From: an uncultured Anaerolineales bacterium
GTDB taxonomy: Bacteria; Chloroflexota; Anaerolineae; CG2-30-64-16
Assembly (NCBI GenBank): GCA_964474695.1
Contig: CAYYTK010000002.1
Coordinates: 235,898-299,897 of the forward strand
Direction: 5' to 3'
DNA: 64,000 nucleotides
Part shown: piece after piece, positions 1-64,000 of the stretch
Position numbering within the stretch: the first letter of the stretch is position 1
Layout of the letters: every line of letters starts with the position of its first letter
Position numbers and translations under genes: made by a program
Notes under the pieces: generated by a model
Told to the model about the DNA's origin: nothing
Database searches by the model: none
The model's input: the letters and a program-made list of their open reading frames with translations, nothing else

Positions 1-600
1 GGCGAGATCACCCTGATTGCCATCGGCCCGCTGACCAATGTGGCGTTGGCGCTGCTGAAAGAGCCGCGCCTGGCCGCTAACCTGGCCGGGCTGACGGTGA
101 TGGGCGGGGTCGTAGGCGGCGCGGGCGCGCTGCACCTGCCGTGGGTCGAGCATAACTTCCGCTGCGACCCCGAAGCCGCTCAGATCGTGCTCGCGTCCGG
201 CGCACCCCTTCACATCGTGCCGTTGGACGTCACCACCCAAGTCAGCATCCGGCCGCAAGACACGGCGCGCATCCGGGCCGCGGGCGATCCCTTCCACCTG
301 GCCGTCGCGGATCAGATCGAACGCTACCCCCGATACCAACAGCGCGGCTGGACCTACCTGCACGACCCGTTGGCCGCCCTTGTAGGGGCAGGTCTTGCGC
401 CTGCCCCCGCGCTTGCGCCTGCCCCCGCGTTGGTAACATGGGAGCCGGTCCATGCGGTCGTCGAAACCGGGGGAAGGTACACTGCGGGGAAGCTGCTAGT
501 GAAGCGACCGTCCGGGGAGGAGCAGGTCACCGCGCAGGTCGCACTGAGCGTGGACGCGCGTCGCGCCGAGACATTTATCGTGGAGCGCTTGACCCGCTAA
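1..600 (+). CDS. Inosine/uridine-preferring nucleoside hydrolase family protein (5' end outside window)
   Basis: Frame open from nt 1 (GEITLIAIGPLTNVALALLKEP...), continuous with ORF 40..600. The C-terminal ...WTYLHDPLAA... is typical of IU-nucleoside hydrolases. Contains an in-frame 18-bp tandem duplication (394-429). Confidence 0.8.
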   Translation, partial: GEITLIAIGPLTNVALALLKEPRLAANLAGLTVMGGVVGGAGALHLPWVEHNFRCDPEAAQIVLASGAPLHIVPLDVTTQVSIRPQDTARIRAAGDPFHLAVADQIERYPRYQQRGWTYLHDPLAALVGAGLAPAPALAPAPALVTWEPVHAVVETGGRYTAGKLLVKRPSGEEQVTAQVALSVDARRAETFIVERLTR

Positions 601-681
601 GCGCGGCCGATCACATCAACGCGATCTTCGACTCCCAAACGCTATTCGCCTGCGCACACCTCGCGCAGTTCAGGAGGAGAC

Positions 682-1371
682 ATGGCAGTCTACGACCGTA
701 TTGTCAACATGCAGGACTGGTCACGCGGCGCTCACTTCGCGTTCTTCAACTCGTTCGCACAGCCGATCTTCAACGTCACTGCCACCGTCGATGTGACTGC
801 CCTCCGTCCTGTGCTCAAGCAGTCCGGCGTGACGTTCACCGTGGGCTGGCTCTACCTGCTGGCACGTGCATGCAATGCAATCCCCGAATTCCGGTACCGC
901 ATCAGGGGACATGTGGTCGTGGAGCATGAGGTCGTACATCCCTCGATCACCGTTCTGAGCAAAGAAAACCTCTTCGGCTTCTGCCTGGTGGCGTACACGG
1001 AGGATTTTCGGGTGTTCGCCGCGCGGGCTACGGAGCAAATCGAGCGTGCCAGCCAGCATCCGTCGCTTGCAGACGAGCCGGGCCGCGATGACGTACTCTA
1101 CATGAGCGCGATGCCGTGGCTCACCTTCACCAGCGTGACGCATCCCATGCCGACACAGCCGCCGGACTCCATACCCAGGTTCGCCTGGGGCAAATTCTCC
1201 GACGTCAACGGACGTCTCGTCATGCCGCTCAACGTACAGGCGCACCATGCACTGATGGACGGCCTGCACGTTGCGGCGCTCTATGAGGAATTGCAGCGTC
1301 TGCTGGATCGACCCGAAGATGTGCTTGGCAATGGAAACAGGCCTGCTCCGGCTGGAGGAGCAGGCCTGTGA
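682..1371 (+). CDS. cat: Chloramphenicol O-acetyltransferase (type A CAT family)-like protein
   Basis: 229 aa. The C-terminal ...MPLNVQAHHALMDGLHVAALYEELQ... matches the CAT catalytic-His motif (HHAxxDG) and overall CAT length. AGGAGGA RBS lies 6 nt upstream of the ATG. Confidence 0.8.
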   Translation: MAVYDRIVNMQDWSRGAHFAFFNSFAQPIFNVTATVDVTALRPVLKQSGVTFTVGWLYLLARACNAIPEFRYRIRGHVVVEHEVVHPSITVLSKENLFGFCLVAYTEDFRVFAARATEQIERASQHPSLADEPGRDDVLYMSAMPWLTFTSVTHPMPTQPPDSIPRFAWGKFSDVNGRLVMPLNVQAHHALMDGLHVAALYEELQRLLDRPEDVLGNGNRPAPAGGAGL

Positions 1372-1566
1372 TAGGCTTGGAAACAGGAAGGAACTCCAAT
1401 CTTCTGATCCCGAGTCAGATGCTTCACCATACATGGCGGAGCAATTGAGCCACAGGGAGTCAGACGAAGAAGGGCTTTGGGGATCGAGGCCTCAGCCGGT
1501 TTTTCGGGTAATGAGAGTAACCGGCCAACGGCATGTATGCCGCAGCCTCGAGTCCAGAGGCGCTTA

Positions 1567-2526
1567 TTACAGCTCGGCGCGGATCGCCGCGATTTGACCG
1601 GCATTGCCGAGCTTCACATTCTTGGCGGCGATGAATTTTGCGTACTCGGCCATAAAAGTCTTGCCGGGATCACGCAGGTCGAACTTCTCCGGGAAGTCGC
1701 GGAAGAACTCGCGATGGACGCGCGTCCAAACCAGGCGGCCATCGGTGTCGATATTGATCTTGGTGACGCCCAACTCCGCGGCGCGGCGGAACTGGTTGTC
1801 ATCCACGCCCTTCGCACCTGCCAGCTTGCCGCCCGCCGCGTTGATGCGGGCGACCTCTTCCTGCGGCACTGAGCTGGAGCCGTGCATCACCAGCGGGAAG
1901 CCGGGCAGCCGTTGCTGAATCTGGCTCAACACGTCGAAGCGCAGCCCCTGCGAGCCGGTGAACTTGAACGCGCCGTGGCTGGTGCCGATGGCGCACGCCA
2001 ACGAGTCACAGCCGGAACGCTCCACGAACTCCCTGGCCTGGTCCGGATCGGTGAGCTTGGCATCGGCCTCGCTGACCTTCACATGCTCCTCCACGCCGCC
2101 CAATTGCCCCAGCTCGGCCTCGACAACCAGGCCGGCCGCGTGCGCGGCATCGACCACCCGGCGGGTGATCTCGATGTTCTTCTCAAAGGACTCATGGCTG
2201 GCATCGATCATCACGGAGCTGTAGAACCCGCTTGCGATGCAGTCCATGCAGGTCTTCTCGTCGCCGTGATCCAGGTGCACCGCAAAGATAGCCTCGGGGA
2301 AGACCTGATCCGCAGCCCGGATGATAGCCTCCAGCATGCTCTTGTGGGTGTAGGTGCGCGCGCCTTTGCTGATCTGGATGATGAAAGGCGCCTGACTGTC
2401 CACGCAGCCGCGGAACAGGCCCATCGTCTGCTCCAGGTTATTGATGTTGTAGGCCCCGATGGCGTACGGCATGTATGCCGCCTTGCCGTACGCCTGTTCA
2501 AACAGCTTCTTGGTCGTTACGATCAT
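1567..2526 (-). CDS. fba: Class II fructose/ketose-bisphosphate aldolase (short, IIb-like)
   Basis: MIVTTKKLFEQAY...AIGAYNINNLEQ...HLDHG...GTSHGAFKF are class II aldolase motifs. Start moved to the internal ATG at 2526 (MIVTTKK). Confidence 0.85.
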   Translation of the reverse strand: MIVTTKKLFEQAYGKAAYMPYAIGAYNINNLEQTMGLFRGCVDSQAPFIIQISKGARTYTHKSMLEAIIRAADQVFPEAIFAVHLDHGDEKTCMDCIASGFYSSVMIDASHESFEKNIEITRRVVDAAHAAGLVVEAELGQLGGVEEHVKVSEADAKLTDPDQAREFVERSGCDSLACAIGTSHGAFKFTGSQGLRFDVLSQIQQRLPGFPLVMHGSSSVPQEEVARINAAGGKLAGAKGVDDNQFRRAAELGVTKINIDTDGRLVWTRVHREFFRDFPEKFDLRDPGKTFMAEYAKFIAAKNVKLGNAGQIAAIRAEL

Positions 2527-2580
2527 GAGAGTCACCTCGAAATGGATTGGATATGGCAGCATTCAGCCGAACAGATGACA

Positions 2581-2619
2581 GACAGGAGCCGATCATCTTG
2601 GCAATGATCGGCTCCTGTC
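2581..2619 (-). terminator. 16-bp perfect stem-loop between the two aldolase genes (terminator or processing site)
   Basis: GACAGGAGCCGATCAT-cttggca-ATGATCGGCTCCTGTC, read directly. Lies 37 nt downstream of the fbaA stop on the minus strand. Confidence 0.4.
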
Positions 2620-2655
2620 ATCCGCGCCCGCAGTGGTCGCGATGATCTGTGGTTG

Positions 2656-3729
2656 TTACTGACCGGTATTGTTCAGCTCTTCGAAGGATTTCCGCAGCCG
2701 GGCCTTGAAGGTCTCCTCGCCGGCGCGCAGCCAGGCACGCGGGTCATAATACTTCTTGTTCGGCTCATCCGGTCCCTTGGGGTTGCCGATCTGGCCTTGC
2801 AGGTATCCTTCGTTCTTGACGTAGTAATTCTTGATGCCTTCCCAGAAGCCCCACTGCAGATCGGTGTCGATGTTCATCTTGATCACGCCATAGGAGACCG
2901 CATCGCGAATCTCCTCCAGCGTCGAGCCGGAGCCGCCATGAAAGACCAGGTCCAGCGGCTTCTCCGGCGTGCCATGCTTCTGCTGGATGTAGGCCTGGCA
3001 ATTGTGCAAGATCTCCGGCCGCAGCTTCACGTTGCCCGGCTTGTAAACGCCGTGCACGTTGCCGAACGCGGCCGCGATGGTGAAGCGCGGGCTGACCTGC
3101 ATCAGCTCCGAGTAGGCTTTATCCACATCCTCAGGCTGCGTATAGAGCCGCGAGCTGCTCACACCGGTGTTGTCGACGCCATCTTCCTCGCCGCCGGTGA
3201 TGCCCAACTCCAACTCCAGAGTCATCCCCATCTTGCTCATGCGCTCCAGGTAACGCTTGCAGGTTTCGATGATCTCGGGCAGCGGCTCTTCCGACAGGTC
3301 CAGCATATGCGAGCTGAAGAGCGGCTTGCCGTGCACCTTGTAGTAGGCCTCGCCTGCGTCCAGCAGACCATCCACCCAGGGCAGCAGTTTCTTGGCGCAG
3401 TGATCGGTGTGCACCATGACCCGCGCGCCGTAGGCTTCAGCGAGCTGATGGACGTGCATTGCGCCGGCGATGGCGCCAGCGATAGCTGAGCGCTGTCCGG
3501 TGTTGCTCAACCCCTTGCCGGCATAGAAGATCGCGCCGCCGTTGGAGAACTGAATAATCATCGGCGCATTCAGCTCGGCAGCGGTCTCCAGGCAGGCATT
3601 GACCGTGTTGGTTCCCGTACAGTTAGCAGCGGGCAGGGCGAACTGATGCGCCTTGGCATAGGCAAACACCTTCTGCACGTCGTCGCCCAGGATGACGCCA
3701 GCCGGGACTAAACCGTTTAAAGCAGACAT
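2656..3729 (-). CDS. fbaA: Class IIa fructose-1,6-bisphosphate aldolase
   Basis: MSALNGLVPAGVILGDDVQKVFAYAKAHQFALPAANCTGT...IIQFSNGGA resembles E. coli-type FbaA over its whole ~357 aa. AAGGAGG lies 8 nt upstream of the ATG at 3729. Confidence 0.9.
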   Translation of the reverse strand: MSALNGLVPAGVILGDDVQKVFAYAKAHQFALPAANCTGTNTVNACLETAAELNAPMIIQFSNGGAIFYAGKGLSNTGQRSAIAGAIAGAMHVHQLAEAYGARVMVHTDHCAKKLLPWVDGLLDAGEAYYKVHGKPLFSSHMLDLSEEPLPEIIETCKRYLERMSKMGMTLELELGITGGEEDGVDNTGVSSSRLYTQPEDVDKAYSELMQVSPRFTIAAAFGNVHGVYKPGNVKLRPEILHNCQAYIQQKHGTPEKPLDLVFHGGSGSTLEEIRDAVSYGVIKMNIDTDLQWGFWEGIKNYYVKNEGYLQGQIGNPKGPDEPNKKYYDPRAWLRAGEETFKARLRKSFEELNNTGQ

Positions 3730-3857
3730 CGTATGCACCTCCTTAATCTGAGAGAAGAGAGCGCGAAGAATCCAACATGGATTCTACTATAGAAGGTCAG
3801 TTTCTGCAACCGGGCTCCCGATCTTTGCAGGAATTCTCAATGTAGAAAAGCGCGGAG

Positions 3858-3911
3858 GCACCCTGAGCGGAGTCCCGGCCGTTTTTCTGCCGGGACGCAG
3901 TCGAAGGGCGC
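3858..3911 (+). repeat. Dispersed repeat, family GCAYCCTGAGCGGAG-(variable hairpin)-CGCAGTCGAAGGRYGC
   Basis: gcaccctgagcggag-tcccggccgtttttctgccggga-cgcagtcgaagggcgc. Related copies at 3932-3980 (inverted), 27389-27468, 63652-63705, and a partial copy at 61200-61214. Confidence 0.6.
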
Positions 3912-3931
3912 CGGAGCAGGCAGATGGGGCC

Positions 3932-3980
3932 GCATTCTTCGACTCCGTCGGGTCCCCCACCCCGACTCCGCTCAGAATGC
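3932..3980 (-). repeat. Inverted copy of the CTGAGCGGAG...AGTCGAAG repeat family
   Basis: The reverse complement reads gcattctgagcggagtcggggtgggggacccgacggagtcgaagaatgc. Confidence 0.55.
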
Positions 3981-4030
3981 TCCGGTTACATTGAGACTTG
4001 CTGCCGATGTTTCTGCACCATCCCGAACTA

Positions 4031-4039
4031 TGTTAGAAT
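4031..4039 (+). promoter_or_regulatory. Candidate extended -10 promoter element (TGtTAGAAT) for the PDO-like gene
   Basis: TGTTAGAAT lies 39 nt upstream of the ATG at 4078. The same TGnTAGAAT form recurs at 36754-36762. No clear -35. Confidence 0.35.
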
Positions 4040-4077
4040 GTTACGAGCATTGTACTTACACAAAGGGAGGGATACGC

Positions 4078-4719
4078 ATGGCACTCTTGAACGCGGCAAT
4101 CCGCAAAGACGTCAAGGCCGCGCTGGCCGACGTGAAAACGCCGGTCACGTTCAAAGTCTTCACTCAGGCCTTTGAATGCCAGTATTGCAAGGAAACGCGC
4201 GAGCTGGTGGAGGAGGTGGCAGAGCTATCCGACAAGGTCTCAGTCGAAGTTTACGATTTCGAAAAGGACAAGGCGCTGGCCGACAGCCTGGGCATCGACA
4301 AAGTCCCGGGCATGGCCATCGTCGGAGCAAAGGATTACGGCATCCGCATGTTCGGCATCCCGTCGGGCTACGAGTTCGGCGGCCTGATCGAGAGCATCAA
4401 ACTCGTCGCTGAGGGGGACTCAGGGCTGGCCCCCGACACGCGAAAGCAGATTGCCAGGCTCACAAAGCCGGTCAAGATCCAGGTCTTCATCACCCCCACC
4501 TGACCCTACTGCCCGCGAGCCGTGTCGCTCGCGTACCAAATGGCGCTGGAAAGCGATCTGATCCAGGCCCACATGGTTGAGGTTATCGAGTTTCCTCACC
4601 TTGCCAACAAATACCAGGTGATGGGCGTGCCGCGGACCGTGATCGACGAGACGATCCACATCGAGGGCGCTGTGCCTGAGCCGATGTTGATGAAGGAATT
4701 CGCCAAACTGCTGAAGTAA
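4078..4719 (+). CDS. Two-domain protein disulfide oxidoreductase / glutaredoxin-like protein (PDO family), with in-frame TGA (4501-4503) read as candidate selenocysteine
   Basis: ORFs 4078-4500 and 4504-4719 share one frame and are split only by the TGA. The N-unit has CQYC. The C-unit reads VFITPT-[TGA]-PYCPRAV, where PDO homologues have CPYC. AAGGGAGG RBS upstream of 4078. Confidence 0.7.
4514..4533 (+). promoter_or_regulatory. Candidate bacterial SECIS hairpin
   Basis: CGCGAGC-CGUGUC-GCUCGCG: 7-bp GC stem and 6-nt loop containing GU. It starts 10 nt after the UGA, and the loop is about 20 nt from the UGA. Confidence 0.5.
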
Positions 4720-4744
4720 CACTCCACCCCACAGGAGGCTTGCA

Positions 4745-5608
4745 ATGACGCAAGGGATCTCGCATGTCGGCGTCGTGGGCTGCGGGCTCATGGGCGCGGG
4801 CATCGTCGAAGTGTGCGCCAAATCGGGTTACACCGTCGTCGTGCGCGAGGCCAATCACGGACTGCTCGAAGCCGGCATTGCGCGCATCAACAGCTCGCTG
4901 GATCGGGCAGTAGCCAGGGGCAAGTTGGCTGCCGAAGACCGTGATGCCGCCCGGTCGCGCATCACTGGCGTCACCGACATGGCGGCGTTCGCGCACTGTG
5001 ACCTGGTCATCGAAGCGGTGGTCGAGAACCTCGATCTGAAGCGCGAAATCTTCGCCGAATTGGATCGGGTGACGCCGCCTCATGCGATCCTGGCCAGCAA
5101 CACCTCATCCTTGGCAGTCACTGACATGGCTGCGGCGACCAAACGTCCCGATAAGGTGCTGGGCCTCCACTTCATGCAGCCGGTGCCGGTGATGGCCCTG
5201 CTGGAGATGGTCCGCACCTTCCTCACGGGCGAGGAGACCTTCCAAACCGCCAAAGCATTCGGTGAGAGCTTAGGTAAGACGATCATCGTCAGCAAGGATA
5301 CGCCCGGCTTCGTTGTCAACCTGCTGCTGATCCCCTATTTGCTGCAGGCCATCGAAGCGCTGGAGCGGGGCGTCGCCACCAAAGAGGATTTCGATGCCGG
5401 CATCCGGCTCGGGCTGGGCCATCCGATGGGGCCGTTCACCTTGCTGGACTTGATCGGCCTGGACACCACATTGTTCATAGCCGACGCGGTGTTCGCCGAG
5501 ACCAAAGACCCGCGCTTTGCCGCGCCGCCCCTGCTCCGCCGCATGGTCAGCGCCGGGCACCTGGGCAAAAAGAACGGGAAAGGGTTCTACGATTACGGAA
5601 AGGGGTGA
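4745..5608 (+). CDS. 3-hydroxybutyryl-CoA / 3-hydroxyacyl-CoA dehydrogenase
   Basis: N-terminal Rossmann motif [13 protein letters not shown] and 287 aa length. The C-terminal ...[14 protein letters not shown] is typical of the Hbd family. Confidence 0.85.
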
Positions 5609-6471
5609 AACAGATGATTCCTAAGTCGGTCTTTGGCCGCACCGGACACCTGAGCACGCGCACCATTTTCGGCGCGGCCGCGTTGGGCGGCGTAACGCAG
5701 GCAGAAGCCGATCGCACGCTGGACGTGTTGCTGCAATACGGCGTCAACCATATCGATGTGGCCCGCAACTACGGCGACGCAGAGCTGCGCATTGGCCCGT
5801 GGATGAAACAGCACCGGAGCCACTTCTTCCTGGCCACCAAGACCCAGGAGCGCACCTATGCCAGGGCCAAGGAGCAGATCCACGAGTCATTGGAGCGATT
5901 GCAGACCGACCACGTGGACCTGCTGCAACTGCACTTCCTGGTCGATCCTGCGGAATGGGAGGTGGCGCTGGGGCCGGGCGGCGCGCTGGAGGCAGCCATC
6001 GAAGCGCGCGAGCAGGGGCTGACCCGATTCATCGGCGTCACAGGCCACGAAGTCGTCGCGCCGGCCATGCACCTGCGCAGCCTGGCGCGCTTCGATTTCG
6101 ATACGGTGCTGCTGCCGTACAACTACCTGTTGATGCAGAATCCTCAATACGCGGCCGATTTCGAGGCGGTGGTGAAGCTCTGTGCTGAGCGGAACGTGCC
6201 GGTGCAGACAATCAAAGGGCTTACCCGCCGGCGCTGGGGTGATGGCCCACGCACCCGTGCCACCTGGTACGAGCCGCTGGAAGAGCAGCCCGATATCGAC
6301 CTGGCAGTGTGGTATGTGCTGGGCCGGCCCGGCATCTTCCTGAATACCCTTGGCGACATCCACGTGCTGCCGAAAGTGCTGGACGCCGCCAGCCGCTTCG
6401 AGCGCGCGCCGTCCGATGGGGAGATGGAGGCATTGGTCGCCCGGCGGGAAATGGGACCGATGTTTTGGTAG
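5605..6471 (+). CDS. Aldo/keto reductase family oxidoreductase
   Basis: [20 protein letters not shown]...[15 protein letters not shown]...DLLQLH are AKR motifs. The GTG start overlaps the upstream stop. Confidence 0.8.
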
Positions 6472-6477
6472 CATGAA

Positions 6478-6510
6478 AGAAACCAGGTTTCTGACAGAAA
6501 CCTGGTTTCT
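6478..6510. repeat. Double-palindrome repeat AGAAACCAGGTTTCT-gac-AGAAACCTGGTTTCT (copy 1 of 4), likely bidirectional terminator
   Basis: Read directly. Lies between convergent genes (stops at 6471 and 6519), with a T-run after the stem on both strands. Confidence 0.7.
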
Positions 6511-6518
6511 TTTCAGGC

Positions 6519-7292
6519 CTATTCCTCGCAATACGCGAGCACGGTCGCATAAGGTCTGAATCCCACCCGTTCGTACACGCGGCCGGCGCGCTCGTCAGCC
6601 GCGCCGAGGAACGCGACCTGCACCCCGGCCCCGAAAGCCTCCCGGACCATCGCGGCCACGAGCGCGCTGGCGATGCCCTGGCGCCGGTATGCCGCCAGCG
6701 TGGCGATGCCCACCAACTCCGTGAACCCGTGAAGCGGCGCCGTATAGGCGCCGGCCGTAACGGGCTCGCCATCCAGCAGGCCGAGGAAGCAGCGGCCCCC
6801 TTGCCCCGAGCGCCGGCGCAAGTCTTCGACCTGCGCGTCGGTGGGATCGGTGCGATCCTCTTCGCCGAAGCTCCACGCCTGCACGCTGATAAACGCGGCG
6901 AGGTCAGCAGCCGGCGATCCGGGCGTGAGCTGGCGCATCGCCAGGCCAGGCACATCGGGCGCAGGCCGAAAGCTGTCCGGCGTGCATACCATCAGGGGAT
7001 TGCGCCCTTCTTCAACCAGGCCGGCCGCAGCCAACGCGGGGCCGAGATCAGGCGCGTACTGCTCGATAAACTCGAAACGCAGCAGGCGCTCTCGGCGCGC
7101 GAACTCAGCCCGCAGCGCCGCCATCGTCTCCGCCGAAACATCCTTCACGGGTTCAGCCGGCATCCCATAGTTGTAGAACCGCAGCGCGTCGTTCGGGCTG
7201 AAGAAAAGCTCGAACGGCGGCACTTCGACCACGTCGTGAGTGCCGGCCGCCGCTGCGCGCAGATAAGCTTGAAGTATGGCTGGTGAAAACAA
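6519..7292 (-). CDS. GNAT family N-acetyltransferase
   Basis: The C-terminal ...ELVGIATLAAYRRQGIASALVAAMV...GRVYERVGF matches the GNAT acetyl-CoA binding motif (R/Q-x-x-G-x-A). Confidence 0.75.
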   Translation of the reverse strand: MFSPAILQAYLRAAAAGTHDVVEVPPFELFFSPNDALRFYNYGMPAEPVKDVSAETMAALRAEFARRERLLRFEFIEQYAPDLGPALAAAGLVEEGRNPLMVCTPDSFRPAPDVPGLAMRQLTPGSPAADLAAFISVQAWSFGEEDRTDPTDAQVEDLRRRSGQGGRCFLGLLDGEPVTAGAYTAPLHGFTELVGIATLAAYRRQGIASALVAAMVREAFGAGVQVAFLGAADERAGRVYERVGFRPYATVLAYCEE

Positions 7293-7337
7293 GACCGGAC
7301 TCCTCTGATCCCAGATTCCTGTCTCCTGACTCCTGAA

Positions 7338-8357
7338 CTACTTGCCGCCAGGATACGTTCGATCTTCCAGGTCGGCGATGTACTTTTCCACTTCCAGCGC
7401 GGCCGCCACGCCCTGGCCTGCCGAGGTCGCGACCTGCTTGAAGCGGTGGTCCTGGATCTCACCCGCGGCGAAGATGCCGGGCACACTGGTGCGCATCAGC
7501 TTATCGGTGATCAGGTAGCCTTCCTCGTCCATTGCCAGTTTGTCGACGAAGAGCTGGTTGTTGGGCAGGTGGCCGACGTAGATGAAGACGCCGTCGACCG
7601 GCGTGTCGTGCGTCTCGCCGGTGACCACATTCTTCAAGGTGACGCTTTCGACCTTCTCCGCGCCGTTAATGCTCGTGATCACGCTGTTCCAAACAAACTC
7701 GATCTTGGGGTTTTCGACTGCGCGGCGCTGCAGGGTCGCACCGGCCCGCAATTGGTCACGGCGGTGGACGATGCGCACCCTGGACGCGAACCTGGTCAGG
7801 AACAACGCCTCTTGCAGCGCGCTGTCGCCGCCGCCGACCACCACGATTTCCTTGTTGCGGAAGAAGAAGCCGTCGCAGGTCGCGCAATAGCTGACCCCAT
7901 GTCCGGTCAGCCGTTCTTCGTTGGCGGCGCCCAGCCGTCGCGGGGATGCGCCGGTGGCCGCGACGATCGCCTTGGTCTTGAATTCGTTGCCACTGGCCGT
8001 CTTGACGGTGAAGGGCGGGCCGTTCACATCGATCTCGGTGACGGTGTCGATCAAAACCTCGGCGCCGAAGCGCTCGGCCTGCCGCTGCATTCGCTCCACC
8101 AGCTCAGGCCCCTGGATTTGCTCGAAGCCGGGGAAGTTCTCCACCTCGGTCGTCAAGGCAACCTGGCCGCCCAACTCGTTGCCGGTGATCAGCAGAGGGC
8201 GCAAATCCGCGCGCGCGACATAGATCGCAGCCGACCAGCCCGCCGGGCCGCTGCCGATGATGATCACATTTTCGATTTCGGGCCGCGGCCCCCCTTCGAT
8301 CCGGCTTTCGACCTCGGCCTTCTCGCTGCTGCCCAGGTTCAGGTTAAAATCAAGCAT
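7338..8357 (-). CDS. trxB: Thioredoxin-disulfide reductase
   Basis: VIIIGSGPAGWSAAIY (FAD motif), the CATCDG redox centre, and VVVGGGDSALQEA (NADPH motif). Confidence 0.9.
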   Translation of the reverse strand: MLDFNLNLGSSEKAEVESRIEGGPRPEIENVIIIGSGPAGWSAAIYVARADLRPLLITGNELGGQVALTTEVENFPGFEQIQGPELVERMQRQAERFGAEVLIDTVTEIDVNGPPFTVKTASGNEFKTKAIVAATGASPRRLGAANEERLTGHGVSYCATCDGFFFRNKEIVVVGGGDSALQEALFLTRFASRVRIVHRRDQLRAGATLQRRAVENPKIEFVWNSVITSINGAEKVESVTLKNVVTGETHDTPVDGVFIYVGHLPNNQLFVDKLAMDEEGYLITDKLMRTSVPGIFAAGEIQDHRFKQVATSAGQGVAAALEVEKYIADLEDRTYPGGK

Positions 8358-8359
8358 TG

Positions 8360-9118
8360 CTAAATATCTCTCGCTTCGTATAGAATCAGCGCCGCGGCTA
8401 CGACCCCGGCAGTTTCGGCCCGCAGGATGCGCGGCCCGAGCGTCACCGGCTGAATGCCATACCGTTGCGCCAGGTCGATCTCTTCGTCAGTGAAGCCGCC
8501 TTCCGGACCGACGAATAATTCGATGCGCGCACCCTGGCCCAGGTTACAGCCGGCCAGCGCGTCCCGCAGCCGCCGCGACTGCTCCCCCTCCCAGGGGATG
8601 ATCCGCAAAGAGGACGGTCCGGCCGCCGCTGCTTTCGCGCTCGAATGGACGGCCTGCGTCAATAACTGTGCGGGCAGCAGCCTGGGCAGCCGCGCTCGCC
8701 CGCTCTGTTCGGCCGCCTCCTGAATGATGCGCTCCCACCGCTCACGCTTGTCTTCCACAGCATCCAGGTCATCGACCACGTTGCGCTCGCACACGATCGG
8801 CACAAAGGCGCTGACCCCGACTTCGGTGCCTTTCTGCAGCGCCCACCCGAAACGATCGCCTTTCAGCACCGCCTGGTGCAGGGTGATATGGGCGGCCGGC
8901 TCACCCTCCGCTTCCCAGCGCCGCACGATCTGAAACTTCGCGTCCGCCTCGCCCAGAGCGACCAGCATCGCCTCACAGGCCCAGCCCTGGCCGTCGAGCA
9001 GCGTCACCCGATCGCCCAGGCGCAGCCGCAACACCCGGCGCACCTGGTGGGCCTGCTCGCCGCTCAGGACAACGGGGTGTACGGCTAGAGCTTCGGGAGC
9101 AACAAAAAAGCGGTGCAT
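8360..9118 (-). CDS. rsmE: 16S rRNA (uracil1498-N3)-methyltransferase
   Basis: MHRFFV...GEQAHQVRRVLRLRLGD N-terminus and the C-terminal ...VGPEGGFTDEEI...LGPRILRAETA are RsmE signatures. Confidence 0.85.
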   Translation of the reverse strand: MHRFFVAPEALAVHPVVLSGEQAHQVRRVLRLRLGDRVTLLDGQGWACEAMLVALGEADAKFQIVRRWEAEGEPAAHITLHQAVLKGDRFGWALQKGTEVGVSAFVPIVCERNVVDDLDAVEDKRERWERIIQEAAEQSGRARLPRLLPAQLLTQAVHSSAKAAAAGPSSLRIIPWEGEQSRRLRDALAGCNLGQGARIELFVGPEGGFTDEEIDLAQRYGIQPVTLGPRILRAETAGVVAAALILYEARDI

Positions 9119-9128
9119 TGCACACCCA

Positions 9129-9893
9129 TCACAGCGTCAGACACGCCTCGGCGGCCAGCCAGAACAGATTCCTACGCACATCGGCGCGGCTGAGCCATTC
9201 GCGCGAATCCCATTCGGCGCCGCTGACATCATCGCCGCCATAGAGGATTTGTGCGAACGGCACGCCGCGAAACTGCGCGACCGCGAAGAACGCCGCGGCT
9301 TCCATTTCGACTGTCAGACAACCCTCTGCCTTGCGCCGCTGCACCTTGGCGGTTGTTTCACGATAGATGGCATCGGTTGTCCAGGTCTTGCCTTTCACGT
9401 AGGGCACGCCGTGGCCCGCTAACGTCCGCTCGATCGCCGCAATGCCATCAGCGTTGGCCGCAACTTCGCGGGCCGGGGGCAGGTAATGGTAGGAGGCGCC
9501 TTCATCGCGCACCGCTGCGGTAGGGATGACGAGGTGGCCCACCGCGATCTCTTTGTTCAGCACCCCTGCGCCGCCACAGGCAATGAACTTCCGGCAGCCG
9601 CGGGCAATCACCTCTTCCAGCAGGCCGGCAGCCAAAGGAGCGCCGACGCCGGGGTGGAAGAACGCCAATCGCCGGCCTTCCAGCGTGATCTCATACAATG
9701 GGTGCTTGCTCAGCTCGCTGCTTTGCATCGCGATGCACCGGGCTTCGTGCTCTGTCACGACCTGCTCGATGACGTCCTGAAAGAAGCAGACCACACAATG
9801 CTCAGGCGCGTCGATGGGCTTGACGAGTCGCCCCGGCTCGATGATCGCCTCGCGGGCCGGGTCGAATTCGAGGATGGGGTAGAGCTGGTTCAC
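9129..9893 (-). CDS. Nucleoside phosphorylase (PNP/UDP family)
   Basis: ...CGGAGVL...VRDEGASYHY...LTVEMEAAAFFAVAQ is the PNP_UDP-type motif pattern. Confidence 0.7.
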   Translation of the reverse strand: MNQLYPILEFDPAREAIIEPGRLVKPIDAPEHCVVCFFQDVIEQVVTEHEARCIAMQSSELSKHPLYEITLEGRRLAFFHPGVGAPLAAGLLEEVIARGCRKFIACGGAGVLNKEIAVGHLVIPTAAVRDEGASYHYLPPAREVAANADGIAAIERTLAGHGVPYVKGKTWTTDAIYRETTAKVQRRKAEGCLTVEMEAAAFFAVAQFRGVPFAQILYGGDDVSGAEWDSREWLSRADVRRNLFWLAAEACLTL

Positions 9894-10909
9894 GCCGCCG
9901 CCTCTTGCGCCGCCGCTTGCGCCGCCACCAGGGACACCCAGTCACCCTGGCCCAGGCGGCTGACAACCGCCAACCGGCGCCGCGCCAGCGCCTCCCTCAC
10001 GTCCGGCTCGCGCTCTTCGATGATGCCGGCCAAAATCATGCGGCCCCCGGGAGCCAGGTAGGTGTGCAGGCCGGCATCCAGCAGGGCGGTGATGACATGC
10101 GGCAGGATGTTGACCAGGATGATGTCCCAGGCAGGCCGATCATCCTCGCGGCTCACGGCGAAAAGCGGCTGCCCACCGGCGCGCGATCCGTCCGCGTCAT
10201 CCGCGCTCGTCCGCGTCCAGCTTTCATCCGGCCCTGCACTGACAACGACGTGAATCGGCACAGGCAAGTCGTTCAGCGCCGCGTTCTCCTGCGTCGCGGT
10301 CACCGCGATGGGGTCGATATCGAACGCGTCCACGCTGGCCGCGCCGAGCCGGGCTGCGGCAATGCTGAGGATGCCTGAGCCGCAGCCCGCGTCCAGGACG
10401 CGCTGGCCCGGCCGCGCGACGTCTTCCATAGCCATCAGGCAGAGCTGCGTGCTGGGATGCAGGCCGGTGCCGAACGCCATGCCGGGATCGAGAATGATCG
10501 GCACGTCATCGGGGCCCACTTGAACCGCGTCACGCTCCCAGGCCGGTACGATCCAGAAGCGCCGGCCGACGCGCAGCGGCCGATAGCTGGCCTTCCACGC
10601 GTTCGCCCAATCCTCCTCAGCCAGCGGCCGCACGACGACATCGCCCAACGGATAGATGCGGCCAAGATACCACAGCCCTTCCTCGATCTGGCGCCTGCGC
10701 TCTTGCGCCTCTGGCTCGCCCGCGGGCAGATAGGTTTTCACCACGACGAACTGGTGATGCTCGTCGCCCACCGGATCGAACCCGCCGACCTCGGTTACTG
10801 CACCGCCCTGGCCGTCAGGCCGGCTGTTGAGGCGGTTGAACAACTCACTGACCGCTTCGGCCGCTTCGCCGTCTGCCTGAACGCTGATTTCAATCCAATT
10901 CATCATCAC
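9890..10909 (-). CDS. prmA: Ribosomal protein L11 methyltransferase (with an internal insertion carrying a dispersed repeat)
   Basis: [20 protein letters not shown]...[18 protein letters not shown]...[15 protein letters not shown]. The conserved dnaJ-prmA-rsmE neighbourhood supports the call. Confidence 0.85.
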
Positions 10910-12045
10910 CCCAGCGCGTTGCCAACCGCGTCCATCAGCTTCTCGAACAGGTTCCGATTATCTTTGCCCAGCGACTCCAATCCCAGCGATTCGCCCAGTT
11001 CTTTCAACGCCCTGCGCTGTTTTTCGTTCAGCTTTTCGGGCACCACCACGCGCACAGAGACAAGCTGATCCCCGCGGCGGCTGCTGCGCAGGATCGGCAC
11101 CCCCTTGCCACGCAGGCGGAAGACCGCCCCATGTTGCGTGCCCGCCGGAATGGTGAGCTTGCTGGGACCATCCATTGTAGGAACTTCAACCTCGGCGCCC
11201 AACGCGGCCTGCACGATGTTCACAGGCAGCTCCAGCAGAATGTCATTGTCCTGGCGTTGGAACACCTTGTGCGGCTGCACGCGCAGCACCACAAACAAAC
11301 TGCCCGGTGGCCCCCCGCGCTCGCCTGGCTCCCCTTCGCCGGCCAGACGGATGCGCATGCCATCGTCCACGCCGGCCGGGATGCTCACCGCCATCTTGCG
11401 GGTGACCCGGACGCGCTTCTGGCCGCGACAATGGGTGCAGGGGGTAGTCGCAATCTCACGCTCCCCGTTACAGCGCGGGCAGGTGGTCACACTCACAAAC
11501 TGGCCCAGGATCGTCTGCTGGGCGCGGCGCACTTCGCCGGTGCCGTTGCATTGAGGGCACCGGATCGGTTTGGTGCCCGGTTCGGCGCCGGAACCCTGGC
11601 ACTGCGGGCATATTTCCTGGCGCGGCACCTCGATCTCTTTCTCGGCGCCGAAGACGGCTTCCTGGAAGGTGATCTCCATGTCATAGCGCAGGTCATTGCC
11701 GCGCGCCGGACCACGCTGCGCCGTTTGCGCCCCGCCGAAGCCGCCAAAGAACTCCTCGAAGATATCGCCGAAGCCGCCCGGGAAGCCGCCAAACCCCGAC
11801 CCCGCGCCGCCGCCGAAACCGCCCTGCGCCGCCGCGTGTCCGAATCGATCGTAGGCCGCCCGTTTATCGGCATCGCTGAGGACCTCGTACGCTTCGTTGA
11901 TCTCCTTGAAGCGATCTTCGGCATCCTCGGACTTATTCACGTCGGGGTGATATTGGCGCGCCAGTTTGCGATAGGCGCCCTTGATCGCGTTCTCGTCCGC
12001 ATCGCGCGGCACCCCAAGAACCTCGTAGTAATCGCGTTTACTCAT
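10906..12045 (-). CDS. dnaJ: Molecular chaperone DnaJ
   Basis: J-domain [12 protein letters not shown]...YHPDVNK, a G/F-rich region, and four CxxCxGxG zinc-finger repeats. Confidence 0.95.
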
Positions 12046-12083
12046 TAATCATTACTCGTTGCGAAAATCCTGCCAGACTGTCC

Positions 12084-12182
12084 GTATTGCGTATTGCGTG
12101 CTACGTATTGCGAATTGTGCGAAAAGTACAAGAAGTACGCAGTACGTAGTACGCAGTACGCAGTACGCAGTACGTAGTACGC
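12084..12182. repeat. Two inverted arrays of heptamer repeats (GCGTATT-like x4, 22-nt spacer, AGTACGY x7)
   Basis: Read directly: gtattgc gtattgc gtgctac gtattgc (12084-12111), then agtacgc/agtacgt x7 (12134-12182). The reverse complement of AGTACGC (GCGTACT) matches GCGTATT at 6 of 7 positions. Confidence 0.7.
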
Positions 12183-12188
12183 AATATG

Positions 12189-12428
12189 TTATTCTTCGTT
12201 CTTCGTCGTCACCGCTGGCTCGTCGTCCTCATCCCCGTCTTCCCAACTGATGATCCACACGCAGAGACCGGCCAGCGCTACGGTCGCCGCAATCAGCGCG
12301 GCCCACTGCCCGGCCTGAAAGCCAACGTGACGTGCGGCAAAAACAACGATGATGACCATCCCGACCGCCAGAACAAACCAGGAGACCAGGTTAGGATGAC
12401 TGTTCCATAATGTGCGTAATTGTTTCAT
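12189..12428 (-). CDS. Small hypothetical membrane protein (2 predicted TM helices, acidic tail)
   Basis: 79 aa with two hydrophobic stretches. GGAGGGG RBS lies about 8 nt upstream of the ATG. No family recognised. Confidence 0.45.
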   Translation of the reverse strand: MKQLRTLWNSHPNLVSWFVLAVGMVIIVVFAARHVGFQAGQWAALIAATVALAGLCVWIISWEDGDEDDEPAVTTKNEE

Positions 12429-12463
12429 ATTCCCCTCCGATCGGACCGCTCCTCACGCACCTC

Positions 12464-12506
12464 GTTTCACAAACCGGGTTTCTCGGAGAAACCCGGTTTG
12501 TGAAAC
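12464..12506. repeat. Double-palindrome repeat, variant copy 2 (perfect 21-bp arms)
   Basis: gtttcacaaaccgggtttctc-g-gagaaacccggtttgtgaaac. Lies downstream of the coaE-GNAT stop. Confidence 0.7.
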
Positions 12507-12531
12507 GATCCGTGATTCCTTCAATCGATGT

Positions 12532-13626
12532 TCACACCAGAAACAACTCGTACAACAACTCGTCCACATACCGGCCATCGACGAACGCCTGGTGCACCAG
12601 GCGGCCGCAAGGCTGGAAGCCCAACGCGCAGTAGAATCTCTGCGCCTCGGGATTATCATCCCGCACCGTGATAACAAGTTTGCTGAATCCTGCGGCGCGT
12701 GCAGCGTCCCACGTGAACGCGCTCAACGCGCGACCGATGCCGCGACCGCGGACCGGCGCAACGATGTAAGAACCCAGGGTGGCCACGTGATCCATGGTCG
12801 GCGCGTAAGCAGCATACGGCTCCACCACCTGGAAACCGGCCACCACCCGGCCCAGCAGTGCGATGCTCAGGAACGAGCGGCGCGGCATGCCGCGCAGATA
12901 CGCTCGCTCTTGTGCGGGGGTGAACGTGCGCCCCGCGATGGTGCGCCCACCCTCCAACACGACGCTGTTGAGCACCGCAGCCGTGCCCTCTGCATCGGCC
13001 AGGGTCGCGAAACGAATGACCGGCGCGGGCAGCGGCAGACCCAGCTCAACCCATGCGGCCAACACCATCTGCGCGGTTTCAGCCGTGGCGCCGTCCGTGC
13101 GGATGACGCGCTGCGCCTGGGCTATCATCCGGGCGGGAGGCATCTGGTTCGCCATGCGCCGCCGCACTTCCTCGGCGCTCATGCCGCGGCTCTTCTTCAG
13201 CCGGGAAAACTGAAGCCGTGGGCTGCAGTGCGCAACCCACACCTGGTCACACTGTTGCCGGTTGATCCCGGACTCAAGCAGCTTGATAGCTTCGATCACC
13301 ACCGCCGGCGCAGATGACGCAGCAATCTGCCGGGCGATGACTTCGCCCACAATCGGGTGCACGATGGCTTCCAACCGGGCCAACGCGTCGGCATCGGCAA
13401 AGACGCGCTCGGCCAGCCGCGCCCGGTCGATGGCGCCATCCGGCCCCAGGATTTCAGTGCCGAGTGAAGCCAGCACCGGGCCAAAGGCCGGGCCCCCAGG
13501 AGACATCGCCTCCCGCGCCACGAGGTCCGCGTCGATCCCCTCAGCGCCCAGCGAAGTCAGCACATTGCGTATGTGGCTTTTGCCGGCGCCGATGCCGCCG
13601 GTCAAGCCGATGACCAGAGGTTTCAT
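12532..13626 (-). CDS. coaE: Dephospho-CoA kinase fused to a C-terminal GNAT acetyltransferase domain
   Basis: The N-terminus VIGLTGGIGAGKSH (P-loop) is CoaE-like. The C-terminus ...VAPVRGRGIGRALS...NPEAQRFYCALGF is a GNAT motif. The start at 13626 forms an ATGA overlap with the ABC-F stop. Confidence 0.8.
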   Translation of the reverse strand: MKPLVIGLTGGIGAGKSHIRNVLTSLGAEGIDADLVAREAMSPGGPAFGPVLASLGTEILGPDGAIDRARLAERVFADADALARLEAIVHPIVGEVIARQIAASSAPAVVIEAIKLLESGINRQQCDQVWVAHCSPRLQFSRLKKSRGMSAEEVRRRMANQMPPARMIAQAQRVIRTDGATAETAQMVLAAWVELGLPLPAPVIRFATLADAEGTAAVLNSVVLEGGRTIAGRTFTPAQERAYLRGMPRRSFLSIALLGRVVAGFQVVEPYAAYAPTMDHVATLGSYIVAPVRGRGIGRALSAFTWDAARAAGFSKLVITVRDDNPEAQRFYCALGFQPCGRLVHQAFVDGRYVDELLYELFLV

Positions 13627-15533
13627 ACGAAGTCCGTCCACTCCACCATGAGCTTGTGCAGCTCCGTCTCCACCGCCTGATATGCCGTACCCAAACGGTG
13701 CACCCTGCCGACATCGCCGGCCAGGCTGGCGACCTCAAGCTGATGACTCAGCTCGGCAAGTTGTGCCTCCAGCTCATGAATGCGCCCTTCCAGGGCGGCG
13801 GCCACTTCGGCGCGCTTTTCGGCAGCCTTGCGCTGGCGCCGCTCTTCGCGCGTACGTTCTCGGTCATACTCCGTTGGGCCGGTTTCCTCAGCCACCGCCT
13901 CGATCTTCGCCTGATCCTCGGTCTCAATGGCCCGTTGGCGCAGGTACTCGTCGTAGTTGCCCTTATAGACGCGCAGCTCGTCACCGTCCACCCGCCAGAT
14001 GTGGGTCGCCAACGCTTGCACAATCCAGCGATCGTGCGTCACCAGCAGCACGGTGCCTGGGAAGCTGCGCAGCACCTGCTCCAGGATTTCCTGGGTGTCC
14101 AGGTCGAGGTGATTGGTCGGCTCATCCAGCAGCAGGAAATTGGCCCCTTGCAGGGTGAGCCGCGCCAGCGCGACCCGGCTGCGCTGACCGCCCGAAAGGG
14201 TGCCAATCGTGCGAAACACGTCATCGCCCGCGAACAGGAATTGACCCAGGAAGTTCCGCGCCTGGCCGAGCGGCAAGTTCTGCACATCCAGGATCGCATC
14301 CAACACCGTCTCTTCGGGGTCAAGCCCGGCCTGGGCCTGCGCCAGATAGCCGGCCTGCACGCTGGCGCCGTAACGCACCCGCCCACGCAGCGGCGGCACC
14401 TGGTCCAAAACGGTCTTCAGCAGCGTCGTTTTGCCTGCGCCGTTCGGGCCGATCAACGCCACCCGATCGCCGCGCCGGATCTCGGTATCGGGACAGAAGA
14501 ACAACGGCCGGGTGTAGCCCACCGCCAAATCCTTGGTGGCCAACACCAGGTCGCCGGATCGAATCTGTGTCGTCAATCCCAGGCGGACCTGTCTCTGATC
14601 TTGCGGCCGATCGATAGCCTCATCGCGAAGGAAGCGTTCCAGGCGCGTACGCCGGCCCTGGGCCTCGCGGGTGCGCTGTCCGGCCAGGTTGCGGCGGATG
14701 AAGTCCTCGGTCTTCTCGATGAATTCCTGTTGCGACTCCCATTCCCGACGCTGGCGCTCGATGCGCATTTCCCTCTGGGTGCGATAGGCCGAATAGTTCC
14801 CGCGATAGGTTTCCACGCGGCCGAAGTTCATGTCCCAGATGCGGTTCGCCACTTTGTCCAGGAAGTAGCGGTCATGCGCCACGACGATCAACGCGCCGTT
14901 CCAGCGCAGCAAGACCTCTTCCAGCCATTCCACCGCCTCCAGATCGAGATGGTTGGTCGGCTCGTCCAAAAGAAGCAAATCCGGCTCGCGCAGCAATAAC
15001 TGGGCCAAAAGCGCGCGCGTACGCTCCCCTCCGCTCAGGTGAGCCAGCGGCTTCGCGTGTTCATCCTCATTGAACCCCAGGCCGCCCAACACCTGGCGAA
15101 TGCGCAATTCGTAATCGTAACCGCCCGCAACCTCAAATGCGGTCTGAGCCCGGCCATAGGCTTGCAGCAACTCGTCGTAGTTATCGCCTGCCGCAGCGGC
15201 GGCCGCAGCCAGTTGATGCTCCAGGTCGGATAGCGCCGCAGCCTGGCCCCGCAGATCAGCAAAGACCTCAAGCATCGACTGGTACAGCGAGCTGTCGCCG
15301 GCCGGCGGCGGATCCTGGGGCAGATACCCTACGGTCAGGCCGCGCTTGCGCGCGACATCGCCCGCAGTGGCTGCCTCCGCCTCAGCCATGATGCGCAGCA
15401 GGGTGGTCTTGCCCGCGCCGTTCGCGCCGACGAAACCGATGCGGTCGCCCGCCTCCACGCGAACATCAACGCCGGAGAAGACATCCAATGCGCCGTAGGC
15501 TTTGGCCAGGCCGGTTGCTACTAAAAGAGACAT
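13623..15533 (-). CDS. ABC-F family ATPase (two ABC domains, coiled-coil C-terminus)
   Basis: Two Walker A sites (GANGAGKTT, GPNGAGKTT), two LSGG signatures, and no TM domain. 636 aa. Confidence 0.9.
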   Translation of the reverse strand: MSLLVATGLAKAYGALDVFSGVDVRVEAGDRIGFVGANGAGKTTLLRIMAEAEAATAGDVARKRGLTVGYLPQDPPPAGDSSLYQSMLEVFADLRGQAAALSDLEHQLAAAAAAAGDNYDELLQAYGRAQTAFEVAGGYDYELRIRQVLGGLGFNEDEHAKPLAHLSGGERTRALLAQLLLREPDLLLLDEPTNHLDLEAVEWLEEVLLRWNGALIVVAHDRYFLDKVANRIWDMNFGRVETYRGNYSAYRTQREMRIERQRREWESQQEFIEKTEDFIRRNLAGQRTREAQGRRTRLERFLRDEAIDRPQDQRQVRLGLTTQIRSGDLVLATKDLAVGYTRPLFFCPDTEIRRGDRVALIGPNGAGKTTLLKTVLDQVPPLRGRVRYGASVQAGYLAQAQAGLDPEETVLDAILDVQNLPLGQARNFLGQFLFAGDDVFRTIGTLSGGQRSRVALARLTLQGANFLLLDEPTNHLDLDTQEILEQVLRSFPGTVLLVTHDRWIVQALATHIWRVDGDELRVYKGNYDEYLRQRAIETEDQAKIEAVAEETGPTEYDRERTREERRQRKAAEKRAEVAAALEGRIHELEAQLAELSHQLEVASLAGDVGRVHRLGTAYQAVETELHKLMVEWTDFV

Positions 15534-15620
15534 GTGATCTGAATCCTGAGCACCGAATTATACCACCGAGCCGAGCCAAACACGAATTCCGGCGATGTTC
15601 CGGCAAAAGGACACAAAGAA

Positions 15621-15671
15621 GGGCGTGCCGATGTGGTCGATGATCTAATCATCGATTGCATTGGCACGCCC
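15621..15671 (-). terminator. Rho-independent terminator candidate downstream of cydB
   Basis: GGGCGTGCC...GGCACGCCC outer stem with inner TCGATGAT/ATCATCGA pairing. On the minus strand it is followed by UUCUUUGUGU. Confidence 0.6.
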
Positions 15672-15706
15672 CCTGGACAGATGTTTCCCGGTGGTCGTTT
15701 TGCCTA

Positions 15707-16711
15707 TCAGTACTTCAGCGCGCTCTTCCCGCTGACCCGCGCGCGGAACACCCAGTAGTTCCACGCCTGGTAGATCAGCACGATGGGCACGAAGATCAAC
15801 GCGACGATGCTCATCACTTTCAGAGTGTACGGCGTCGAAGCCGCGTTCGTCACCGTCAGGCTCCACTCCGGGTTCAGGCTGGAAACCATGACCCGGGGAA
15901 AGAGGCCGGTGAAAATGGTGATAACGGTCAGCGCAATGGTCAGGCCGGTCATCACAAACGCCCATCCGGACCTCTTCTGCCGCAGCAGCAAGCCTGCAGC
16001 CAGCAGCGCCAGGCAGGCCAGGACGGCGCCGATCAAGGGGATGCTGCTAACGATGATGCGCGCAAAGTAGCTGGCTGCCGCCGTAGCAACGCCGAGGATC
16101 AACGCCACCGGCCACAGCCGGGCGGCCAGCGCCTCAACCCGTTGGTGCAGCTCACCCTCAGTGCGCAGACTCAGGAAGGTCGCACCGTGCAGTGTGAAGA
16201 GAGCCAGGCCGGTCAGGCCCCCCAGAAGCGCATAGGGGTTCAGCAGATTGAAGAAGCCGCCGACATACTCCTTGTTGGCATCGATCGGCACACCGCGGAT
16301 GATGTTCGCCAGGGCTACGCCCCAGAGGAGCGCGGGCACAAAGCTGCCGAAGAAGATGCACCAATCCCAAAGGGTGCGCCAGCGCGGGTTCTTGTCTTTG
16401 CTGCGGAACTCAAAGGCCACGGCGCGCAGGATAAGCGCCACCAACATGAGGAACAACGCCAGGTAGAAGCCGCTGAACAGCGTCGCATACCAGTTCGGAA
16501 ACGCCGCGAACATCGCGCCGCCGGCGGTCAGCAGCCAGACCTCGTTCGCATCCCACACCGGACCAATGGTATTGAGGATCACCCGGCGCTCCTCATCCTT
16601 CTTGCCCAGAAACGGCATGAGGATGCCGACGCCATAATCAAACCCTTCCAGGAAAAAGAACCCGGTGAACAGGACACCGACCAGGATGAACCAGAGGGTG
16701 CTGAGATTCAT
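15707..16711 (-). CDS. cydB: Cytochrome bd ubiquinol oxidase subunit II
   Basis: MNLSTLWFILVGVLFTGFFFLEGFDYGVG...GPVWDANEVWL are CydB signatures. Confidence 0.9.
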   Translation of the reverse strand: MNLSTLWFILVGVLFTGFFFLEGFDYGVGILMPFLGKKDEERRVILNTIGPVWDANEVWLLTAGGAMFAAFPNWYATLFSGFYLALFLMLVALILRAVAFEFRSKDKNPRWRTLWDWCIFFGSFVPALLWGVALANIIRGVPIDANKEYVGGFFNLLNPYALLGGLTGLALFTLHGATFLSLRTEGELHQRVEALAARLWPVALILGVATAAASYFARIIVSSIPLIGAVLACLALLAAGLLLRQKRSGWAFVMTGLTIALTVITIFTGLFPRVMVSSLNPEWSLTVTNAASTPYTLKVMSIVALIFVPIVLIYQAWNYWVFRARVSGKSALKY

Positions 16712-16756
16712 AGATTGCCTCCGTCAATGGTAGACAAGGAAAGTATGGCGCCCGGC

Positions 16757-18211
16757 TTACGCGTACGCTGGGACGACATCTGCGGCGACTTCGGCCGAGT
16801 CCGCCTTGGCATACTTGGCCAGCAAATACACATCGGCGACCATCAACACAGCATAGAGCAGCGTGAAGCCAAGGAGCGAGGCCAGCACCATCCCGGCCGG
16901 GACATTCGGCGAGACGGCATCTTGGGTTTTCAACACCCCGAAGACGATCCAGGGCTGCCGGCCCATCTCGGTCAAGATCCAGCCGGCGCTGTTGGCCAGG
17001 TAAGGCAGTGCGATCGCGAACGGCAGCGCCCGTAACAGCCAGGCCGGGAGCTTTGCGTTCTTCCGCAGCTTCAGATAGAGCGCCAACGCCGCCAACAGCA
17101 CCATCAAGGTGCCCGCGCCCACCATCGCCCGGAAGGCCCAGAAGAGCACAGTCACAGGAGGCATATAGTTCCCTGGGCCGTATTGCGCCTCATATTTGGC
17201 CTGGAGATCGTTGAGACCCTCGACCGCACAATCCGTGCGATTACAGGAAAGGATGCTCAAAGCATACGGGATACGGAACGCGAAGAGATTCTTGCGGTTC
17301 GCCTCGTCGGTGATGGAAATAAGCGACAACGCAGCCGGTTTCTCGGTATCCCACAGCGCCTCGGCCGCGGCCATCTTCATCGGCTGTGTTCTGACCATGT
17401 GTTGTCCCTGGGCATGGCCGATGCCGCCCACCATCACCGCGCCGATCAGAGCGGCCATAGCCGCCAGTCGGAACGAGCGCTGGAAGAACGCGGCCTCGGT
17501 CTCCCCTTTGAGAACAGGCTCAGCCTTTTGCTTATTGGCGCCGCGCTTGGCCGTTGGCGCCTTGGCGGGGGCCGCCACCGGCTTGTTCCGCTCCCGCAGC
17601 AGGCGGAAGGCGCTGATGCCGAGCATGAAGAAACCGGCCGTCGTCAAGCCGGAGAAGAAGACGTGCGGCCATTGCAGCCAGACGTGAGGATTCGTCACCA
17701 ATGCCCCGAAATCGGTCATCTCAGCGCGCCCGTTGCGCAGCACGTAGCCGACCGGCTCCTGCATGAACGAGTTGGCGATTAAGATCCATAGCGCAGACAG
17801 GTTCGAGCCGATAGCCACCAACCAGATCGTCGCCAGGTGCACCTTCTTGGAAAGCTTTTCCCAACCGAAGATCCAGACGCCGAGGAAAGTGGATTCCATG
17901 AAGAAGGCCAACAGCGCCTCGATCGCGAGGGGGGCGCCAAAGATATCACCCACAAAGCGGGAGTAGTTCGACCAGTTCATGCCGAACTGGAACTCCTGGA
18001 CGATGCCGGTAGCGACGCCCATGGCAAAATTGATCAGGAACAGCTTACCCCAGAACTTCGTCATGCGCTTCCAGTCCTCGTTGCCGGTGCGGACGTACAT
18101 CGTCTCCATGATGGCAACCAGGACGGCCAGTCCCAACGTCAAGGGCACGAAGAAAAAGTGGTAGACCGTGGTGATGGCAAATTGCCAACGGGCAAGGATG
18201 AGTGGATCCAT
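16757..18211 (-). CDS. cydA: Cytochrome bd ubiquinol oxidase subunit I
   Basis: LARWQFAITTVYHFFFVPLTLG...GWILTEMGRQPW are CydA signatures. Confidence 0.9.
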   Translation of the reverse strand: MDPLILARWQFAITTVYHFFFVPLTLGLAVLVAIMETMYVRTGNEDWKRMTKFWGKLFLINFAMGVATGIVQEFQFGMNWSNYSRFVGDIFGAPLAIEALLAFFMESTFLGVWIFGWEKLSKKVHLATIWLVAIGSNLSALWILIANSFMQEPVGYVLRNGRAEMTDFGALVTNPHVWLQWPHVFFSGLTTAGFFMLGISAFRLLRERNKPVAAPAKAPTAKRGANKQKAEPVLKGETEAAFFQRSFRLAAMAALIGAVMVGGIGHAQGQHMVRTQPMKMAAAEALWDTEKPAALSLISITDEANRKNLFAFRIPYALSILSCNRTDCAVEGLNDLQAKYEAQYGPGNYMPPVTVLFWAFRAMVGAGTLMVLLAALALYLKLRKNAKLPAWLLRALPFAIALPYLANSAGWILTEMGRQPWIVFGVLKTQDAVSPNVPAGMVLASLLGFTLLYAVLMVADVYLLAKYAKADSAEVAADVVPAYA

Positions 18212-18275
18212 GCTTCAACCTCCGATAATCGGGTAGTAAGGTGGGAGTAGCACAAGAGCAATCGTGAATGGCGCA

Positions 18276-18303
18276 ATAATAGCTGATATCACGCCGTTGT
18301 CAA
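18276..18303 (-). promoter_or_regulatory. Sigma70-type promoter candidate for cydAB
   Basis: The minus strand reads TTGACA-16 nt-TATTAT, about 65 nt upstream of the cydA ATG, which has a GGAGG RBS. Confidence 0.55.
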
Positions 18304-18308
18304 AATCC

Positions 18309-19250
18309 TTAAAGCCGAGTGATCATCCTGTAAGTATAACCCTTATATGCCTCAGTGAACCCCAGGCTATCGTAGAGGCGGTTGGCCGGGATCATGTCGC
18401 CGGTGTCGACGGTTGCCGCGAGTGCGCCGATGGCGCGCAGCCGGCGCAGGCCCTCCAGCATCAAACCACGGGCCAGACCCTTGCGCAGATGGTCAGGATG
18501 AGTGCAAACCGGCTCGAAGATGCCCAAACGATTCACGGCATCATAGGGCACACCCACGTATGCCGCAAAGCTGCCGTCCGGCGCTTCTGCCACCAAATCC
18601 AGCGCCGGGCAAAAACAAGGCGCGAGCCGCGTGAACGCCTGGTATTCGGCCGCGTTGTGAAAGTCCCGGTGGAATGCGGCGTTCAGCAAATCCGCGATGC
18701 GCTGACAGTCGGCCAACTCCTCGGGCCGGGTCGTGCGCAGGGTGTAACCATCGGCAATGGGCTGATCGGGGATGGGACCCTGGCCCAGGCGCATGTAGCG
18801 CAGCATGCCCCCGTAGGTCTGCTTCTCATAACCGCGCCCGGCCAGCAGCCGCTGGCGCAGCGCGTCATATTCGTAGACGTAGAGCTCAAGCTGGCGCGCA
18901 TCGCCCTCTGCGGTTGCCCCGGCCAGATGCTCTTCGGCCCAGGCGATCATCTCCGGTTCCAGATAGCGGTAGTCCGGATCGACCTGGAGGTGCGCCTCAC
19001 GCGGGCCGTCCCAGTTGACGACCCCAACGAGCTGGCCGGCCTCCGTCTCCCACAGCCGGATGCGTCCGGCCCAATCCGGCGACCAGGCGCCGTTGGGATT
19101 GTAGAAATACGCGCCGTCCCAGCGCCGCACATCCCAGTTCAGCCCTAGCGGCGTTGTCGCGGTGCGCACCAGCAGCTCGCGCACCTTCCAGAAGTCCTGC
19201 GGCCCCCGAACGGGCCGGGAATGGACGGCGTCCGCGTGTAGCCGATGCAT
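18309..19250 (-). CDS. GNAT family acetyltransferase (two GNAT-like halves)
   Basis: The C-terminal half ...VCTHPDHLRKGLARGLMLEGL...NRLYDSLGF is a GNAT motif. Confidence 0.65.
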   Translation of the reverse strand: MHRLHADAVHSRPVRGPQDFWKVRELLVRTATTPLGLNWDVRRWDGAYFYNPNGAWSPDWAGRIRLWETEAGQLVGVVNWDGPREAHLQVDPDYRYLEPEMIAWAEEHLAGATAEGDARQLELYVYEYDALRQRLLAGRGYEKQTYGGMLRYMRLGQGPIPDQPIADGYTLRTTRPEELADCQRIADLLNAAFHRDFHNAAEYQAFTRLAPCFCPALDLVAEAPDGSFAAYVGVPYDAVNRLGIFEPVCTHPDHLRKGLARGLMLEGLRRLRAIGALAATVDTGDMIPANRLYDSLGFTEAYKGYTYRMITRL

Positions 19251-19323
19251 AGGTTTTCCTTTGTCATTTTGAGTTATCCATCCCGCCCATCGGCATGCAC
19301 CGGGCAGAACATTGCGAAAGACT

Positions 19324-19385
19324 GGAATCGAGGCTTTAGCCGGTTACTCGCCCATACACACCAGACCGCCTGAAGGCTCGATTCC
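19324..19385. repeat. Inverted pair of the GGAATCGAGGCTTTAGCCGG repeat family
   Basis: ggaatcgaggctttagccgg (19324-19343) and the reverse-complement-like ccgcctgaaggctcgattcc (19366-19385). Further copies at 1481-1500, 53149-53168 and 53214-53234. Confidence 0.6.
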
Positions 19386-19402
19386 GGTAACGCAGCACGT
19401 TT

Positions 19403-20371
19403 TCAACCCTGCGGGGTGGTCTCCGGCACCCGCATCAGGGACAGGCAGACCGGCTCGAAGTAACGGGGCCAGAACGCCGCGGCCTCCGGGTTGAACGACT
19501 CGAAATCCACCGCGCAGGCGGTGAAGCCGCGGCCGGCGTAGTCTTTCAGCGCCGCATCCAGCATGCCCGCGGCCGCCCCGCGGCCGCGACAGGATGGCCG
19601 GACGTACGCGCCGTTGATCTTGACCGTCGTCTCTGACGCGACGACCGCCGCGCCGTCGAACTCATAGCCGTCGAATCGCATGAACCCGGCCGGTCCAGCC
19701 TCGTCACACGCCAGCCATACGCCGTTGCGCGGCCGCCCTAAAAACTCAGCCCAGCCTGCCGCGGTTTCGCCCCGGCGCGGGGCCATGAAGATGGGGGGCT
19801 GACCGTAGTGCAGGCAGTGTTCGGCGTCAAGCTCAGCCAACGCCGCGGCATCTTTCGCGGTGGCAGCACGGAACTGCAACGTGCCGCGTTCCGCCGGACT
19901 GCGATCCAATCCGCGCGCCGGCCGGACCGCGTCCACCACCAGCAGACCGAAGCCATTCCAGAACCAGGCTCGTTCTGCGACCGGGTCGTGCGCCAGCAGG
20001 GTGATCGCGTGGACCTCGCAGCCGCCTGCGGCCCATTGTGCGGCTGCAGCGCGGTAGAGCGCCCGGTAGATTTCGGCTTTGCGTGGCCCGTTGGCGGCGT
20101 GCGCCCATTCCGGGCAGTACGCAGCTCTATGCCCGGCGCCTCGGAAGTCCTGCGCCAGCCACCAGCCCAGGTAACCGACCAGCACGCCGTCCTCCAGCGC
20201 CATCACGCCGCCGCAGGCCGCCATGATGCGCCTGATGCGCTCACTCACCGCGTGCGGGTCCGTCAACCGATCCGAAAGCGCAGGGACCGCGCGGCGCAGC
20301 CGGGCAAGCTCCTCGACGAAGAGCGCCGCGGCCTCGGCGAGATGGGCCTCGTGAAAGGGGAGCACCTTCAT
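19403..20371 (-). CDS. GNAT family acetyltransferase-like protein
   Basis: The C-terminal ...AYVRPSCRGRGAAAGMLDAAL...GFTACAVDFE is GNAT-like. It overlaps the xth stop by 4 nt. Confidence 0.6.
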   Translation of the reverse strand: MKVLPFHEAHLAEAAALFVEELARLRRAVPALSDRLTDPHAVSERIRRIMAACGGVMALEDGVLVGYLGWWLAQDFRGAGHRAAYCPEWAHAANGPRKAEIYRALYRAAAAQWAAGGCEVHAITLLAHDPVAERAWFWNGFGLLVVDAVRPARGLDRSPAERGTLQFRAATAKDAAALAELDAEHCLHYGQPPIFMAPRRGETAAGWAEFLGRPRNGVWLACDEAGPAGFMRFDGYEFDGAAVVASETTVKINGAYVRPSCRGRGAAAGMLDAALKDYAGRGFTACAVDFESFNPEAAAFWPRYFEPVCLSLMRVPETTPQG

Positions 20372-21156
20372 GATGCCGCGCTCTCCAATCTCATGCCCAC
20401 CGGGCAGTGGTCGCTGCCGCGCACGTCAGGCAGGATGAAGGCGCCACACACACGCGGCAGCACTTCGGCCGCGACGAAGAAGTAGTCGATGCGCCAGCCG
20501 ATGTTCCGCTCGCGCGCGCCGCCCCACTGCGCCCACCAGGTATACTGGCCGGTCAGGTCGGGGTGATGGTGCCTGAAGGTGTCAATGTAGCCAAGTGCGA
20601 CCAGTTGATCCATCCAGGCCCGTTCTTCGGGCAGGAAGCCGGTGGTGTTACGGTTATCCTTTGGCCGCGCCAGGTCGATCTCGCGGTGCGCGGTGTTCAC
20701 GTCGCCGCAGAACACCAACGGCCGTCCTTCCTCACGCAGGCGTTCGCACATCTCAAGGAACGCGTCATAGAACGCCAGCTTATAAGGCACGCGGCTGTGA
20801 TCGCGACTGCCGTTGGGGAAGTAGCAGTTGATCAGCGTGAAATCGGAGTAGTGGGCGACGATGGTGCGGCCCTCGTCGTCGAACTCAGGCACGCCCAATC
20901 CGAACTGAACCTGGTCGGGCGCGCGGCGCGAGAGCAGTGCAGTGCCGCTGTAGCCCTTCTTGCGCTCCGAGCCATGCCAGAACGCATGGTAGCCGGCCGG
21001 CTGGCGCATCTCGTCAGGGAGCTGATCCGCATCGGCCCGGGTCTCCTGCAGACAGAGGATGTCGGGCGCGGCTTCCGCCAGCCAGGGGAGAAAGCCTGCG
21101 CGATAGGCCGCGCGGGCGCCGTTCAGATTCCAGGAAAGCAGGGTGAGAACCGTCAT
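20368..21156 (-). CDS. xth: Exodeoxyribonuclease III
   Basis: SWNLNGARAA...ILCLQETR...GSDHCPV are EEP/ExoIII motifs. Confidence 0.9.
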   Translation of the reverse strand: MTVLTLLSWNLNGARAAYRAGFLPWLAEAAPDILCLQETRADADQLPDEMRQPAGYHAFWHGSERKKGYSGTALLSRRAPDQVQFGLGVPEFDDEGRTIVAHYSDFTLINCYFPNGSRDHSRVPYKLAFYDAFLEMCERLREEGRPLVFCGDVNTAHREIDLARPKDNRNTTGFLPEERAWMDQLVALGYIDTFRHHHPDLTGQYTWWAQWGGARERNIGWRIDYFFVAAEVLPRVCGAFILPDVRGSDHCPVGMRLESAAS

Positions 21157-21157
21157 A

Positions 21158-21811
21158 TCAGAAAACGATCTCCCGGGTTGGTTGCACGATCACACCAGCC
21201 GCACTCAGCTTGCCGTGCCACTCTTCGATCACGCGCGCGGCATCCTTACTGTAGCTCGAATGCCCGTCCGCGGCCAGCACAACGGCGTAGCCGTGCGCCA
21301 GCGCGCCGAGGCAGGTAGCCTTGACGCAGCCATGCGTCACCAGGCCGGTCGCAACCAGCCGGCTGATGCCGCGCGCGGCGAGCTCGGACTGCAGCGTGGT
21401 TTCCTCGAAAGCATCGCCATGCTGCTTCCCGATGAGAAGGTCGCCCGGTTCAAGATGCAGGCGCGAATGGAGCTGCCAGTCGGATGAGCCGTAGGGCAGC
21501 ACCTTGTCGGAGGCGTGTTGGATGTAGATTACCGGAGCCCCGGCCCCGTGGGCGCGGGCTACCAGCGCCTCGATGTTGGCCAGCAGTCCTTCGGCCTTAT
21601 AGATCGGCGTGGATTTGCGGAACAGGCCTTGCTGGACGTCGATTACCAACAAAGCAGTGGACGCGGCATCCAAGCCGCTGCGCAATCCAGCGGATTGCGA
21701 TACGGTGACGGGCGCGGCATCCAGGCCGGCCCGCAATCCAGCGGATTGCGGCACGGGCATGTGGCGCAATCTGCCAGATTGCGCATGCGGCTGCTCGTGC
21801 GTGTCGCTCAT
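21158..21811 (-). CDS. Isochorismatase-family cysteine hydrolase with a repeat-containing N-terminal extension
   Basis: ALLVIDVQQG...TGLVTHGCV is an isochorismatase-like core. Start chosen at the ATG at 21811, with AAGGAG 6 nt upstream. The track ORF extends to 21832. Confidence 0.7.
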   Translation of the reverse strand: MSDTHEQPHAQSGRLRHMPVPQSAGLRAGLDAAPVTVSQSAGLRSGLDAASTALLVIDVQQGLFRKSTPIYKAEGLLANIEALVARAHGAGAPVIYIQHASDKVLPYGSSDWQLHSRLHLEPGDLLIGKQHGDAFEETTLQSELAARGISRLVATGLVTHGCVKATCLGALAHGYAVVLAADGHSSYSKDAARVIEEWHGKLSAAGVIVQPTREIVF

Positions 21812-21825
21812 GGGCTTCTCCTTGT

Positions 21826-22875
21826 CTACCACTTGGCGTGATGCTCTTCGGCAAAGCCAACCAGGCCATCGATAGCGATCGGCTCGCCATCATCGGCCCG
21901 CACCGTGCCGCGGTAGCGGCCAAACATCTGGTGCACCTCGCTGGTGATCACCAGCAGGTTGGTGGCGGCCACGCGCTCCAGGAACGGCGCAAACGTCAGG
22001 TCCAACCGGCCATCGAGCGAGGTCATGCGCCAGGGCCGCTTGAAGTCCTCCGGATCATAGGTGAAGTCCACCTGGCCCAGCTTGTGGACACGGCCATCCA
22101 GGATCAGGGTGTTTTCGGTGGCGGCCGATGTGTCGCCGAAACCGAAGCCCAGGTTCAAGCCGACCGTCCGCCGGTCGGGCAGGAAACCTGACGCGCTGGC
22201 CCACACCCAAAACGACCGGTACTCCCACACTCCCCGGCCCCAATCCAGGTTGCCCAGGCAAGTCTCCGGCGTAATGACGGTGTGCTGATCGCCGATCTGC
22301 AGCCAGCCTTCGGCCGGCAGGCAGTTCATCTTGCGATTGTAATAGAACCGGCTGCCGCGGATCGGGATGACGACCACCGTGGATTCATGGGCCGGCGCCG
22401 CGCGCAGCGCGATCTCGGCGGAGAGCGACTTCCCGTCGAAGCCCGGCCAGACTACCGACACGCGGCGCGTTTCGGGCAGGACCTGGAAGTGCAAGCGGTC
22501 CTTGCCGTTGTCAAAGTGGGATTCACCCTCGGTGCTGTTGCGCGGCAGAGAGATCGCGTCGCCCGGCGGGAGGGTCAGCGTCTCCTCGTGGTGTTTGCCG
22601 GTGACGAAATCCACCACGTACACGAACGCCTGGCCCGCGTAGCCCAGATCAGCCAAAGTGGCCGAGAAGAAAAGGTCGGGGGTCGTAACGCCGTAGTAGT
22701 CCCAACGCTTGACGCGAAACCGCTGCAATGGGCTGAAGAGGCGCGGATAAAAGCGCACCGCCTCCAGGTTGCAGTCCAGCAGCGGCGCGCGCGCCCAACC
22801 GACCTGGGTCAATCGCCCGCCGGCATCAAGCAAAGGCGACTGTGTAACTATCTCGCGTTGTGCGGTTTCGGACAT
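21826..22875 (-). CDS. Conserved hypothetical protein, DUF2804-like
   Basis: The family call rests on recollection of the DUF2804 pattern (...RFRVKRWDYYGV...). No catalytic motif recognised. Confidence 0.5.
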   Translation of the reverse strand: MSETAQREIVTQSPLLDAGGRLTQVGWARAPLLDCNLEAVRFYPRLFSPLQRFRVKRWDYYGVTTPDLFFSATLADLGYAGQAFVYVVDFVTGKHHEETLTLPPGDAISLPRNSTEGESHFDNGKDRLHFQVLPETRRVSVVWPGFDGKSLSAEIALRAAPAHESTVVVIPIRGSRFYYNRKMNCLPAEGWLQIGDQHTVITPETCLGNLDWGRGVWEYRSFWVWASASGFLPDRRTVGLNLGFGFGDTSAATENTLILDGRVHKLGQVDFTYDPEDFKRPWRMTSLDGRLDLTFAPFLERVAATNLLVITSEVHQMFGRYRGTVRADDGEPIAIDGLVGFAEEHHAKW

Positions 22876-22892
22876 CTTTGCCCTCTCCTGCT

Positions 22893-24038
22893 TCAGGCGT
22901 TCCCGAAGGATCCTTTCAGCGCCTCCGCCACGAAGAACGGATCTGTGCCGATCACGCTGGCCGCATAGAGCTCCATCGCGCCGATGTCGCCGGTGCGATT
23001 CATCGGATCGCCGCGGTCGACGATGCGCGCGACGACGGGGAAGCCGCTCCAGTCCTCAGGGGTCGCCGCGATGGGCGGCATCTGGATGGCGACGTTGAAG
23101 CTCTTAACCCCCTGCTGCTTGATGAAAGTGTCCAGCACGATGAAAATCGCCTCTTTGAGGTCGTCGTTAAGGCTGGGTGCGGTGAGCAGGGTCTCGCGCT
23201 CCTTGACGGGTGTTAGGGAGACAGCCACGTCCACGCTGCGCCACTGAAAGCCCAGCCCCAAGGTGCGGTGCACGGCATTGAAATCGGCGAAGTAGTTGGC
23301 GTCGTACTGGCTGTGATACGCCGCCGCAGACCGCCGCAGGAACTCGACTTTAGGATAGTGCATGTCCCGGGTGAGGGTCATCTGCGTGTGTCCATGCACC
23401 AGCGAAGCCGCAGCTTTCCACAGGCAGTTCCACATGAAGAAGAAGTATTTGGCCTCGGGATCGGCTGCGTGCGCCTTCTGGCCCCAGGCCCAGGCCGTAT
23501 CGATATAGTCTTTCACCTTCTCGCCGGTCAGGGCCAACGGATCATGCTCATCGAAGATCACGATGCCGTGGTGGCCGTCGTACTTGGCGACGTTGCTGGC
23601 GGTGATGGCATGGGCGCCTTGCGCCCGCCCGAAGGTGTCTTCGGGGGTTCCGTCCAGGGGCCGGCAGAACGGGCCATTCCGGGTTTCCTCGATGACCTTG
23701 GTCAAGTCGGCTGAGCTGCGGATTTCCAGGGGGCGGCGGGCGCGCAGTTCGTTGTAGAGCGCACCCTCCCAGGTGACAAGATTGGTCACCTTGACGATCC
23801 GCTGGATTGAAACGGCTTCGACTGAACCGAAATAGCCCCGGATCCAGTCATACATAGCCGGCGGCGGAGTGAGAGCGCCGGGCACCTCGCTGATGCGGAA
23901 AATGCGCTCAAAGCGCTCGCGGTCGGCATCCGGCATGCTCCGCACCATCTCGGCCAGATTCAGGATTTGGGGCGGAACTTCGTGCGCCGGTTGCTCAGGC
24001 GCTTCCCGCCGCTTCTCGATCCCTGTTGAAGTCAACAT
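22893..24038 (-). CDS. Putative GalT-like (HIT superfamily) nucleotidyltransferase
   Basis: HxHxQ motif in ...AASLVHGHTQMTL..., analogous to the HPHGQ active site of galactose-1-phosphate uridylyltransferase. Otherwise unassigned. Confidence 0.4.
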   Translation of the reverse strand: MLTSTGIEKRREAPEQPAHEVPPQILNLAEMVRSMPDADRERFERIFRISEVPGALTPPPAMYDWIRGYFGSVEAVSIQRIVKVTNLVTWEGALYNELRARRPLEIRSSADLTKVIEETRNGPFCRPLDGTPEDTFGRAQGAHAITASNVAKYDGHHGIVIFDEHDPLALTGEKVKDYIDTAWAWGQKAHAADPEAKYFFFMWNCLWKAAASLVHGHTQMTLTRDMHYPKVEFLRRSAAAYHSQYDANYFADFNAVHRTLGLGFQWRSVDVAVSLTPVKERETLLTAPSLNDDLKEAIFIVLDTFIKQQGVKSFNVAIQMPPIAATPEDWSGFPVVARIVDRGDPMNRTGDIGAMELYAASVIGTDPFFVAEALKGSFGNA

Positions 24039-24042
24039 GCAT

Positions 24043-27000
24043 TTACTCCTGCGCCCTACGCGCTCTGTGCATTATACTCAGTTTCAGCGTAACGATCTCA
24101 AACGGCCGCAACTCCAACGAAGCGCCGCCGGCCTGCCAAAGCACAGGCGTCTCCTCTTCTTCCAGCAGGTTGCAGACCGCCGCGGCGTACACCGGCAGCG
24201 AGCTGGCCAGGCGGGTGCGCGTGTGCGTGCCGCGGGCCTCATACAACCTGATGATCAACGCGTCCGAATCCTCGGCCTGCTTCACCCAGTCGATCACGGC
24301 CGCGGGTGTGTCTGTGCTGAAGAACGATACTTCGCCCGGGGCCGCGGTCGTCCGGCCGATCAGCAGCGGCACATTGAACCGATATGCCTCGGCCACGACA
24401 TCCGCTTGCTGCGGCGCACCGGGATGCGGCAGCAGCGCGTACCGGAACGCGTGATGTCCCATATCGGCGCCCGGGTCCGGCAATTTGGGGGAGCGCAGCA
24501 GCGAGAGGCGCATGACGGAACCGTGCACGGCATAGCCGTACTTGCTGTCGTTCAGCAGCGCCACGCCGAAATCCGGCTCGGACAAATCGGCCCAACGCTG
24601 CGCGGGCGTCTCGAACCGGGCCAGGTCCCAACTGGTGTTGAAGTGTGTGGGCCGCTGGACATGGCCGTACTGGGTTTCGTAGGTTGCCGAGGCGGCGCGC
24701 AATGCCAGCGGGAACTCCACTTTCAGGAATCTGTGGCTCTCGTGCCACTCGACCTCGGTCGCGAAATCCAGCCTGGGCGAGACCGCAGTCAACGAGACCG
24801 TCTGCAGCAGGGTGCTGGCGGGGCTAAGTCGATAAGCGAACTCGACCGCAACGCGCAGCGGACCCGCCTCCACCACCCGCGCCGCCAGCGCGGGGCCCAC
24901 GTCGCTGCGCTTCTCCAGGTGGAAGGCGTCCACATCCCACGCGTCCCAATTGGCGGGGTTGTCGTCAAACAGCACGAAGCGATTGCCTGACCCGCCGGAC
25001 ATGATGCATTCACGTTCGGCGCGTTTGTCGAACAGGCCGATCAGTCCGCCACCCCGGTTGAAGGTCGCGCGCACCAGGTCGTTCTCCAGCACGAAGCCTG
25101 TTTCCGCCTCAAGCAGGGTTGCTTGCGGCCCCGAAGCGGGCTGCGCGAAGACAGCATACCCCATGGGCGGCGCGCTGACGACGCCCAGCGGCCGTCCATC
25201 GGCGCCGATCTGGCGAGCCGGGGCGCCCACAGGCAGCTCGATCACCTCGGTCCGCGCTGCGCCCAACGTGTTGACGGCATATAGTAGGGGCGAGGCACTC
25301 CCCGGCGAGCCTGCCTCACCCACGCGCATTTCATCAGAAGGGAGGCTCTGGTCTGAGCGGGATGTCGAACGGAGTGCCTCGCCCCTACCACCCGGCGAGC
25401 CTGCCTCACCCACGCGCATTTCATCAGAAGGGAGGCTCTGGTCAGAGCGGGATGTCGGACGGAGTGCCTCGCCCCCGCCCACCAACGCGCTCACCGCCTG
25501 TTCACGCAACATCGCGCCGTTCGCCAACACCTCAGCATATTGCACAGCCGAATCTTCGTAGACCTCGGCGATGGACGAACCGGGAATGATGTCGTGGAAC
25601 TGGTTCAGCAGCACCAGCTTCCACAGGCGCTCCAGTTCCTCGGCGGGATAGGGGATGCCGGCGGTCCGGCTGGCGATGGCTGAAAGGAATTCGGCATCGC
25701 GCAGCAGCAGCTCGCTGCGCCGGTTGTCGCGTTTGTTGCGCGCCTGGGTCGTGTAGGTGCCGCGATGCAGCTCCAGGTAAAGCTCGCCCGACCAGACCGT
25801 CGGCTCCTTGATATCGGCCTCAGCGCGGTCGAAGAACTCGCGCGGCGAGCGCATCTGCACGCGCGGCAGGCCATCCACATCCCACATGCGTTGGAGCTGC
25901 TCCAGCATCGCCAGGGTCGGCCCGCCGCCGCCGTCGCCGTAGCCGAAGAGCAGGTAGCTTTCGTTCGCCCGGTCGTGATCGCGGAAACTCGCGACGTTCT
26001 GGAGCACGTCCTTCACGGTCCCGCGCGCGTTGTAATCGTCCAACGGGGGGAAATGCGTCAGAACCCGGCTCCCGTCCAGCCCCTCCCACAGGAAAGTGTT
26101 AGCCGGCAGCTTGTTGAACTGGTTCCACGAGAGCTTGATGGTGAGGAAGCGCCGGATGCCGGCCAACCGCATGATCTGCGGAAGCTGCGCCGCGTAGCCG
26201 AACACGTCGGGCAGCCACAGCTCGCTGCACGTAAGGCCAAACTCCTGCTTGAAGAAGCGCTGCCCATACAGGAACTGCCGGGCCAACGACTCGCCCGTCG
26301 GGATGTTGCAGTCCATCTCGACCCAAGCGCCGCCTGCGGGGATGAAGCGCCCCTCGGCGACGCGCGCCCTGATCTGCTCGTACAGCCCCGGCGTTTGATC
26401 CTTGATCCACGCATACTGCTGCGCCTGGGAACATGCGAAGCGATAATCAGGGTAGTCTGCCATGTAGCGCACCGCAGTGGTGAAGGTGCGGATGCACTTG
26501 CGCCGCGTCTCGGCCAACGGCCACAGCCAGGCCGTGTCGATATGCGCATGACCCACGGCCGACAGGTTGTGCTGGCCGTCACCGTTGCGCGCGGCGAAGA
26601 AACGCGCGGCGATCTCCCGCGCCGCGGGCCACGTCGCTGCGTCAGTGGGATCGATCGCATTGACCATGGCGTTGGCTGCCCAAAGCGCCTGGCCCCCGCG
26701 CGGGGTGTTGGCCGGCAGCTCGCACGCCATGTCCGCGATCACCCGGTAATCCCACAGCAGATCCCAGGCCGCGCGGTTGAAAACGGCGATTTCAGCCTGG
26801 CGCAGCAGGCCCAGATAGGTGGGCCCGGCAAGCTCGCTCGCCATGCCGAAGAGCCCGTTGCAGGCGACCTCGACATACAGCACGATCTGCTCGCCGCCCG
26901 CCGCCTCCCGCGTCAAGCAATACTCCCCGCGCGGCGGACGCGCCGGTTCATCGTTCCAGCCGCTGCCCGAGCCGGTCAGGCCTTGCAGCGGCTCGCCAGC

Positions 27001-27321
27001 CCGGTCCGCATCTGAGGATGCCGACTCCGCCCAAATGCACGCCTCGGAGGTGGAGTCCCACAGCAAGTGCACCTCGCGGCCGGCCCAGGCGGCCGGGATA
27101 GCGATCTCGACGCGACACCAATGGGTGGACCACGGTGGGCCGAAGCGCTCACCGACCTGGATGGGGCGGTACGCGCCACGCATCGCATCGGCATAGCGGA
27201 TGCGGTCCGGCGCAGCATAGGCCGCCAACGCCACCGGCGAACGTTCGTCGTAGAGGATGCCTTGCAGCGTTGCCGCGAATGCGCGCAGCCGCTGCCGGGT
27301 GAGTTCGGTATGTCTTTGCAT
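24043..27321 (-). CDS. GH38 alpha-mannosidase
   Basis: ...VGHAHIDTAWLWPLAETRRK...GGAWVEMDCNIPTGESLARQFLYGQRFF... are GH38 catalytic-domain signatures. 1092 aa, with AGGAGG 8 nt upstream. Confidence 0.9.
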   Translation of the reverse strand: MQRHTELTRQRLRAFAATLQGILYDERSPVALAAYAAPDRIRYADAMRGAYRPIQVGERFGPPWSTHWCRVEIAIPAAWAGREVHLLWDSTSEACIWAESASSDADRAGEPLQGLTGSGSGWNDEPARPPRGEYCLTREAAGGEQIVLYVEVACNGLFGMASELAGPTYLGLLRQAEIAVFNRAAWDLLWDYRVIADMACELPANTPRGGQALWAANAMVNAIDPTDAATWPAAREIAARFFAARNGDGQHNLSAVGHAHIDTAWLWPLAETRRKCIRTFTTAVRYMADYPDYRFACSQAQQYAWIKDQTPGLYEQIRARVAEGRFIPAGGAWVEMDCNIPTGESLARQFLYGQRFFKQEFGLTCSELWLPDVFGYAAQLPQIMRLAGIRRFLTIKLSWNQFNKLPANTFLWEGLDGSRVLTHFPPLDDYNARGTVKDVLQNVASFRDHDRANESYLLFGYGDGGGGPTLAMLEQLQRMWDVDGLPRVQMRSPREFFDRAEADIKEPTVWSGELYLELHRGTYTTQARNKRDNRRSELLLRDAEFLSAIASRTAGIPYPAEELERLWKLVLLNQFHDIIPGSSIAEVYEDSAVQYAEVLANGAMLREQAVSALVGGGEALRPTSRSDQSLPSDEMRVGEAGSPGGRGEALRSTSRSDQSLPSDEMRVGEAGSPGSASPLLYAVNTLGAARTEVIELPVGAPARQIGADGRPLGVVSAPPMGYAVFAQPASGPQATLLEAETGFVLENDLVRATFNRGGGLIGLFDKRAERECIMSGGSGNRFVLFDDNPANWDAWDVDAFHLEKRSDVGPALAARVVEAGPLRVAVEFAYRLSPASTLLQTVSLTAVSPRLDFATEVEWHESHRFLKVEFPLALRAASATYETQYGHVQRPTHFNTSWDLARFETPAQRWADLSEPDFGVALLNDSKYGYAVHGSVMRLSLLRSPKLPDPGADMGHHAFRYALLPHPGAPQQADVVAEAYRFNVPLLIGRTTAAPGEVSFFSTDTPAAVIDWVKQAEDSDALIIRLYEARGTHTRTRLASSLPVYAAAVCNLLEEEETPVLWQAGGASLELRPFEIVTLKLSIMHRARRAQE
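25284..25479. repeat. Intragenic inverted-repeat-bounded element (105 bp) plus a 90-bp tandem partial copy, in frame inside the GH38 gene
   Basis: GTAGGGGCGAGGCACTCC (25284-25301) has its exact reverse complement GGAGTGCCTCGCCCCTAC at 25371-25388. cccggcgagcc... recurs with a 90-bp period (25301 and 25391). It encodes a duplicated 30-aa segment. Confidence 0.75.
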
Positions 27322-27343
27322 GGAGACACCTCCTGGGGCCGCA

Positions 27344-27386
27344 CCTCCGGCAAGGCCGGGGGTCGCACCTCCGGCCTTGCCGGAGG
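27344..27386 (-). other. 16-bp perfect GC-rich hairpin in the GH38 5' region
   Basis: CCTCCGGCAAGGCCGG-11 nt-CCGGCCTTGCCGGAGG, 23 nt upstream of the GH38 ATG on the minus strand. Confidence 0.6.
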
Positions 27387-27388
27387 CC

Positions 27389-27468
27389 GCATCCTTCGAC
27401 TGCGCCGGGGCATCCTGAGCGAAGCACGGCAGTGCGCAGTCGAAGGACCCCGGCTCCGCTCAGGATGC
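27389..27468. repeat. Nested copies of the CTGAGCG...AGTCGAAGG repeat family
   Basis: The outer copy is inverted (gcatccttcgactgcg...ctccgctcaggatgc). It encloses a forward copy, catcctgagcgaagc-acggcagtg-cgcagtcgaagga (27411-27447). Confidence 0.6.
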
Positions 27469-27510
27469 TTGTTGATGCATCGGACAAGGTCTCGGCACGC
27501 CCTCGGATCT

Positions 27511-27984
27511 TTACAGGTCAATCCACTCCGCGCCGGTTGCGCGCGCCAGCTCGGCCGGGGAGATGCGCAGCAGCGTGTGATCGTCTCCTCCGCCGCCATA
27601 GATCGCGTCCCAGGCCAACACGCCCCTGTCCAGGAGCGTAGGCAGCGGCGCGGCGTGACCGAAGGGCGGGACCCCACCGGCCGGATAACCGGTCAACTGC
27701 AGCACGGTCTCAGCGTCGGCCAGCTTGACCTGCTTCTTTCCCACGCCGTAGCGATCTGCCAAGGGCCGACGATCGACGACGGTGTCCCCGCTGGCGATGA
27801 CAAGCACGGCCTGCTCCCTGATCAGGAACAGCAGCGACTTAATGATCTGCCCGGTCGTGACGCCCAGTGCGGCGGCCGCAGCCGGCACGGTGGGCGTCTC
27901 GGCGGCCATCGGCACGATCTCGGCCGCGATGCCCTGCTCTGCGATGAAACGGCCGAGGTCGGCCGGAGTGAGCGTTCTTTTCAT
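27511..27984 (-). CDS. YbaK/EbsC-type aminoacyl-tRNA editing (deacylase) domain protein
   Basis: ...GQIIKSLLF...VLVIASGD..VD...LTGYPAGGVPPFGH... is the YbaK family pattern. Start taken at MKRTLTP. Confidence 0.8.
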   Translation of the reverse strand: MKRTLTPADLGRFIAEQGIAAEIVPMAAETPTVPAAAAALGVTTGQIIKSLLFLIREQAVLVIASGDTVVDRRPLADRYGVGKKQVKLADAETVLQLTGYPAGGVPPFGHAAPLPTLLDRGVLAWDAIYGGGGDDHTLLRISPAELARATGAEWIDL

Positions 27985-28063
27985 AGCGAGAGTCTTGCTT
28001 ATAGATTGCAGGATGCTCTGTTGAAACGGTAAATCAGGACAATGAGGCAAATCTGCGTCCCCT

Positions 28064-28912
28064 CTATCGCTTGACGAACGTCCCTTCCTGCAGATCGCGC
28101 AGCGCCTGGCGGATCTCCTCCCGCGTGTTCATCACGAACGGGCCGTAGCGGACGATGGGCTCGTTGGCGGGTTGGCCCGACATCAGCAGGAAACGGACCG
28201 GCGCCTCCGCAGCCCGCACCTCGACCGCGTCGCCGTCGTCGAATAACAGGAGCTTCGGCCCGCGCACGACCCGGTCCCCGAACGCGCCTTCGCCTTCGAA
28301 GACATACGCCAGCGCCGTGTGGCCGCGCGTGACGGGGAAGGTGAAGCTGGCATGTGCCGGCGCCGAAACGTCCAGGTAGATCGGAGCTGCCGCGATCTCG
28401 GTCACCGGGCCGGTCACGCCGTCGACAGCACCGGCGATGATGCGAATCACGACGCCGTCCGGCCGCGTGATCTGTGGAATGGTCTCGGCCGCGATCTCCT
28501 GGTAGCGCGGTTGGGACATCTTCAGCCGTGCCGGCAGATTGACCCAGAGCTGAAAACCCTCCATCCGTCCGTCGGGCGCCTGCTGGGGCATTTCCTCGTG
28601 CATGATGCCGCCCCCGGCAGTCATCCATTGCACATCGCCGGCCTCGATCACGCCGGCATTGCCCAGGCTGTCCCGGTGCGCCACCGCGCCGACCAGCATA
28701 TAGGTGACCGTCTCGATGCCGCGATGCGGGTGCACGGGGAAGCCGGCCATGTAATCCGCGGGATCGTCGGAGCCGAAGTGATCGAACAGCAGGAACGGGT
28801 CGGGGAAATCCAGGCTGCGGCCGGGGAAGCTGCGCTTCAACCGGACGCCCGCGCCTTCCATCACGGTCTGCGGTTCGATAATGCGTTCGACTTGTCTTAT
28901 CTCTTGCGTCAT
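28064..28912 (-). CDS. Pirin family protein
   Basis: GFPVHPHRGIETVTYML...GDVQWMTAGGGIMHEE are pirin cupin motifs. Confidence 0.9.
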   Translation of the reverse strand: MTQEIRQVERIIEPQTVMEGAGVRLKRSFPGRSLDFPDPFLLFDHFGSDDPADYMAGFPVHPHRGIETVTYMLVGAVAHRDSLGNAGVIEAGDVQWMTAGGGIMHEEMPQQAPDGRMEGFQLWVNLPARLKMSQPRYQEIAAETIPQITRPDGVVIRIIAGAVDGVTGPVTEIAAAPIYLDVSAPAHASFTFPVTRGHTALAYVFEGEGAFGDRVVRGPKLLLFDDGDAVEVRAAEAPVRFLLMSGQPANEPIVRYGPFVMNTREEIRQALRDLQEGTFVKR

Positions 28913-28993
28913 GGTTTTGGTTTTCTCCTGAGAATGTGAACCCTAGTGTTCTCCGCGTTCATCCGCGCTCGTCCGCGTTCCATTTTTCGGCAG

Positions 28994-30718
28994 TCACCTT
29001 GCCAGGCGTGCAGCGAGCGCTGAGAAACCGGTCAGAATCAGCCCGGCGGCGGCCACGAACAACGTCTGGAGTACGGCCAGGAAGCCGAGAAAGAACGTGC
29101 CGAAGTCGGGCAGCGTCCACCCGACGACGGCGCCGTTGAGCACGTAGCTGACCAACGCCGGCAGGCTTGTGATGGCCGCGGTGAACAGCACCCACATCAG
29201 GGCAAGCTGCGCGGCAGCGCGGGGGGATCGGCGATAGAGCCGCGTCCCGATGACGACCACGGCCCACCCCGCCAGCATCGCCAGCGAGGCCGTGACTGCG
29301 GTGGAAAGGATCAGCTCATCGGCGCCCAACACGGAGCTGAGCGAGTAGGTGCGGCCCTGCACGACCGCGTAGCGCACGTTGAAGACCAACAAGTAGACGG
29401 CGGTTCCCAGTGCGACCCAACGTAGGGGCTGGGCTTGCCCCTGCCCGGGCCGGGCTTGCCCCTGCCCCGCCAGATGGCGGCCGCGCGCCCGATAGATGGC
29501 GGCAATGAGCAGGCCCAGCAACGCCACGGCCAGGGCGGCTCGCGGAAGCCGCTCCCTGTTCAGGCGCGCGCTCCGGGCGGCCGCCATGGCCGCCTGGTGG
29601 TCAGCCACGGGATCGGCGCCTGAGATCGCGGTGATGGGGCGATCGATCGCTTCGCCGTAGGCTGCGGCCAATTGCGCTTGCTGCGTTGCCGCCGCGCGGC
29701 CGATAGACGTCATCTGATCGTCCGTCAGCGCCAACATTTCCGTCAACACGCGGCCCTGGGCCGAGGCCGGGATATTTGCGCCCAGCAGCGCGGCCAACGT
29801 GGGGGCCACGTCGACCTGGTTCACATCACCGTAGCTGCCCGGCCGCACACCCGCGCCGACCAGCACGAATGGCTCCACCAACGTGATCGGATCCTGCCCG
29901 CCGTGGCCGCCGCGGTCGATCTGGCCGTGGTCGCTGACCACTAACAGCGTGTCCCGGCTGAAATCCAATGTTGCGGCGATCTCACGCAGGCGGTCATCGA
30001 CGCGGCGCGCGGCCGCGTCCCAGCGCGGATCGAGCGGCCCGCCTTCGTGGTGTCCGGCATAATCCACCTGGTCGAGGTGGATCAGGACAAGCTGGTGGCG
30101 ATCTTCTGCCAGCCACGGCAAGGCTGCATCCACCACGGCGCGGTCCGCGGCCGCGTCCTCGCCGGCCGTGTAGAAGGATGCCGCGACAGCTTCCTGAGGG
30201 ATCAGCTTTTCGAACCAGTTGAAGCCGGAGACCGCGGTGCTCAGCCCGGCGCGGTGCGCGGCCGAGAAGAGGTTGTCTTGCGTCCAGGCGCTGTACTCCT
30301 CGTACGCCAGGTTCATCGCCGGCCCATCGCTGAGATCGGGCCACGCGCCGGTGAACAGCACCGTATAGCTGGGCGCGGAGTAGGATGGGGGCCGGCTGTG
30401 GATGGTCGCCGACGCGGTCGGGCGCTCCGCGTCCGATGCGCCGCGCGCTCGCAGCTCGGCGAGGAACGGCATCACCTCCGGCTTGAGCGAGGTGTCCTCG
30501 CGCAGCGCGTCCACCAGCACGAAAACGACCCGGCTGCTCAGCGCCGTGGTGGCCGGTGCCGGCGATGGCCGCGCCGGCGCAGGCGGCTGATCAGCCAGCG
30601 GCGACCGGTAGGCGTACAGCGAGTCCATCTGCGCGGTAGCCCACAGATAGGCCAGCGCAGCGATCAGCAGGCAGGCCATCACGCCGGCGATGAGGACCAA
30701 GGCGGCTTTGCGCCTCAT
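28994..30718 (-). CDS. Alkaline-phosphatase superfamily (type I phosphodiesterase/nucleotide pyrophosphatase-like) membrane protein
   Basis: N-terminal TM helix, then [11 protein letters not shown] and [16 protein letters not shown] metal-site-like motifs, and a multi-TM C-terminal half. Confidence 0.65.
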
Positions 30719-30871
30719 AGGAGCTTCTCCTTTCGAACCTGGAGCAGTAGTTTACCCGACTTTGCAGCTATGACCAAACCATCGCCACGATGGTCCCTTT
30801 GCCGAATCACACACAGGATGTTACACTGCTCCCGCTCATCTCATCAACAAATCATCAGAGGCGATCGCCCT

Positions 30872-32254
<1,383 letters not shown>

Positions 32255-32269
32255 TAAGGACCAAATCCG

Positions 32270-33082
32270 ATGAACGAAACTCTCCAACTCCTGCTGAATC
32301 GCAAGTCTGTCCGTGTGTACGAGGATCGGGAGATCGGTCCCGACGAGCGCGATATGATCCTGCAGGCGACCCTGCGCGCACCCACCGCAGGCAACATGAT
32401 GCTGTACTCCATCATCGAGGTAAACGACCAGTCGTCGAAGGACACCCTTGCCCGGACCTGCGACGATCAGCCGTTCATCGCCAAAGCGCCGCTTGTCCTG
32501 CTTTTCCTGGCCGATTACCAGAAGTGGTTCGATTTCTACATGTGCGGGGGCGTGCCGGAGCTTTGCCAGCGAAGAGGAGAGACCGTCCGCAAGCCCCAGG
32601 AGGGGGATTTGTTTCTGGCATGCTGCGATGCGCTGATCGCCGCACAGACGGCCGTCATCGCGGCAGAATCGCTGGGCATTGGCTCCTGCTACATCGGCGA
32701 CATCATGGAAAACTATGAGATCCACCGCGACCTGTTCCAGCTTCCGCAATACGTTTTTCCCATCTGCCTGCTCTGCTTCGGTTATCCGACCCAGTCTCAG
32801 GCGGAGCGCGCCATGACGCCGCGCCGTGACCGGCGGTTCGTTGTCTTTCCGGACCGATACCGGAGGCTGGACCCGGCCGACTTCGATGAGATGTATCGGG
32901 ATCTGCAGGAGCGGCACTTTGGGAATGTGGAGCGGCCCGACGGCATCGTGAACGTCGCGCAGAGCAATTATGCCAGGAAGTTCAGCGCAGCCTTCACGCA
33001 CGAAATGACGCGCTCCGTGCGCGCCATCCTCCAAAACTGGTTGGGCACAGGAGCTGCATCCGACCAGGGTGCACTCCCCTGA
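32270..33082 (+). CDS. Nitroreductase family protein
   Basis: LLNRKSVRVYEDREI...ILQATLRAPTAGNMM is a nitroreductase N-terminal signature. Confidence 0.8.
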   Translation: MNETLQLLLNRKSVRVYEDREIGPDERDMILQATLRAPTAGNMMLYSIIEVNDQSSKDTLARTCDDQPFIAKAPLVLLFLADYQKWFDFYMCGGVPELCQRRGETVRKPQEGDLFLACCDALIAAQTAVIAAESLGIGSCYIGDIMENYEIHRDLFQLPQYVFPICLLCFGYPTQSQAERAMTPRRDRRFVVFPDRYRRLDPADFDEMYRDLQERHFGNVERPDGIVNVAQSNYARKFSAAFTHEMTRSVRAILQNWLGTGAASDQGALP

Positions 33083-33891
33083 TGAGCGATCACATGCAAC
33101 TGATTGAACAACTCCTACCTCGTGACGGATTCGCCATCCGCTACTGGACCGGCGGCCAGGCCGGCGCGCCGCTGGTCGTCTTCACTCACGGCGCGACGGT
33201 GGATCACCATGAGTGGGATGCGACCTTGCCGCTGGTCGCCGAGCATTTCCGCGTCCTGGCATGGGACGTGCGCGGCCACCGCCTCTCGCGGCCTGCAGAC
33301 TTCTCTCTCGCTGCCGCCATCGACGATCTGCTCGCGCTTCTCGACGCGCTTGGGGCGGCGGAGGCGGTCTTCGTCGGCCATTCGATGGGAGGAAACCTGC
33401 ACCAGGAGCTGGTCTTCCGGCATCCCGAACGGGTGAAGGCGCTGGTCTGCCTGGATTGCACGTGGAACTTCCAGAAGCTGACCGCGCTGGAATCGTTCAG
33501 CCTGCGCCTTGCCGGCCCGATCTTCAAGCTCTATCCGTACAAGCTGCTGGTGGATCAATCCCTGGCTGTGACGGCGACATCGGCGGCATCGCAGGCGCTC
33601 CTGCGCCCCGCCATGGAGAGCCTGAGCAAAGACGAGTTCATCAGGATCATGCTGGCGACCTCCGCATGCCTGCACTACGAACCCGGCTACCGCATCGCCA
33701 AGCCGCTGCTGCTGATCGTCGGTGACAAGGACGCGACGGGGAATATCCGCAAAATCATGCCGGTCTGGGCCAGCCAGGAGCCCGACTGCCGCTTTGTGGT
33801 CATCCCCAACGCCAAGCACGCGGCCAATCTTGACGATCCGGAGCTATTCCACAAGACCCTGCTGGATTTCCTGCTGAACAGATGCCGCTAA
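33082..33891 (+). CDS. Alpha/beta hydrolase
   Basis: VFTHG...WDVRGH...VGHSMGG nucleophile elbow (GxSxG). 269 aa. Confidence 0.8.
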   Translation: MSDHMQLIEQLLPRDGFAIRYWTGGQAGAPLVVFTHGATVDHHEWDATLPLVAEHFRVLAWDVRGHRLSRPADFSLAAAIDDLLALLDALGAAEAVFVGHSMGGNLHQELVFRHPERVKALVCLDCTWNFQKLTALESFSLRLAGPIFKLYPYKLLVDQSLAVTATSAASQALLRPAMESLSKDEFIRIMLATSACLHYEPGYRIAKPLLLIVGDKDATGNIRKIMPVWASQEPDCRFVVIPNAKHAANLDDPELFHKTLLDFLLNRCR

Positions 33892-33907
33892 AAGACCGTT
33901 AAGAAAG

Positions 33908-33944
33908 CGAGGGTTTTGAGCCGCTTTGCGGCTCAAAACCCTCG
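33908..33944. terminator. 17-bp perfect hairpin between convergent genes (terminator candidate)
   Basis: CGAGGGTTTTGAGCCGC-ttt-GCGGCTCAAAACCCTCG. A U-rich run (CUUUCUU) follows on the minus strand. Confidence 0.65.
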
Positions 33945-34005
33945 CCCTAGACAAAAAACTCAGCGTCCGCGTTCATCCGCGCTCGTCCGCGTCCGATTCT
34001 TCCGT

Positions 34006-35175
34006 TCAATCGCCATGCAGGTTGATATAGCCCAGCGGCGCGCGCGTGATCTGCTCGACCGGCATCACGTCCACCAACTCATACTCGCGTGAGCCCAGGC
34101 CCAGCTTCTCGCCGTACTCGACGACCTTGTAGGGGTCCTTGAGCGGGCCGTGCAGGTGCTGCCACGGGTGCCCCTCGGTGTACCAGGGTTCCATCGAGAG
34201 CGGGACGTTCTCCTCGATCAGCTTGCTCTTGGCGATCATGTCGAGGCTGGCCTGGTCGATGGCCACGATGTCGTCCGAGCCGAAGATGCCCACATCAGGC
34301 AGCACCGGCAGGCCGGTGAAGCCGAAGCAGTCGCAGACGGGCGTCATATGCGTGCCGATGCTGATGAACGTGGTCTTACCCGGCGCAAAGGTGGACAGAC
34401 TGAGGCTGACCGAAATGGCGCAAGCTTCCTGGAAGGCGTGAAAGTTGACCGGATCGATCTTCAGGGCGCCTGGGGGCGCTACCTTCAGGCAGCGGCCGCA
34501 CTGATTGCAGTTCTCGATGTGCAGGTGCAGGCTGTTCGGGTCGTGTTTGTCCTGCACCACCGCGCCGTGCGGGCAGGCGTCGACGATAGCCTGGCGGACC
34601 TGGGGATCCGGGCAGAGCTCAGGGAACCAGTACGGGTCGAAGTGACAGGTATCGTGCATGGCGCCGCGGGTGGTCTGCATCATGCAGCCCAGCGCCAGGT
34701 TTTTGAACGCGCCGCCGAAGCCGCACGAGGGATGGCCCTTGATGTGCGAGAAGTCGATCAGGAACGAGGCATCCTGGATGCCGCCGCCCACCATCCAGTC
34801 GGTGATGTTCTTGAATGGTCGCGTGTGCCGGTAGTAGTAATGCTCGTCCAGACCGCCGGTGGGGAAGATCGAGCAGCCCAGGGTTTCGGCGGTGTAGCCG
34901 CGTTCGGCGGCGTCGCCAGCCGACCAGTTCAGGTCAACAATGAAGGGCTTGCCGCCCCCATCCTTCACTGCCTTCACCACCCGGCGCACGAACACCGGGT
35001 GCAAGGTCGAATAGCCGACGTTGCCGCCCAGGTGCATCTTGATGGCGACATGCTCGCCCTTGACCCGATCGCGGATCGCCAGCTTATCAACGATCAGGTC
35101 CAGCTTGATCGGCAGCGTTTCATTGGCTTCCAGGCGGGTCTGGTGGGGTGACGCGTAATAGACGATACTTGGCAT
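34006..35175 (-). CDS. DUF362 domain protein with 4Fe-4S ferredoxin-type insert
   Basis: ...IKMHLGGNVGYSTLHP.FVRRVV... is a DUF362-like N-terminus. CPHGAV...CNQCGRCLKVAP is a ferredoxin Cys cluster. The second ATG is preferred (GGAGGAG spacing). Confidence 0.65.
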   Translation of the reverse strand: MPSIVYYASPHQTRLEANETLPIKLDLIVDKLAIRDRVKGEHVAIKMHLGGNVGYSTLHPVFVRRVVKAVKDGGGKPFIVDLNWSAGDAAERGYTAETLGCSIFPTGGLDEHYYYRHTRPFKNITDWMVGGGIQDASFLIDFSHIKGHPSCGFGGAFKNLALGCMMQTTRGAMHDTCHFDPYWFPELCPDPQVRQAIVDACPHGAVVQDKHDPNSLHLHIENCNQCGRCLKVAPPGALKIDPVNFHAFQEACAISVSLSLSTFAPGKTTFISIGTHMTPVCDCFGFTGLPVLPDVGIFGSDDIVAIDQASLDMIAKSKLIEENVPLSMEPWYTEGHPWQHLHGPLKDPYKVVEYGEKLGLGSREYELVDVMPVEQITRAPLGYINLHGD

Positions 35176-35430
35176 GAGCTCCTCCATCTATGCAGTAATA
35201 TGACCTAAGTATCTCGCGTTGAGGGGAGTTTGTCAAAGTGGTCACCGCTCATTTCGGTTTTTGGCATCCGTGACCAGGTATGCTATCCTGATTTCTACTG
35301 GTGTGGGTCACCGCAGATCCCCGGCGCTACAGGTGTAGCGCCGGTTTCGCGTCCTCAATCCCTCGCGGCCGGCTCCGGCGCCGGGCTGAAAGCGCCTCTG
35401 TCTCCCTATCCCAAAGACCAGGAGTGCCGC

Positions 35431-36684
35431 ATGTCTCAAGCTATCAACCCTTTTCAGACGGCCCAACGCCAACTCGATGAAGCAGCCGAGTTACTGGGCC
35501 TATCCCCCGCCCTGCACGCGTTCTTGCGCGAACCGATGCAGGAGGTTGTCTTTACGATCCCGTTGCAGATGGATGATGGCAGCCAGGAAGTTTTCAAGGG
35601 CTTTCGCATCCAGTACAACACGGCCCGCGGGCCGGCCAAGGGCGGGATTCGTTTTCACGCCGATGAGACGGTCGATACGGTGCGCGCCCTGGCGGCCTGG
35701 ATGACCTGGAAGACCGCGCTGGCCGACCTGCCCCTTGGCGGCGGCAAGGGGGGTGTGATCTGTGATCCCAAGAGCCTCTCGCGAACCGAGACCGAACGCC
35801 TCAGCCGCGGCTACATGCGCAAGATCGCCCAGTTCGTCGGGCCGGAGATCGATGTTCCGGCGCCGGATGTCTACACCACGCCGCAGATCATGGCCTGGAT
35901 GCTGGACGAGTACGAGGTCATCACCGGCCGCCATCTGCCCGGCGTGATCACCGGGAAGCCGGTGAGCCTGTTCGGCTCGGCAGGACGAGGCGACGCCACC
36001 GCACGCGGCGGCGTGTATGCCGTCCGCGAAACCGCCACGGTGCTGGACTTGAATCTGGAGGGCGCAACAGCGGCCATCCAGGGCTACGGCAACGCCGGCC
36101 AATATGCCCACCAGCTCGGCGGCGAGCTGCTAGGCCTCAAGACGGTGGCGATCAGCGACTCTCGGGGCGCCATTTACAACCCGAAGGGTCTCGATTACGA
36201 AGCCGCGGTCGCCTGGAAGCGTGCCAAGGGGACCGTGGTGGGGTATCCCGAGGCTGAGGCGTTGACCCAGGCCGAGCTGCTCGAACTGCCGGTCACCGTG
36301 CTTTTCCCGGCCGCGCTCGAAGCGGTGATCACGGCCGACAATGCCCCGCGCATCAAGGCCAAGATCGTGGCCGAACTGGCGAACGGGCCGACCACGCCCG
36401 AAGCGGATCACATCCTCCATGATCAGGGCGCTTATGTGATCCCCGATTTCCTCTGCAATGCCGGCGGCGTGACCGTGAGCTACTTCGAGCAGGTGCAGAA
36501 CGCGTATAACTTCTACTGGACCCTGGACGAAGTCCACAGCCGCTTGAACGCTTCCATGACGCGCGCCTTCTACCAGGTGCACGAGATGGCCCAGGCCCAG
36601 CGGGTGCACAACCGGCTGGCGGCCTACCTGGTTGCGGTGAAACGTGTGGCGGAGGCCGTGGTCCTGCGCGGCTGGACGCGGTAG
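35431..36684 (+). CDS. gdhA: Glutamate dehydrogenase
   Basis: ...[19 protein letters not shown]... is the Glu/Leu/Phe/Val dehydrogenase active-site motif. AGGAG RBS upstream of the ATG at 35431. Confidence 0.9.
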
Positions 36685-36753
36685 AACCGTAGGGCCGCTG
36701 AGATAGCGGCTTCAGGCTAAAGCTTTGAGTAGCGTGCATTGTGGGATGAAATG

Positions 36754-36762
36754 TGCTAGAAT
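36754..36762 (+). promoter_or_regulatory. Candidate extended -10 element (TGcTAGAAT)
   Basis: TGCTAGAAT lies 20-38 nt upstream of the two possible starts of the hemolysin-III-like gene. Confidence 0.35.
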
Positions 36763-36781
36763 CGCAAAACAGATGTAAAGT

Positions 36782-37468
36782 ATGTGCGGAGCTGCACCCA
36801 TGGACTCGAGCGTCGCAATACCGCGTGGTGGTCGCTATAGCTTGGGCGAGGAGATTGCCAACAGCATAACGCACGGCGTTGGGATCGTGCTCGCGATTGC
36901 CGGGCTGGCGGTGTTGACGGCCTTCGCCAGCGTCTTCGGATCTGCCTGGCATATCGTCAGTTGCAGCGTCTACGGTGCGACGCAGATCGTCCTGTACACC
37001 GCTTCGACGCTCTATCACAGCATCCCACAGCCGCGGGCCAAAGCCGTGCTGCGCCGCTTCGATCACGCGGCGATCTTTCTCTTGATCGCCGGCACTTACA
37101 CGCCTTTCACCCTGGTCAACCTGCGCGGCCCGTGGGGCTGGTCCCTATTCGGCCTGATCTGGGGCTTCGCCCTTGCGGGCATCGCGCTGCAGGGCGTTCT
37201 GATCCGCCACGGGCCCCTGGTGACCGCCCTGCCCTATCTGGCGATGGGTTGGGTGGCCGTAGTCGCGATCAAGCCCATCCTGGCAGCGATCGCGCCCGGC
37301 GGCTTGGCGCTGCTGGCCGCAGGCGGAGCGGCATATACCGTAGGCGCCCTTTTCTACGTTTGGCGGCGCCTCCCTTACCATCATGCGATCTGGCACGGGT
37401 TCGTTTTGGCGGGCGGCATCCTGCACTTCTTTGCGATCTTGTTTTACGTCATTCCTTTGCGGGGATAA
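36782..37468 (+). CDS. Hemolysin III / PAQR family membrane protein
   Basis: ...LGEEIANSITHGVG...STLYH...FDHAAIF...HHAIWH are Hly-III His motifs, with 7 TM helices. An alternative start is at 36800. Confidence 0.8.
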   Translation: MCGAAPMDSSVAIPRGGRYSLGEEIANSITHGVGIVLAIAGLAVLTAFASVFGSAWHIVSCSVYGATQIVLYTASTLYHSIPQPRAKAVLRRFDHAAIFLLIAGTYTPFTLVNLRGPWGWSLFGLIWGFALAGIALQGVLIRHGPLVTALPYLAMGWVAVVAIKPILAAIAPGGLALLAAGGAAYTVGALFYVWRRLPYHHAIWHGFVLAGGILHFFAILFYVIPLRG

Positions 37469-38949
37469 TGATGGGCTTGACACCGATTTCTCTGCCTCGC
37501 AGCACGCCGGAGGCACAGGGCATTTCATCCGCCGCCATCACGGCGTTTCTCGAAGCCGTCGAGGCGCACGATTGCGGCTTGCACAGCTTAATGCTGCTGC
37601 GGCACGGCCATGTGGTGGCCGAGGGCTGGTGGTCGCCGTACGCTCCGGGCATGCCCCACATGCTTTTCTCGCTCAGCAAGAGCTTCACCTCGACCGCAGT
37701 CGGCCTGGCGGCGGCTGAAGGCCGCCTCTCAGTCGATGACCCGGTCCTGGCATTCTTCCCTCAGGAGGCGCCGCGCAAACCAAGCGAGAACCTGGCCGCG
37801 ATGCGGGTGCGCCACCTGCTATCGATGTCCACCGGGCACGACCATGATACGACCGAGCACCTGTATAAGCGTCGCGACGGCGACTGGCCTAAGGCATTCC
37901 TTGCGCGGCCGGTGGCGCACGCGCCGGGCACGCACTTCCTCTACAACACCGGCGCCACTTATATGCTTTCTGCTATCGTGCAGCGGGTGACCGGACAGAC
38001 CCTCCTGGACTACCTTGGGCCGCGGCTGTTCGCGCCCCTCGGCATCGAAGGCGCGACGTGGGAGACCTGCCCGCGCGGGGTCAACACCGGCGGCTTCGGC
38101 CTCAGCGTCAAGACCGAAGACATCGCCCGGCTCGGCCAGTTGTATCTCCAGCGTGGCGTCTGGCAGGGCCAACGCCTGCTGCCCGAAGCGTGGGTGGCGG
38201 ACGCGTCCAGCCGGCATAGCGCTAGCGGGAGCAGCGCGGGAAGCGACTGGGAGCAAGGCTACGGCTATCAGTTTTGGCTCTGCCGCCACGGCGCATACCG
38301 CGGCGACGGCGCTTTCGGCCAGTTTTGCGTCATCATGCCCCAGCAGGATGCGGTGGTGGCGATCACTGCCGGTGCGCCGGGCATGCAGGCCGTGTTGGAT
38401 CTGGTTTGGGAGCATCTGCTGCCCGCGATGGCCGACGCGCCGCGGCCCGAAGACGCATCGGCACACGAGGCAATGACCCGCAAGCTGGAGAACCTGGCCC
38501 TGGCGCCGGTGGCCGGGCGTGAGACCTCTCCCCTCGCATCGGCGATATCTGGCAGGCGGTATCACTTCACCGAAAAGCGCTCACCGGTCCAGGCGATTTC
38601 CTTCGATTTTGGCGGCGACACGCCGATCTGCACGCTGCACGATGGCCTGAGCGAGCATCAGGTGTCTTGCGGCCGCGGCCTGTGGACTCTTGGCAGCACC
38701 ACCTGGGCTCCCATGCGGCCGCCGGGTGAGCCTCGTCGCACCGAGCAGCCGCAGCCGGTGGCGGCAAGCGGCGCCTGGATCGCCGATGACACCTATGCGA
38801 TGAAGCTGGTCTTTTTTGCCACGCCGTTCTGCTTCACGCTAACCTGCAAGTTCGAACATGAGAAGCTGAAGTTCAAATCCGGGGTGAACGTGTCGTTCGG
38901 CCCGACCGAGTTCCCGCAGGTGGTCGGCAGAATTATCGAGGCGCCCTGA
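37468..38949 (+). CDS. Serine hydrolase (beta-lactamase/transpeptidase-like family)
   Basis: Contains the SxxK motif (FSLSKSFTS). The start ATG overlaps the stop of the upstream gene (TAATG). The upstream part of track ORF 36961.. was rejected. Confidence 0.75.
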   Translation: MMGLTPISLPRSTPEAQGISSAAITAFLEAVEAHDCGLHSLMLLRHGHVVAEGWWSPYAPGMPHMLFSLSKSFTSTAVGLAAAEGRLSVDDPVLAFFPQEAPRKPSENLAAMRVRHLLSMSTGHDHDTTEHLYKRRDGDWPKAFLARPVAHAPGTHFLYNTGATYMLSAIVQRVTGQTLLDYLGPRLFAPLGIEGATWETCPRGVNTGGFGLSVKTEDIARLGQLYLQRGVWQGQRLLPEAWVADASSRHSASGSSAGSDWEQGYGYQFWLCRHGAYRGDGAFGQFCVIMPQQDAVVAITAGAPGMQAVLDLVWEHLLPAMADAPRPEDASAHEAMTRKLENLALAPVAGRETSPLASAISGRRYHFTEKRSPVQAISFDFGGDTPICTLHDGLSEHQVSCGRGLWTLGSTTWAPMRPPGEPRRTEQPQPVAASGAWIADDTYAMKLVFFATPFCFTLTCKFEHEKLKFKSGVNVSFGPTEFPQVVGRIIEAP

Positions 38950-39058
38950 CGCAGGTCATGGCGGCGCCAGGGCTCGCCTTGTATACTTCTACCAAGCATC
39001 AATCTACCGATCAATCGATGTACCCGTCCGCCATCACACCTCAATGAGGAGGCACTTC

Positions 39059-40150
39059 ATGGACATCGGCATCCCCAAACAACGCCGTCCGTTCGACTAC
39101 CGAGCAGGGCTGACCCCGATGGGGGTTAAGCTCCTGACCGAGTTTGGCCACCGCGTCTACGTGGAGCGCGATGCCGGGCAAGGCAGCGGCTTCGCAGACG
39201 AACGCTACCGTGAAGCCGGCGCGCAGATCGTCTACTCGGTTGAGGAGGTCTACGGCCGCGCCGAGATGATCCTGACCGTATCCCGTCCCCTGCTGCCAGA
39301 GTTTGAGCTGCTGCGCGAGGGCCATATCCTGTGCGGCTTCCTGCATATGGCTGTGGCGCACCCGCGCAAGATCGAAATCCTGTTGGAGCGCGGGGTCACC
39401 GCCATTGCATACGAGACGATCCAGGACGCCGACGGCCACCTGCCCGTCTTGACCGCGGCCAGCCAAATCGCCGGCCGGATGATCGCCTCCATCGCGGCGC
39501 AACTGCTGCAGAACCATGAGGGGGGACACGGCATTCTGATCGGCGGCGTGCCGGGGGTGCCGGCGGCCAACGTGGTGATCCTGGGCGCAGGGATCGTCGG
39601 CACCAACGCGGCCAAAGTGTTTGAAGCGATGGGTGCGAACCTCTACATCCTCGACACGGACCTGCGCAAACTGCAACTGCTGGAGGACCACGGCTCCCGA
39701 GCACATACCGTCGTCGCCCACGATTTCAACATCGCCAAGGCCGTCAAGCGCGCCGATGTATTGGTGGGGGCCGTGCTGATCCCCGGCGCGCGTGCACCGC
39801 ACGTCGTGACCCGCGAGATGGTGCGCACGATGAAGCCGCGTTCGGTGATCATGGACGTGTCCATCGACCAGGGCGGTTGCATCGAAACCAGCCGCCCCAC
39901 CACCTATCAGAGCCCCACCTATATCGATGAGGGCGTGATCCATTATTGCGTGCCGAATATGACCGGCGTGATCGCGCGGACCACGACACATGCCGTCAAT
40001 AATGCTGCCTGGCCCTATATCCTTGAGATCGCCCAGAAGGGGCTCGACCTGGCCCTGATCGGTGACCCTGCGCTGCGGCAGGGGTTGAACACGCATAATG
40101 GCGCTATTGTCCATCCTGCGCTGCGCGAGTCGCTGGAGGGAATCGCATGA
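39059..40150 (+). CDS. ald: Alanine dehydrogenase
   Basis: MDIGIPKQ...LTP.GV..L...GH.V.VE..AG.GSGF.DE.Y..AGA.IV and VIILGAGIVGTNAA are the Ald family pattern. Confidence 0.85.
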   Translation: MDIGIPKQRRPFDYRAGLTPMGVKLLTEFGHRVYVERDAGQGSGFADERYREAGAQIVYSVEEVYGRAEMILTVSRPLLPEFELLREGHILCGFLHMAVAHPRKIEILLERGVTAIAYETIQDADGHLPVLTAASQIAGRMIASIAAQLLQNHEGGHGILIGGVPGVPAANVVILGAGIVGTNAAKVFEAMGANLYILDTDLRKLQLLEDHGSRAHTVVAHDFNIAKAVKRADVLVGAVLIPGARAPHVVTREMVRTMKPRSVIMDVSIDQGGCIETSRPTTYQSPTYIDEGVIHYCVPNMTGVIARTTTHAVNNAAWPYILEIAQKGLDLALIGDPALRQGLNTHNGAIVHPALRESLEGIA

Positions 40151-41442
40151 GGAGCACTCCCTATCATAGCAAGCTCTGTTCAGCGGATGTCGCCGTGCAA
40201 GCGGTCAAATCGCATCATCGCGTCTTCATGACCGGCAACTGCTCAGTGCCCAAGGAATTGTTGGGCGCGTTGGTGCGCCGTGCACCGCAGTTGGAAGATG
40301 TGGAAATCGTCCAGGTGCTCACCATGGGTCCGGCCGAGTATGTGGAGCCGGAGATGCAAGGGCACATCCGTGTGAACAGCCTCTTCATCAGCCATAACGT
40401 GCGCAAGGCAGTCAACGAAGGTCGCGCGGATTTCACACCCATTTTCCTCAGCGAGATCCCGCGTGCCCTGCGCGACCCCAATCTGCTTAAGCCAAATGTG
40501 GCCATGGTGCATTGTTCGCCGCCGGATGAGCACGGCTTCTGCACGTTCGGCGTCGAAGTGGGCCTGACCAAGCCCGCGGCCGAAGCCGCCGACGTCGTGA
40601 TCGCCGAGGTGAACGATCAGATGCCGCGCGCCCTGGGCGACAGTTTCATCCACATCAGCCGGCTCACCCACATCGTGCCGGTCAGCTACCCCATCGTGGA
40701 AGTGCCCATGGGGGCGCCCGGCGAGCTGCAGAAGCGCATCGCCAGCCACATCGCAGATCTGATTCCGAACGGCGCCACCATGCAGATGGGCATCGGCGAG
40801 ATTCCTGATGCCGTATTGCTCTACTTGAAGGACAAAAAGGACCTGGGAGTCCATACCGAGCTGTTCTCGGATGGCGTCATGGATCTGATCGAGGCGGGGG
40901 TGTTGACCAATGCCGCGAAGACCCTCCACCGCGGCAAGTGTGTTGCCGGGTTTGCGCTGGGTTCGCAGCGGCTGTATGAATACATGGACAACAACCCCAT
41001 GTTCGAGTTCCACCCGCAGGACTACGTCAACGACCCGTTCATCATCGCCCAGAACAACAAGCAGGTGGCCATCAACTCGGCCATCGAGGTAGACCTGACG
41101 GGACAAGTGTGCGCCGACTCCATCGGTACGCAGTTCTACAGCGGCGTCGGCGGCCAGCTCGATTTCATCTACGGCGCATCCCGCTCGCCGGGCGGCGTGC
41201 CGATCATCGCTCTGCCTGCGACGGCGAAAGATGGCGCGGTCAGCCGCATCGTGCCGACGCTCAAGCCCGGCGCGGGCATTGTGACCTCGCGCTACCACGT
41301 GCACTACGTTGTCACCGAGTACGGCGTCGCTGACCTGCATAGCAAGACCATCCGCCAGCGCGTGCAGGCATTGATCAATATCGCCGCTCCGCAGTTTCGT
41401 GAAGAACTGGCGCACTTCGCGCGGGAGCAGCACTGGATTTAG
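40147..41442 (+). CDS. Acetyl-CoA hydrolase/transferase family protein (4-hydroxybutyrate CoA-transferase-like)
   Basis: 431 aa. ...MQMGIGEIPDAV...INSAIEVDLTGQV...SGVGGQLDF fits the family pattern. ATGA overlap with ald. Confidence 0.8.
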   Translation: MRSTPYHSKLCSADVAVQAVKSHHRVFMTGNCSVPKELLGALVRRAPQLEDVEIVQVLTMGPAEYVEPEMQGHIRVNSLFISHNVRKAVNEGRADFTPIFLSEIPRALRDPNLLKPNVAMVHCSPPDEHGFCTFGVEVGLTKPAAEAADVVIAEVNDQMPRALGDSFIHISRLTHIVPVSYPIVEVPMGAPGELQKRIASHIADLIPNGATMQMGIGEIPDAVLLYLKDKKDLGVHTELFSDGVMDLIEAGVLTNAAKTLHRGKCVAGFALGSQRLYEYMDNNPMFEFHPQDYVNDPFIIAQNNKQVAINSAIEVDLTGQVCADSIGTQFYSGVGGQLDFIYGASRSPGGVPIIALPATAKDGAVSRIVPTLKPGAGIVTSRYHVHYVVTEYGVADLHSKTIRQRVQALINIAAPQFREELAHFAREQHWI

Positions 41443-41463
41443 GCGCTCACGTAATTCTCAAAG

Positions 41464-41495
41464 AGAAACCTGGTTTCTTGCAGAACCAGGTTTCT
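41464..41495. repeat. Double-palindrome repeat, copy 3 (AGAAACCTGGTTTCT-tgc-AGAACCAGGTTTCT)
   Basis: Read directly, 22 nt after the CoA-transferase stop and followed by TTTT. Confidence 0.7.
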
Positions 41496-41510
41496 TTTGG
41501 CTCAAAGGAG

Positions 41511-42212
41511 ATGTTACTCTTGAACAAAACCCCGGTTGCCCTGCTTCGCTGGCTGATCACCCTGGCGCTACCTGTCTTCATTGTCTTGGTGGCGGCGCGG
41601 GTGGTGGTCAACACCTGGTATCCCCGCTTCGAATATGCCAAGCCGGATTTCCCGCCCGACAGTTACGGCTTCACTCAAGCCCAACGCCTTGAGCTCGGCG
41701 CCATCTGCATCGACTTCCTGAATGCCCCGGAACCGCCCGATGAGGCCATTCGGATGCTCGTGGCGCTGCGTCTGCCCGGCACCAGCCAACCGCTCTTCAA
41801 CACGTACGAATTGAGCCACATGATCGACGTCAAACGCCTGACCGATGTGCTGTGGCGCGTGCTGCTGGCTGCCGGCATCATCGTGGTCGCGGGGTTGGCC
41901 GGCTTGCTGGCCCGTCGGGCGACGCGGCGCGACGGCTACGCGGCGTTGTTCATGGGCGGCGCGCTCACATCCGGCCTGCTGGCGGTCATGATTGCGTTGG
42001 TCCTGCTGTCGTGGCGCTGGTTCTTCATCGCCTTTCACGACATTTTCTTTGCGGCCGGCACCTGGACCTTCGACTGGAGCGACTCGCTGATCCGGCTGTT
42101 CCCCGACCGCTTCTGGTTCGATGCCGGCGTCTTGCTGGTTGGCGGCGCATTGGCGCTGGCGCTGGCAACGACGGCTGTCGGATTCGTGCTCGGAAAACGC
42201 ACAGCGAAATAA
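41511..42212 (+). CDS. Integral membrane protein, TIGR01906/DUF1461-like
   Basis: ...YELSHMIDVKRL... and ...FHDIFF..GTWTF......LFPDRFW recalled as the family pattern. 4 TM helices. Start placed after the repeat. Confidence 0.55.
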   Translation: MLLLNKTPVALLRWLITLALPVFIVLVAARVVVNTWYPRFEYAKPDFPPDSYGFTQAQRLELGAICIDFLNAPEPPDEAIRMLVALRLPGTSQPLFNTYELSHMIDVKRLTDVLWRVLLAAGIIVVAGLAGLLARRATRRDGYAALFMGGALTSGLLAVMIALVLLSWRWFFIAFHDIFFAAGTWTFDWSDSLIRLFPDRFWFDAGVLLVGGALALALATTAVGFVLGKRTAK

Positions 42213-42302
42213 CCAACTGCGCACCACCACCTTTTGTGTAGCAGATGAGCGCGTGATACAATCACGCCTGTTTTCCGCCTGATCTTCCTGCAGGAGCTGC
42301 TT

Positions 42303-42947
42303 ATGTCAAAAACGTCTCGCGGCATCGAGATCAATCACAGCGACGTCCCCATCCGCCTGTTCAAGTCGGACTTCCTGGAGTTCTTCACCCACATCAGCCC
42401 CGTTGCCGTGCTGGTGATCTGGGCGCCGGTGGTGGCATACTTCCTGATACGCGCCATCCGGAATGTGCTGGCGGGCGGCGCGTGGTTGATCATCCCGGTC
42501 GGTTTCATTGCCGGCGTCGCGATCTGGACGTTTGCCGAGTACACGTTACACCGCTTCCTGTTCCATTACCACGCCAAAGGCGAGCGCGCACAACGGATCT
42601 TCTTCCTTTTCCACGGCGTACACCATGCCCAGCCGCAACTCAAAACCCGCCTGGTGATGCCGCCGGTGGTCAGCATCCCGCTGGCTGCAATCTTCTACGG
42701 CTTGTTCTACCTGGTTGTGGCTGTCCTTCTCAAGGGGCCGCAATGGGTCGAGCCGCTCTTCGCCGGCTTCATGGTGGGGTATCTGGCCTACGATCTGATC
42801 CACTATGCCACGCATCACTTCAAGATGAGATCAGGATACTGGAAGTACATCAAACGGTATCACATGGCCCATCACTTCAAGGCGCCCAACGCCCTCTACG
42901 GCGTCAGCTCGCCCATTTGGGACTATGTGTTCAAAACGACCGCCTGA
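42303..42947 (+). CDS. Fatty acid hydroxylase / sterol desaturase family membrane protein
   Basis: Histidine boxes HRFLFHYH, HGVHH and HYATHHF...HMAHHF. Confidence 0.75.
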   Translation: MSKTSRGIEINHSDVPIRLFKSDFLEFFTHISPVAVLVIWAPVVAYFLIRAIRNVLAGGAWLIIPVGFIAGVAIWTFAEYTLHRFLFHYHAKGERAQRIFFLFHGVHHAQPQLKTRLVMPPVVSIPLAAIFYGLFYLVVAVLLKGPQWVEPLFAGFMVGYLAYDLIHYATHHFKMRSGYWKYIKRYHMAHHFKAPNALYGVSSPIWDYVFKTTA

Positions 42948-42994
42948 TCCGGTCGATTTCGGATTTGGACTGAAGCAGGGAAGAGGAAGCAACC

Positions 42995-44668
42995 ATGAGC
43001 CAACTGGCTGAACGCAAAGCTGCGTGGGAAGAGAAGCGCGTGGCCGCACTGATCGCTCGGGCGCCGGAACGCCGGCCGCACTTCGAAACCAGTTCCGGCA
43101 TCCCGGTGGAGCGCGTCTACACACCGGACGCGGCCGCCGAGGCGTGCCCGCAGGTTGCCGAGGATTACCTGGCCCGTTTGGGCTTTCCCGGCGAATACCC
43201 GTTCACGCGCGGCGTGCAACCGACGATGTATCGCGGCCGCTTCTGGACCATGCGCCAATATGCAGGCTTCGGCACGGCCGCCGAAAGCAACCAGCGCTAT
43301 CAGTACCTGTTGGCTCAAGGGCAAACCGGCCTCAGCGTGGCGTTCGACCTGCCCACCCAGATCGGCTATGACGCGGATGAGCCCATCTGTTTGGGTGAGG
43401 TCGGCAAAGTGGGCGTGGCTATCTCCTCGTTAGCCGACATGGAGACGCTGCTGGACGGCATCCCCCTGGACAAGGTCAGCATCAGCATGACCATCAACGC
43501 ACCGGCTGCAATCCTGCTGGCGATGGTGATCGCGGTGGCGCAGCGCCAGGGGGTGGATCCCAGGCAGCTCCGCGGCACGGTGCAGAACGACATCCTGAAA
43601 GAATACATCGCGCGCGGCACCTATATCTTTCCGCCCGCGCCATCCATGCGGCTGATCACCGATCTGTTTCGTTATTGTGCGGCCGAGGTGCCCAACTGGA
43701 ACACGATCAGCATCTCCGGCTACCACATCCGTGAGGCAGGCAGCACCGCCGTCCAGGAGGTGGCCTTCACACTGGCGAACGGCATCGAGTACGTCAAAGC
43801 TGCCATCGATGCCGGCCTCGCCGTGGATGAATTTGGGCCGCAACTGGCGTTTTTCTTCAACGCCCACAACAACTTCCTGGAAGAAGTCGCCAAATTCCGG
43901 GCGGCGCGACGGATTTGGGCGGCGATCATGCGCGACCGCTTCGGCGCTGCAGATCCCAAGAGCTGGCAGCTTCGCTTCCACACGCAGACCGCCGGCTCAA
44001 CCCTGACCGCGCAGCAGCCGGAGAACAACATCGTGCGCGTCACCCTTCAGGCGCTGGCGGCCGTGCTGGGCGGCACGCAAAGCCTGCACACCAACTCCAA
44101 GGACGAGGCATTGGCCTTGCCCTCCGAGGGGGCGGTCGAGGTGGCGCTGCGGACCCAACAGATCATCGCCTATGAATCGGGTGTGGCCGATACCATCGAC
44201 CCCCTGGCCGGCTCCTATTATGTCGAGCAGTTGACTGATGACATCGAACGCCGCGCATTAGCCTATATCGAGAAGATCGATGCCCTGGGCGGTGCGCGCC
44301 GCGCCATCGAAGCCGGCTTCGTTCAGCAGGAGATTCACGACGCTGCCTATACCGCGCTGCGCGCGGTGGAAGGCGGCGAACAGGTCGTGGTCGGCGTCAA
44401 TAAGTTCCAGCGCGCGCACGAATCGCTGCCTGCTGACTTGCTCAAGATCGACGAGGCGGTCCAGGCCGAGCAAATCGCCCGGCTTCGAACCGTGCGGGCC
44501 AATCGGGACGCCGTCAACGTTGCCGACGTCCTGGCCCGCATCAAAAACGCGGCCGAAGACCCGGCCGCACCGCTCATGCCGCTGTTCATCGAAGCGGTCA
44601 GCGCGTATGCCACACTGGGCGAGATTTGCAGCACACTGCGCGGGGTATTCGGGGAGTACCGACCGTAA
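42995..44668 (+). CDS. Methylmalonyl-CoA mutase catalytic (N-terminal) subunit, no B12-binding domain
   Basis: ...[54 protein letters not shown]... is an MCM signature. Confidence 0.9.
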
Positions 44669-44670
44669 CC

Positions 44671-45135
44671 ATGAAAAAGCAACCCACCTCCCGCATGTGC
44701 TTCATCTGCGGTGAGAGCAACCCCGCAGGCGTGCATGTCAGTTTCTACGAACAGGAAGATGGCTCGCTCCTGGCGCGCTTCACGGGGGCTGAACAGCATC
44801 AAGGCTACCCGGGCCGCATGCACGGCGGCGTCATCACAGCCATTCTCGACGAAACGATCGGCCGCGCGATCATGATCCGCCACGGCGAAGCTGTCTGGGG
44901 CGTCACTGCTGAGCTGAATGTGCGGTTCCGCCAACCGGTGCCGCTCGGCATTGAGCTGGCAGCCGTGGGACGGATCACCACAGAGGGCAGCCGTCTTTTC
45001 GAAGGCACCGGCGAGATCCTGCTGCCCGATGGCTCTGTCGCAGTTTCGGCCACGGGCAAATATGTCAAGCTGGATATTAGCAAGATCACCGATTTCGACC
45101 ACCAGCGGGAAGAGTGGTATGTGAGGCCAGACTGA
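44671..45135 (+). CDS. PaaI/hotdog-fold thioesterase
   Basis: ...CFICGESNP.G....F........GRMHGGVITAILDE.IG.A is a hotdog thioesterase pattern. Confidence 0.7.
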   Translation: MKKQPTSRMCFICGESNPAGVHVSFYEQEDGSLLARFTGAEQHQGYPGRMHGGVITAILDETIGRAIMIRHGEAVWGVTAELNVRFRQPVPLGIELAAVGRITTEGSRLFEGTGEILLPDGSVAVSATGKYVKLDISKITDFDHQREEWYVRPD

Positions 45136-45213
45136 GCCGGTAGATTGGTACCTCAGTCGACTGGGAGGTTAGGGTTGGATAAGCGTCCAACCTCCAACCT
45201 CCAAAGGAACACC

Positions 45214-45615
45214 ATGACTATCAAAAAGATCGACCACATCGCTATCGTCGTGGAAAACCTGGAGCGGGCGCTCGGCGTGTATCGGGACGCGCTGGGCATG
45301 GCCGTCACCGATGTGCGCGAGATGCCGGAACAGGACGTCAGGATGGCGTTTCTGCCCAGCGGCGACAGCGAGATCGAGCTGCTGGAGCCGCTCCACGCGG
45401 ATTCGGGCATCGGCAAATACCTGGCGAAGCGCGGCGAGGGGCTGCACCACATCTGCCTGGAAGTAGATGATATCGAGGCCACCCTGGCCGATCTGAAGGC
45501 CAAAGGCAGCCAGCTCATCGACGAGACGCCGAAGCAGGGTGCATACGGCAAAATCGCCTTCATTCACCCCAAGGGCGCGCATGGGGTGTTGGTGGAGCTC
45601 GTACAACGGGACTAG
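45214..45615 (+). CDS. mce: Methylmalonyl-CoA epimerase (VOC/glyoxalase fold)
   Basis: IDHIAIVV.NLE.A...Y...LG......E.....V..AF......EIELLEP......I.K.L..RGEGLHHI.L.V.DI. 133 aa. Confidence 0.85.
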   Translation: MTIKKIDHIAIVVENLERALGVYRDALGMAVTDVREMPEQDVRMAFLPSGDSEIELLEPLHADSGIGKYLAKRGEGLHHICLEVDDIEATLADLKAKGSQLIDETPKQGAYGKIAFIHPKGAHGVLVELVQRD

Positions 45616-45617
45616 GA

Positions 45618-46856
45618 TTGCATCGCCTGAACTTTCTTCGCCGGCCGCCCGACGCGCCGCCAACCCCCGCGCAAACCGAAGCCAACATCCGCAACCTGGT
45701 ATTGGAGATCAGTTGGTTCGGTGTGGCGTGGGGCACGGTGGTGGCTTTCTTGCAGGTGTACATCGTGCGCCTGGGCGCTTCCAGCTTGCTGGTGGGCGCG
45801 ATCACCTACGGACCGGCGCTGATCGGGATCCTGTGGCAAATACCCGCAGGACGCATCGTCACGCGCGCCGGCCACCGCATGGGCTGGTTGATCGGCACGG
45901 GATTTGGCTACCGGCTCCAGTTCCTCCTGGTCGCGCTGATACCGTTCGTCTTCTCGCGCGGCCGCGCCGAGATCACCACTGCGGCCTGGGTGCTGGGCGC
46001 GCTGGCATCCGGCATGAGCAACGTCGTTTTCCTATCCATGATGGCCGACGCGGTGCCGACGAGCCGGATGACCCAGGTGATAGGCTGGCGCATCGCGGGC
46101 TTTGGTCTGGCCAACACGATTGTCACCCTGTTGGGCGGCCAGTTCCTGCAATTCTTGCCCTTTCCGCTCAACTACCAGGTGCTGTTCCTCATCGGCTACG
46201 CGGGATCGATGATCAGCCTGGCATATATACGGCGCATCCATGTGCCCGATCCTGCGCCAGACCGAACCTCGCACCCGGCGTTTTGGCGCGACCTGGGCCG
46301 GATGCTGCGCTATCCGCGTTTTGGCCGTTTCCTGCTCGCGGTGGGCGTGCTGCAACTGGCCCTGGGGATGAGCGCACCGCTGCTGCCGCTCTATTGGGTG
46401 CGCAGCCTCAACGCCAGCGACGCACAGGTCAGCGTCATCATGACCGTGGCCTCAGGCACGCTGGTGATCGGCTCGCTGCTGATGCGCCGGCTGGTGTCCC
46501 GGATCGGCCGGGAGCGCGCGCTTGCGGCCGGCGCAGTGGGCTACGCCTTCTATCCGCTGCTCACCTCGTTGACGCCATCGGTGTGGTGGTTGGCGCCGTG
46601 GGCCGCCCTATCAGGCCTGTTCAACTCAGCCTTCACCGTCACCCTGTTCGACAATCTGGTCTCCGTCACCCCGATGGAAGATCGCACCAACTATATGGCT
46701 GTTTACAACGTGGCGGTGAACATTGCGCTGTTCGCGGGACCGATCCTGGCAGGCCTGCTGGCGCGCGATGCTGCCGGCATCGAGGTCGGGTTGCGGGCCG
46801 CTGCCGTCGTGTGCCTGGCCGCAGGAGCGCTGCTGGCGCTGCGCAAAGAGACTTAA
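45618..46856 (+). CDS. MFS transporter
   Basis: About 12 hydrophobic segments and 412 aa. TTG start 2 nt after the epimerase stop. Confidence 0.7.
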   Translation: MHRLNFLRRPPDAPPTPAQTEANIRNLVLEISWFGVAWGTVVAFLQVYIVRLGASSLLVGAITYGPALIGILWQIPAGRIVTRAGHRMGWLIGTGFGYRLQFLLVALIPFVFSRGRAEITTAAWVLGALASGMSNVVFLSMMADAVPTSRMTQVIGWRIAGFGLANTIVTLLGGQFLQFLPFPLNYQVLFLIGYAGSMISLAYIRRIHVPDPAPDRTSHPAFWRDLGRMLRYPRFGRFLLAVGVLQLALGMSAPLLPLYWVRSLNASDAQVSVIMTVASGTLVIGSLLMRRLVSRIGRERALAAGAVGYAFYPLLTSLTPSVWWLAPWAALSGLFNSAFTVTLFDNLVSVTPMEDRTNYMAVYNVAVNIALFAGPILAGLLARDAAGIEVGLRAAAVVCLAAGALLALRKET

Positions 46857-46912
46857 CCCCCGACCGCATCGTCATCAATTCCGCACCCACGATATCTGAG
46901 ATGCGAAAGTCC

Positions 46913-47968
46913 TCACCGTTTCGGTGCTAAGGCAGGATCACCCGGTCTATCCTGCACCTGCCAGCCCAATGCCTCAATGCGAACCCGCAACGCATCCGCG
47001 GCCCCCCAATCGCGGCGATCGCGCGCGGCCTGGCGCTCTTCGACCAGCGTCAGCACCTCGGCCGGAGGCTGGGCCGCCCCTTCATCGGCTTCATGCGCGG
47101 CCAACGCCTCGGCCCATATCTCCGGCGGCAGGCCCGCATCCGGCTCAGGCCAGGCAAACGGGCCGAACTCAGCCAGCGAAAATCGCCCGCCCTGAGAGAA
47201 CGTCTGCACCTGCGGGCCGTGCAACACGGTGACGTCGCCCGCCCCCATCACCTCGGCAGCCCCATCGGCCAGATCGATGGCCAGCGCGGTGTGCTCGTCG
47301 ATGCCGACCACCGTGGCGTCGGGCGGCAGCATGGCCAGCAACTTCTCGAAACGCGACCGGCCCATGAAGCAGCGGCTTGTGTCCAACTCCGCACCGCCCT
47401 CGGTGTTGTTCCAGTGCGGCACAAAAACCAGGTTGAGGCCGTAAGGGCCGAAAAGATCCAGCCCCGGCTGCCAATACAGATCGTGGCCGGCCTTGTAGAT
47501 CTCGTAAACGGGCAGCGCGTACGCGCTGATGGCCACCACGGTCGCGCTGGCGAACGCCACCGTCGCGCCGATCCGCTGCCGAGCGATCAGGCGGCGCCAG
47601 GCCAGGCTATCACGCAACTGCCGCACGGCATAGGTGGGGCTGCCCGGCCCCATGAAGAGCAGGTCAGCGCGCAGCAAGGGGCCGGTGATCGTCGGGTCAT
47701 CCGGGCTGAAATGCGTCCCACGTTGGCGCGCCGGGACTACCGTGATGTCGGGGCGGTAATTGCCCAGGCGGACAGCGAGAAAGTCCGCCACGCGGCCCGC
47801 CACCCGGTCGGAGTTGAGCTCGAAACCGGCCGGCGTCTCCAACACGGCGACCCGGAGCGGCGTCGGCAGCACGCGCGCCAGGCTTTCAAACACCCGGCCG
47901 CCGGCTAACGACGTCTCGCCGGAACCCAGCAGCGCGATCCGTCCCGGCGCATGTCCTTCAATATGCAT
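46913..47968 (-). CDS. Peptidase S51/cyanophycinase-like (class I GATase-like) protein with a CysRS-type C-terminal domain
   Basis: The N-terminus RIALLGSGETS...LFMGPGSPTY resembles S51-like proteins. The C-terminus ...RQAARDRRDWGAADALRVRIEALGWQVQD... resembles the C-terminal tail of cysteinyl-tRNA synthetases. GGAGGGA RBS upstream of the ATG at 47968. Confidence 0.5.
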   Translation of the reverse strand: MHIEGHAPGRIALLGSGETSLAGGRVFESLARVLPTPLRVAVLETPAGFELNSDRVAGRVADFLAVRLGNYRPDITVVPARQRGTHFSPDDPTITGPLLRADLLFMGPGSPTYAVRQLRDSLAWRRLIARQRIGATVAFASATVVAISAYALPVYEIYKAGHDLYWQPGLDLFGPYGLNLVFVPHWNNTEGGAELDTSRCFMGRSRFEKLLAMLPPDATVVGIDEHTALAIDLADGAAEVMGAGDVTVLHGPQVQTFSQGGRFSLAEFGPFAWPEPDAGLPPEIWAEALAAHEADEGAAQPPAEVLTLVEERQAARDRRDWGAADALRVRIEALGWQVQDRPGDPALAPKR

Positions 47969-48009
47969 CTTTGATCTCCCTCCAGCCCTATTATCGGGCA
48001 TTAAGGGCA

Positions 48010-48038
48010 TTGACGTCCAGTATGACTGTGTGTATAAT
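48010..48038 (+). promoter_or_regulatory. Near-consensus sigma70 promoter upstream of the liv-type operon
   Basis: TTGACG-17 nt-TATAAT with a TGTG extended -10. It is followed by a leader of about 260 nt before the ATG at 48307. Confidence 0.6.
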
Positions 48039-48306
48039 GCTGCTGCATTCTTGCGCAGGCTGTTTCGCCGCTGAGACGTGACAGCAGAAGACAACCCCAG
48101 TTGCACAACAGGCAAAGGCGCCGGGCGTCGTTGTCTGCGCCTTGATCTTGCCGGCGTGGCCCCATCTGGCGGCCTTACGCCACACGACGGAAAGGGGGTG
48201 CATCCAGCGCGACTCCAAGATCGGTTTTCCGTAATGACCGCTCAGGTCAGTCAAGCTCACGTCGCACATCAACCGTTCGCTCGAAACCCAAGGAGGAGAA
48301 ACACTC

Positions 48307-49458
48307 ATGAAGCGTCTATTCTTTGGCCTACTTGTCGTCACCCTGGTTATGACACTGGCCGGCTGCGCACCGACCACGCAATCGAACACCATCAAGATCG
48401 GCTTGCAGGCCCCGCTGACGGGCGCGTTCGCGGCCGAGGGTCAGTGGGCCCAGCAGAGCGTCGAGATCGCCGCCCAACTGATCAACAGCAAGGGCGGGGT
48501 GTTGGGAAAGAATGTCGAGATCGTCGTTGCGGATGACGCCTCCAACCCCAAGGACAGCGCCCTCGCCGCCCAGAAGCTGATCTCACAGGACCTGAAGGCA
48601 GCGATCGCCTCCTACGGCTCCTCGGTGACCGCTCCCGCAGCCGACCTGTACGACGCCAACAAGGTCGTTTCGGTTGGCTACGGCTGCACCGCCGTCCGTT
48701 TGACGATGGACAAACAGCGCCCCTATTTCTTCCGCACGGCAGGGCGGGATGACACCCAGTCCGAATTCTTCGCCAAATTCGCGGTGGAAACCCTGGGCGC
48801 CAAGACGATCGCCGTGATGCACGACAACCAGGACTACGGCAAGGGCGTGGCTGAAGACGCCATCAGGTTCCTGCAGCCCTACGTCGATGCCGGTCAGACC
48901 AAGGTCGTGTACTACGATGCGGTGACACCCGGTGAGAGCGACTACTCCGCGGTTGTCAGCCAGATCAAAGCCCTCAACCCGGATGTGTGGTTCTATACCG
49001 CCTACTACTCTGAGGCGGCGCTCCTGCTGAAGCAGGGCCGCGAAGCGGGTGTGACCAGCATCTTCGTCGGCAACAACTCCGTCCCCACCCCCGAGTTCGA
49101 AAAGATCGCCGGGGTGACGAACATTGCCGGCTCCATCCATCTGAATGAGCCCATGCCCCAGTTCCTGAGCTTCCCGGAATCGAAGGCGTTCCTGGATGCC
49201 TACAAAGCGAAGTACAATGAGCTGCCCGGGTCGATCTGGGCCGTCTACGCCGCGGACGCGCTCAATGCGCTGGTTGCAGCCATCGGGAAGGCCGGCAGCA
49301 CCGATCCCGACAAAGTAGCCGCCGCCATGCGCAGCATGACGGATGCCACCGGCATCACCGGCCCGCTCTTGTTCACCGAGCGCGGCGACCGGAAGAACAT
49401 CCCCTACTACGCCTATGTCTATAACGACCAGGGTGTCCTGGAGCTCTACAAGAAGTAA
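48307..49458 (+). CDS. Branched-chain amino acid ABC transporter substrate-binding lipoprotein (LivJ/K-like)
   Basis: Lipoprotein signal ...LTLAGC, then IKIGLQAPLTGAFAAEG, a type I periplasmic-binding-protein pattern. AAGGAGGAG RBS. Confidence 0.85.
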   Translation: MKRLFFGLLVVTLVMTLAGCAPTTQSNTIKIGLQAPLTGAFAAEGQWAQQSVEIAAQLINSKGGVLGKNVEIVVADDASNPKDSALAAQKLISQDLKAAIASYGSSVTAPAADLYDANKVVSVGYGCTAVRLTMDKQRPYFFRTAGRDDTQSEFFAKFAVETLGAKTIAVMHDNQDYGKGVAEDAIRFLQPYVDAGQTKVVYYDAVTPGESDYSAVVSQIKALNPDVWFYTAYYSEAALLLKQGREAGVTSIFVGNNSVPTPEFEKIAGVTNIAGSIHLNEPMPQFLSFPESKAFLDAYKAKYNELPGSIWAVYAADALNALVAAIGKAGSTDPDKVAAAMRSMTDATGITGPLLFTERGDRKNIPYYAYVYNDQGVLELYKK

Positions 49459-49496
49459 CTTGCTGCTGCCGATGCAGATCATCTGCTGAACCACGG

Positions 49497-49536
49497 GGAG
49501 CACCCTCCCCTTTGGTGACAAAGGGGAGGGTGCTCC
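49497..49536 (+). other. Intercistronic 17-18 bp hairpin between the binding-protein and permease genes
   Basis: GGAGCACCCTCCCCTTT-ggtgac-AAAGGGGAGGGTGCTCC, read directly. Confidence 0.6.
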
Positions 49537-49555
49537 TCTGTAGAGGGGACGACCC

Positions 49556-50470
49556 ATGGAGATGTTTTCCGAGCAGTTGATTAATGGTTTGACCATTGGT
49601 TCTTTCTACGCGTTGGTCGCCATGGGCTACACCATGGTGTACGGCGTCATGAAACTGATCAATTTCGCCCACGGCGACCTCTTCACCCTGGGCGCGTACG
49701 TGGGCTACACCATCCTGGTGATCGGCGCCGGGTGGGTTACAGCCACTTTCGGCGTGTGGGGCGGGGTGATCGTCGCGGTCGTGGGCGCGATGATCAGCAT
49801 CGGCCTGGCCGGGCTGGTGCTGGAAAAAGTGGCCTACAACCCGGTCTACAAAGCCGGCCGCCTGCCCCTGGTCGTGTCCGCCCTGGGCGCCTCGATTTTT
49901 ATCTCGAACGGGATCATGGCCGCCTGGGGGCCGCGCTACCAGGCCTACCCGCAGCCGGGGATCCCCACCGGCAGCCTGCTCCTGTTCGGTGATGTCCGGG
50001 TCACCTATGTCAAGCTTGTCACCATCCTGGTATCTTTGACGTTGATGGCGCTGATGTACTGGGTCATCGAAAAGACCATCTTCGGGGCTGCCGTGCGGGC
50101 TTCCGCGCTGGACAAAGACACCGCCACCCTGATGGGCATTGATTTCCGGAAGATTATCCGCTTCGTCTTTTTCGTTGGCCCGGCGCTGGGCGCCCTGGCC
50201 GGCGTTTTTGCGGGTTTGAACTACTCGAGGATCATCTTCAATCTGGGCTGGGTTTACGGTCTCAAGGCGTTTACAGCCAGCATCCTGGGCGGCATCGGCA
50301 ACATCCCGGGGGCCATGCTCGGAGGACTGCTGCTCGGCTTGATGGAAGCGCTCTTCGAAGGGTACGTTTCGGGAGCCTGGAAAAACGTGTTTGTGTTCGT
50401 GATCCTGATCGTGATCCTGATCGTTCGGCCGACCGGCCTGATCGGCGAGAAGATCGCCGAGAAAGTATAG
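49556..50470 (+). CDS. livH: Branched-chain amino acid ABC transporter permease
   Basis: MFSEQLINGL..GS.YAL.A.GYTMVYGV...INFAHGD is a LivH signature. Confidence 0.9.
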   Translation: MEMFSEQLINGLTIGSFYALVAMGYTMVYGVMKLINFAHGDLFTLGAYVGYTILVIGAGWVTATFGVWGGVIVAVVGAMISIGLAGLVLEKVAYNPVYKAGRLPLVVSALGASIFISNGIMAAWGPRYQAYPQPGIPTGSLLLFGDVRVTYVKLVTILVSLTLMALMYWVIEKTIFGAAVRASALDKDTATLMGIDFRKIIRFVFFVGPALGALAGVFAGLNYSRIIFNLGWVYGLKAFTASILGGIGNIPGAMLGGLLLGLMEALFEGYVSGAWKNVFVFVILIVILIVRPTGLIGEKIAEKV

Positions 50471-50473
50471 CGC

Positions 50474-52363
50474 ATGAACGACATTACCCGCGCGATTACC
50501 CGACGCATCAATGATTCCCGTTCCGGCAGAGGTGCGCGGCCGGAGGACAAGCGCCAGCAGCGGATATTGCTCATCGCCCTGATCGGCTTGATGCTGGCCT
50601 TCCCCCACCTGCCGTTCATCTCCAACTATTGGATCGATGTCGGATTTTTTGTGGGCATTTATGTCCTGCTCGGCTTGAGCCTGAACATTGTCCTGGGTGA
50701 AGTCGGCCTGTTCAACCTGGGCCAGGCAGGCTTCTACGCCATCGGCGCCTACACGACGGGCATTCTCTACACCCAGTTGCATATCCCGATCCTGCTCCTG
50801 CTGCCCATCAGCGCCCTGGTCGCCGGCGGGTTTGCCTACCTGGTCACCGCCCGCATTATTCACCTCAAGGGCGACTACCTGTGTATTGTGACGATCGGCA
50901 TCGGTGAGATCATCCGCATCGTCGCCAACAATAACCCCTTTGGCCTGACGAACGGTCCCAACGGCATCACCGGCATCGGCAACCCGGATTTCGGGCTGTT
51001 TTCGATCCACACGCCCACCCAGTTCTTCTACTACGTGTGGATCATTGTGGCTCTCGTGATTGTGGGGTTGATCAACCTGCAAAAGTCGCGGATCGGCCGG
51101 GCCTGGAACTACATCCGGGAAGACGAGATTGCCGCCGAGGCCAATGGCATCGACGTGCGCCACTATAAGCTGGTCGCCTTCCTGCTTGGCACGGCGCTGG
51201 CCGGTGTGGCGGGGAATGTTTACGGCTCGAAGATGATGATCATCTCGCCCGACAACTTTACGTTCATGGAATCCTGTCTGATCTTCGTGATCGTGTTATT
51301 GGGTGGCCTGGGTTCGATCCCGGGCAACGTTCTTGGCGCAGCCATCATTGTCGTTTTCCCGGAAATCTTCAGGCCGTTCGCCAGCTACCGGCTGCTGTTC
51401 TTCGGCGCGGCCATGGTCGTGATGATGGTGTTCCGGCCGGGCGGCATCTTGCCCCGCCGGCGAGAACAGGCCGGGTTCGGCGGCCTGGGCATCGCCGACC
51501 TGCCGGCCGATGAGAACCGTTACATCGAGGAAATCGCCGCACGGGGCCCGGCTGCCCCGGCCGCGGCGGCCCGTCCGGCTGCCACGCCGGCGGATGAAAA
51601 GCGCAAGGTATTGGAGACGCAGCATGTCACCATCAGCTTTGGGGGGCTGATCGCAGTCAATCAGTTCGATCTCAATGTACGGGAAGGCGAGATCACCTCG
51701 CTGATCGGCCCCAACGGCGCCGGCAAGACCACCCTGTTCAACGGCATCACCGGCATTTACCCGCCGTCCAAAGGCCGCATCATTTTCATGGGTGAAGACA
51801 TCACCGCGCTCAAGCCGCACCAGATCATCCCCAAGGGGATCGCCCGCACCTTCCAGAACATCCGCCTGTTCCCATCGCTGACCTGCATCGAAAACGTCAT
51901 GTCCAGCCCACACTGCCATGCCACCGCCGGCCCCTGGTCGTCCGTGTTCCGCACCGCCCGCCAGAAGCGGGAGGAACGCGTCATCCTGGACACGGCCGCC
52001 TACCGGCTGCACCAGATCGGCCTGTGGGAGTATCGCAACGAGCTGGCCAAGAACCTGCCCTATGGCAAGCAGAAGCTGCTGGAGATTGCTCGCGCCCTGG
52101 CCTCCTCGCCCAAGCTGCTCATCCTCGATGAGCCGTCATCCGGGTTGAATGACAAGGAAACCGAGGAGTTGATGGCGTTCCTGTCGAAGCTGAAGACGGA
52201 AGGGTTCACCCTGCTGCTGATCGAGCACGATATGAACGTGGTGATGGGCATCTCGGATACGGTCACCGTCATGGACATGGGCTCCAAGATCGCCGAAGAC
52301 GTGCCGTCCATGATCTACAACGACCCGAAGGTCATCGAGGCCTACCTGGGCAAGGAGGAGTGA
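50474..52363 (+). CDS. Fused LivM-type permease and LivG-type ATPase
   Basis: The N-terminal ~330 aa is polytopic (LGLSLNIVLGEVGLFNLGQAGFYAIGAYT). An Ala/Pro linker follows, then an ABC ATPase (GPNGAGKTTLFN...LPYGKQKLLEIARAL...ILDEPSSG). Confidence 0.85.
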   Translation: MNDITRAITRRINDSRSGRGARPEDKRQQRILLIALIGLMLAFPHLPFISNYWIDVGFFVGIYVLLGLSLNIVLGEVGLFNLGQAGFYAIGAYTTGILYTQLHIPILLLLPISALVAGGFAYLVTARIIHLKGDYLCIVTIGIGEIIRIVANNNPFGLTNGPNGITGIGNPDFGLFSIHTPTQFFYYVWIIVALVIVGLINLQKSRIGRAWNYIREDEIAAEANGIDVRHYKLVAFLLGTALAGVAGNVYGSKMMIISPDNFTFMESCLIFVIVLLGGLGSIPGNVLGAAIIVVFPEIFRPFASYRLLFFGAAMVVMMVFRPGGILPRRREQAGFGGLGIADLPADENRYIEEIAARGPAAPAAAARPAATPADEKRKVLETQHVTISFGGLIAVNQFDLNVREGEITSLIGPNGAGKTTLFNGITGIYPPSKGRIIFMGEDITALKPHQIIPKGIARTFQNIRLFPSLTCIENVMSSPHCHATAGPWSSVFRTARQKREERVILDTAAYRLHQIGLWEYRNELAKNLPYGKQKLLEIARALASSPKLLILDEPSSGLNDKETEELMAFLSKLKTEGFTLLLIEHDMNVVMGISDTVTVMDMGSKIAEDVPSMIYNDPKVIEAYLGKEE

Positions 52364-52364
52364 C

Positions 52365-53114
<750 letters not shown>

Positions 53115-53470
53115 CCTCGTGAAACGTGAGGCGTGGTGCGTGCGTGTAGAATCGAGGCTTCAGCCGGTAGGACGCAGATTCACCTGATTTTCCTGATCAT
53201 TAGTGCGGTCGCCGGAATCGAGGCTTTAGCCGGTCTCCGCGTGGTGCGTGAGGCGTGATACACCCCAACAGAAAACTCTCACGCGGTCATCCTGAGCGGG
53301 TCGACCACTCAAGGTCCGTTGCAGCGAAACGCCAGCGAAGGATCTCGTCTCAGGGATTTCAGCCGGCGCTCATGTTGCCAAAAACCGGCCGGGATTAGAG
53401 GATTAGGGGCGAGCTCCAAACAGGCCCCCAATCCCGGCGCTTCTCAGGGCAGAAAACTGGAGATAAGCCG

Positions 53471-53923
53471 ATGATATCCAAAGCCACCGTCGACGATTTC
53501 CTGGCCCACGAGCCGTGGGCCGTCGTGGGGGTCTCCCGCGACCCGAAGAAGTTCGGCCACACCGCGTACAAGGAGCTCAAAGCGCGCGGCCACCGCCTGG
53601 TGCCGGTCAACCCCAAGATGGAAAGCTTCGAGGGGGACCGGTGCTATCCCAGCCTGGGCGCCCTGCCCGAGGGAGCCGGCGACGCGCTGATCATCGTCCC
53701 GCCCGCGCAGACCGAGCAGGTCGTGAAGGACGCGCTGGCCGCGGGCATCCGCCGCGTCTGGATGCAGCAGGGCGCCGAGTCGGACGCGGCGATCCAATTC
53801 TGCCGGGAGAACGGCATCAGCGCGGTGCACGGCGAGTGCATCATGATGCATGCCGCGAACACCGCGTTCTTCCATAAGATGCACCGGTGGGTGTGGGGGG
53901 TGTTGGGGAAGCTGCCGAAGTAG
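53471..53923 (+). CDS. CoA-binding domain protein (YccU-like)
   Basis: ...WAVVGVSRDPKKFGH..YK.L...GH.L.PVNPK... is a CoA_binding-type pattern. 150 aa. Confidence 0.8.
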   Translation: MISKATVDDFLAHEPWAVVGVSRDPKKFGHTAYKELKARGHRLVPVNPKMESFEGDRCYPSLGALPEGAGDALIIVPPAQTEQVVKDALAAGIRRVWMQQGAESDAAIQFCRENGISAVHGECIMMHAANTAFFHKMHRWVWGVLGKLPK

Positions 53924-54697
53924 GTTGGTAGATTGGTAGGTTGGTTCCTGTCATTCTGAGGCGACCTTCGGTCGACGGGGCGCGAAGAATCTCGTGGTGC
54001 GTCTCCCCGTCCCCCCGTCTCCCCGTCCCTTCGCCGCCCGGCCGTTCCGCACCGCGTCCGTCCTGCTGATGGGCCTCGACCTGGCTGCGGTCGTGCTCCT
54101 GGTGCTGCCCGCCTCGAATGCCTGGTTTCGCGCGCTGAATCGAGCGCCGGTCGCGGCGGCGCTGGCCGCACGGAAGAGAAAGAAGCGCCGATCTTAGCAA
54201 CGAAGGGCGCTCTGATGGCTTGCGGGACGTCCCCTAATCTCCTAATCCCGGCCCCTCCGAGCGGTTAGCGGGGATTTGGGGATTTGGGGTACCTTCGCAG
54301 AAGAAAAAGCCCCAGCCGCGGCAAAGAAGGGCGCTCTCAAAAAAGACTCCAAATAGGATCCTTCTTGCGCCAGGCAATCCTCGCCCCATGCGGGATATGT
54401 ACGCGCCTTTGTCCAATTCTATTACCTATTGCGCGTTCATATACCCCATGCTATACTTATTCCTGTGGTTGCTAGAGAATGACGAGTTCGACTTTCTGCA
54501 GCAGGAACGCGCATAAGCCAACAAGGCAACGATTGATCTGTGACTGGCCGCTTAGTAATGAAGAAAATCTGGCTGGCGAGTCACCAGGACCCGGCCGCCC
54601 CGCTTGGACTGGTCGGTTGGTGGTGGGGCTTGACGCTCCTCTCCAACTCACTGGGTCGCATTGCAGGAAGGCTGGCGCATGGGTGTTGTCTAGCTGT

Positions 54698-55219
54698 ATG
54701 GTACTACGTCGCAATAAGCCCAACTTCGACACTAAGAGCGCCCGCGAAGCTGTGACAGGTGGTCTTTTCCTCGCGCTTGTGTCATGGGTGCTCGGCCTTC
54801 CCTTTGCAGTTTACCTTATTGTGACCGGAATCAAAGACAGAGCGTTTTGGTCTGTTTTGGTGGGTCTATTCATGGTTCCCATCCTGCTATTCCAGGGCGT
54901 CATGGACATCGGAATGGTTCTGGATGGGATATCGACCCTGGTTGACCGAAAGCATTGGATCAGTGGTGCAGCAAGAACCTACGCGAAAGTACTGCAGAAG
55001 AAAGAGGACTCGTACGACGCCAGCTATGATGAGGGAACCGTCTTCACGCATGAGTTGGCGCTGGCCATCGAACCATTCATGGCGGTTGACGATGCGAATA
55101 AGCAATGCGTCTGGGCGAGCGTGAGCAAACAGATCTATGATAAGTATGCCACAGGCGACATTGCCGGGGTCTATTACCTTCCCTCCAGCCCGCTGACTTT
55201 CGTCATTGATGGTGAATAG
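54698..55219 (+). CDS. Hypothetical membrane protein (2 TM + C-terminal soluble domain, weak DUF3592-like resemblance)
   Basis: An AT-shifted region; a 60-nt stretch I counted is 50% G+C. The start at MVLRRNK is a guess, and the track ORF begins at 54479. The C-terminal ...GDIAGVYYLPSSPLTFVI is only loosely reminiscent of DUF3592. Confidence 0.4.
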   Translation: MVLRRNKPNFDTKSAREAVTGGLFLALVSWVLGLPFAVYLIVTGIKDRAFWSVLVGLFMVPILLFQGVMDIGMVLDGISTLVDRKHWISGAARTYAKVLQKKEDSYDASYDEGTVFTHELALAIEPFMAVDDANKQCVWASVSKQIYDKYATGDIAGVYYLPSSPLTFVIDGE

Positions 55220-55430
55220 TACTTACTGGCGTGAGCACCGTTCCGTCAGCCCTCTCCCCCCTCCGTCTCGAATTGACTCAGCTGCGCCGGCGGGGTTTGG
55301 ACCACGGAGTCACGAAGACCGCGAAGGTCGCGAAGCACCCAGAGACTCACTGCGGCGCACGCCTTCGTGATTTTCGCGGTCTTCGCGGCTTCGCGATCCA
55401 GGGTCTTCGCCGCTTCGCGATCCAAAACCT

Positions 55431-58400
55431 CTACGCCGTCGCGTACCTTCCATCCTCCCCCGCGCGCGCCTGCCCCAGCGCGGCCAGCGCGGCCAGCCAC
55501 TCGCTCACCCGGCCAGCCGGCGCCGCGCCGGTTCCGGCGGCGTCGAACGCCGCCGCGACCTCTTCCGGCGTCACCGGCCGGCCCAGCGCCACCAGCGCGG
55601 CGCGCACCGCGGCGGCCTGCTCCGCCAGCCCATCGGGCCAGGGGAGGAGGGGGCGCGCGGCGGGAGGGGCTTCGGCGCCGGGGGCCTCTTCTTCGAATGG
55701 GGCGGTCGTGAAACGTGATGTGCGATCGGCCGGCGCCTGGTACTCCGGCCGCAGCCAGCGCACCAGCCCGCGCGCCTCTTCAGCCGCGCGTTCCGCGTTG
55801 AGCGCTACAAGCCGCGCCAGGATCTCCTCGTCGCTCAGCGTCGTGGGCCAGCCGTACGCGTCGAACACAGCCGCGTCCAGGTCGTCGTGGAGCTGCCGCA
55901 GCACGGAGACCAGCCCCTGCTCGTGCGTGACCTTTTCGGCCTTGGAGAGCGCCTCGCCCGCGCGCAGCTTCTCCAGCACGTTGTACATGTCGGTGAGGGT
56001 CAGCTTCGGGTGCTGGGCCTGCTGGCGTTTACGGTGGCCGTCGAGCTCCTCCGCGAGGCCGCGGATGCGCGCCCTTTGCGCGTCGGTGGCGTCGGGAAAG
56101 GGGAAGGGATCAAAGCATCGTGATTTGGTATAGATCGGCCTGTCCTCCAGTGTGCCACCATTGGCCAATGCCCAAGTCACATGGATTCGACTTGCTAGAA
56201 TACCAAGAAAGAACGCATCTTCTAGCGCAAAATTTGTAAGTCGGTTATCTGGGAGAATATCGCCGGCGAGAAACACAAACACCCGATGCTTGGAAGTCTC
56301 TGGAGTAGAGATGAAGCGGTTCAGACCAGCAGATGTCTGTCGCCACAAGGGTCGTTCCCAACCGAACCGCCACCAGGTTTCACGAATGGATCTGCGGCGA
56401 TTCTGGTCGCGTTCAGGTTTCACGCGATCAAGCACCCTTTGATAGGCGTCGGGATGAAGGGTGGAGGCCTCCTGTTGCGAACACCCAAAAAAGTCAATCA
56501 CAAACGCGTTTCTACTTCGGCCGACCAGATCACTGCCATTGATGTATTTGCGAATCACCTGACGAGCCCTGCTGCTTCGGGCAAGCCCGGTCAGGCGTAT
56601 TGCCTCGTCATGATCGACGATGAAACCAGAGCCGTAAAGCTGGACTCCTGGTGAACATAAGCCGGCATTTGCTCGCAATCCCCGCGCTTGATCCAAATCA
56701 ACGCCTGCTGTCAGGTCAGAGTTGATCTTGGAGGCCAGTGAGAATTCGACCGACACAGCACCGTCTGTCTGTTCGGCGATGACTTTGCCAAGATGCACCT
56801 CGTTGGACTGGGACGCCTGTCCAACGGTCATCGCAATTCGCACGGCGGCAGCGCTTTCAGTGTCGACCCAAGGATGATCAGGAATAGCCATTACCAGCTG
56901 GAGGGGGTTTGAGGCCTCCAGATGGTACCGGAGAACCCTTCTCTGAAAGACCTGAGTGATACTGTTGGTGGTGATGAAACCGAATCGCCTGATCTGCTTC
57001 TCCCGAGCTTTAGCCGCTGCACGATCCCACCAATACATTACGTAATCCGCCTTCTGTGGAATCTGAGGATAGGCAGACCAAAGTCCTTCTACGTAGCCAT
57101 CGCCCTGTGCTTGGCGAATTCGCCAGCCACCGATGAACGGCGGATTCCCCACCACAAACTCCGCGTCCGGCCACTCGGCGGGGCGGGGATTGATATAGCG
57201 GTACGCGGGGATGCGCGCGGCCTCGTCCGGCACCTGCTCGCCGGTCACGGGGTGCGTCACGGTCGTCCGGCCGTCCCAGCGGGTGACGGGCCGCCCCGCG
57301 GCATCCAGCAGCGGCTCGATCGCGTCCCACGCCAGCACCGCGTCGCGGCGCTCGATGTTGTGGTAGTTTGCCAGGATCGGCTCGGGCAGGTGGCCCACAT
57401 CCCCTGCGGTCTGCAAGCGCCAGCGCAGGTAGCCGATCCACAACACCAGCTCGGCGATGGCGGCCGCGCGGGGGTTCACCTCGATCCCCAGCAACTGCCG
57501 CGGGGTCACGCGCACCGCCTCCAGCTCCAGCAGCATCTGGTCCGCGCCGAGCTGCCGGCGCACCTCCAGCACCTCCGCCTCCAGCCGCAGCAGGTGCTCC
57601 AGGCTCACGTAGAGAAAGTTGCCCGTGCCGCACGCGGGATCCAGGATCCGGACGGCCGCCAGCCGCCGCTGGAACGCCTCCACCTCCCCCAGCGCCTTGT
57701 CGGGCTTGCCGTCCTCCACCAGCCGCAGCGCCGCGGCCTGGACCGCCTCCCACTCCGCGCGCAGCGGCTCGACCACCGTGGGCGTCACCAGCCGCTCGAC
57801 GTAGGCGCGCGGGGTGAAGTGTGCGCCGAGCTTGTGCCGCTCCACCGGGTCCAGCGCGCGCTCCAGCAGCGCGCCGAAGATCGCCGGCTCCACGTCGCGC
57901 CAATCCGCCTGCGCGGCCTCGATCAGCAGTTGGAGCTGGTCCTCCGTGAGGGGCAGCCCGGCGGCGTCCTCGAACAGCCCGCCGTTGAAGTGAGGGATGG
58001 GCAGCCGCAGCGCCAGCGAGAAGCCGCCGTGCGCCATGGTGCTCCACAGCTCCTCGACGAAACGGGGGAAGTGGGCCACGTTGCGCCGCGCGTCCGCCAG
58101 CAGTTGGGTGAAGCTGCCCGCGGGGAGCAGCGCCACGTCCTCCGCGAACATGGTGAACAGGCAGCGCATCAGGAAATGGGCCACCGCGTCGGGGTCGTGC
58201 CCCCGTTCCAGCGCCTGGGCCAGCCGCGCCAGCCGGGCCGCGATCTCGCGCGTGACGCGCGCCGCGCGGCGGCCGGGGTCGAGGCTCATGGGGTCGAGCC
58301 AGACCGTCCGCAGCAGCTCGCGCGTCTCGGGCTGGTGCAGGTCGGCCAAGCTGATGCGCGCCGCGAGGGGGTTCGGGAAGGGGACGTAGTTGCCGCCGGT

Positions 58401-58907
58401 GCGCGTGAACTCGCTGTAGAGAGCCAGCGACTCGCCCACGTCGACCACGATCAGGAAGGGGGGCCGGCCGCCGTCCTTGAGCTCCTCGGTCGGCAGATTG
58501 CGCGCGTACGATTGGGCCTGCTGCCGCGCCCGCTCCATCGCGGTGTCCCAGGCCGCGGTGCCGCGCGGCGCGACCCCCTTCTTTCGGCTGCGGGCGCGCG
58601 CCTCGCCGGCAGCGGAGAGCGGGGGCTCGGTCGGGAGACCGGCCCCAGCCTGGGCCTCGCCCCCTTGCTTCGCCTCCAACACGAAGCAGCCGCGGCGGTA
58701 CAGGTCGATGCGGCCGGTGGCGCCGTGGGGCAGCGGGACGCTCTTCTCGAAGACGTAGGCGTTGGCGGCCTCGTCGGGGGTCGCGGGGTCGGGCCGCGGC
58801 GCATCGAGCACGTCGCACAGCTCGGAGAGGAAGAGCTGGTAGTTGGCGCGCTCCGCCGCGCCGGACTTCTGCCAGCGCGCGATGAAGCGTTGGATGTCGT
58901 CGGTCAT
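55431..58907 (-). CDS. MmeI-like type IIL restriction-modification enzyme (fused endonuclease / N6-adenine methyltransferase / specificity domain)
   Basis: The N-terminus [19 protein letters not shown]...[19 protein letters not shown] gives a D-X9-E-X-K nuclease motif arranged as in MmeI. Also SAM motif [12 protein letters not shown] and catalytic [10 protein letters not shown]. Start could be 58964 or 58907. Confidence 0.8.
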
Positions 58908-58980
58908 GGTCGCGTCAGGTGGGGGGCCGCCGTCCGAAGTGCCGACAGGGATATCATACACCAATTCGGGGATACCGCAA

Positions 58981-59335
58981 ATGACGTTGCCGGATGCTGG
59001 AAGCCGGATATCCGAGCTTGACAGTCGGTCACCCCCACACCGTGGTGCAGAACAACCTGTTCAACCGCAGCCAGATCGGCACGGTCCTGGCGTGCGCCTT
59101 GACCTCGAACCTCAAACGGGCCAGCGCGCCCGGCAACGTCCTCCTGGCTCAAGGCGAGGCGAATCTCTCCAAGCCCAGCGTTGCCAATGTGTCACAGCTT
59201 TTGACGGTGGACAAGTCGCAGTTGGGCGAGTATATCGGGTCGCTATCCGCCAGGCGGGTGCGCCAGGTGCTGGATGGCATCAAGCTGCTCCTGGAGCCGC
59301 GCGAAGTAGATGTGGATCCGCGTAGTTGGACATGA
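58981..59335 (+). pseudogene. Degraded MazF/PemK-family toxin gene (N-terminus deleted or frameshifted), no cognate antitoxin ORF seen
   Basis: ...TVVQNNLFNRSQIGTVLACALTSNLKRASAPGNVLL..GEANLSKPSVANVSQLLTVDKSQL..IGSLS...VLDGIKLLL is the MazF/PemK core. The expected ~15-25 N-terminal residues (RG-I-W-V-D...G-E...RP) are missing. A short out-of-frame MTLPDAG..ELD start is at 58981. Confidence 0.55.
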
Positions 59336-59364
59336 GATGTTCTCCCGAAATTTTCGAAACGGTG

Positions 59365-59393
59365 TTGACAAACACCGTGTTTCGTGATATGCT
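59365..59393 (+). promoter_or_regulatory. Near-consensus sigma70 promoter inside an operator-like palindrome, facing the 3' end of the DUF3800 gene
   Basis: TTGACA (59365-59370), 17 nt, TATGCT (59388-59393). The palindrome is CGAAACGGTGTT-GACA-AACACCGTGTTTCG (59355-59384). Confidence 0.6.
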
Positions 59394-59399
59394 CTTATC

Positions 59400-59515
59400 C
59401 AGAAGTGCGGCTTGTAACACCTGGCGACTCTGGCCACCTGCGGTGGTCTAGCCCACCGGCGCAACCCCGGTGGGGACAGATTGAAATCGGAGCCCAGGGT
59501 GAGCCGCTCTTTCAT
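59400..59515 (+). ncRNA. Candidate structured small RNA adjacent (convergent) to the DUF3800 gene
   Basis: No plausible CDS. Long-range helix 59407-59412/59502-59507 plus 59418-59424/59494-59501. Internal hairpins at 59432-59448 and 59452-59474. A U-rich run follows the closing helix. Confidence 0.45.
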
Positions 59516-60127
59516 TTAATCCCACAGTGCGATCCGCAGCAGCTCTTCAACCGCGATCCGCGGCGCGATGATATCGTAAAACTCCTGCGCACCGCGCACA
59601 TACTTCTGGAACAACGCCCACGCCACATAATCGACGGCCTGCACCCCCCGCTCGGCAATGGAATCTTCGTGCCGGATCACTATGTTGGACTGGAGTCCCA
59701 CGAGATGGTCCCGAATGGCTTGCTCCAGAAGCTCACGCAGCTTCTGCGATGTGTAGCGTTTGTCAAGATAGAGATCAAGTTGCGGCTGGCGCTCGACCGC
59801 GCGTCGCACAGCCTCAGCGACGGCAAAGCGATAGATCGCGCGTGGATCGGCTGGCGGCCGCAGGATGACCGACTTATCGACCACGACAGCGATGATCTCA
59901 ATCGGACTGGCAGCCAGTGCTCGCAAGAGCCATTTTGTCACGGCGGGCGGTGAGGCGTCGGCCTTCATCTCGCCGGAGGCCAGGCTGGCGCCGTACTTCC
60001 GGCGGGCGCGCATAACCGCCAGTTCCAGGGCGCGCGGCTGGCCTGTGCTCAGCACGGCGACGACTAGATAAGGCTGGCCGCCAAACGGAGTCTCGTCGCC
60101 GGACTCATCGAGAAACGCATAGGCCAT
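59516..60127 (-). CDS. DUF3800 domain protein
   Basis: MAYAFLDESGDE... N-terminus and ~200 aa length fit my recollection of DUF3800. Function unknown. Confidence 0.65.
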   Translation of the reverse strand: MAYAFLDESGDETPFGGQPYLVVAVLSTGQPRALELAVMRARRKYGASLASGEMKADASPPAVTKWLLRALAASPIEIIAVVVDKSVILRPPADPRAIYRFAVAEAVRRAVERQPQLDLYLDKRYTSQKLRELLEQAIRDHLVGLQSNIVIRHEDSIAERGVQAVDYVAWALFQKYVRGAQEFYDIIAPRIAVEELLRIALWD

Positions 60128-60196
60128 CGGTTAGCCTAACTCCATCCAGCACTTTAGGATCGGCGCCACCCCCACCGCCCGACCAAGGGTCTGCGC

Positions 60197-61171
60197 TCAC
60201 AACTGCAGCCAGGTCCCCAGCCCGCGTTCCACCGCGCGGCGATAGACGATCGGCGCGGTCGCCATGTCGTCCAGCGCCAGGCCCAGGTTGCAGGCGATGG
60301 TCCGCTCGGCCGGCGACTGGCGGCCCGGCTTCCGGCCTGTCACCAGCTCGCCCAGGCTGGCGTAGATGGGCGGGATGCTCCGGAAGTAGCCGATGCTGCG
60401 GTAATATTCGAGCTGCGGGATGTCGTCCGTGCAGAACTTATCGACCTCCTGCAGCGCGGGGCCGGCCCAGTACGAGTCGTAATCCACCAACGACGCAAAC
60501 GCGCCTGCGTCCAGCCAGCCGGCCTGGATGGTGGCGTGCGGGGTGTGCAGGATGGGACCCGCCGTGACCACCATGTCGCAGCCGCTCACGGCCTGGCGCG
60601 GGTCGTCGACCACCTTCACCTCCAGGCCGAACCGCGCGCTCACCTCGGCCGCGTAGCGCTGCGCGTTCTCCGGCGTCTTGTCGTAGGCCCTCACGCGCTT
60701 GACCGGGAACAGGGTCACGAGCCCTTCCAGGTTCGTGCGCCCCTGCACGCCGCAGCCAAGGATGCCCACCGTCTCGGATTCCGGCCGCGCCAGGTAGCTG
60801 GCGGCCAGGGCGGTCGCGGCGCCGGTGCGCATCGCCGTGATCCAGGTGCAATCCATGACAGCCAGCGGCATGCCGGTCTCGTCGTCGTTCAGGATCAGCA
60901 GCCCGGTGATATAGGGCAGCCCCCGCTGCTGGTTTCCCGGGTAACCGCTGACCCACTTCATGCCGATGGCGTGCAGCGCGGGGATATAGGCCGGCATAGC
61001 ATGGATAAAGGCGTCGGGCCGGGAGTGGACGCCCGGCTTGGGCGGCATCTCCGCGTGGCCGAGGCCGTGCTCATGAAAGGCGACCGCCAGCGCGTCGATC
61101 ACCTCGCGCATGGTGACGCCGGCTGCTTCCACATCGGCGCGGGAGAGATAGAGAAGCTGATGAGGGGTCAT
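60197..61171 (-). CDS. Ornithine cyclodeaminase / mu-crystallin family protein
   Basis: ...MPAYI......G.KWVS.YP.N...GLP.I.GL..LND..TG.P.A.MD...IT..RT.A..A.A...LA... is the OCD pattern. Start at MTPHQLLYL, with AAGGAG 6 nt upstream. Confidence 0.85.
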   Translation of the reverse strand: MTPHQLLYLSRADVEAAGVTMREVIDALAVAFHEHGLGHAEMPPKPGVHSRPDAFIHAMPAYIPALHAIGMKWVSGYPGNQQRGLPYITGLLILNDDETGMPLAVMDCTWITAMRTGAATALAASYLARPESETVGILGCGVQGRTNLEGLVTLFPVKRVRAYDKTPENAQRYAAEVSARFGLEVKVVDDPRQAVSGCDMVVTAGPILHTPHATIQAGWLDAGAFASLVDYDSYWAGPALQEVDKFCTDDIPQLEYYRSIGYFRSIPPIYASLGELVTGRKPGRQSPAERTIACNLGLALDDMATAPIVYRRAVERGLGTWLQL

Positions 61172-61314
61172 GGCAAGCTCCTTGCAGGAGATAGCGCAGG
61201 CATCCTGAGCGGAGTTCCGCCAACCTGCCGGTGCTATTCTACAGCAAGACGGCGCGTTAGCGAAACAATCAGAAAATCCTTGGGCCTGTCCCCAAAACCG
61301 GGTATAATCGAGCC

Positions 61315-62208
61315 ATGCGCGGTCCATCGGTCGACAAGAACCTGCGGGGTTACACCCTTGTCCTGCTGGCAGCCACCTTGTGGGCTTCCATCGGCGTCTT
61401 CTATAAGTTTCTGATCAACGACTACGGCCTGACGCCCCTGGCTGCGGCGGCTTTGCGCGGCAGCGTGGGCGGCGCATTGTTGTTCTCAGGCTTGCTGGCG
61501 CTGCGCGTCGACCTGCGCGTGCCCCGCAGCCAATGGCCGGGGTTCCTCGGTTACGGCGTATTCGGCGTCGCGTTGTTCTTCATCACCTACGTCAATGCCA
61601 TCAACTTGACCGGGGTCGCGGTGGCAGCCGTGTTGATGTACACCTCGCCGGCCTGGGTGGCGGCGATCTCCTGGCGCTGGATGGGAGAAAAGCTGGGCCG
61701 CCGCGGGGTCGCGGCGTTGGGTCTGTCGCTGGCCGGCGCGGCGCTGGTGGCTCGCATCTATAACCCGGCGCTGCTGCGTCTGAACTGGTTGGGCGTGACA
61801 ATGGGGCTGGCCGCCGGGTTGACCTACGGCCTGTACAGCGTCTTCAACAAGATCCTGGTGAAACATAACCGGCCGTGGATCGTGCAGGTTTATGGACTGC
61901 TGATCGGCGCAGCGATCCTGCTCACCATCGTGCCCAAGACGGAGCTGGCCGCGGGTTGGGCGTCGCCGGGTGCGTTCGCCCTGATCATCGGCATGGGCCT
62001 CATCCCCACGCTGCTGGCCAGCCTGGCCTTCGCGTTCGGCGTGCAGTGGGTGCCGGTGAGCACTGCGGCTATCGTGGCTACGTTCGAGCCGGTGGTCGCG
62101 ACCTTCTTCGGCTATCTCTTTTTCGGCGAGCGCCTGGAGCCGCTGCAGTGGCTCGGAACGGCTTGCATCGTGGGCGCGGTCTTGTTGTTGCGGCCGGGCC
62201 GGTCGTGA
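61315..62208 (+). CDS. EamA/DMT family transporter
   Basis: 10 hydrophobic segments with a duplicated EamA-like architecture. 297 aa. Confidence 0.8.
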   Translation: MRGPSVDKNLRGYTLVLLAATLWASIGVFYKFLINDYGLTPLAAAALRGSVGGALLFSGLLALRVDLRVPRSQWPGFLGYGVFGVALFFITYVNAINLTGVAVAAVLMYTSPAWVAAISWRWMGEKLGRRGVAALGLSLAGAALVARIYNPALLRLNWLGVTMGLAAGLTYGLYSVFNKILVKHNRPWIVQVYGLLIGAAILLTIVPKTELAAGWASPGAFALIIGMGLIPTLLASLAFAFGVQWVPVSTAAIVATFEPVVATFFGYLFFGERLEPLQWLGTACIVGAVLLLRPGRS

Positions 62209-62214
62209 GAGGGT

Positions 62215-63120
62215 CTAGGGCGCGAATTCCCAGATTAACGCCATCGCCGCGATGGTGATCAACCCATATTCCAGCAGTATGCGCCGCCCGATACGGCCGC
62301 GCAGTGCGTTTTGCGCCAGGCCCACCACGTTATAGAAAAGCACCAGCAGCACAAGGCCCCCGGTGAGGGCATCCAGCCGCCAGTAATTCAGCACCCAGGT
62401 GGCCTGGCCCAGCACCAACCCCGTGATGCCGGCATAGAGCGCCACCATGATCGTCGGCCGTTCCGTCCCCCTCAGCAGTTCCAGGGCCAACAAGCCGCTG
62501 ACCAGAAGCACCTCGGTGGCCGAGATGATGCTGCGCGCGCGTGTGCGGTACACAACCAGGAATAACACCAAGGCCACGGCGTACGTCAGGGCATTCAAGC
62601 CCAGCCGGGCGCGGCGATAGCCGGGCAGGAAGGGATCGATCGTGGCGTAAATGCCGGCCATGCTCAAGCCCAACGCAATGCCGGTCACGATCAGCCCCAG
62701 CACCCAGTACACCACCGTCGGTGCGAGCGGCAACAGAAACACCGCCACGATCACGACGGCAATGGGCAGCCCCCAAAACACCCAGCGCGCATGCACCAGG
62801 CGGCTCATGCCGTCGGCCCCGGCCGCGGCGGCTGCGCTGGTGGGCGGCCATTCGGCGGCTACCCGACCCTGTTTCCGATAGGAGGGCGTGGCTAACACGC
62901 GCGGGTGCGCACGCACCACCGCCTCGGTGCCGCTGGCGATCAGACCTGCCAGCAGAATGCCGAGGATGGTGTTGGCGGTGAGGACGATGTTGACGGGGGA
63001 TCCCAGCACAACCGTCTCCCATGAACGCGTCGGCAGATCAAGAAAGCGCTGCGCGGCCAGGCCCATCAGCGCCACCCAGATCAGAACGCTGGCACGATCA
63101 CGGTAATCAATCAAACCCAT
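62215..63120 (-). CDS. Hypothetical polytopic membrane protein
   Basis: Start at the ATG at 63120 (MGLIDYRD...), placed after the repeat. About 8 hydrophobic segments. No family recognised. Confidence 0.5.
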   Translation of the reverse strand: MGLIDYRDRASVLIWVALMGLAAQRFLDLPTRSWETVVLGSPVNIVLTANTILGILLAGLIASGTEAVVRAHPRVLATPSYRKQGRVAAEWPPTSAAAAAGADGMSRLVHARWVFWGLPIAVVIVAVFLLPLAPTVVYWVLGLIVTGIALGLSMAGIYATIDPFLPGYRRARLGLNALTYAVALVLFLVVYRTRARSIISATEVLLVSGLLALELLRGTERPTIMVALYAGITGLVLGQATWVLNYWRLDALTGGLVLLVLFYNVVGLAQNALRGRIGRRILLEYGLITIAAMALIWEFAP

Positions 63121-63139
63121 AGTCTCTCCGAAACGGTTA

Positions 63140-63172
63140 AGAAACCAGGTTTCTCGGAGAAACCTGGTTTCT
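63140..63172. repeat. Double-palindrome repeat, copy 4 (AGAAACCAGGTTTCT-cgg-AGAAACCTGGTTTCT)
   Basis: Read directly. Unlike the other copies, it lies in a divergent promoter region, 20 nt upstream of the ATG at 63120. Confidence 0.7.
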
Positions 63173-63244
63173 GTCGGTTGCTTCTGGATTTTACCCGCCC
63201 GACACCGCTTTGTCAATCGGCCAGGCGCGAGTATAATCGCCAGC

Positions 63245-63613
63245 ATGAACCCTGAGATTTTTGAGGACCTGGTAGACGATGCGCTCGCAGCGCTGCCCGA
63301 GCAATTCGCCGATATGCTGGATAACGTGGTGGTCGTCGTGGAAGACTGGCCGGATCGCGCCACCCTGCGTTCCGTGGGTGCGCGCTCCCCCTACGAGCTG
63401 CTCGGTTTCTACCACGGTGTGCCGCAGACGGGACGCACCAGCAACTACGGGCTGGTGACGCCGGACAAGATCAGCATCTATCGCCGGCCCATCGAGGCCC
63501 AATGCCGAACTGCTGAGGAACTGCGGGAGATGGTCAAGCGGGTCGTCTTCCACGAGCTGGCGCATCACTTCGGCATCGACGACGACCGTCTGCGCGAAAT
63601 CGGAGCATATTGA
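63245..63613 (+). CDS. Zincin-like metallopeptidase family protein (DUF1025-type)
   Basis: HELAHHFG zinc-binding HExxH motif near the C-terminus. 122 aa. Confidence 0.75.
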   Translation: MNPEIFEDLVDDALAALPEQFADMLDNVVVVVEDWPDRATLRSVGARSPYELLGFYHGVPQTGRTSNYGLVTPDKISIYRRPIEAQCRTAEELREMVKRVVFHELAHHFGIDDDRLREIGAY

Positions 63614-63651
63614 GTAGGGTCCATTTCGCATTTGAGGCAGATTTCAGCGAA

Positions 63652-63705
63652 GCACCCTGAGCGGAGGCGCCGAGCCGCTGCCCGGCGTCCGCAGTCGAAG
63701 GGTGC
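63652..63705 (+). repeat. Copy of the GCAYCCTGAGCGGAG...CGCAGTCGAAGGRTGC repeat family
   Basis: gcaccctgagcggag-gcgccgagccgctgcccggcgtc-cgcagtcgaagggtgc. Confidence 0.6.
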
Positions 63706-63733
63706 GGAGCGACCGGCCTGGAATGCCTTGCCC

Positions 63734-64000
63734 CTACTGCGTCGCCCCCGGCGGGAGCGCGGCGCCCGGCCCATACAGATAGACCGCCTGCCAGGGGCGA
63801 TACCGGCTGACGAACCGGTCTTTCTTCACCCGGCCATCGTTGTACGTGATGATGCGCTCCACCGTCACGTCCATGCCTTCCACGGCCCAATCCACCTGTT
63901 TGATCGTGCCGGCCGCCAGGGTCGCGTCCTCGCGGTAGAGGGGCGCGGGCGCCGGCCGTCTGTTGGTGATGCTGCCCTTCTCGGCTGCCACCGAACGATC
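63734..64000 (-). CDS. Hypothetical protein, C-terminal part only (continues beyond window); possibly VanW-like
   Basis: ORF open to the window edge. The VanW resemblance (...DVTVERIITYNDGRVKKDRFVSRYRP...) rests on recollection only. Confidence 0.35.
   Translation of the reverse strand, partial: DRSVAAEKGSITNRRPAPAPLYREDATLAAGTIKQVDWAVEGMDVTVERIITYNDGRVKKDRFVSRYRPWQAVYLYGPGAALPPGATQ

Follow-up and report, generated by a model that had tools for sequence, protein, structure and literature searches.

Protein disulfide oxidoreductases (PDOs) are known to pair with thioredoxin reductases (TrxR), and the TrxR-type partner is typically encoded next to the PDO gene. Bacterial SECIS elements, of which that of Escherichia coli fdhF is the paradigm, are hairpins within the coding sequence that lie immediately 3' of a UGA and feature G/U in a small apical loop. 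The PDO family defined by profile TIGR02187 has been catalogued as a UxxC selenoprotein family with one selenocysteine (Sec), and traced to a prokaryotic selenoproteome study of 2004 (PMC9312934, PMC13188914). Its Sec forms have been reported from Carboxydothermus hydrogenoformans and Symbiobacterium thermophilum (PMC1794560), and from Asgard archaea too (PMC13188914). Cys-containing homologs are the majority of the family, and we did not find Anaerolineae named as hosts in the accounts of it consulted here. The solved PDOs, from Pyrococcus (1A8L, 1J08), Aquifex (2AYT/2YWM) and Aeropyrum (2HLS), derive from hyperthermophiles and share a double thioredoxin fold with an N-terminal CQYC and a C-terminal xPYC motif. 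The N-terminal domain of AhpF (1HYU, 1ZYN, 4O5Q) also comprises a double thioredoxin fold with a redox CxxC in the second fold.

Here we describe a locus from an uncultured Anaerolineales bacterium, contained in a 64,000-nucleotide stretch referred to throughout as the window; related loci are designated by L numbers. The locus encodes a PDO, hereafter Sec-PDO, in which an in-frame UGA is predicted to specify Sec. Its features, together with a nearby reductase gene, are as follows:

4065 to 4071, plus strand: Shine-Dalgarno-like GGGAGGG, read from the sequence, 6 nt upstream of the ATG at 4078.
4078 to 4719, plus strand: Sec-PDO gene of 213 codons, from ATG 4078 to the terminal TAA at 4717-4719.
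4177 to 4188, plus strand: N-terminal redox motif CQYC, codons 34-37, from the translation.
4501 to 4503, plus strand: UGA codon 142, predicted to be read as Sec, the first residue of U-P-Y-C (4501-4512).
4514 to 4533, plus strand: SECIS-like hairpin, with stem 4514-4520 CGCGAGC / 4527-4533 GCUCGCG and loop CGUGUC at 4521-4526.
4510 to 4513 and 4542 to 4545, plus strand: possible lower stem UGCC / GGCG, a tentative element of the RNAalifold consensus of 22 TGA forms.
7338 to 8357, minus strand: trxB, for a thioredoxin-disulfide reductase (404.9 bits with TIGR01292, whose cut-off is 343).

A preliminary description of this DNA had joined the open reading frames 4078-4500 and 4504-4719 into one gene broken only by a TGA, with CQYC in its first unit and, ten nt past the TGA, a 7-bp GC stem with the loop CGUGUC. 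Each of these elements was found where it had been placed. The TGA at 4501-4503 is the sole in-frame stop before the terminal TAA, and sits in the residue context VFITPT-[TGA]-PYCPRAV; homologs of Sec-PDO likewise begin with MALLN or MSLLN. Public gene calls break the locus into products of 141 and 65 residues. The gene is flanked on the left by a divergently transcribed class II fructose-bisphosphate aldolase gene (2656-3738, minus strand), and on the right by a 3-hydroxybutyryl-CoA dehydrogenase gene (4745-5608, plus strand) that starts 25 nt past the Sec-PDO stop and has its own AGGAGG. Further downstream are genes for an aldo/keto reductase and a GNAT acetyltransferase (minus strand), then trxB and rsmE. 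A promoter and terminator scan of 3700-4800 found nothing.

The aldolase gene is itself one of two distinct class II fructose-bisphosphate aldolase genes that stand in tandem directly upstream of the PDO gene and divergent from it (1567-2562 and 2656-3738, both on the minus strand). One is best matched by NF005481 and TIGR01859, in both cases under the curated cut-off, and the other is of the TIGR01520 type; the tandem pair is also found in L001. Elsewhere in the window, a DUF3800-III RNA (RF02962; 59404-59510, plus strand) scores 75.8 bits, above the gathering score of 43.8. It lies just downstream of a PemK/MazF toxin gene (58994-59335, plus strand) and stops 6 nt short of the 3' terminus of a DUF3800 gene that converges on it (PF12686; 59516-60127, minus strand), an arrangement that recurs in L063.

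The read-through product scores 270.5 bits against TIGR02187.2, 'PDO_seleno_TRX', where the curated NCBIfam cut-off is 185, and residues 7-209 align to profile positions 3-207 of 209. The next NCBIfam match is the N-terminal part of AhpF (TIGR03140, residues 1-186, E 2.5e-20), and the AhpF structures were matched in the PDB as well. Two thioredoxin-fold units had been anticipated, and they are borne out both by Pfam Thioredoxin_3, which matches the protein twice, and by alignment over residues 2-209 with the best solved structures, the PDOs of P. horikoshii (1J08, E 3e-47) and P. furiosus (1A8L, E 1e-44). Within these alignments the CQYC columns are matched, a motif that relatives of Sec-PDO conserve too, and U142 falls in the column where 1A8L and 1J08 have the first Cys of their CPYC and the Cys homologs have Cys, precisely as the preliminary description had proposed for the TGA. 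Sec-PDO thus shares the fold and both motif positions of the solved PDOs, but differs from them in that its second motif is predicted to open with Sec, where they have Cys; it is also some 13 residues shorter, with two short insertions missing. Unlike AhpF, which has no N-terminal CxxC, it carries CQYC. With the published UxxC family, represented by ABB15282.1 of C. hydrogenoformans, it shares the profile, the UxxC motif by which the reviews describe the family, and, by prediction, a single Sec. Its hosts are uncultured Anaerolineae (Chloroflexota), unlike those named for the family in these accounts. We are highly confident that the gene is a member of the TIGR02187 PDO / AhpF-N-terminal-domain homolog family in its UxxC selenoprotein form.

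The reading frame is conserved on both sides of the TGA. Comparison of the window with L001, a 94%-identical locus, gave 21 synonymous and no non-synonymous codon differences across codons 143-213 (dN 0.000, dS 0.657); before the TGA, dN was 0.025 and dS 0.475. Judged by these substitutions, strong purifying selection acts on the region 3' of the TGA, which is hence translated. A homology search returned full-length relatives of 213 residues at 85-88% identity, together with 141-residue matches at 94-100% identity that stop at the same place, and the DNA behind the latter has this TGA too, with the frame continuing unbroken past it.

To the species-representative scan, which covered one genome per species and returned 45 loci, a metagenome scan added more. 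Between them, 43 distinct orthologous sequences have TGA at codon 142, and 37 distinct Cys-form sequences have TGC or TGT in that column. The stop is always TGA and never TAA or TAG, though dS between lineages reaches 0.5-0.8 and more. The window copy is found identical or nearly so (0-8 nt differences) in five other assemblies (L008, L012-L015), and a lineage 81-82 nt from the window (L002-L007), recovered from six sequencing runs, has the same TGA; of the species representatives, an uncultured Anaerolineales MAG (L016, 93%) comes nearest. Among about 25 close Anaerolineae/Anaerolineales MAGs, TGA is the sole interruption in 20 and is replaced by TGC or TGT in four, whilst a further TGA-bearing MAG, the 21st, shows frame breaks as well (L050). 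All distant homologs, from archaea, Thermotogota and Spirochaetia, have Cys at this column. TGA-bearing sequences extend to 49-58% protein identity, with the divergent family members L110, from a marine sediment metagenome (49%), and L098 (58%). Because both carry the TGA, the Sec form reaches beyond the window's own Anaerolineales clade.

The L050 copy (10001-10636 of CAVRAA010000013.1) belongs to a MAG labelled Nitrospiraceae, and is an Anaerolineae-type Sec-PDO of 86% identity with a CGCAAGC/GCUUGCG hairpin. Its N-terminal half features two extra frame breaks, and genes for tRNA-Ile and tRNA-Ala lie 2.5 kb upstream; these oddities may reflect assembly indels, mis-binning or both.

We then consider the hairpin that follows the TGA. 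Counted downstream from the TGA, the full 7-bp stem begins at 10 nt, its 6-bp core (4515-4520 / 4527-4532) at 11 nt and the loop at 17 nt. In a single sequence this hairpin is not thermodynamically exceptional and is no more than suggestive: for the fold of 4495-4560 z is -1.1 against shuffles, and equally stable folding occurs in 26% of random 40-mers in this 64% G+C window. Perfect stems of 7 bp or more at an offset of 8-14 are found at 0.65% of random window positions. It is the comparative data that make it significant. A hairpin stands 9-12 nt after the UGA in all 43 TGA forms, and the best local hairpin averages -10.6 kcal/mol in these against -4.6 kcal/mol in the 37 Cys forms, for which a rank test is indicative only as the sequences are related. 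Every one of 22 TGA forms pairs the 6-bp core, and 14 also form the seventh, closing pair.

Three compensated variants of the stem were identified, CGCGAGC/GCUCGCG, CGCAAGC/GCUUGCG and CGCCAGC/GCUGGCG, in which an amino-acid change (R to Q or P) is coupled with a synonymous Leu change. The pair concerned (26/39 of alignment A2, window 4517/4530) is GC in 32 sequences, CG in six and AU in three, and is never unpaired. The covariation score of 0.107, compared with 0.021 for shuffles, was reached by none of 500 shuffles; the case for covariation rests on this one pair, with its two compensatory pair types, and on two re-invented hairpins, most stem positions being invariant. These re-invented hairpins, CCAUCCG-CGGUG-CGGAUGG in L110 and CAGGC-CGUGC-GCCUG in L098, are unrelated in sequence to that of the window and yet occupy the same place. 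The possible lower stem shows no compensatory change, and its 3' arm is also constrained by coding.

Synonymous positions tell the same region apart from the rest of the gene. Third-codon-position entropy over codons 144-151 is 0.03 bits, compared with 1.05 gene-wide, and is the lowest of any 8-codon window in the gene. Throughout the TGA forms Arg147 is written with the rare codon CGA and Leu151 with CTC, the sole departures being joint changes at both; in the five Cys forms nearest to them these codons are variable. Compared with the established pattern of the E. coli fdhF-type SECIS, the Sec-PDO hairpin agrees in a core stem that starts 11 nt after the UGA and in a small loop with G/U, but differs in sequence and has no bulged U in its stem. 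Neither a gathering-threshold Rfam scan of the whole window nor a permissive E-value scan of 4440-4640 returned a SECIS or tRNA-Sec match, and the hairpin fits none of the Rfam families. The alignment of homologs that the preliminary description had called for, asking whether they carry Cys or TGA plus a conserved hairpin, thus separates 43 TGA forms with a hairpin from 37 Cys forms with TGC or TGT. The tie it had proposed between a SECIS-like hairpin and the UGA holds in all 43 of the former, with compensatory changes, and the hairpin is mostly absent from the latter.

The Cys forms are of two kinds. In most, the hairpin is broken or missing; it is kept in L033/L085, L092 and L035. These TGC-bearing sequences are close to TGA forms and retain GCGAGC...GCUCGC intact or with one G-U pair, and their sequences suggest recent reversion from Sec to Cys, with a SECIS left behind as a relic. 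Close Anaerolineae relatives with TGC or TGT include L009, L011 and L019, and in a neighbor-joining tree L011/L019, L033 and L036, all of them Cys forms, branch next to the TGA clade or inside it.

We searched for the Sec machinery across the 64-kb window and about 1 Mb of related flanks. ARAGORN found no tRNA-Sec in the window or in 25 related loci, and Rfam gave no tRNA-Sec match in the window. Searches by tblastn with E. coli SelA, SelB and SelD, taken from NC_000913.3, detected no selA, selB or selD in the window or the related loci covered, the sole match being an EF-type GTPase in one archaeal locus. A scan of the window for in-frame TGAs with coding-like GC3 on both sides revealed no second selenoprotein gene, returning only off-frame artefacts besides 4501. 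Three selenoprotein families have been reported in Chloroflexi (PMC1794560, table 2), and tRNA-Sec is documented in this phylum (PMC5389517); the Sec machinery is presumably present in the source genome. TGA is also the commonest ordinary stop in the window, where it ends 24 of 53 confident ORFs, and reassignment of the codon was rejected on this basis.

The alternative that survives best is a programmed UGA read-through in which a standard residue (Cys, Trp or Gly) would enter at the UGA, with the hairpin as its stimulator. It would accord with the window and flanks, in which Sec machinery was not seen, and the sequence data are equally compatible with any inserted residue. However, the UGA stands in for a redox-active Cys within a CxxC, which is the classic position of Sec, in a family catalogued with UxxC. 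Moreover, the geometry of the hairpin (stem 10-11 nt and loop 17 nt after the UGA, with G in the loop) fits the established bacterial SECIS pattern, TGA serves as an ordinary stop in the rest of the window, and Sec use is known in Chloroflexi (PMC1794560, PMC5389517). We consider such read-through very unlikely. The same slight probability is given to a clade that dispenses with selABCD altogether and recodes the UGA outside the canonical Sec pathway, its hairpin directing either a different residue or, by some non-canonical route, Sec into the protein.

Somewhat less probable again is a split gene, in which translation would stop at the TGA, the last 65 codons would be made separately from the GTG at 4522, and the two polypeptides would assemble. 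This would likewise explain purifying selection 3' of the TGA, and the GTG is indeed present, gene callers predicting a 65-residue ORF from it. No Shine-Dalgarno sequence or other ribosome-binding site precedes this GTG, however, the upstream sequence being CTGCCCGCGAGCC, and the hairpin lies over the start codon, where it would hinder rather than aid initiation. Such an arrangement would also divide a thioredoxin fold within the active site and lose PYC-PRA, whose amino acids are conserved. Furthermore, a true stop should drift between TGA, TAA and TAG, and yet it is TGA in 43 of 43 sequences and falls exactly on the column of the catalytic Cys.

A nonsense pseudogene, in which a TGC-to-TGA mutation inactivated the PDO gene and left its 3' part to decay, might be suspected from the division of the locus by gene callers into 141 and 65 residues, and from the close relatives that have TGC or TGT. 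But the TGA is common to 43 distinct sequences, some as low as 49-58% in protein identity, in which the frame has neither a further stop nor a frameshift, dN/dS is close to zero past the TGA and the synonymous sites of the hairpin are frozen. This conservation and purifying selection refute decay, to which we attach scarcely any credence. A sequencing or assembly error, with the A of the TGA miscalled in a TGC or TGT, can be dismissed as the least credible of all: indel errors do occur in some related long-read assemblies (the trxB of L001 lies in three ORFs, and L050 has frame breaks), but the same codon is found, across different projects, in the independent assemblies GCA_000987625.1, ERZ25038436, SRR24415078, SRR24415079 and ERR1823512, in SRR18116728-33 and SRR31243276-77, and in many MAGs.

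On these comparisons the locus is very probably a selenoprotein gene, with a conserved SECIS hairpin assisting the decoding of UGA 4501 as Sec. The preliminary description had favored a selenoprotein over a nonsense pseudogene, and this preference is upheld by the conserved TGA, the want of further lesions, purifying selection, hairpin covariation and family membership. In the proposed mechanism, the mRNA hairpin 4514-4533 would act as a bacterial SECIS, with its G+C-rich stem 10-11 nt after the UGA and a loop of the form CGUGNN. Its binding by SelB would recruit SelB-GTP-Sec-tRNASec, such that UGA 4501 would yield Sec, rather than termination or another amino acid. The nucleophilic first Cys of the second CxxC would thereby be replaced to give U142-P-Y-C145, with U142 in a catalytic role, and the mature protein would reduce or isomerize disulfides via a U142-C145 selenenylsulfide. 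An NADPH-dependent thioredoxin reductase, for example the TrxB encoded 2.6 kb away, could then re-reduce Sec-PDO.

That a nearby trxB might supply the reductase had also been proposed, and this link proved weaker than had been suggested. The gene is a genuine trxB by its TIGR01292 match. Three unrelated genes separate it from Sec-PDO, and it is on the opposite strand, so it is near Sec-PDO but not co-transcribed with it, and the proximity is seen only in the window and its closest relatives, L008 and L001. In the distant Cys forms L042, L043, L045 and L053-L060, a trxB-like gene is instead found directly downstream of the PDO gene on the same strand, which supports a PDO/TrxR partnership at the level of the family. 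AhpF likewise takes its electrons from a TrxR-type flavoprotein, but there the module is fused, whereas in the window it is a separate gene. It is a reasonable inference that the TrxB encoded at 7338-8357 is a candidate partner that reduces Sec-PDO.

The PDO-TrxR operon of the distant Cys forms, which are found in Thermotogota, DHVE2 and other archaea, and Spirochaetia, places the trxB-like gene some 60-700 nt after the PDO gene and resembles a split AhpF. In L001 the trxB orthologue (13351-14370, minus strand, of ERZ25039459 contig_78600) is broken by gene calling into three fragments of 64, 113 and 143 residues and is matched by tblastn in three frames, probably through assembly indel errors rather than biology.

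The family, its UxxC motif and its mechanism are already established, and the Anaerolineae member adds a lineage to them without changing what is known of selenoproteins. As a matter of annotation, the fragments of 141 and 65 residues in dozens of Anaerolineae MAGs and metagenomes should become one selenoprotein. The Sec-PDO clade offers a clean example of SECIS gain, maintenance and decay alongside Sec/Cys switches. A milder version of the non-canonical reading would take the clade as a natural series of repeated Sec-to-Cys reversions that left 'fossil' SECIS hairpins; if true, those of L033/L085, L092 and L035 could be used to measure the speed of SECIS decay. For the organisms themselves, decoding of the UGA as Sec would mean that a large uncultured clade of Anaerolineae, widespread in metagenomes of sludge, sediment and bioreactors, needs selenium for a housekeeping thiol-disulfide oxidoreductase.

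Follow-up and report, generated by a model that had tools for sequence, protein, structure and literature searches.

We found that the 64-kb window analysed here (the whole stretch of 64,000 nucleotides) almost certainly holds a self-contained cassette of ~0.87 kb, in which a strong promoter precedes a compact RNA of 107 nt from the Rfam class DUF3800-III and a convergent gene encodes a 203-aa DUF3800 protein that has a predicted RNase HII fold and keeps all of its acidic active-site residues. The pairing of RNA gene and DUF3800 gene seen here is already known, having been described in 2017 as the DUF3800-III motif. The class was first catalogued by Weinberg et al. (2017, Nucleic Acids Res 45:10811, PMC5737381), and that paper proposes no function for it. 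All sequence features listed in an initial annotation of the window were recovered where it had placed them.

Identity of the RNA

A cmscan search against Rfam matched positions 59404-59510 of the plus strand to RF02962 (DUF3800-III RNA) with a score of 75.8 bits and E = 6e-18, the gathering score being 43.8. The match spans model positions 1-108 of 108 and occurs on the plus strand only, and our own covariance model, R1, scored the same RNA at 84.6 bits. The statement in the initial annotation that structured RNA classes have been named after DUF3800 genes was correct, and the RNA of the window belongs to one of them: it has the same helices, conserved junctions and neighbouring gene family as the DUF3800-III motif, with no difference in kind. 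Its score lies below the 100-130 bits of typical members because it has no bulged A in P1 and its P3 and P4 loops are altered. Typical members carry the bulged A, while a subgroup made up of the window and loci L007, L010, L051 and L064-L066 is without it and has P3 and P4 loops slightly unlike the typical ones. The Rfam scan of the window returned no other structured RNA elsewhere in the 64 kb and no match to the retron RNA families.

Fold and covariation of the RNA

The minimum-free-energy fold of the plus strand reaches -52.4 kcal/mol (z = -2.72), and none of 200 shuffles was equally stable; the minus strand folds more weakly (z = -1.56). A closed multi-helix fold had been proposed in the initial annotation, and each of its helices, namely GCGGCU/AGCCGC, CACCUGG/CCAGGGUG and the hairpins at 59432-59448 and 59452-59474, occurs both in the minimum-free-energy fold and among the RF02962 consensus helices. 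The one element it had missed is a 3-bp extension that pairs CUC (59428-59430) with GAG (59490-59492).

We compared the RNA with two sets of homologues, one of 56 copies found via the RNA with a sequence search pattern and one of 83 found via the protein, and all five helices were backed by both. In the unfitted alignment of the 56 copies (A1), 92.5% of cells were paired, compared with 31-61% when the partners were slid, and compensatory changes affected 23 of 33 pairs. The protein-ascertained set gave 95.5% of cells paired and compensatory changes in 25 of 33 pairs, and in both sets 0 of 500 shuffles scored as high. Conservation and covariation at homologous loci, on which the proposed fold had been made to depend, are present. 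So is the strand preference that had been read from a single G.U pair: in the 56 homologues, G.U cells number 183 when the RNA is read on the plus strand and 24 when it is read on the minus strand.

Helix P1 closes the whole RNA in the Rfam alignment, its 5' strand (59404-59414) pairing with 59500-59510, and 7 of its 10 pairs show compensatory changes in A1. It is separated from P2 by an internal loop containing UAA (59415-59417), which is invariant in 56 of 56 copies even though it is absent from the search pattern; the recurrence of UAA among DUF3800 motifs is remarked on in Weinberg 2017 (PMC5737381). The 5' strands of P2 (CCUGG) and P2b (CUC) occupy 59420-59430, with partners at 59490-59498, and all three P2b pairs covary. 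Hairpin P3 (59432-59448) has compensatory changes in 6 of 8 pairs and mostly a GNA triloop in relatives, and hairpin P4 (59452-59474) has them in 6 of 7 pairs, with a U-GNRA-Y loop in most relatives. The single-stranded junction GACAGAUUGAAAUCG (59475-59489) is nearly invariant, partly owing to the search pattern, and is also conserved in the protein-ascertained set, whose members score 100-132 bits; a search that allowed up to 3 mismatches found no second match to it on either strand of the window. Overall, the variable positions of the RNA sit inside helices and the unpaired positions are invariant between loci.

One plus-strand open reading frame (59384-59953, 189 aa) overlaps both the RNA and the DUF3800 gene. 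We rejected it as a real coding sequence and regard it as a shadow of the opposite-strand DUF3800 gene, because indels among homologues are not multiples of three and base pairs are kept rather than codons; the earlier view that no credible plus-strand coding sequence follows the promoter stands.

Promoter and 3' end of the RNA

The RNA is preceded by a plus-strand promoter (59365-59393) composed of TTGACA at 59365-59370, a 17-nt spacer and TATGCT at 59388-59393, with an upstream TG at 59385-59386. Its description as near-consensus proved well founded: it scores 10/12 and is the sole sigma-70-like site on either strand of 58800-60400, a region for which shuffles gave a mean of 0.3 sites. An equivalent promoter (at least 10/12) stands at the same distance from the RNA in ~47 of 56 loci, and in most loci a near-consensus promoter lies 5-9 nt upstream of the first helix. 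Measured against an E. coli-type consensus, the mean best promoter score before the RNA was 10.1/12, compared with 7.1 in random windows. On the same consensus the mean before the DUF3800 gene was 7.16 against 7.10 in random windows, which is background, and the gene upstream may read through into it.

A U-rich tail follows P1 (59508-59517, plus strand) and extends into the DUF3800 stop codon, which it reaches by at most 3 nt; a scan for terminator-like elements flagged 59496-59510 together with this tail and found no separate terminator for the DUF3800 mRNA in the window. Most relatives have a T-run after P1, and in ~20 related loci a bidirectional terminator made up of an A-run, a hairpin and a T-run lies between the RNA and DUF3800 genes. 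The conserved promoter at a fixed distance from P1 and the T-run or hairpin behind P1 support the view that this is a real plus-strand RNA with a transcript of its own.

The DUF3800 protein

The gene at 59516-60127 on the minus strand, assigned to DUF3800 by the initial annotation, encodes 203 aa that match PF12686 at E = 1.3e-10 (42.6 bits, with the gathering score at 21; profile positions 1-148 of 149). No other Pfam domain was found in the protein, and neither PADLOC nor NCBIfam has a model that matches it. A profile search against solved structures returned only a chance match, to ribosomal protein L23 (E = 0.036), and a comparison of folds was required because sequence profiles detected no relation to RNase HII. 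The AlphaFold2 model (pLDDT 94.5) has the nuclease fold that the initial annotation had raised: its best match among solved structures is RNase HII 1eke (E = 1.2e-6, TM 0.58), and RNase HII accounts for every one of the top seven PDB matches (E 1e-6 to 2e-4), while RuvC and Argonaute chains match only at E > 0.2.

Seven residues are invariant across 56 DUF3800 sequences (D7, E8, E53, D122, S156, Q163 and D166). They include the N-terminal DE (D7-E8) and C-terminal QxxD (Q163-A-V-D166) motifs that Mestre et al. (2020, PMC7736814) described for DUF3800. Judged from the modelled fold and the invariant D7, E8, D122 and D166, the protein is probably an active nuclease.

Linkage and extent of the cassette

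The proposal that RNA and gene form a two-part module was borne out across loci. The RNA is present in every one of the 76 protein-ascertained loci whose downstream sequence is long enough, in convergent orientation and directly past the stop codon, so that the protein was never found without the RNA among them, and 42 of 54 RNA-ascertained loci have the RNA adjoining a DUF3800 gene in the same arrangement. The gap between RNA and stop codon ranges from 1 to 45 nt, always in convergent orientation, and is 5 nt in the window (from the Rfam end to the open reading frame). All-against-all clustering of open reading frames within 3 kb at 54 loci revealed no third conserved gene, only DUF3800 and opposite-strand shadow frames. 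Six loci have a second RNA gene with its own promoter.

Comparison by blastn with L051, L064 and L007 (78-80% identity) delimits a two-gene cassette common to the closest relatives at 59312-60177: homology begins at 59312-59365 and stops at 60157-60177, and the flanks are unrelated. The cassette has a GC content of 58-61%, against 65-75% in its flanks. The 'defence island' around it is small, consisting of an MmeI-type IIG restriction-modification enzyme, a frameshifted MazF pseudogene and the cassette itself, with housekeeping genes on either side. No reverse transcriptase (RT) domain was detected in the open reading frames scanned between 45.5 and 63.4 kb, and 58900-60300 contains no tandem repeat.

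RNA copies without the gene

The RNA is retained beside a deleted or degraded DUF3800 gene in L004, L010, L019 and L060, stands alone in L003, L024, L038 and L040, and is also alone on L062 and L063, two contigs classed as viral. The orphans that lie beside no DUF3800 gene or a degraded one include well-preserved RNAs with promoters (88-112 bits). The viral status of L062 and L063 rests on IMG/VR and one TAGT-like gene, the latter a single Pfam match in L063, and none of the 12 open reading frames on the two contigs matched PHROGs. A looser 5' pattern yielded at least 120 viral stretches, and model R1 found the RNA in 0 of the 118 new ones examined. Among the matches listed from the viral collection, the DUF3800 clade of the window did not occur; the only relative was 23% identical and had no RNA.

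Possible functions of the RNA

On sequence grounds, the RNA most likely acts in trans as a folded molecule, binding its own DUF3800 protein rather than base-pairing with mRNA. Features such as the P4 GNRA loop and the invariant junctions typify shape-dependent RNA, and the two-way terminators of ~20 loci point the same way.

Comparative sequence data further lead us to lean, tentatively, towards a role for the RNA as the neutralising partner of a DUF3800 nuclease, following toxin-antitoxin or abortive-infection logic. Under such a scheme, abundant and constantly renewed RNA would occupy the nuclease and keep it inactive; if the RNA were lost or altered, as might happen if a phage blocked transcription by the host or attacked the RNA itself, the RNase H-like enzyme would be freed, and it would then cut nucleic acid and stop the cell or the phage. 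This would resemble a type VII retron, which has a DUF3800 effector, with plain RNA in place of reverse-transcribed msDNA. Several observations are consistent with neutralisation: promoter strength is lopsided toward the RNA (10.1 against 7.16 of 12); six loci have duplicated the RNA gene; the RNA outlasts the protein gene, which is never found alone; and the RNA occurs on viral-classed contigs, whereas no member of the protein clade was among the matches listed from the viral collection. Against it, an obligate cofactor would equally give complete linkage and a strong RNA promoter, and the orphan RNAs may have been left behind recently, or may work with a DUF3800 gene at another site in the genome, the loci being drawn from fragmentary metagenome bins. 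The RNA was found on just two viral contigs, the promoter comparison depends on an E. coli-type consensus, the protein has no PADLOC model, and type III anatomy is missing: the RNA is not built of tandem repeats, and the two genes do not run in the same direction.

A fuller version of the neutralising reading, built by analogy, is possible but doubtful: the DUF3800-III RNA and protein might constitute a new RNA-antitoxin or abortive-infection module, a retron without an RT, in which a single compact RNA, produced in excess from its near-consensus promoter, would hold the nuclease inactive, loss of that RNA during infection would release the enzyme and the viral copies would serve as phage decoys. 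Pseudo-ToxI is such a phage decoy, which disarms ToxIN.

The RNA might instead be an obligate cofactor or scaffold, forming a ribonucleoprotein with DUF3800 and activating the nuclease through folding, assembly, substrate finding or cutting; we consider this a serious contender, if on the unlikely side. RNase H-fold nucleases are frequently partnered by RNA, as in Argonaute, TnpB and IscB, which favours such a role, as do the linkage in 76 of 76 loci, the strong promoter and the tertiary-structure features of a 'sophisticated' RNA. Eleven unrelated RNA folds accompany DUF3800 genes, according to Weinberg 2017 (PMC5737381), as if each clade needed an RNA partner. The protein is merely 203 aa, however, and well-preserved orphan RNAs persist beside absent or degraded DUF3800 genes; the RNA-only copies on viral contigs are likewise harder to explain for a pure cofactor. 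An RNA-guided nuclease, one of the options in the initial annotation, is disfavoured because helix P1 ties up both ends of the RNA and the single-stranded stretches are constant between loci, leaving no variable guide segment, and the window has no complementary site elsewhere.

Antisense control was another of these options: as a cis-antisense regulator, the RNA would set DUF3800 expression by pairing or colliding with the 3' end of its mRNA. The strictly convergent arrangement, with 1-45 nt between RNA and stop codon, would suit this, and the mRNA of the window may run into the RNA gene because it has no separate terminator. We nevertheless regard antisense control as improbable, since many loci (~20) have a two-way terminator between the genes. 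What covariation preserves, moreover, is the fold and not the sequence; simple antisense pairing would leave the GNRA loop and the invariant junctions without a role; the orphan RNAs have no gene to regulate; and the protein is a soluble enzyme of 203 aa rather than a small membrane peptide.

To the initial annotation, an imperfect palindrome across the -35 box (59355-59384) had also looked like an operator; if it were one, a repressor, perhaps even the DUF3800 protein, might act through it on the RNA promoter. The palindrome is real: its core arms, ACGGTGTT (59359-59366) and AACACCGT (59371-59378), are 100% complementary, and it beats shuffles of a 40-nt window at p ~0.01. It is, however, specific to this window, being absent even from the closest relatives (L007, L051 and L010), and neither its position nor its structure is conserved at 44 homologous promoters, where the best inverted repeat measured 4.66 nt against 4.70 in shuffles and reached p < 0.05 at 1 of 44. 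One result of p ~0.01 among so many loci could be chance, and a conserved operator, as distinct from the palindrome itself, is very unlikely.

Finally, although the structure lies directly past the DUF3800 stop codon, it is hardly credible that the region is merely the 3' UTR or terminator of that mRNA, the refuting case set out in the initial annotation, given that it would be on the wrong strand (183 G.U cells become A.C mismatches there, and z is -1.56 rather than -2.72), that the conserved promoter points the opposite way, that the Rfam match is on the plus strand only and that the RNA is also found without the gene.

Significance

Taken alone, the locus changes nothing: it adds a further member to a catalogued RNA family, and an Rfam scan would annotate it automatically. 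A literature search for functional studies of DUF3800, PF12686, drum or skipping-rope RNAs, or type VII retrons returned none. DUF3800 proteins recur as effectors of type VII retrons, which combine an RT, msr/msd and DUF3800 (Mestre et al. 2020, PMC7736814), and as accessory proteins in some CRISPR loci (Altae-Tran 2023; Makarova 2025). The comparative picture assembled here (linkage, geometry, promoters, duplicates, orphans and active site) narrows 'no hypothesis' to a short list. If the RNA does neutralise the nuclease, the same logic would probably extend to the ten remaining DUF3800 RNA motifs, and perhaps also to the drum and skipping-rope RNAs.

Comparison with known systems

The best structural matches of the modelled protein are RNase HII enzymes (PDB 1eke, 3p83 and 2dfh; TM ~0.55-0.58), with which it shares an N-terminal Asp-Glu at 7-8 and two invariant aspartates. 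Identity to them is only 14-16%, a relation that sequence profiles do not detect, and housekeeping RNase HII is not known to have a dedicated RNA partner. TnpB and IscB with their omega RNA, and Argonaute, likewise combine a nuclease of the RNase H-like superfamily with a large structured RNA, but they have guide and target diversity, larger proteins and RuvC or PIWI domains, whereas the system of the window has no guide and its nearest fold is RNase HII.

Type I toxin-antitoxin pairs such as RatA/txpA and SR4/bsrG also consist of convergent RNA and protein genes that meet at their 3' ends. Their RNAs pair as antisense, over an extended stretch, with mRNA that encodes a small membrane toxin, while here terminators insulate many loci and the fold is conserved; the type I toxin is a small hydrophobic peptide, in contrast to the predicted 203-aa globular RNase HII-like protein of the window. 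Type III systems (ToxIN, CptIN and TenpIN) are alike in joining a nuclease to a strongly expressed RNA, which here too perhaps neutralises the protein, and the survival of the RNA beyond its protein gene fits that logic. They differ in that type III antitoxins are short tandem repeats cut by the toxin and lie upstream of it in the same direction, a terminator standing between the two genes, whereas the window has a single 107-nt multi-helix RNA and the genes are convergent in every locus. In some relatives the full RNA gene is present twice, each copy under a promoter of its own, an arrangement unlike the type III repeats. Type III toxins are moreover endoRNases of the ToxN type (ToxN/AbiQ, CptN and TenpN), and the RNase HII-like PF12686 protein has no such match.

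The type VII retron is alike in its RNase H2-like DUF3800 with an N-terminal DE, its adjacent structured nucleic acid and its defence-related setting. It has an RT, which this locus and all related loci are without, so that the partner here is plain RNA rather than msDNA. The proteins differ as well: the type VII retron clade of DUF3800 is without the Q and has a DEED set (Mestre 2020, PMC7736814), whereas the protein of the window keeps the full QxxD motif (Q163 and D166) together with D122.

The convergent RNA and its family

The RNA encoded at 59404–59510 on the plus strand is a DUF3800-III RNA (RF02962), matching the full model at 75.8 bits (gathering score 43.8, E = 6e-18) in an Rfam 15 scan, which found no other Rfam family across the 64-kb window. 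The initial annotation had proposed that a DUF3800 gene is met here by a promoter-driven structured RNA, and every sequence element that it named is present. The convergent ORF (59516–60127) matches PF12686 DUF3800 (E = 1.3e-10), and a promoter scan placed the near-consensus promoter (TTGACA at 59365–59370, a 17-nt spacer and TATGCT at 59388–59393) as the sole sigma-70-like site on either strand of 58800–60400; a TG precedes its -10 hexamer by two bases, and it scores 10/12, counted as matches to an E. coli-type consensus (shuffles averaged 0.3 sites). Folding of the plus strand recovered the drawn helices plus a 3-bp extension (-52.4 kcal/mol, z = -2.72, none of 200 shuffles equally stable), while the minus strand folds worse (z = -1.56). 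The palindrome at the promoter has a perfect 8-nt core (59359–59366/59371–59378), but it is specific to the window, and the operator role suggested for it is not supported.

RNA classes named after DUF3800, as mentioned in the initial annotation, do exist, DUF3800-III among them: DUF3800-I was found adjoining DUF3800 genes, and a search around such genes yielded ten further motifs, DUF3800-II to DUF3800-XI (Weinberg et al. 2017, PMC5737381). Literature searches found no functional study of the motif after that survey. The feature is real, was accurately described at first reading and belongs to a class already known, for which the 2017 survey proposed no function.

Comparative support for structure and linkage

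We collected related RNAs from one-genome-per-species contigs with a 19-base pattern drawn from the most conserved positions, which returned 61 loci and about 52 true copies, nearly all in metagenome bins of Anaerolineae or other Chloroflexota; two further loci lie on IMG/VR viral contigs. With 56 copies aligned by plain MAFFT and five hand-specified helices, standard pairs occupied 92.5% of cells, compared with 31–61% when the 3' partners were slid, and 23 of 33 pairs showed compensatory changes; none of 500 shuffles reached the observed values. G.U pairs numbered 183 on the RNA strand, as against 24 cells that would read as G.U on the opposite one; together with the folding z scores of the two strands, this rules out a 3' UTR or terminator of the DUF3800 mRNA.

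A second sample of 80 metagenome loci was found through the protein alone and then searched with our own RNA model. All 76 loci with sufficient sequence downstream of the gene carried the RNA, invariably on the strand opposite to the gene and immediately past its stop codon; a contig edge was reached in the four loci lacking a match and in two with cut-off matches. Pairing in this set was 95.5% of cells, with 25/33 pairs compensated, in an alignment fitted to the model. Conservation and covariation of the proposed helices are borne out in both sets. The DUF3800-III RNA forms a separate transcription unit, is under selection for its fold and is inseparable from this protein clade.

On the same consensus scale, a promoter of at least 10/12 precedes the RNA in about 47 of 56 loci, ending 16–23 nt before an invariant UAA and 5–9 nt before P1, the helix that closes the RNA, with an upstream TG in most. 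Upstream of the RNA, the best score averaged 10.1/12 (n = 87) versus 7.10 in random windows, and the 115 nt preceding the DUF3800 start codon gave a mean at background (7.16, n = 83); the protein gene may be transcribed from a gene further upstream. Two 3' ends occur. The window's form has a T-run directly after P1, and this run contains or immediately precedes the convergent stop codon. About 20 loci place an A-run, a GC hairpin and a T-run after P1, forming a terminator for both directions, with the DUF3800 stop codon beyond. The UAA occupies the internal loop between P1 and P2; all 56 copies have it, and the search pattern did not select for it. That pattern is partly responsible for the near invariance of a 15-nt junction, although the junction is conserved in the protein-ascertained set as well. 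P4 is capped by U-GNRA-Y in most copies, and P3 by a GNA triloop. Five full-model copies (L092, L099, L100 (141 nt), L139 (166 nt) and L140 (177 nt)) carry 30–65-nt insertions, apparently inside one hairpin.

The DUF3800 protein

The protein database contains about 200 members of the clade, all of them single-domain and roughly 200 residues long, with D7, E8, G10, E53, D122, Y125, S156, Q163, D166 and W170 invariant. A confident AlphaFold2 model (pLDDT 94.5, pTM 0.91), examined for the nuclease fold suggested as a check, had archaeal RNase HII as all seven of its best solved-structure matches (including 1eke, 3p83, 1i39 and 2dfh; E 1e-6 to 2e-4, TM about 0.55). The first two catalytic residues of archaeal RNase HII are an Asp-Glu pair at positions 7–8, as are D7-E8 here, and D122 and D166 probably correspond to the other two carboxylates. 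No PADLOC or NCBIfam model matched the protein. Elsewhere, type VII retrons have DUF3800 as an RNase H2-like effector (Mestre 2020), and in some Cas12a2, Cas12a3 and type VI-F CRISPR loci it is an accessory protein with an RNase H fold (Altae-Tran 2023; Makarova 2025; BaCas12a3 paper); these papers give no mechanism.

In two loci the frame is open far upstream of the usual start (L012, 693 aa; L008, 516 aa), and these proteins may carry an N-terminal fusion. Conserved 12–20 nt upstream of the start codon is a TGGATGGAGTT(G/A) element with a ribosome-binding GGAG, found in the window at 60135–60148 (minus-strand sense TGGATGGAGTTAGG) and in L051, L106 and L135; proteins of the loci sharing it are only 45–80% identical.

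A mobile cassette with orphan RNAs

The window and its closest relatives share homology only within 59312–60177, where GC is below that of the flanks, and no third gene family common to the loci was found; this marks the unit as a mobile cassette of about 0.87 kb. The defence-type island described initially holds insofar as a restriction-modification gene and a MazF remnant adjoin the cassette, but it is a 5-kb insert rather than a large island, since branched-chain amino-acid transporter genes flank it on one side and ornithine cyclodeaminase and EamA transporter genes on the other. Upstream of the cassette, the MazF/PemK-like ORF (58994–59335, plus strand) covers profile positions 22–109 only; its N-terminal fifth is absent in frame, and an N-terminal-like piece, DRDIIHQFGDTANDVAG, lies just upstream in another frame, making the gene (58920–59335) a frameshifted pseudogene with no antitoxin gene beside it. 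The MmeI-type IIG restriction-modification gene, also upstream of the cassette (55431–58964, minus strand; PADLOC REase_MTase_IIG, 1508 bits) has a GC content of 70–77% at both ends and 53–57% over roughly residues 590–990 (56000–57200), target-recognition domain included, and may be mosaic or have had its recognition domain swapped in. The adjoining 54200–55200 region, of low GC (52–54%) with a 246-aa ORF (54479–55219, plus strand) lacking a Pfam match, may belong to the same acquired insert.

Copy number varies. In six loci, a single DUF3800 gene is accompanied by two tandem RNA genes about 150 nt apart, both with promoters of their own (L109, L114, L119, L121, L123 and L128; for example, L114 3160–3272 and 3311–3422, minus strand). 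In L002 (1383–2590), two whole modules follow one another head to tail at a spacing of about 1.07 kb. An intact convergent DUF3800 gene accompanies 42 of 54 RNA-ascertained loci; L010 retains the RNA beside an internally deleted gene, and only gene fragments are left in L004, L019 and L060. RNAs scoring 76–112 bits without DUF3800 within 3 kb occur in L003, L024, L038, L040 and the contigs classed as viral by IMG/VR, L062 (7859–8126, plus strand, equipped with its own promoter (TTGACA/TATACT) and a separate hairpin terminator) and L063 (5190–5308, minus strand, 450 nt downstream of a same-strand tRNA-Trp gene and near a TAGT-like glycosyltransferase fragment); the viral collection yielded no DUF3800 protein of this clade. 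L043, with L041 listed alongside, has RNA copies at 1292–1400 and 2450–2558 (minus strand), 1.15 kb apart around an unrelated 210-aa ORF, each followed only by a short C-terminal DUF3800 trace (…LW*).

Proposed mode of action

We infer that the RNA works in trans by binding the DUF3800 protein. Our tentative preference, held at somewhat below even odds, is for a neutralising, antitoxin-like partner over an activating cofactor, on indirect grounds: promoter strength is asymmetric, RNA genes are duplicated in some loci, the protein never occurs without the RNA while the RNA sometimes occurs without the protein, RNA-only copies lie on contigs classed as viral, and retrons offer a precedent for coupling a DUF3800 effector to a structured nucleic acid. 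An activating cofactor, which we consider somewhat less likely, would also predict most of these observations. Antisense control, one option raised initially, is disfavoured by the terminators that separate the genes and by the orphan RNAs, and RNA guidance by the paired RNA ends and invariant loops. The neutralising reading extends, in a version that we regard as unlikely, to an RNA-antitoxin or abortive-infection system of a new type, with phage decoys. In their defining features, type III and type I toxin–antitoxin systems, retrons and RNA-guided nucleases all differ from this module.
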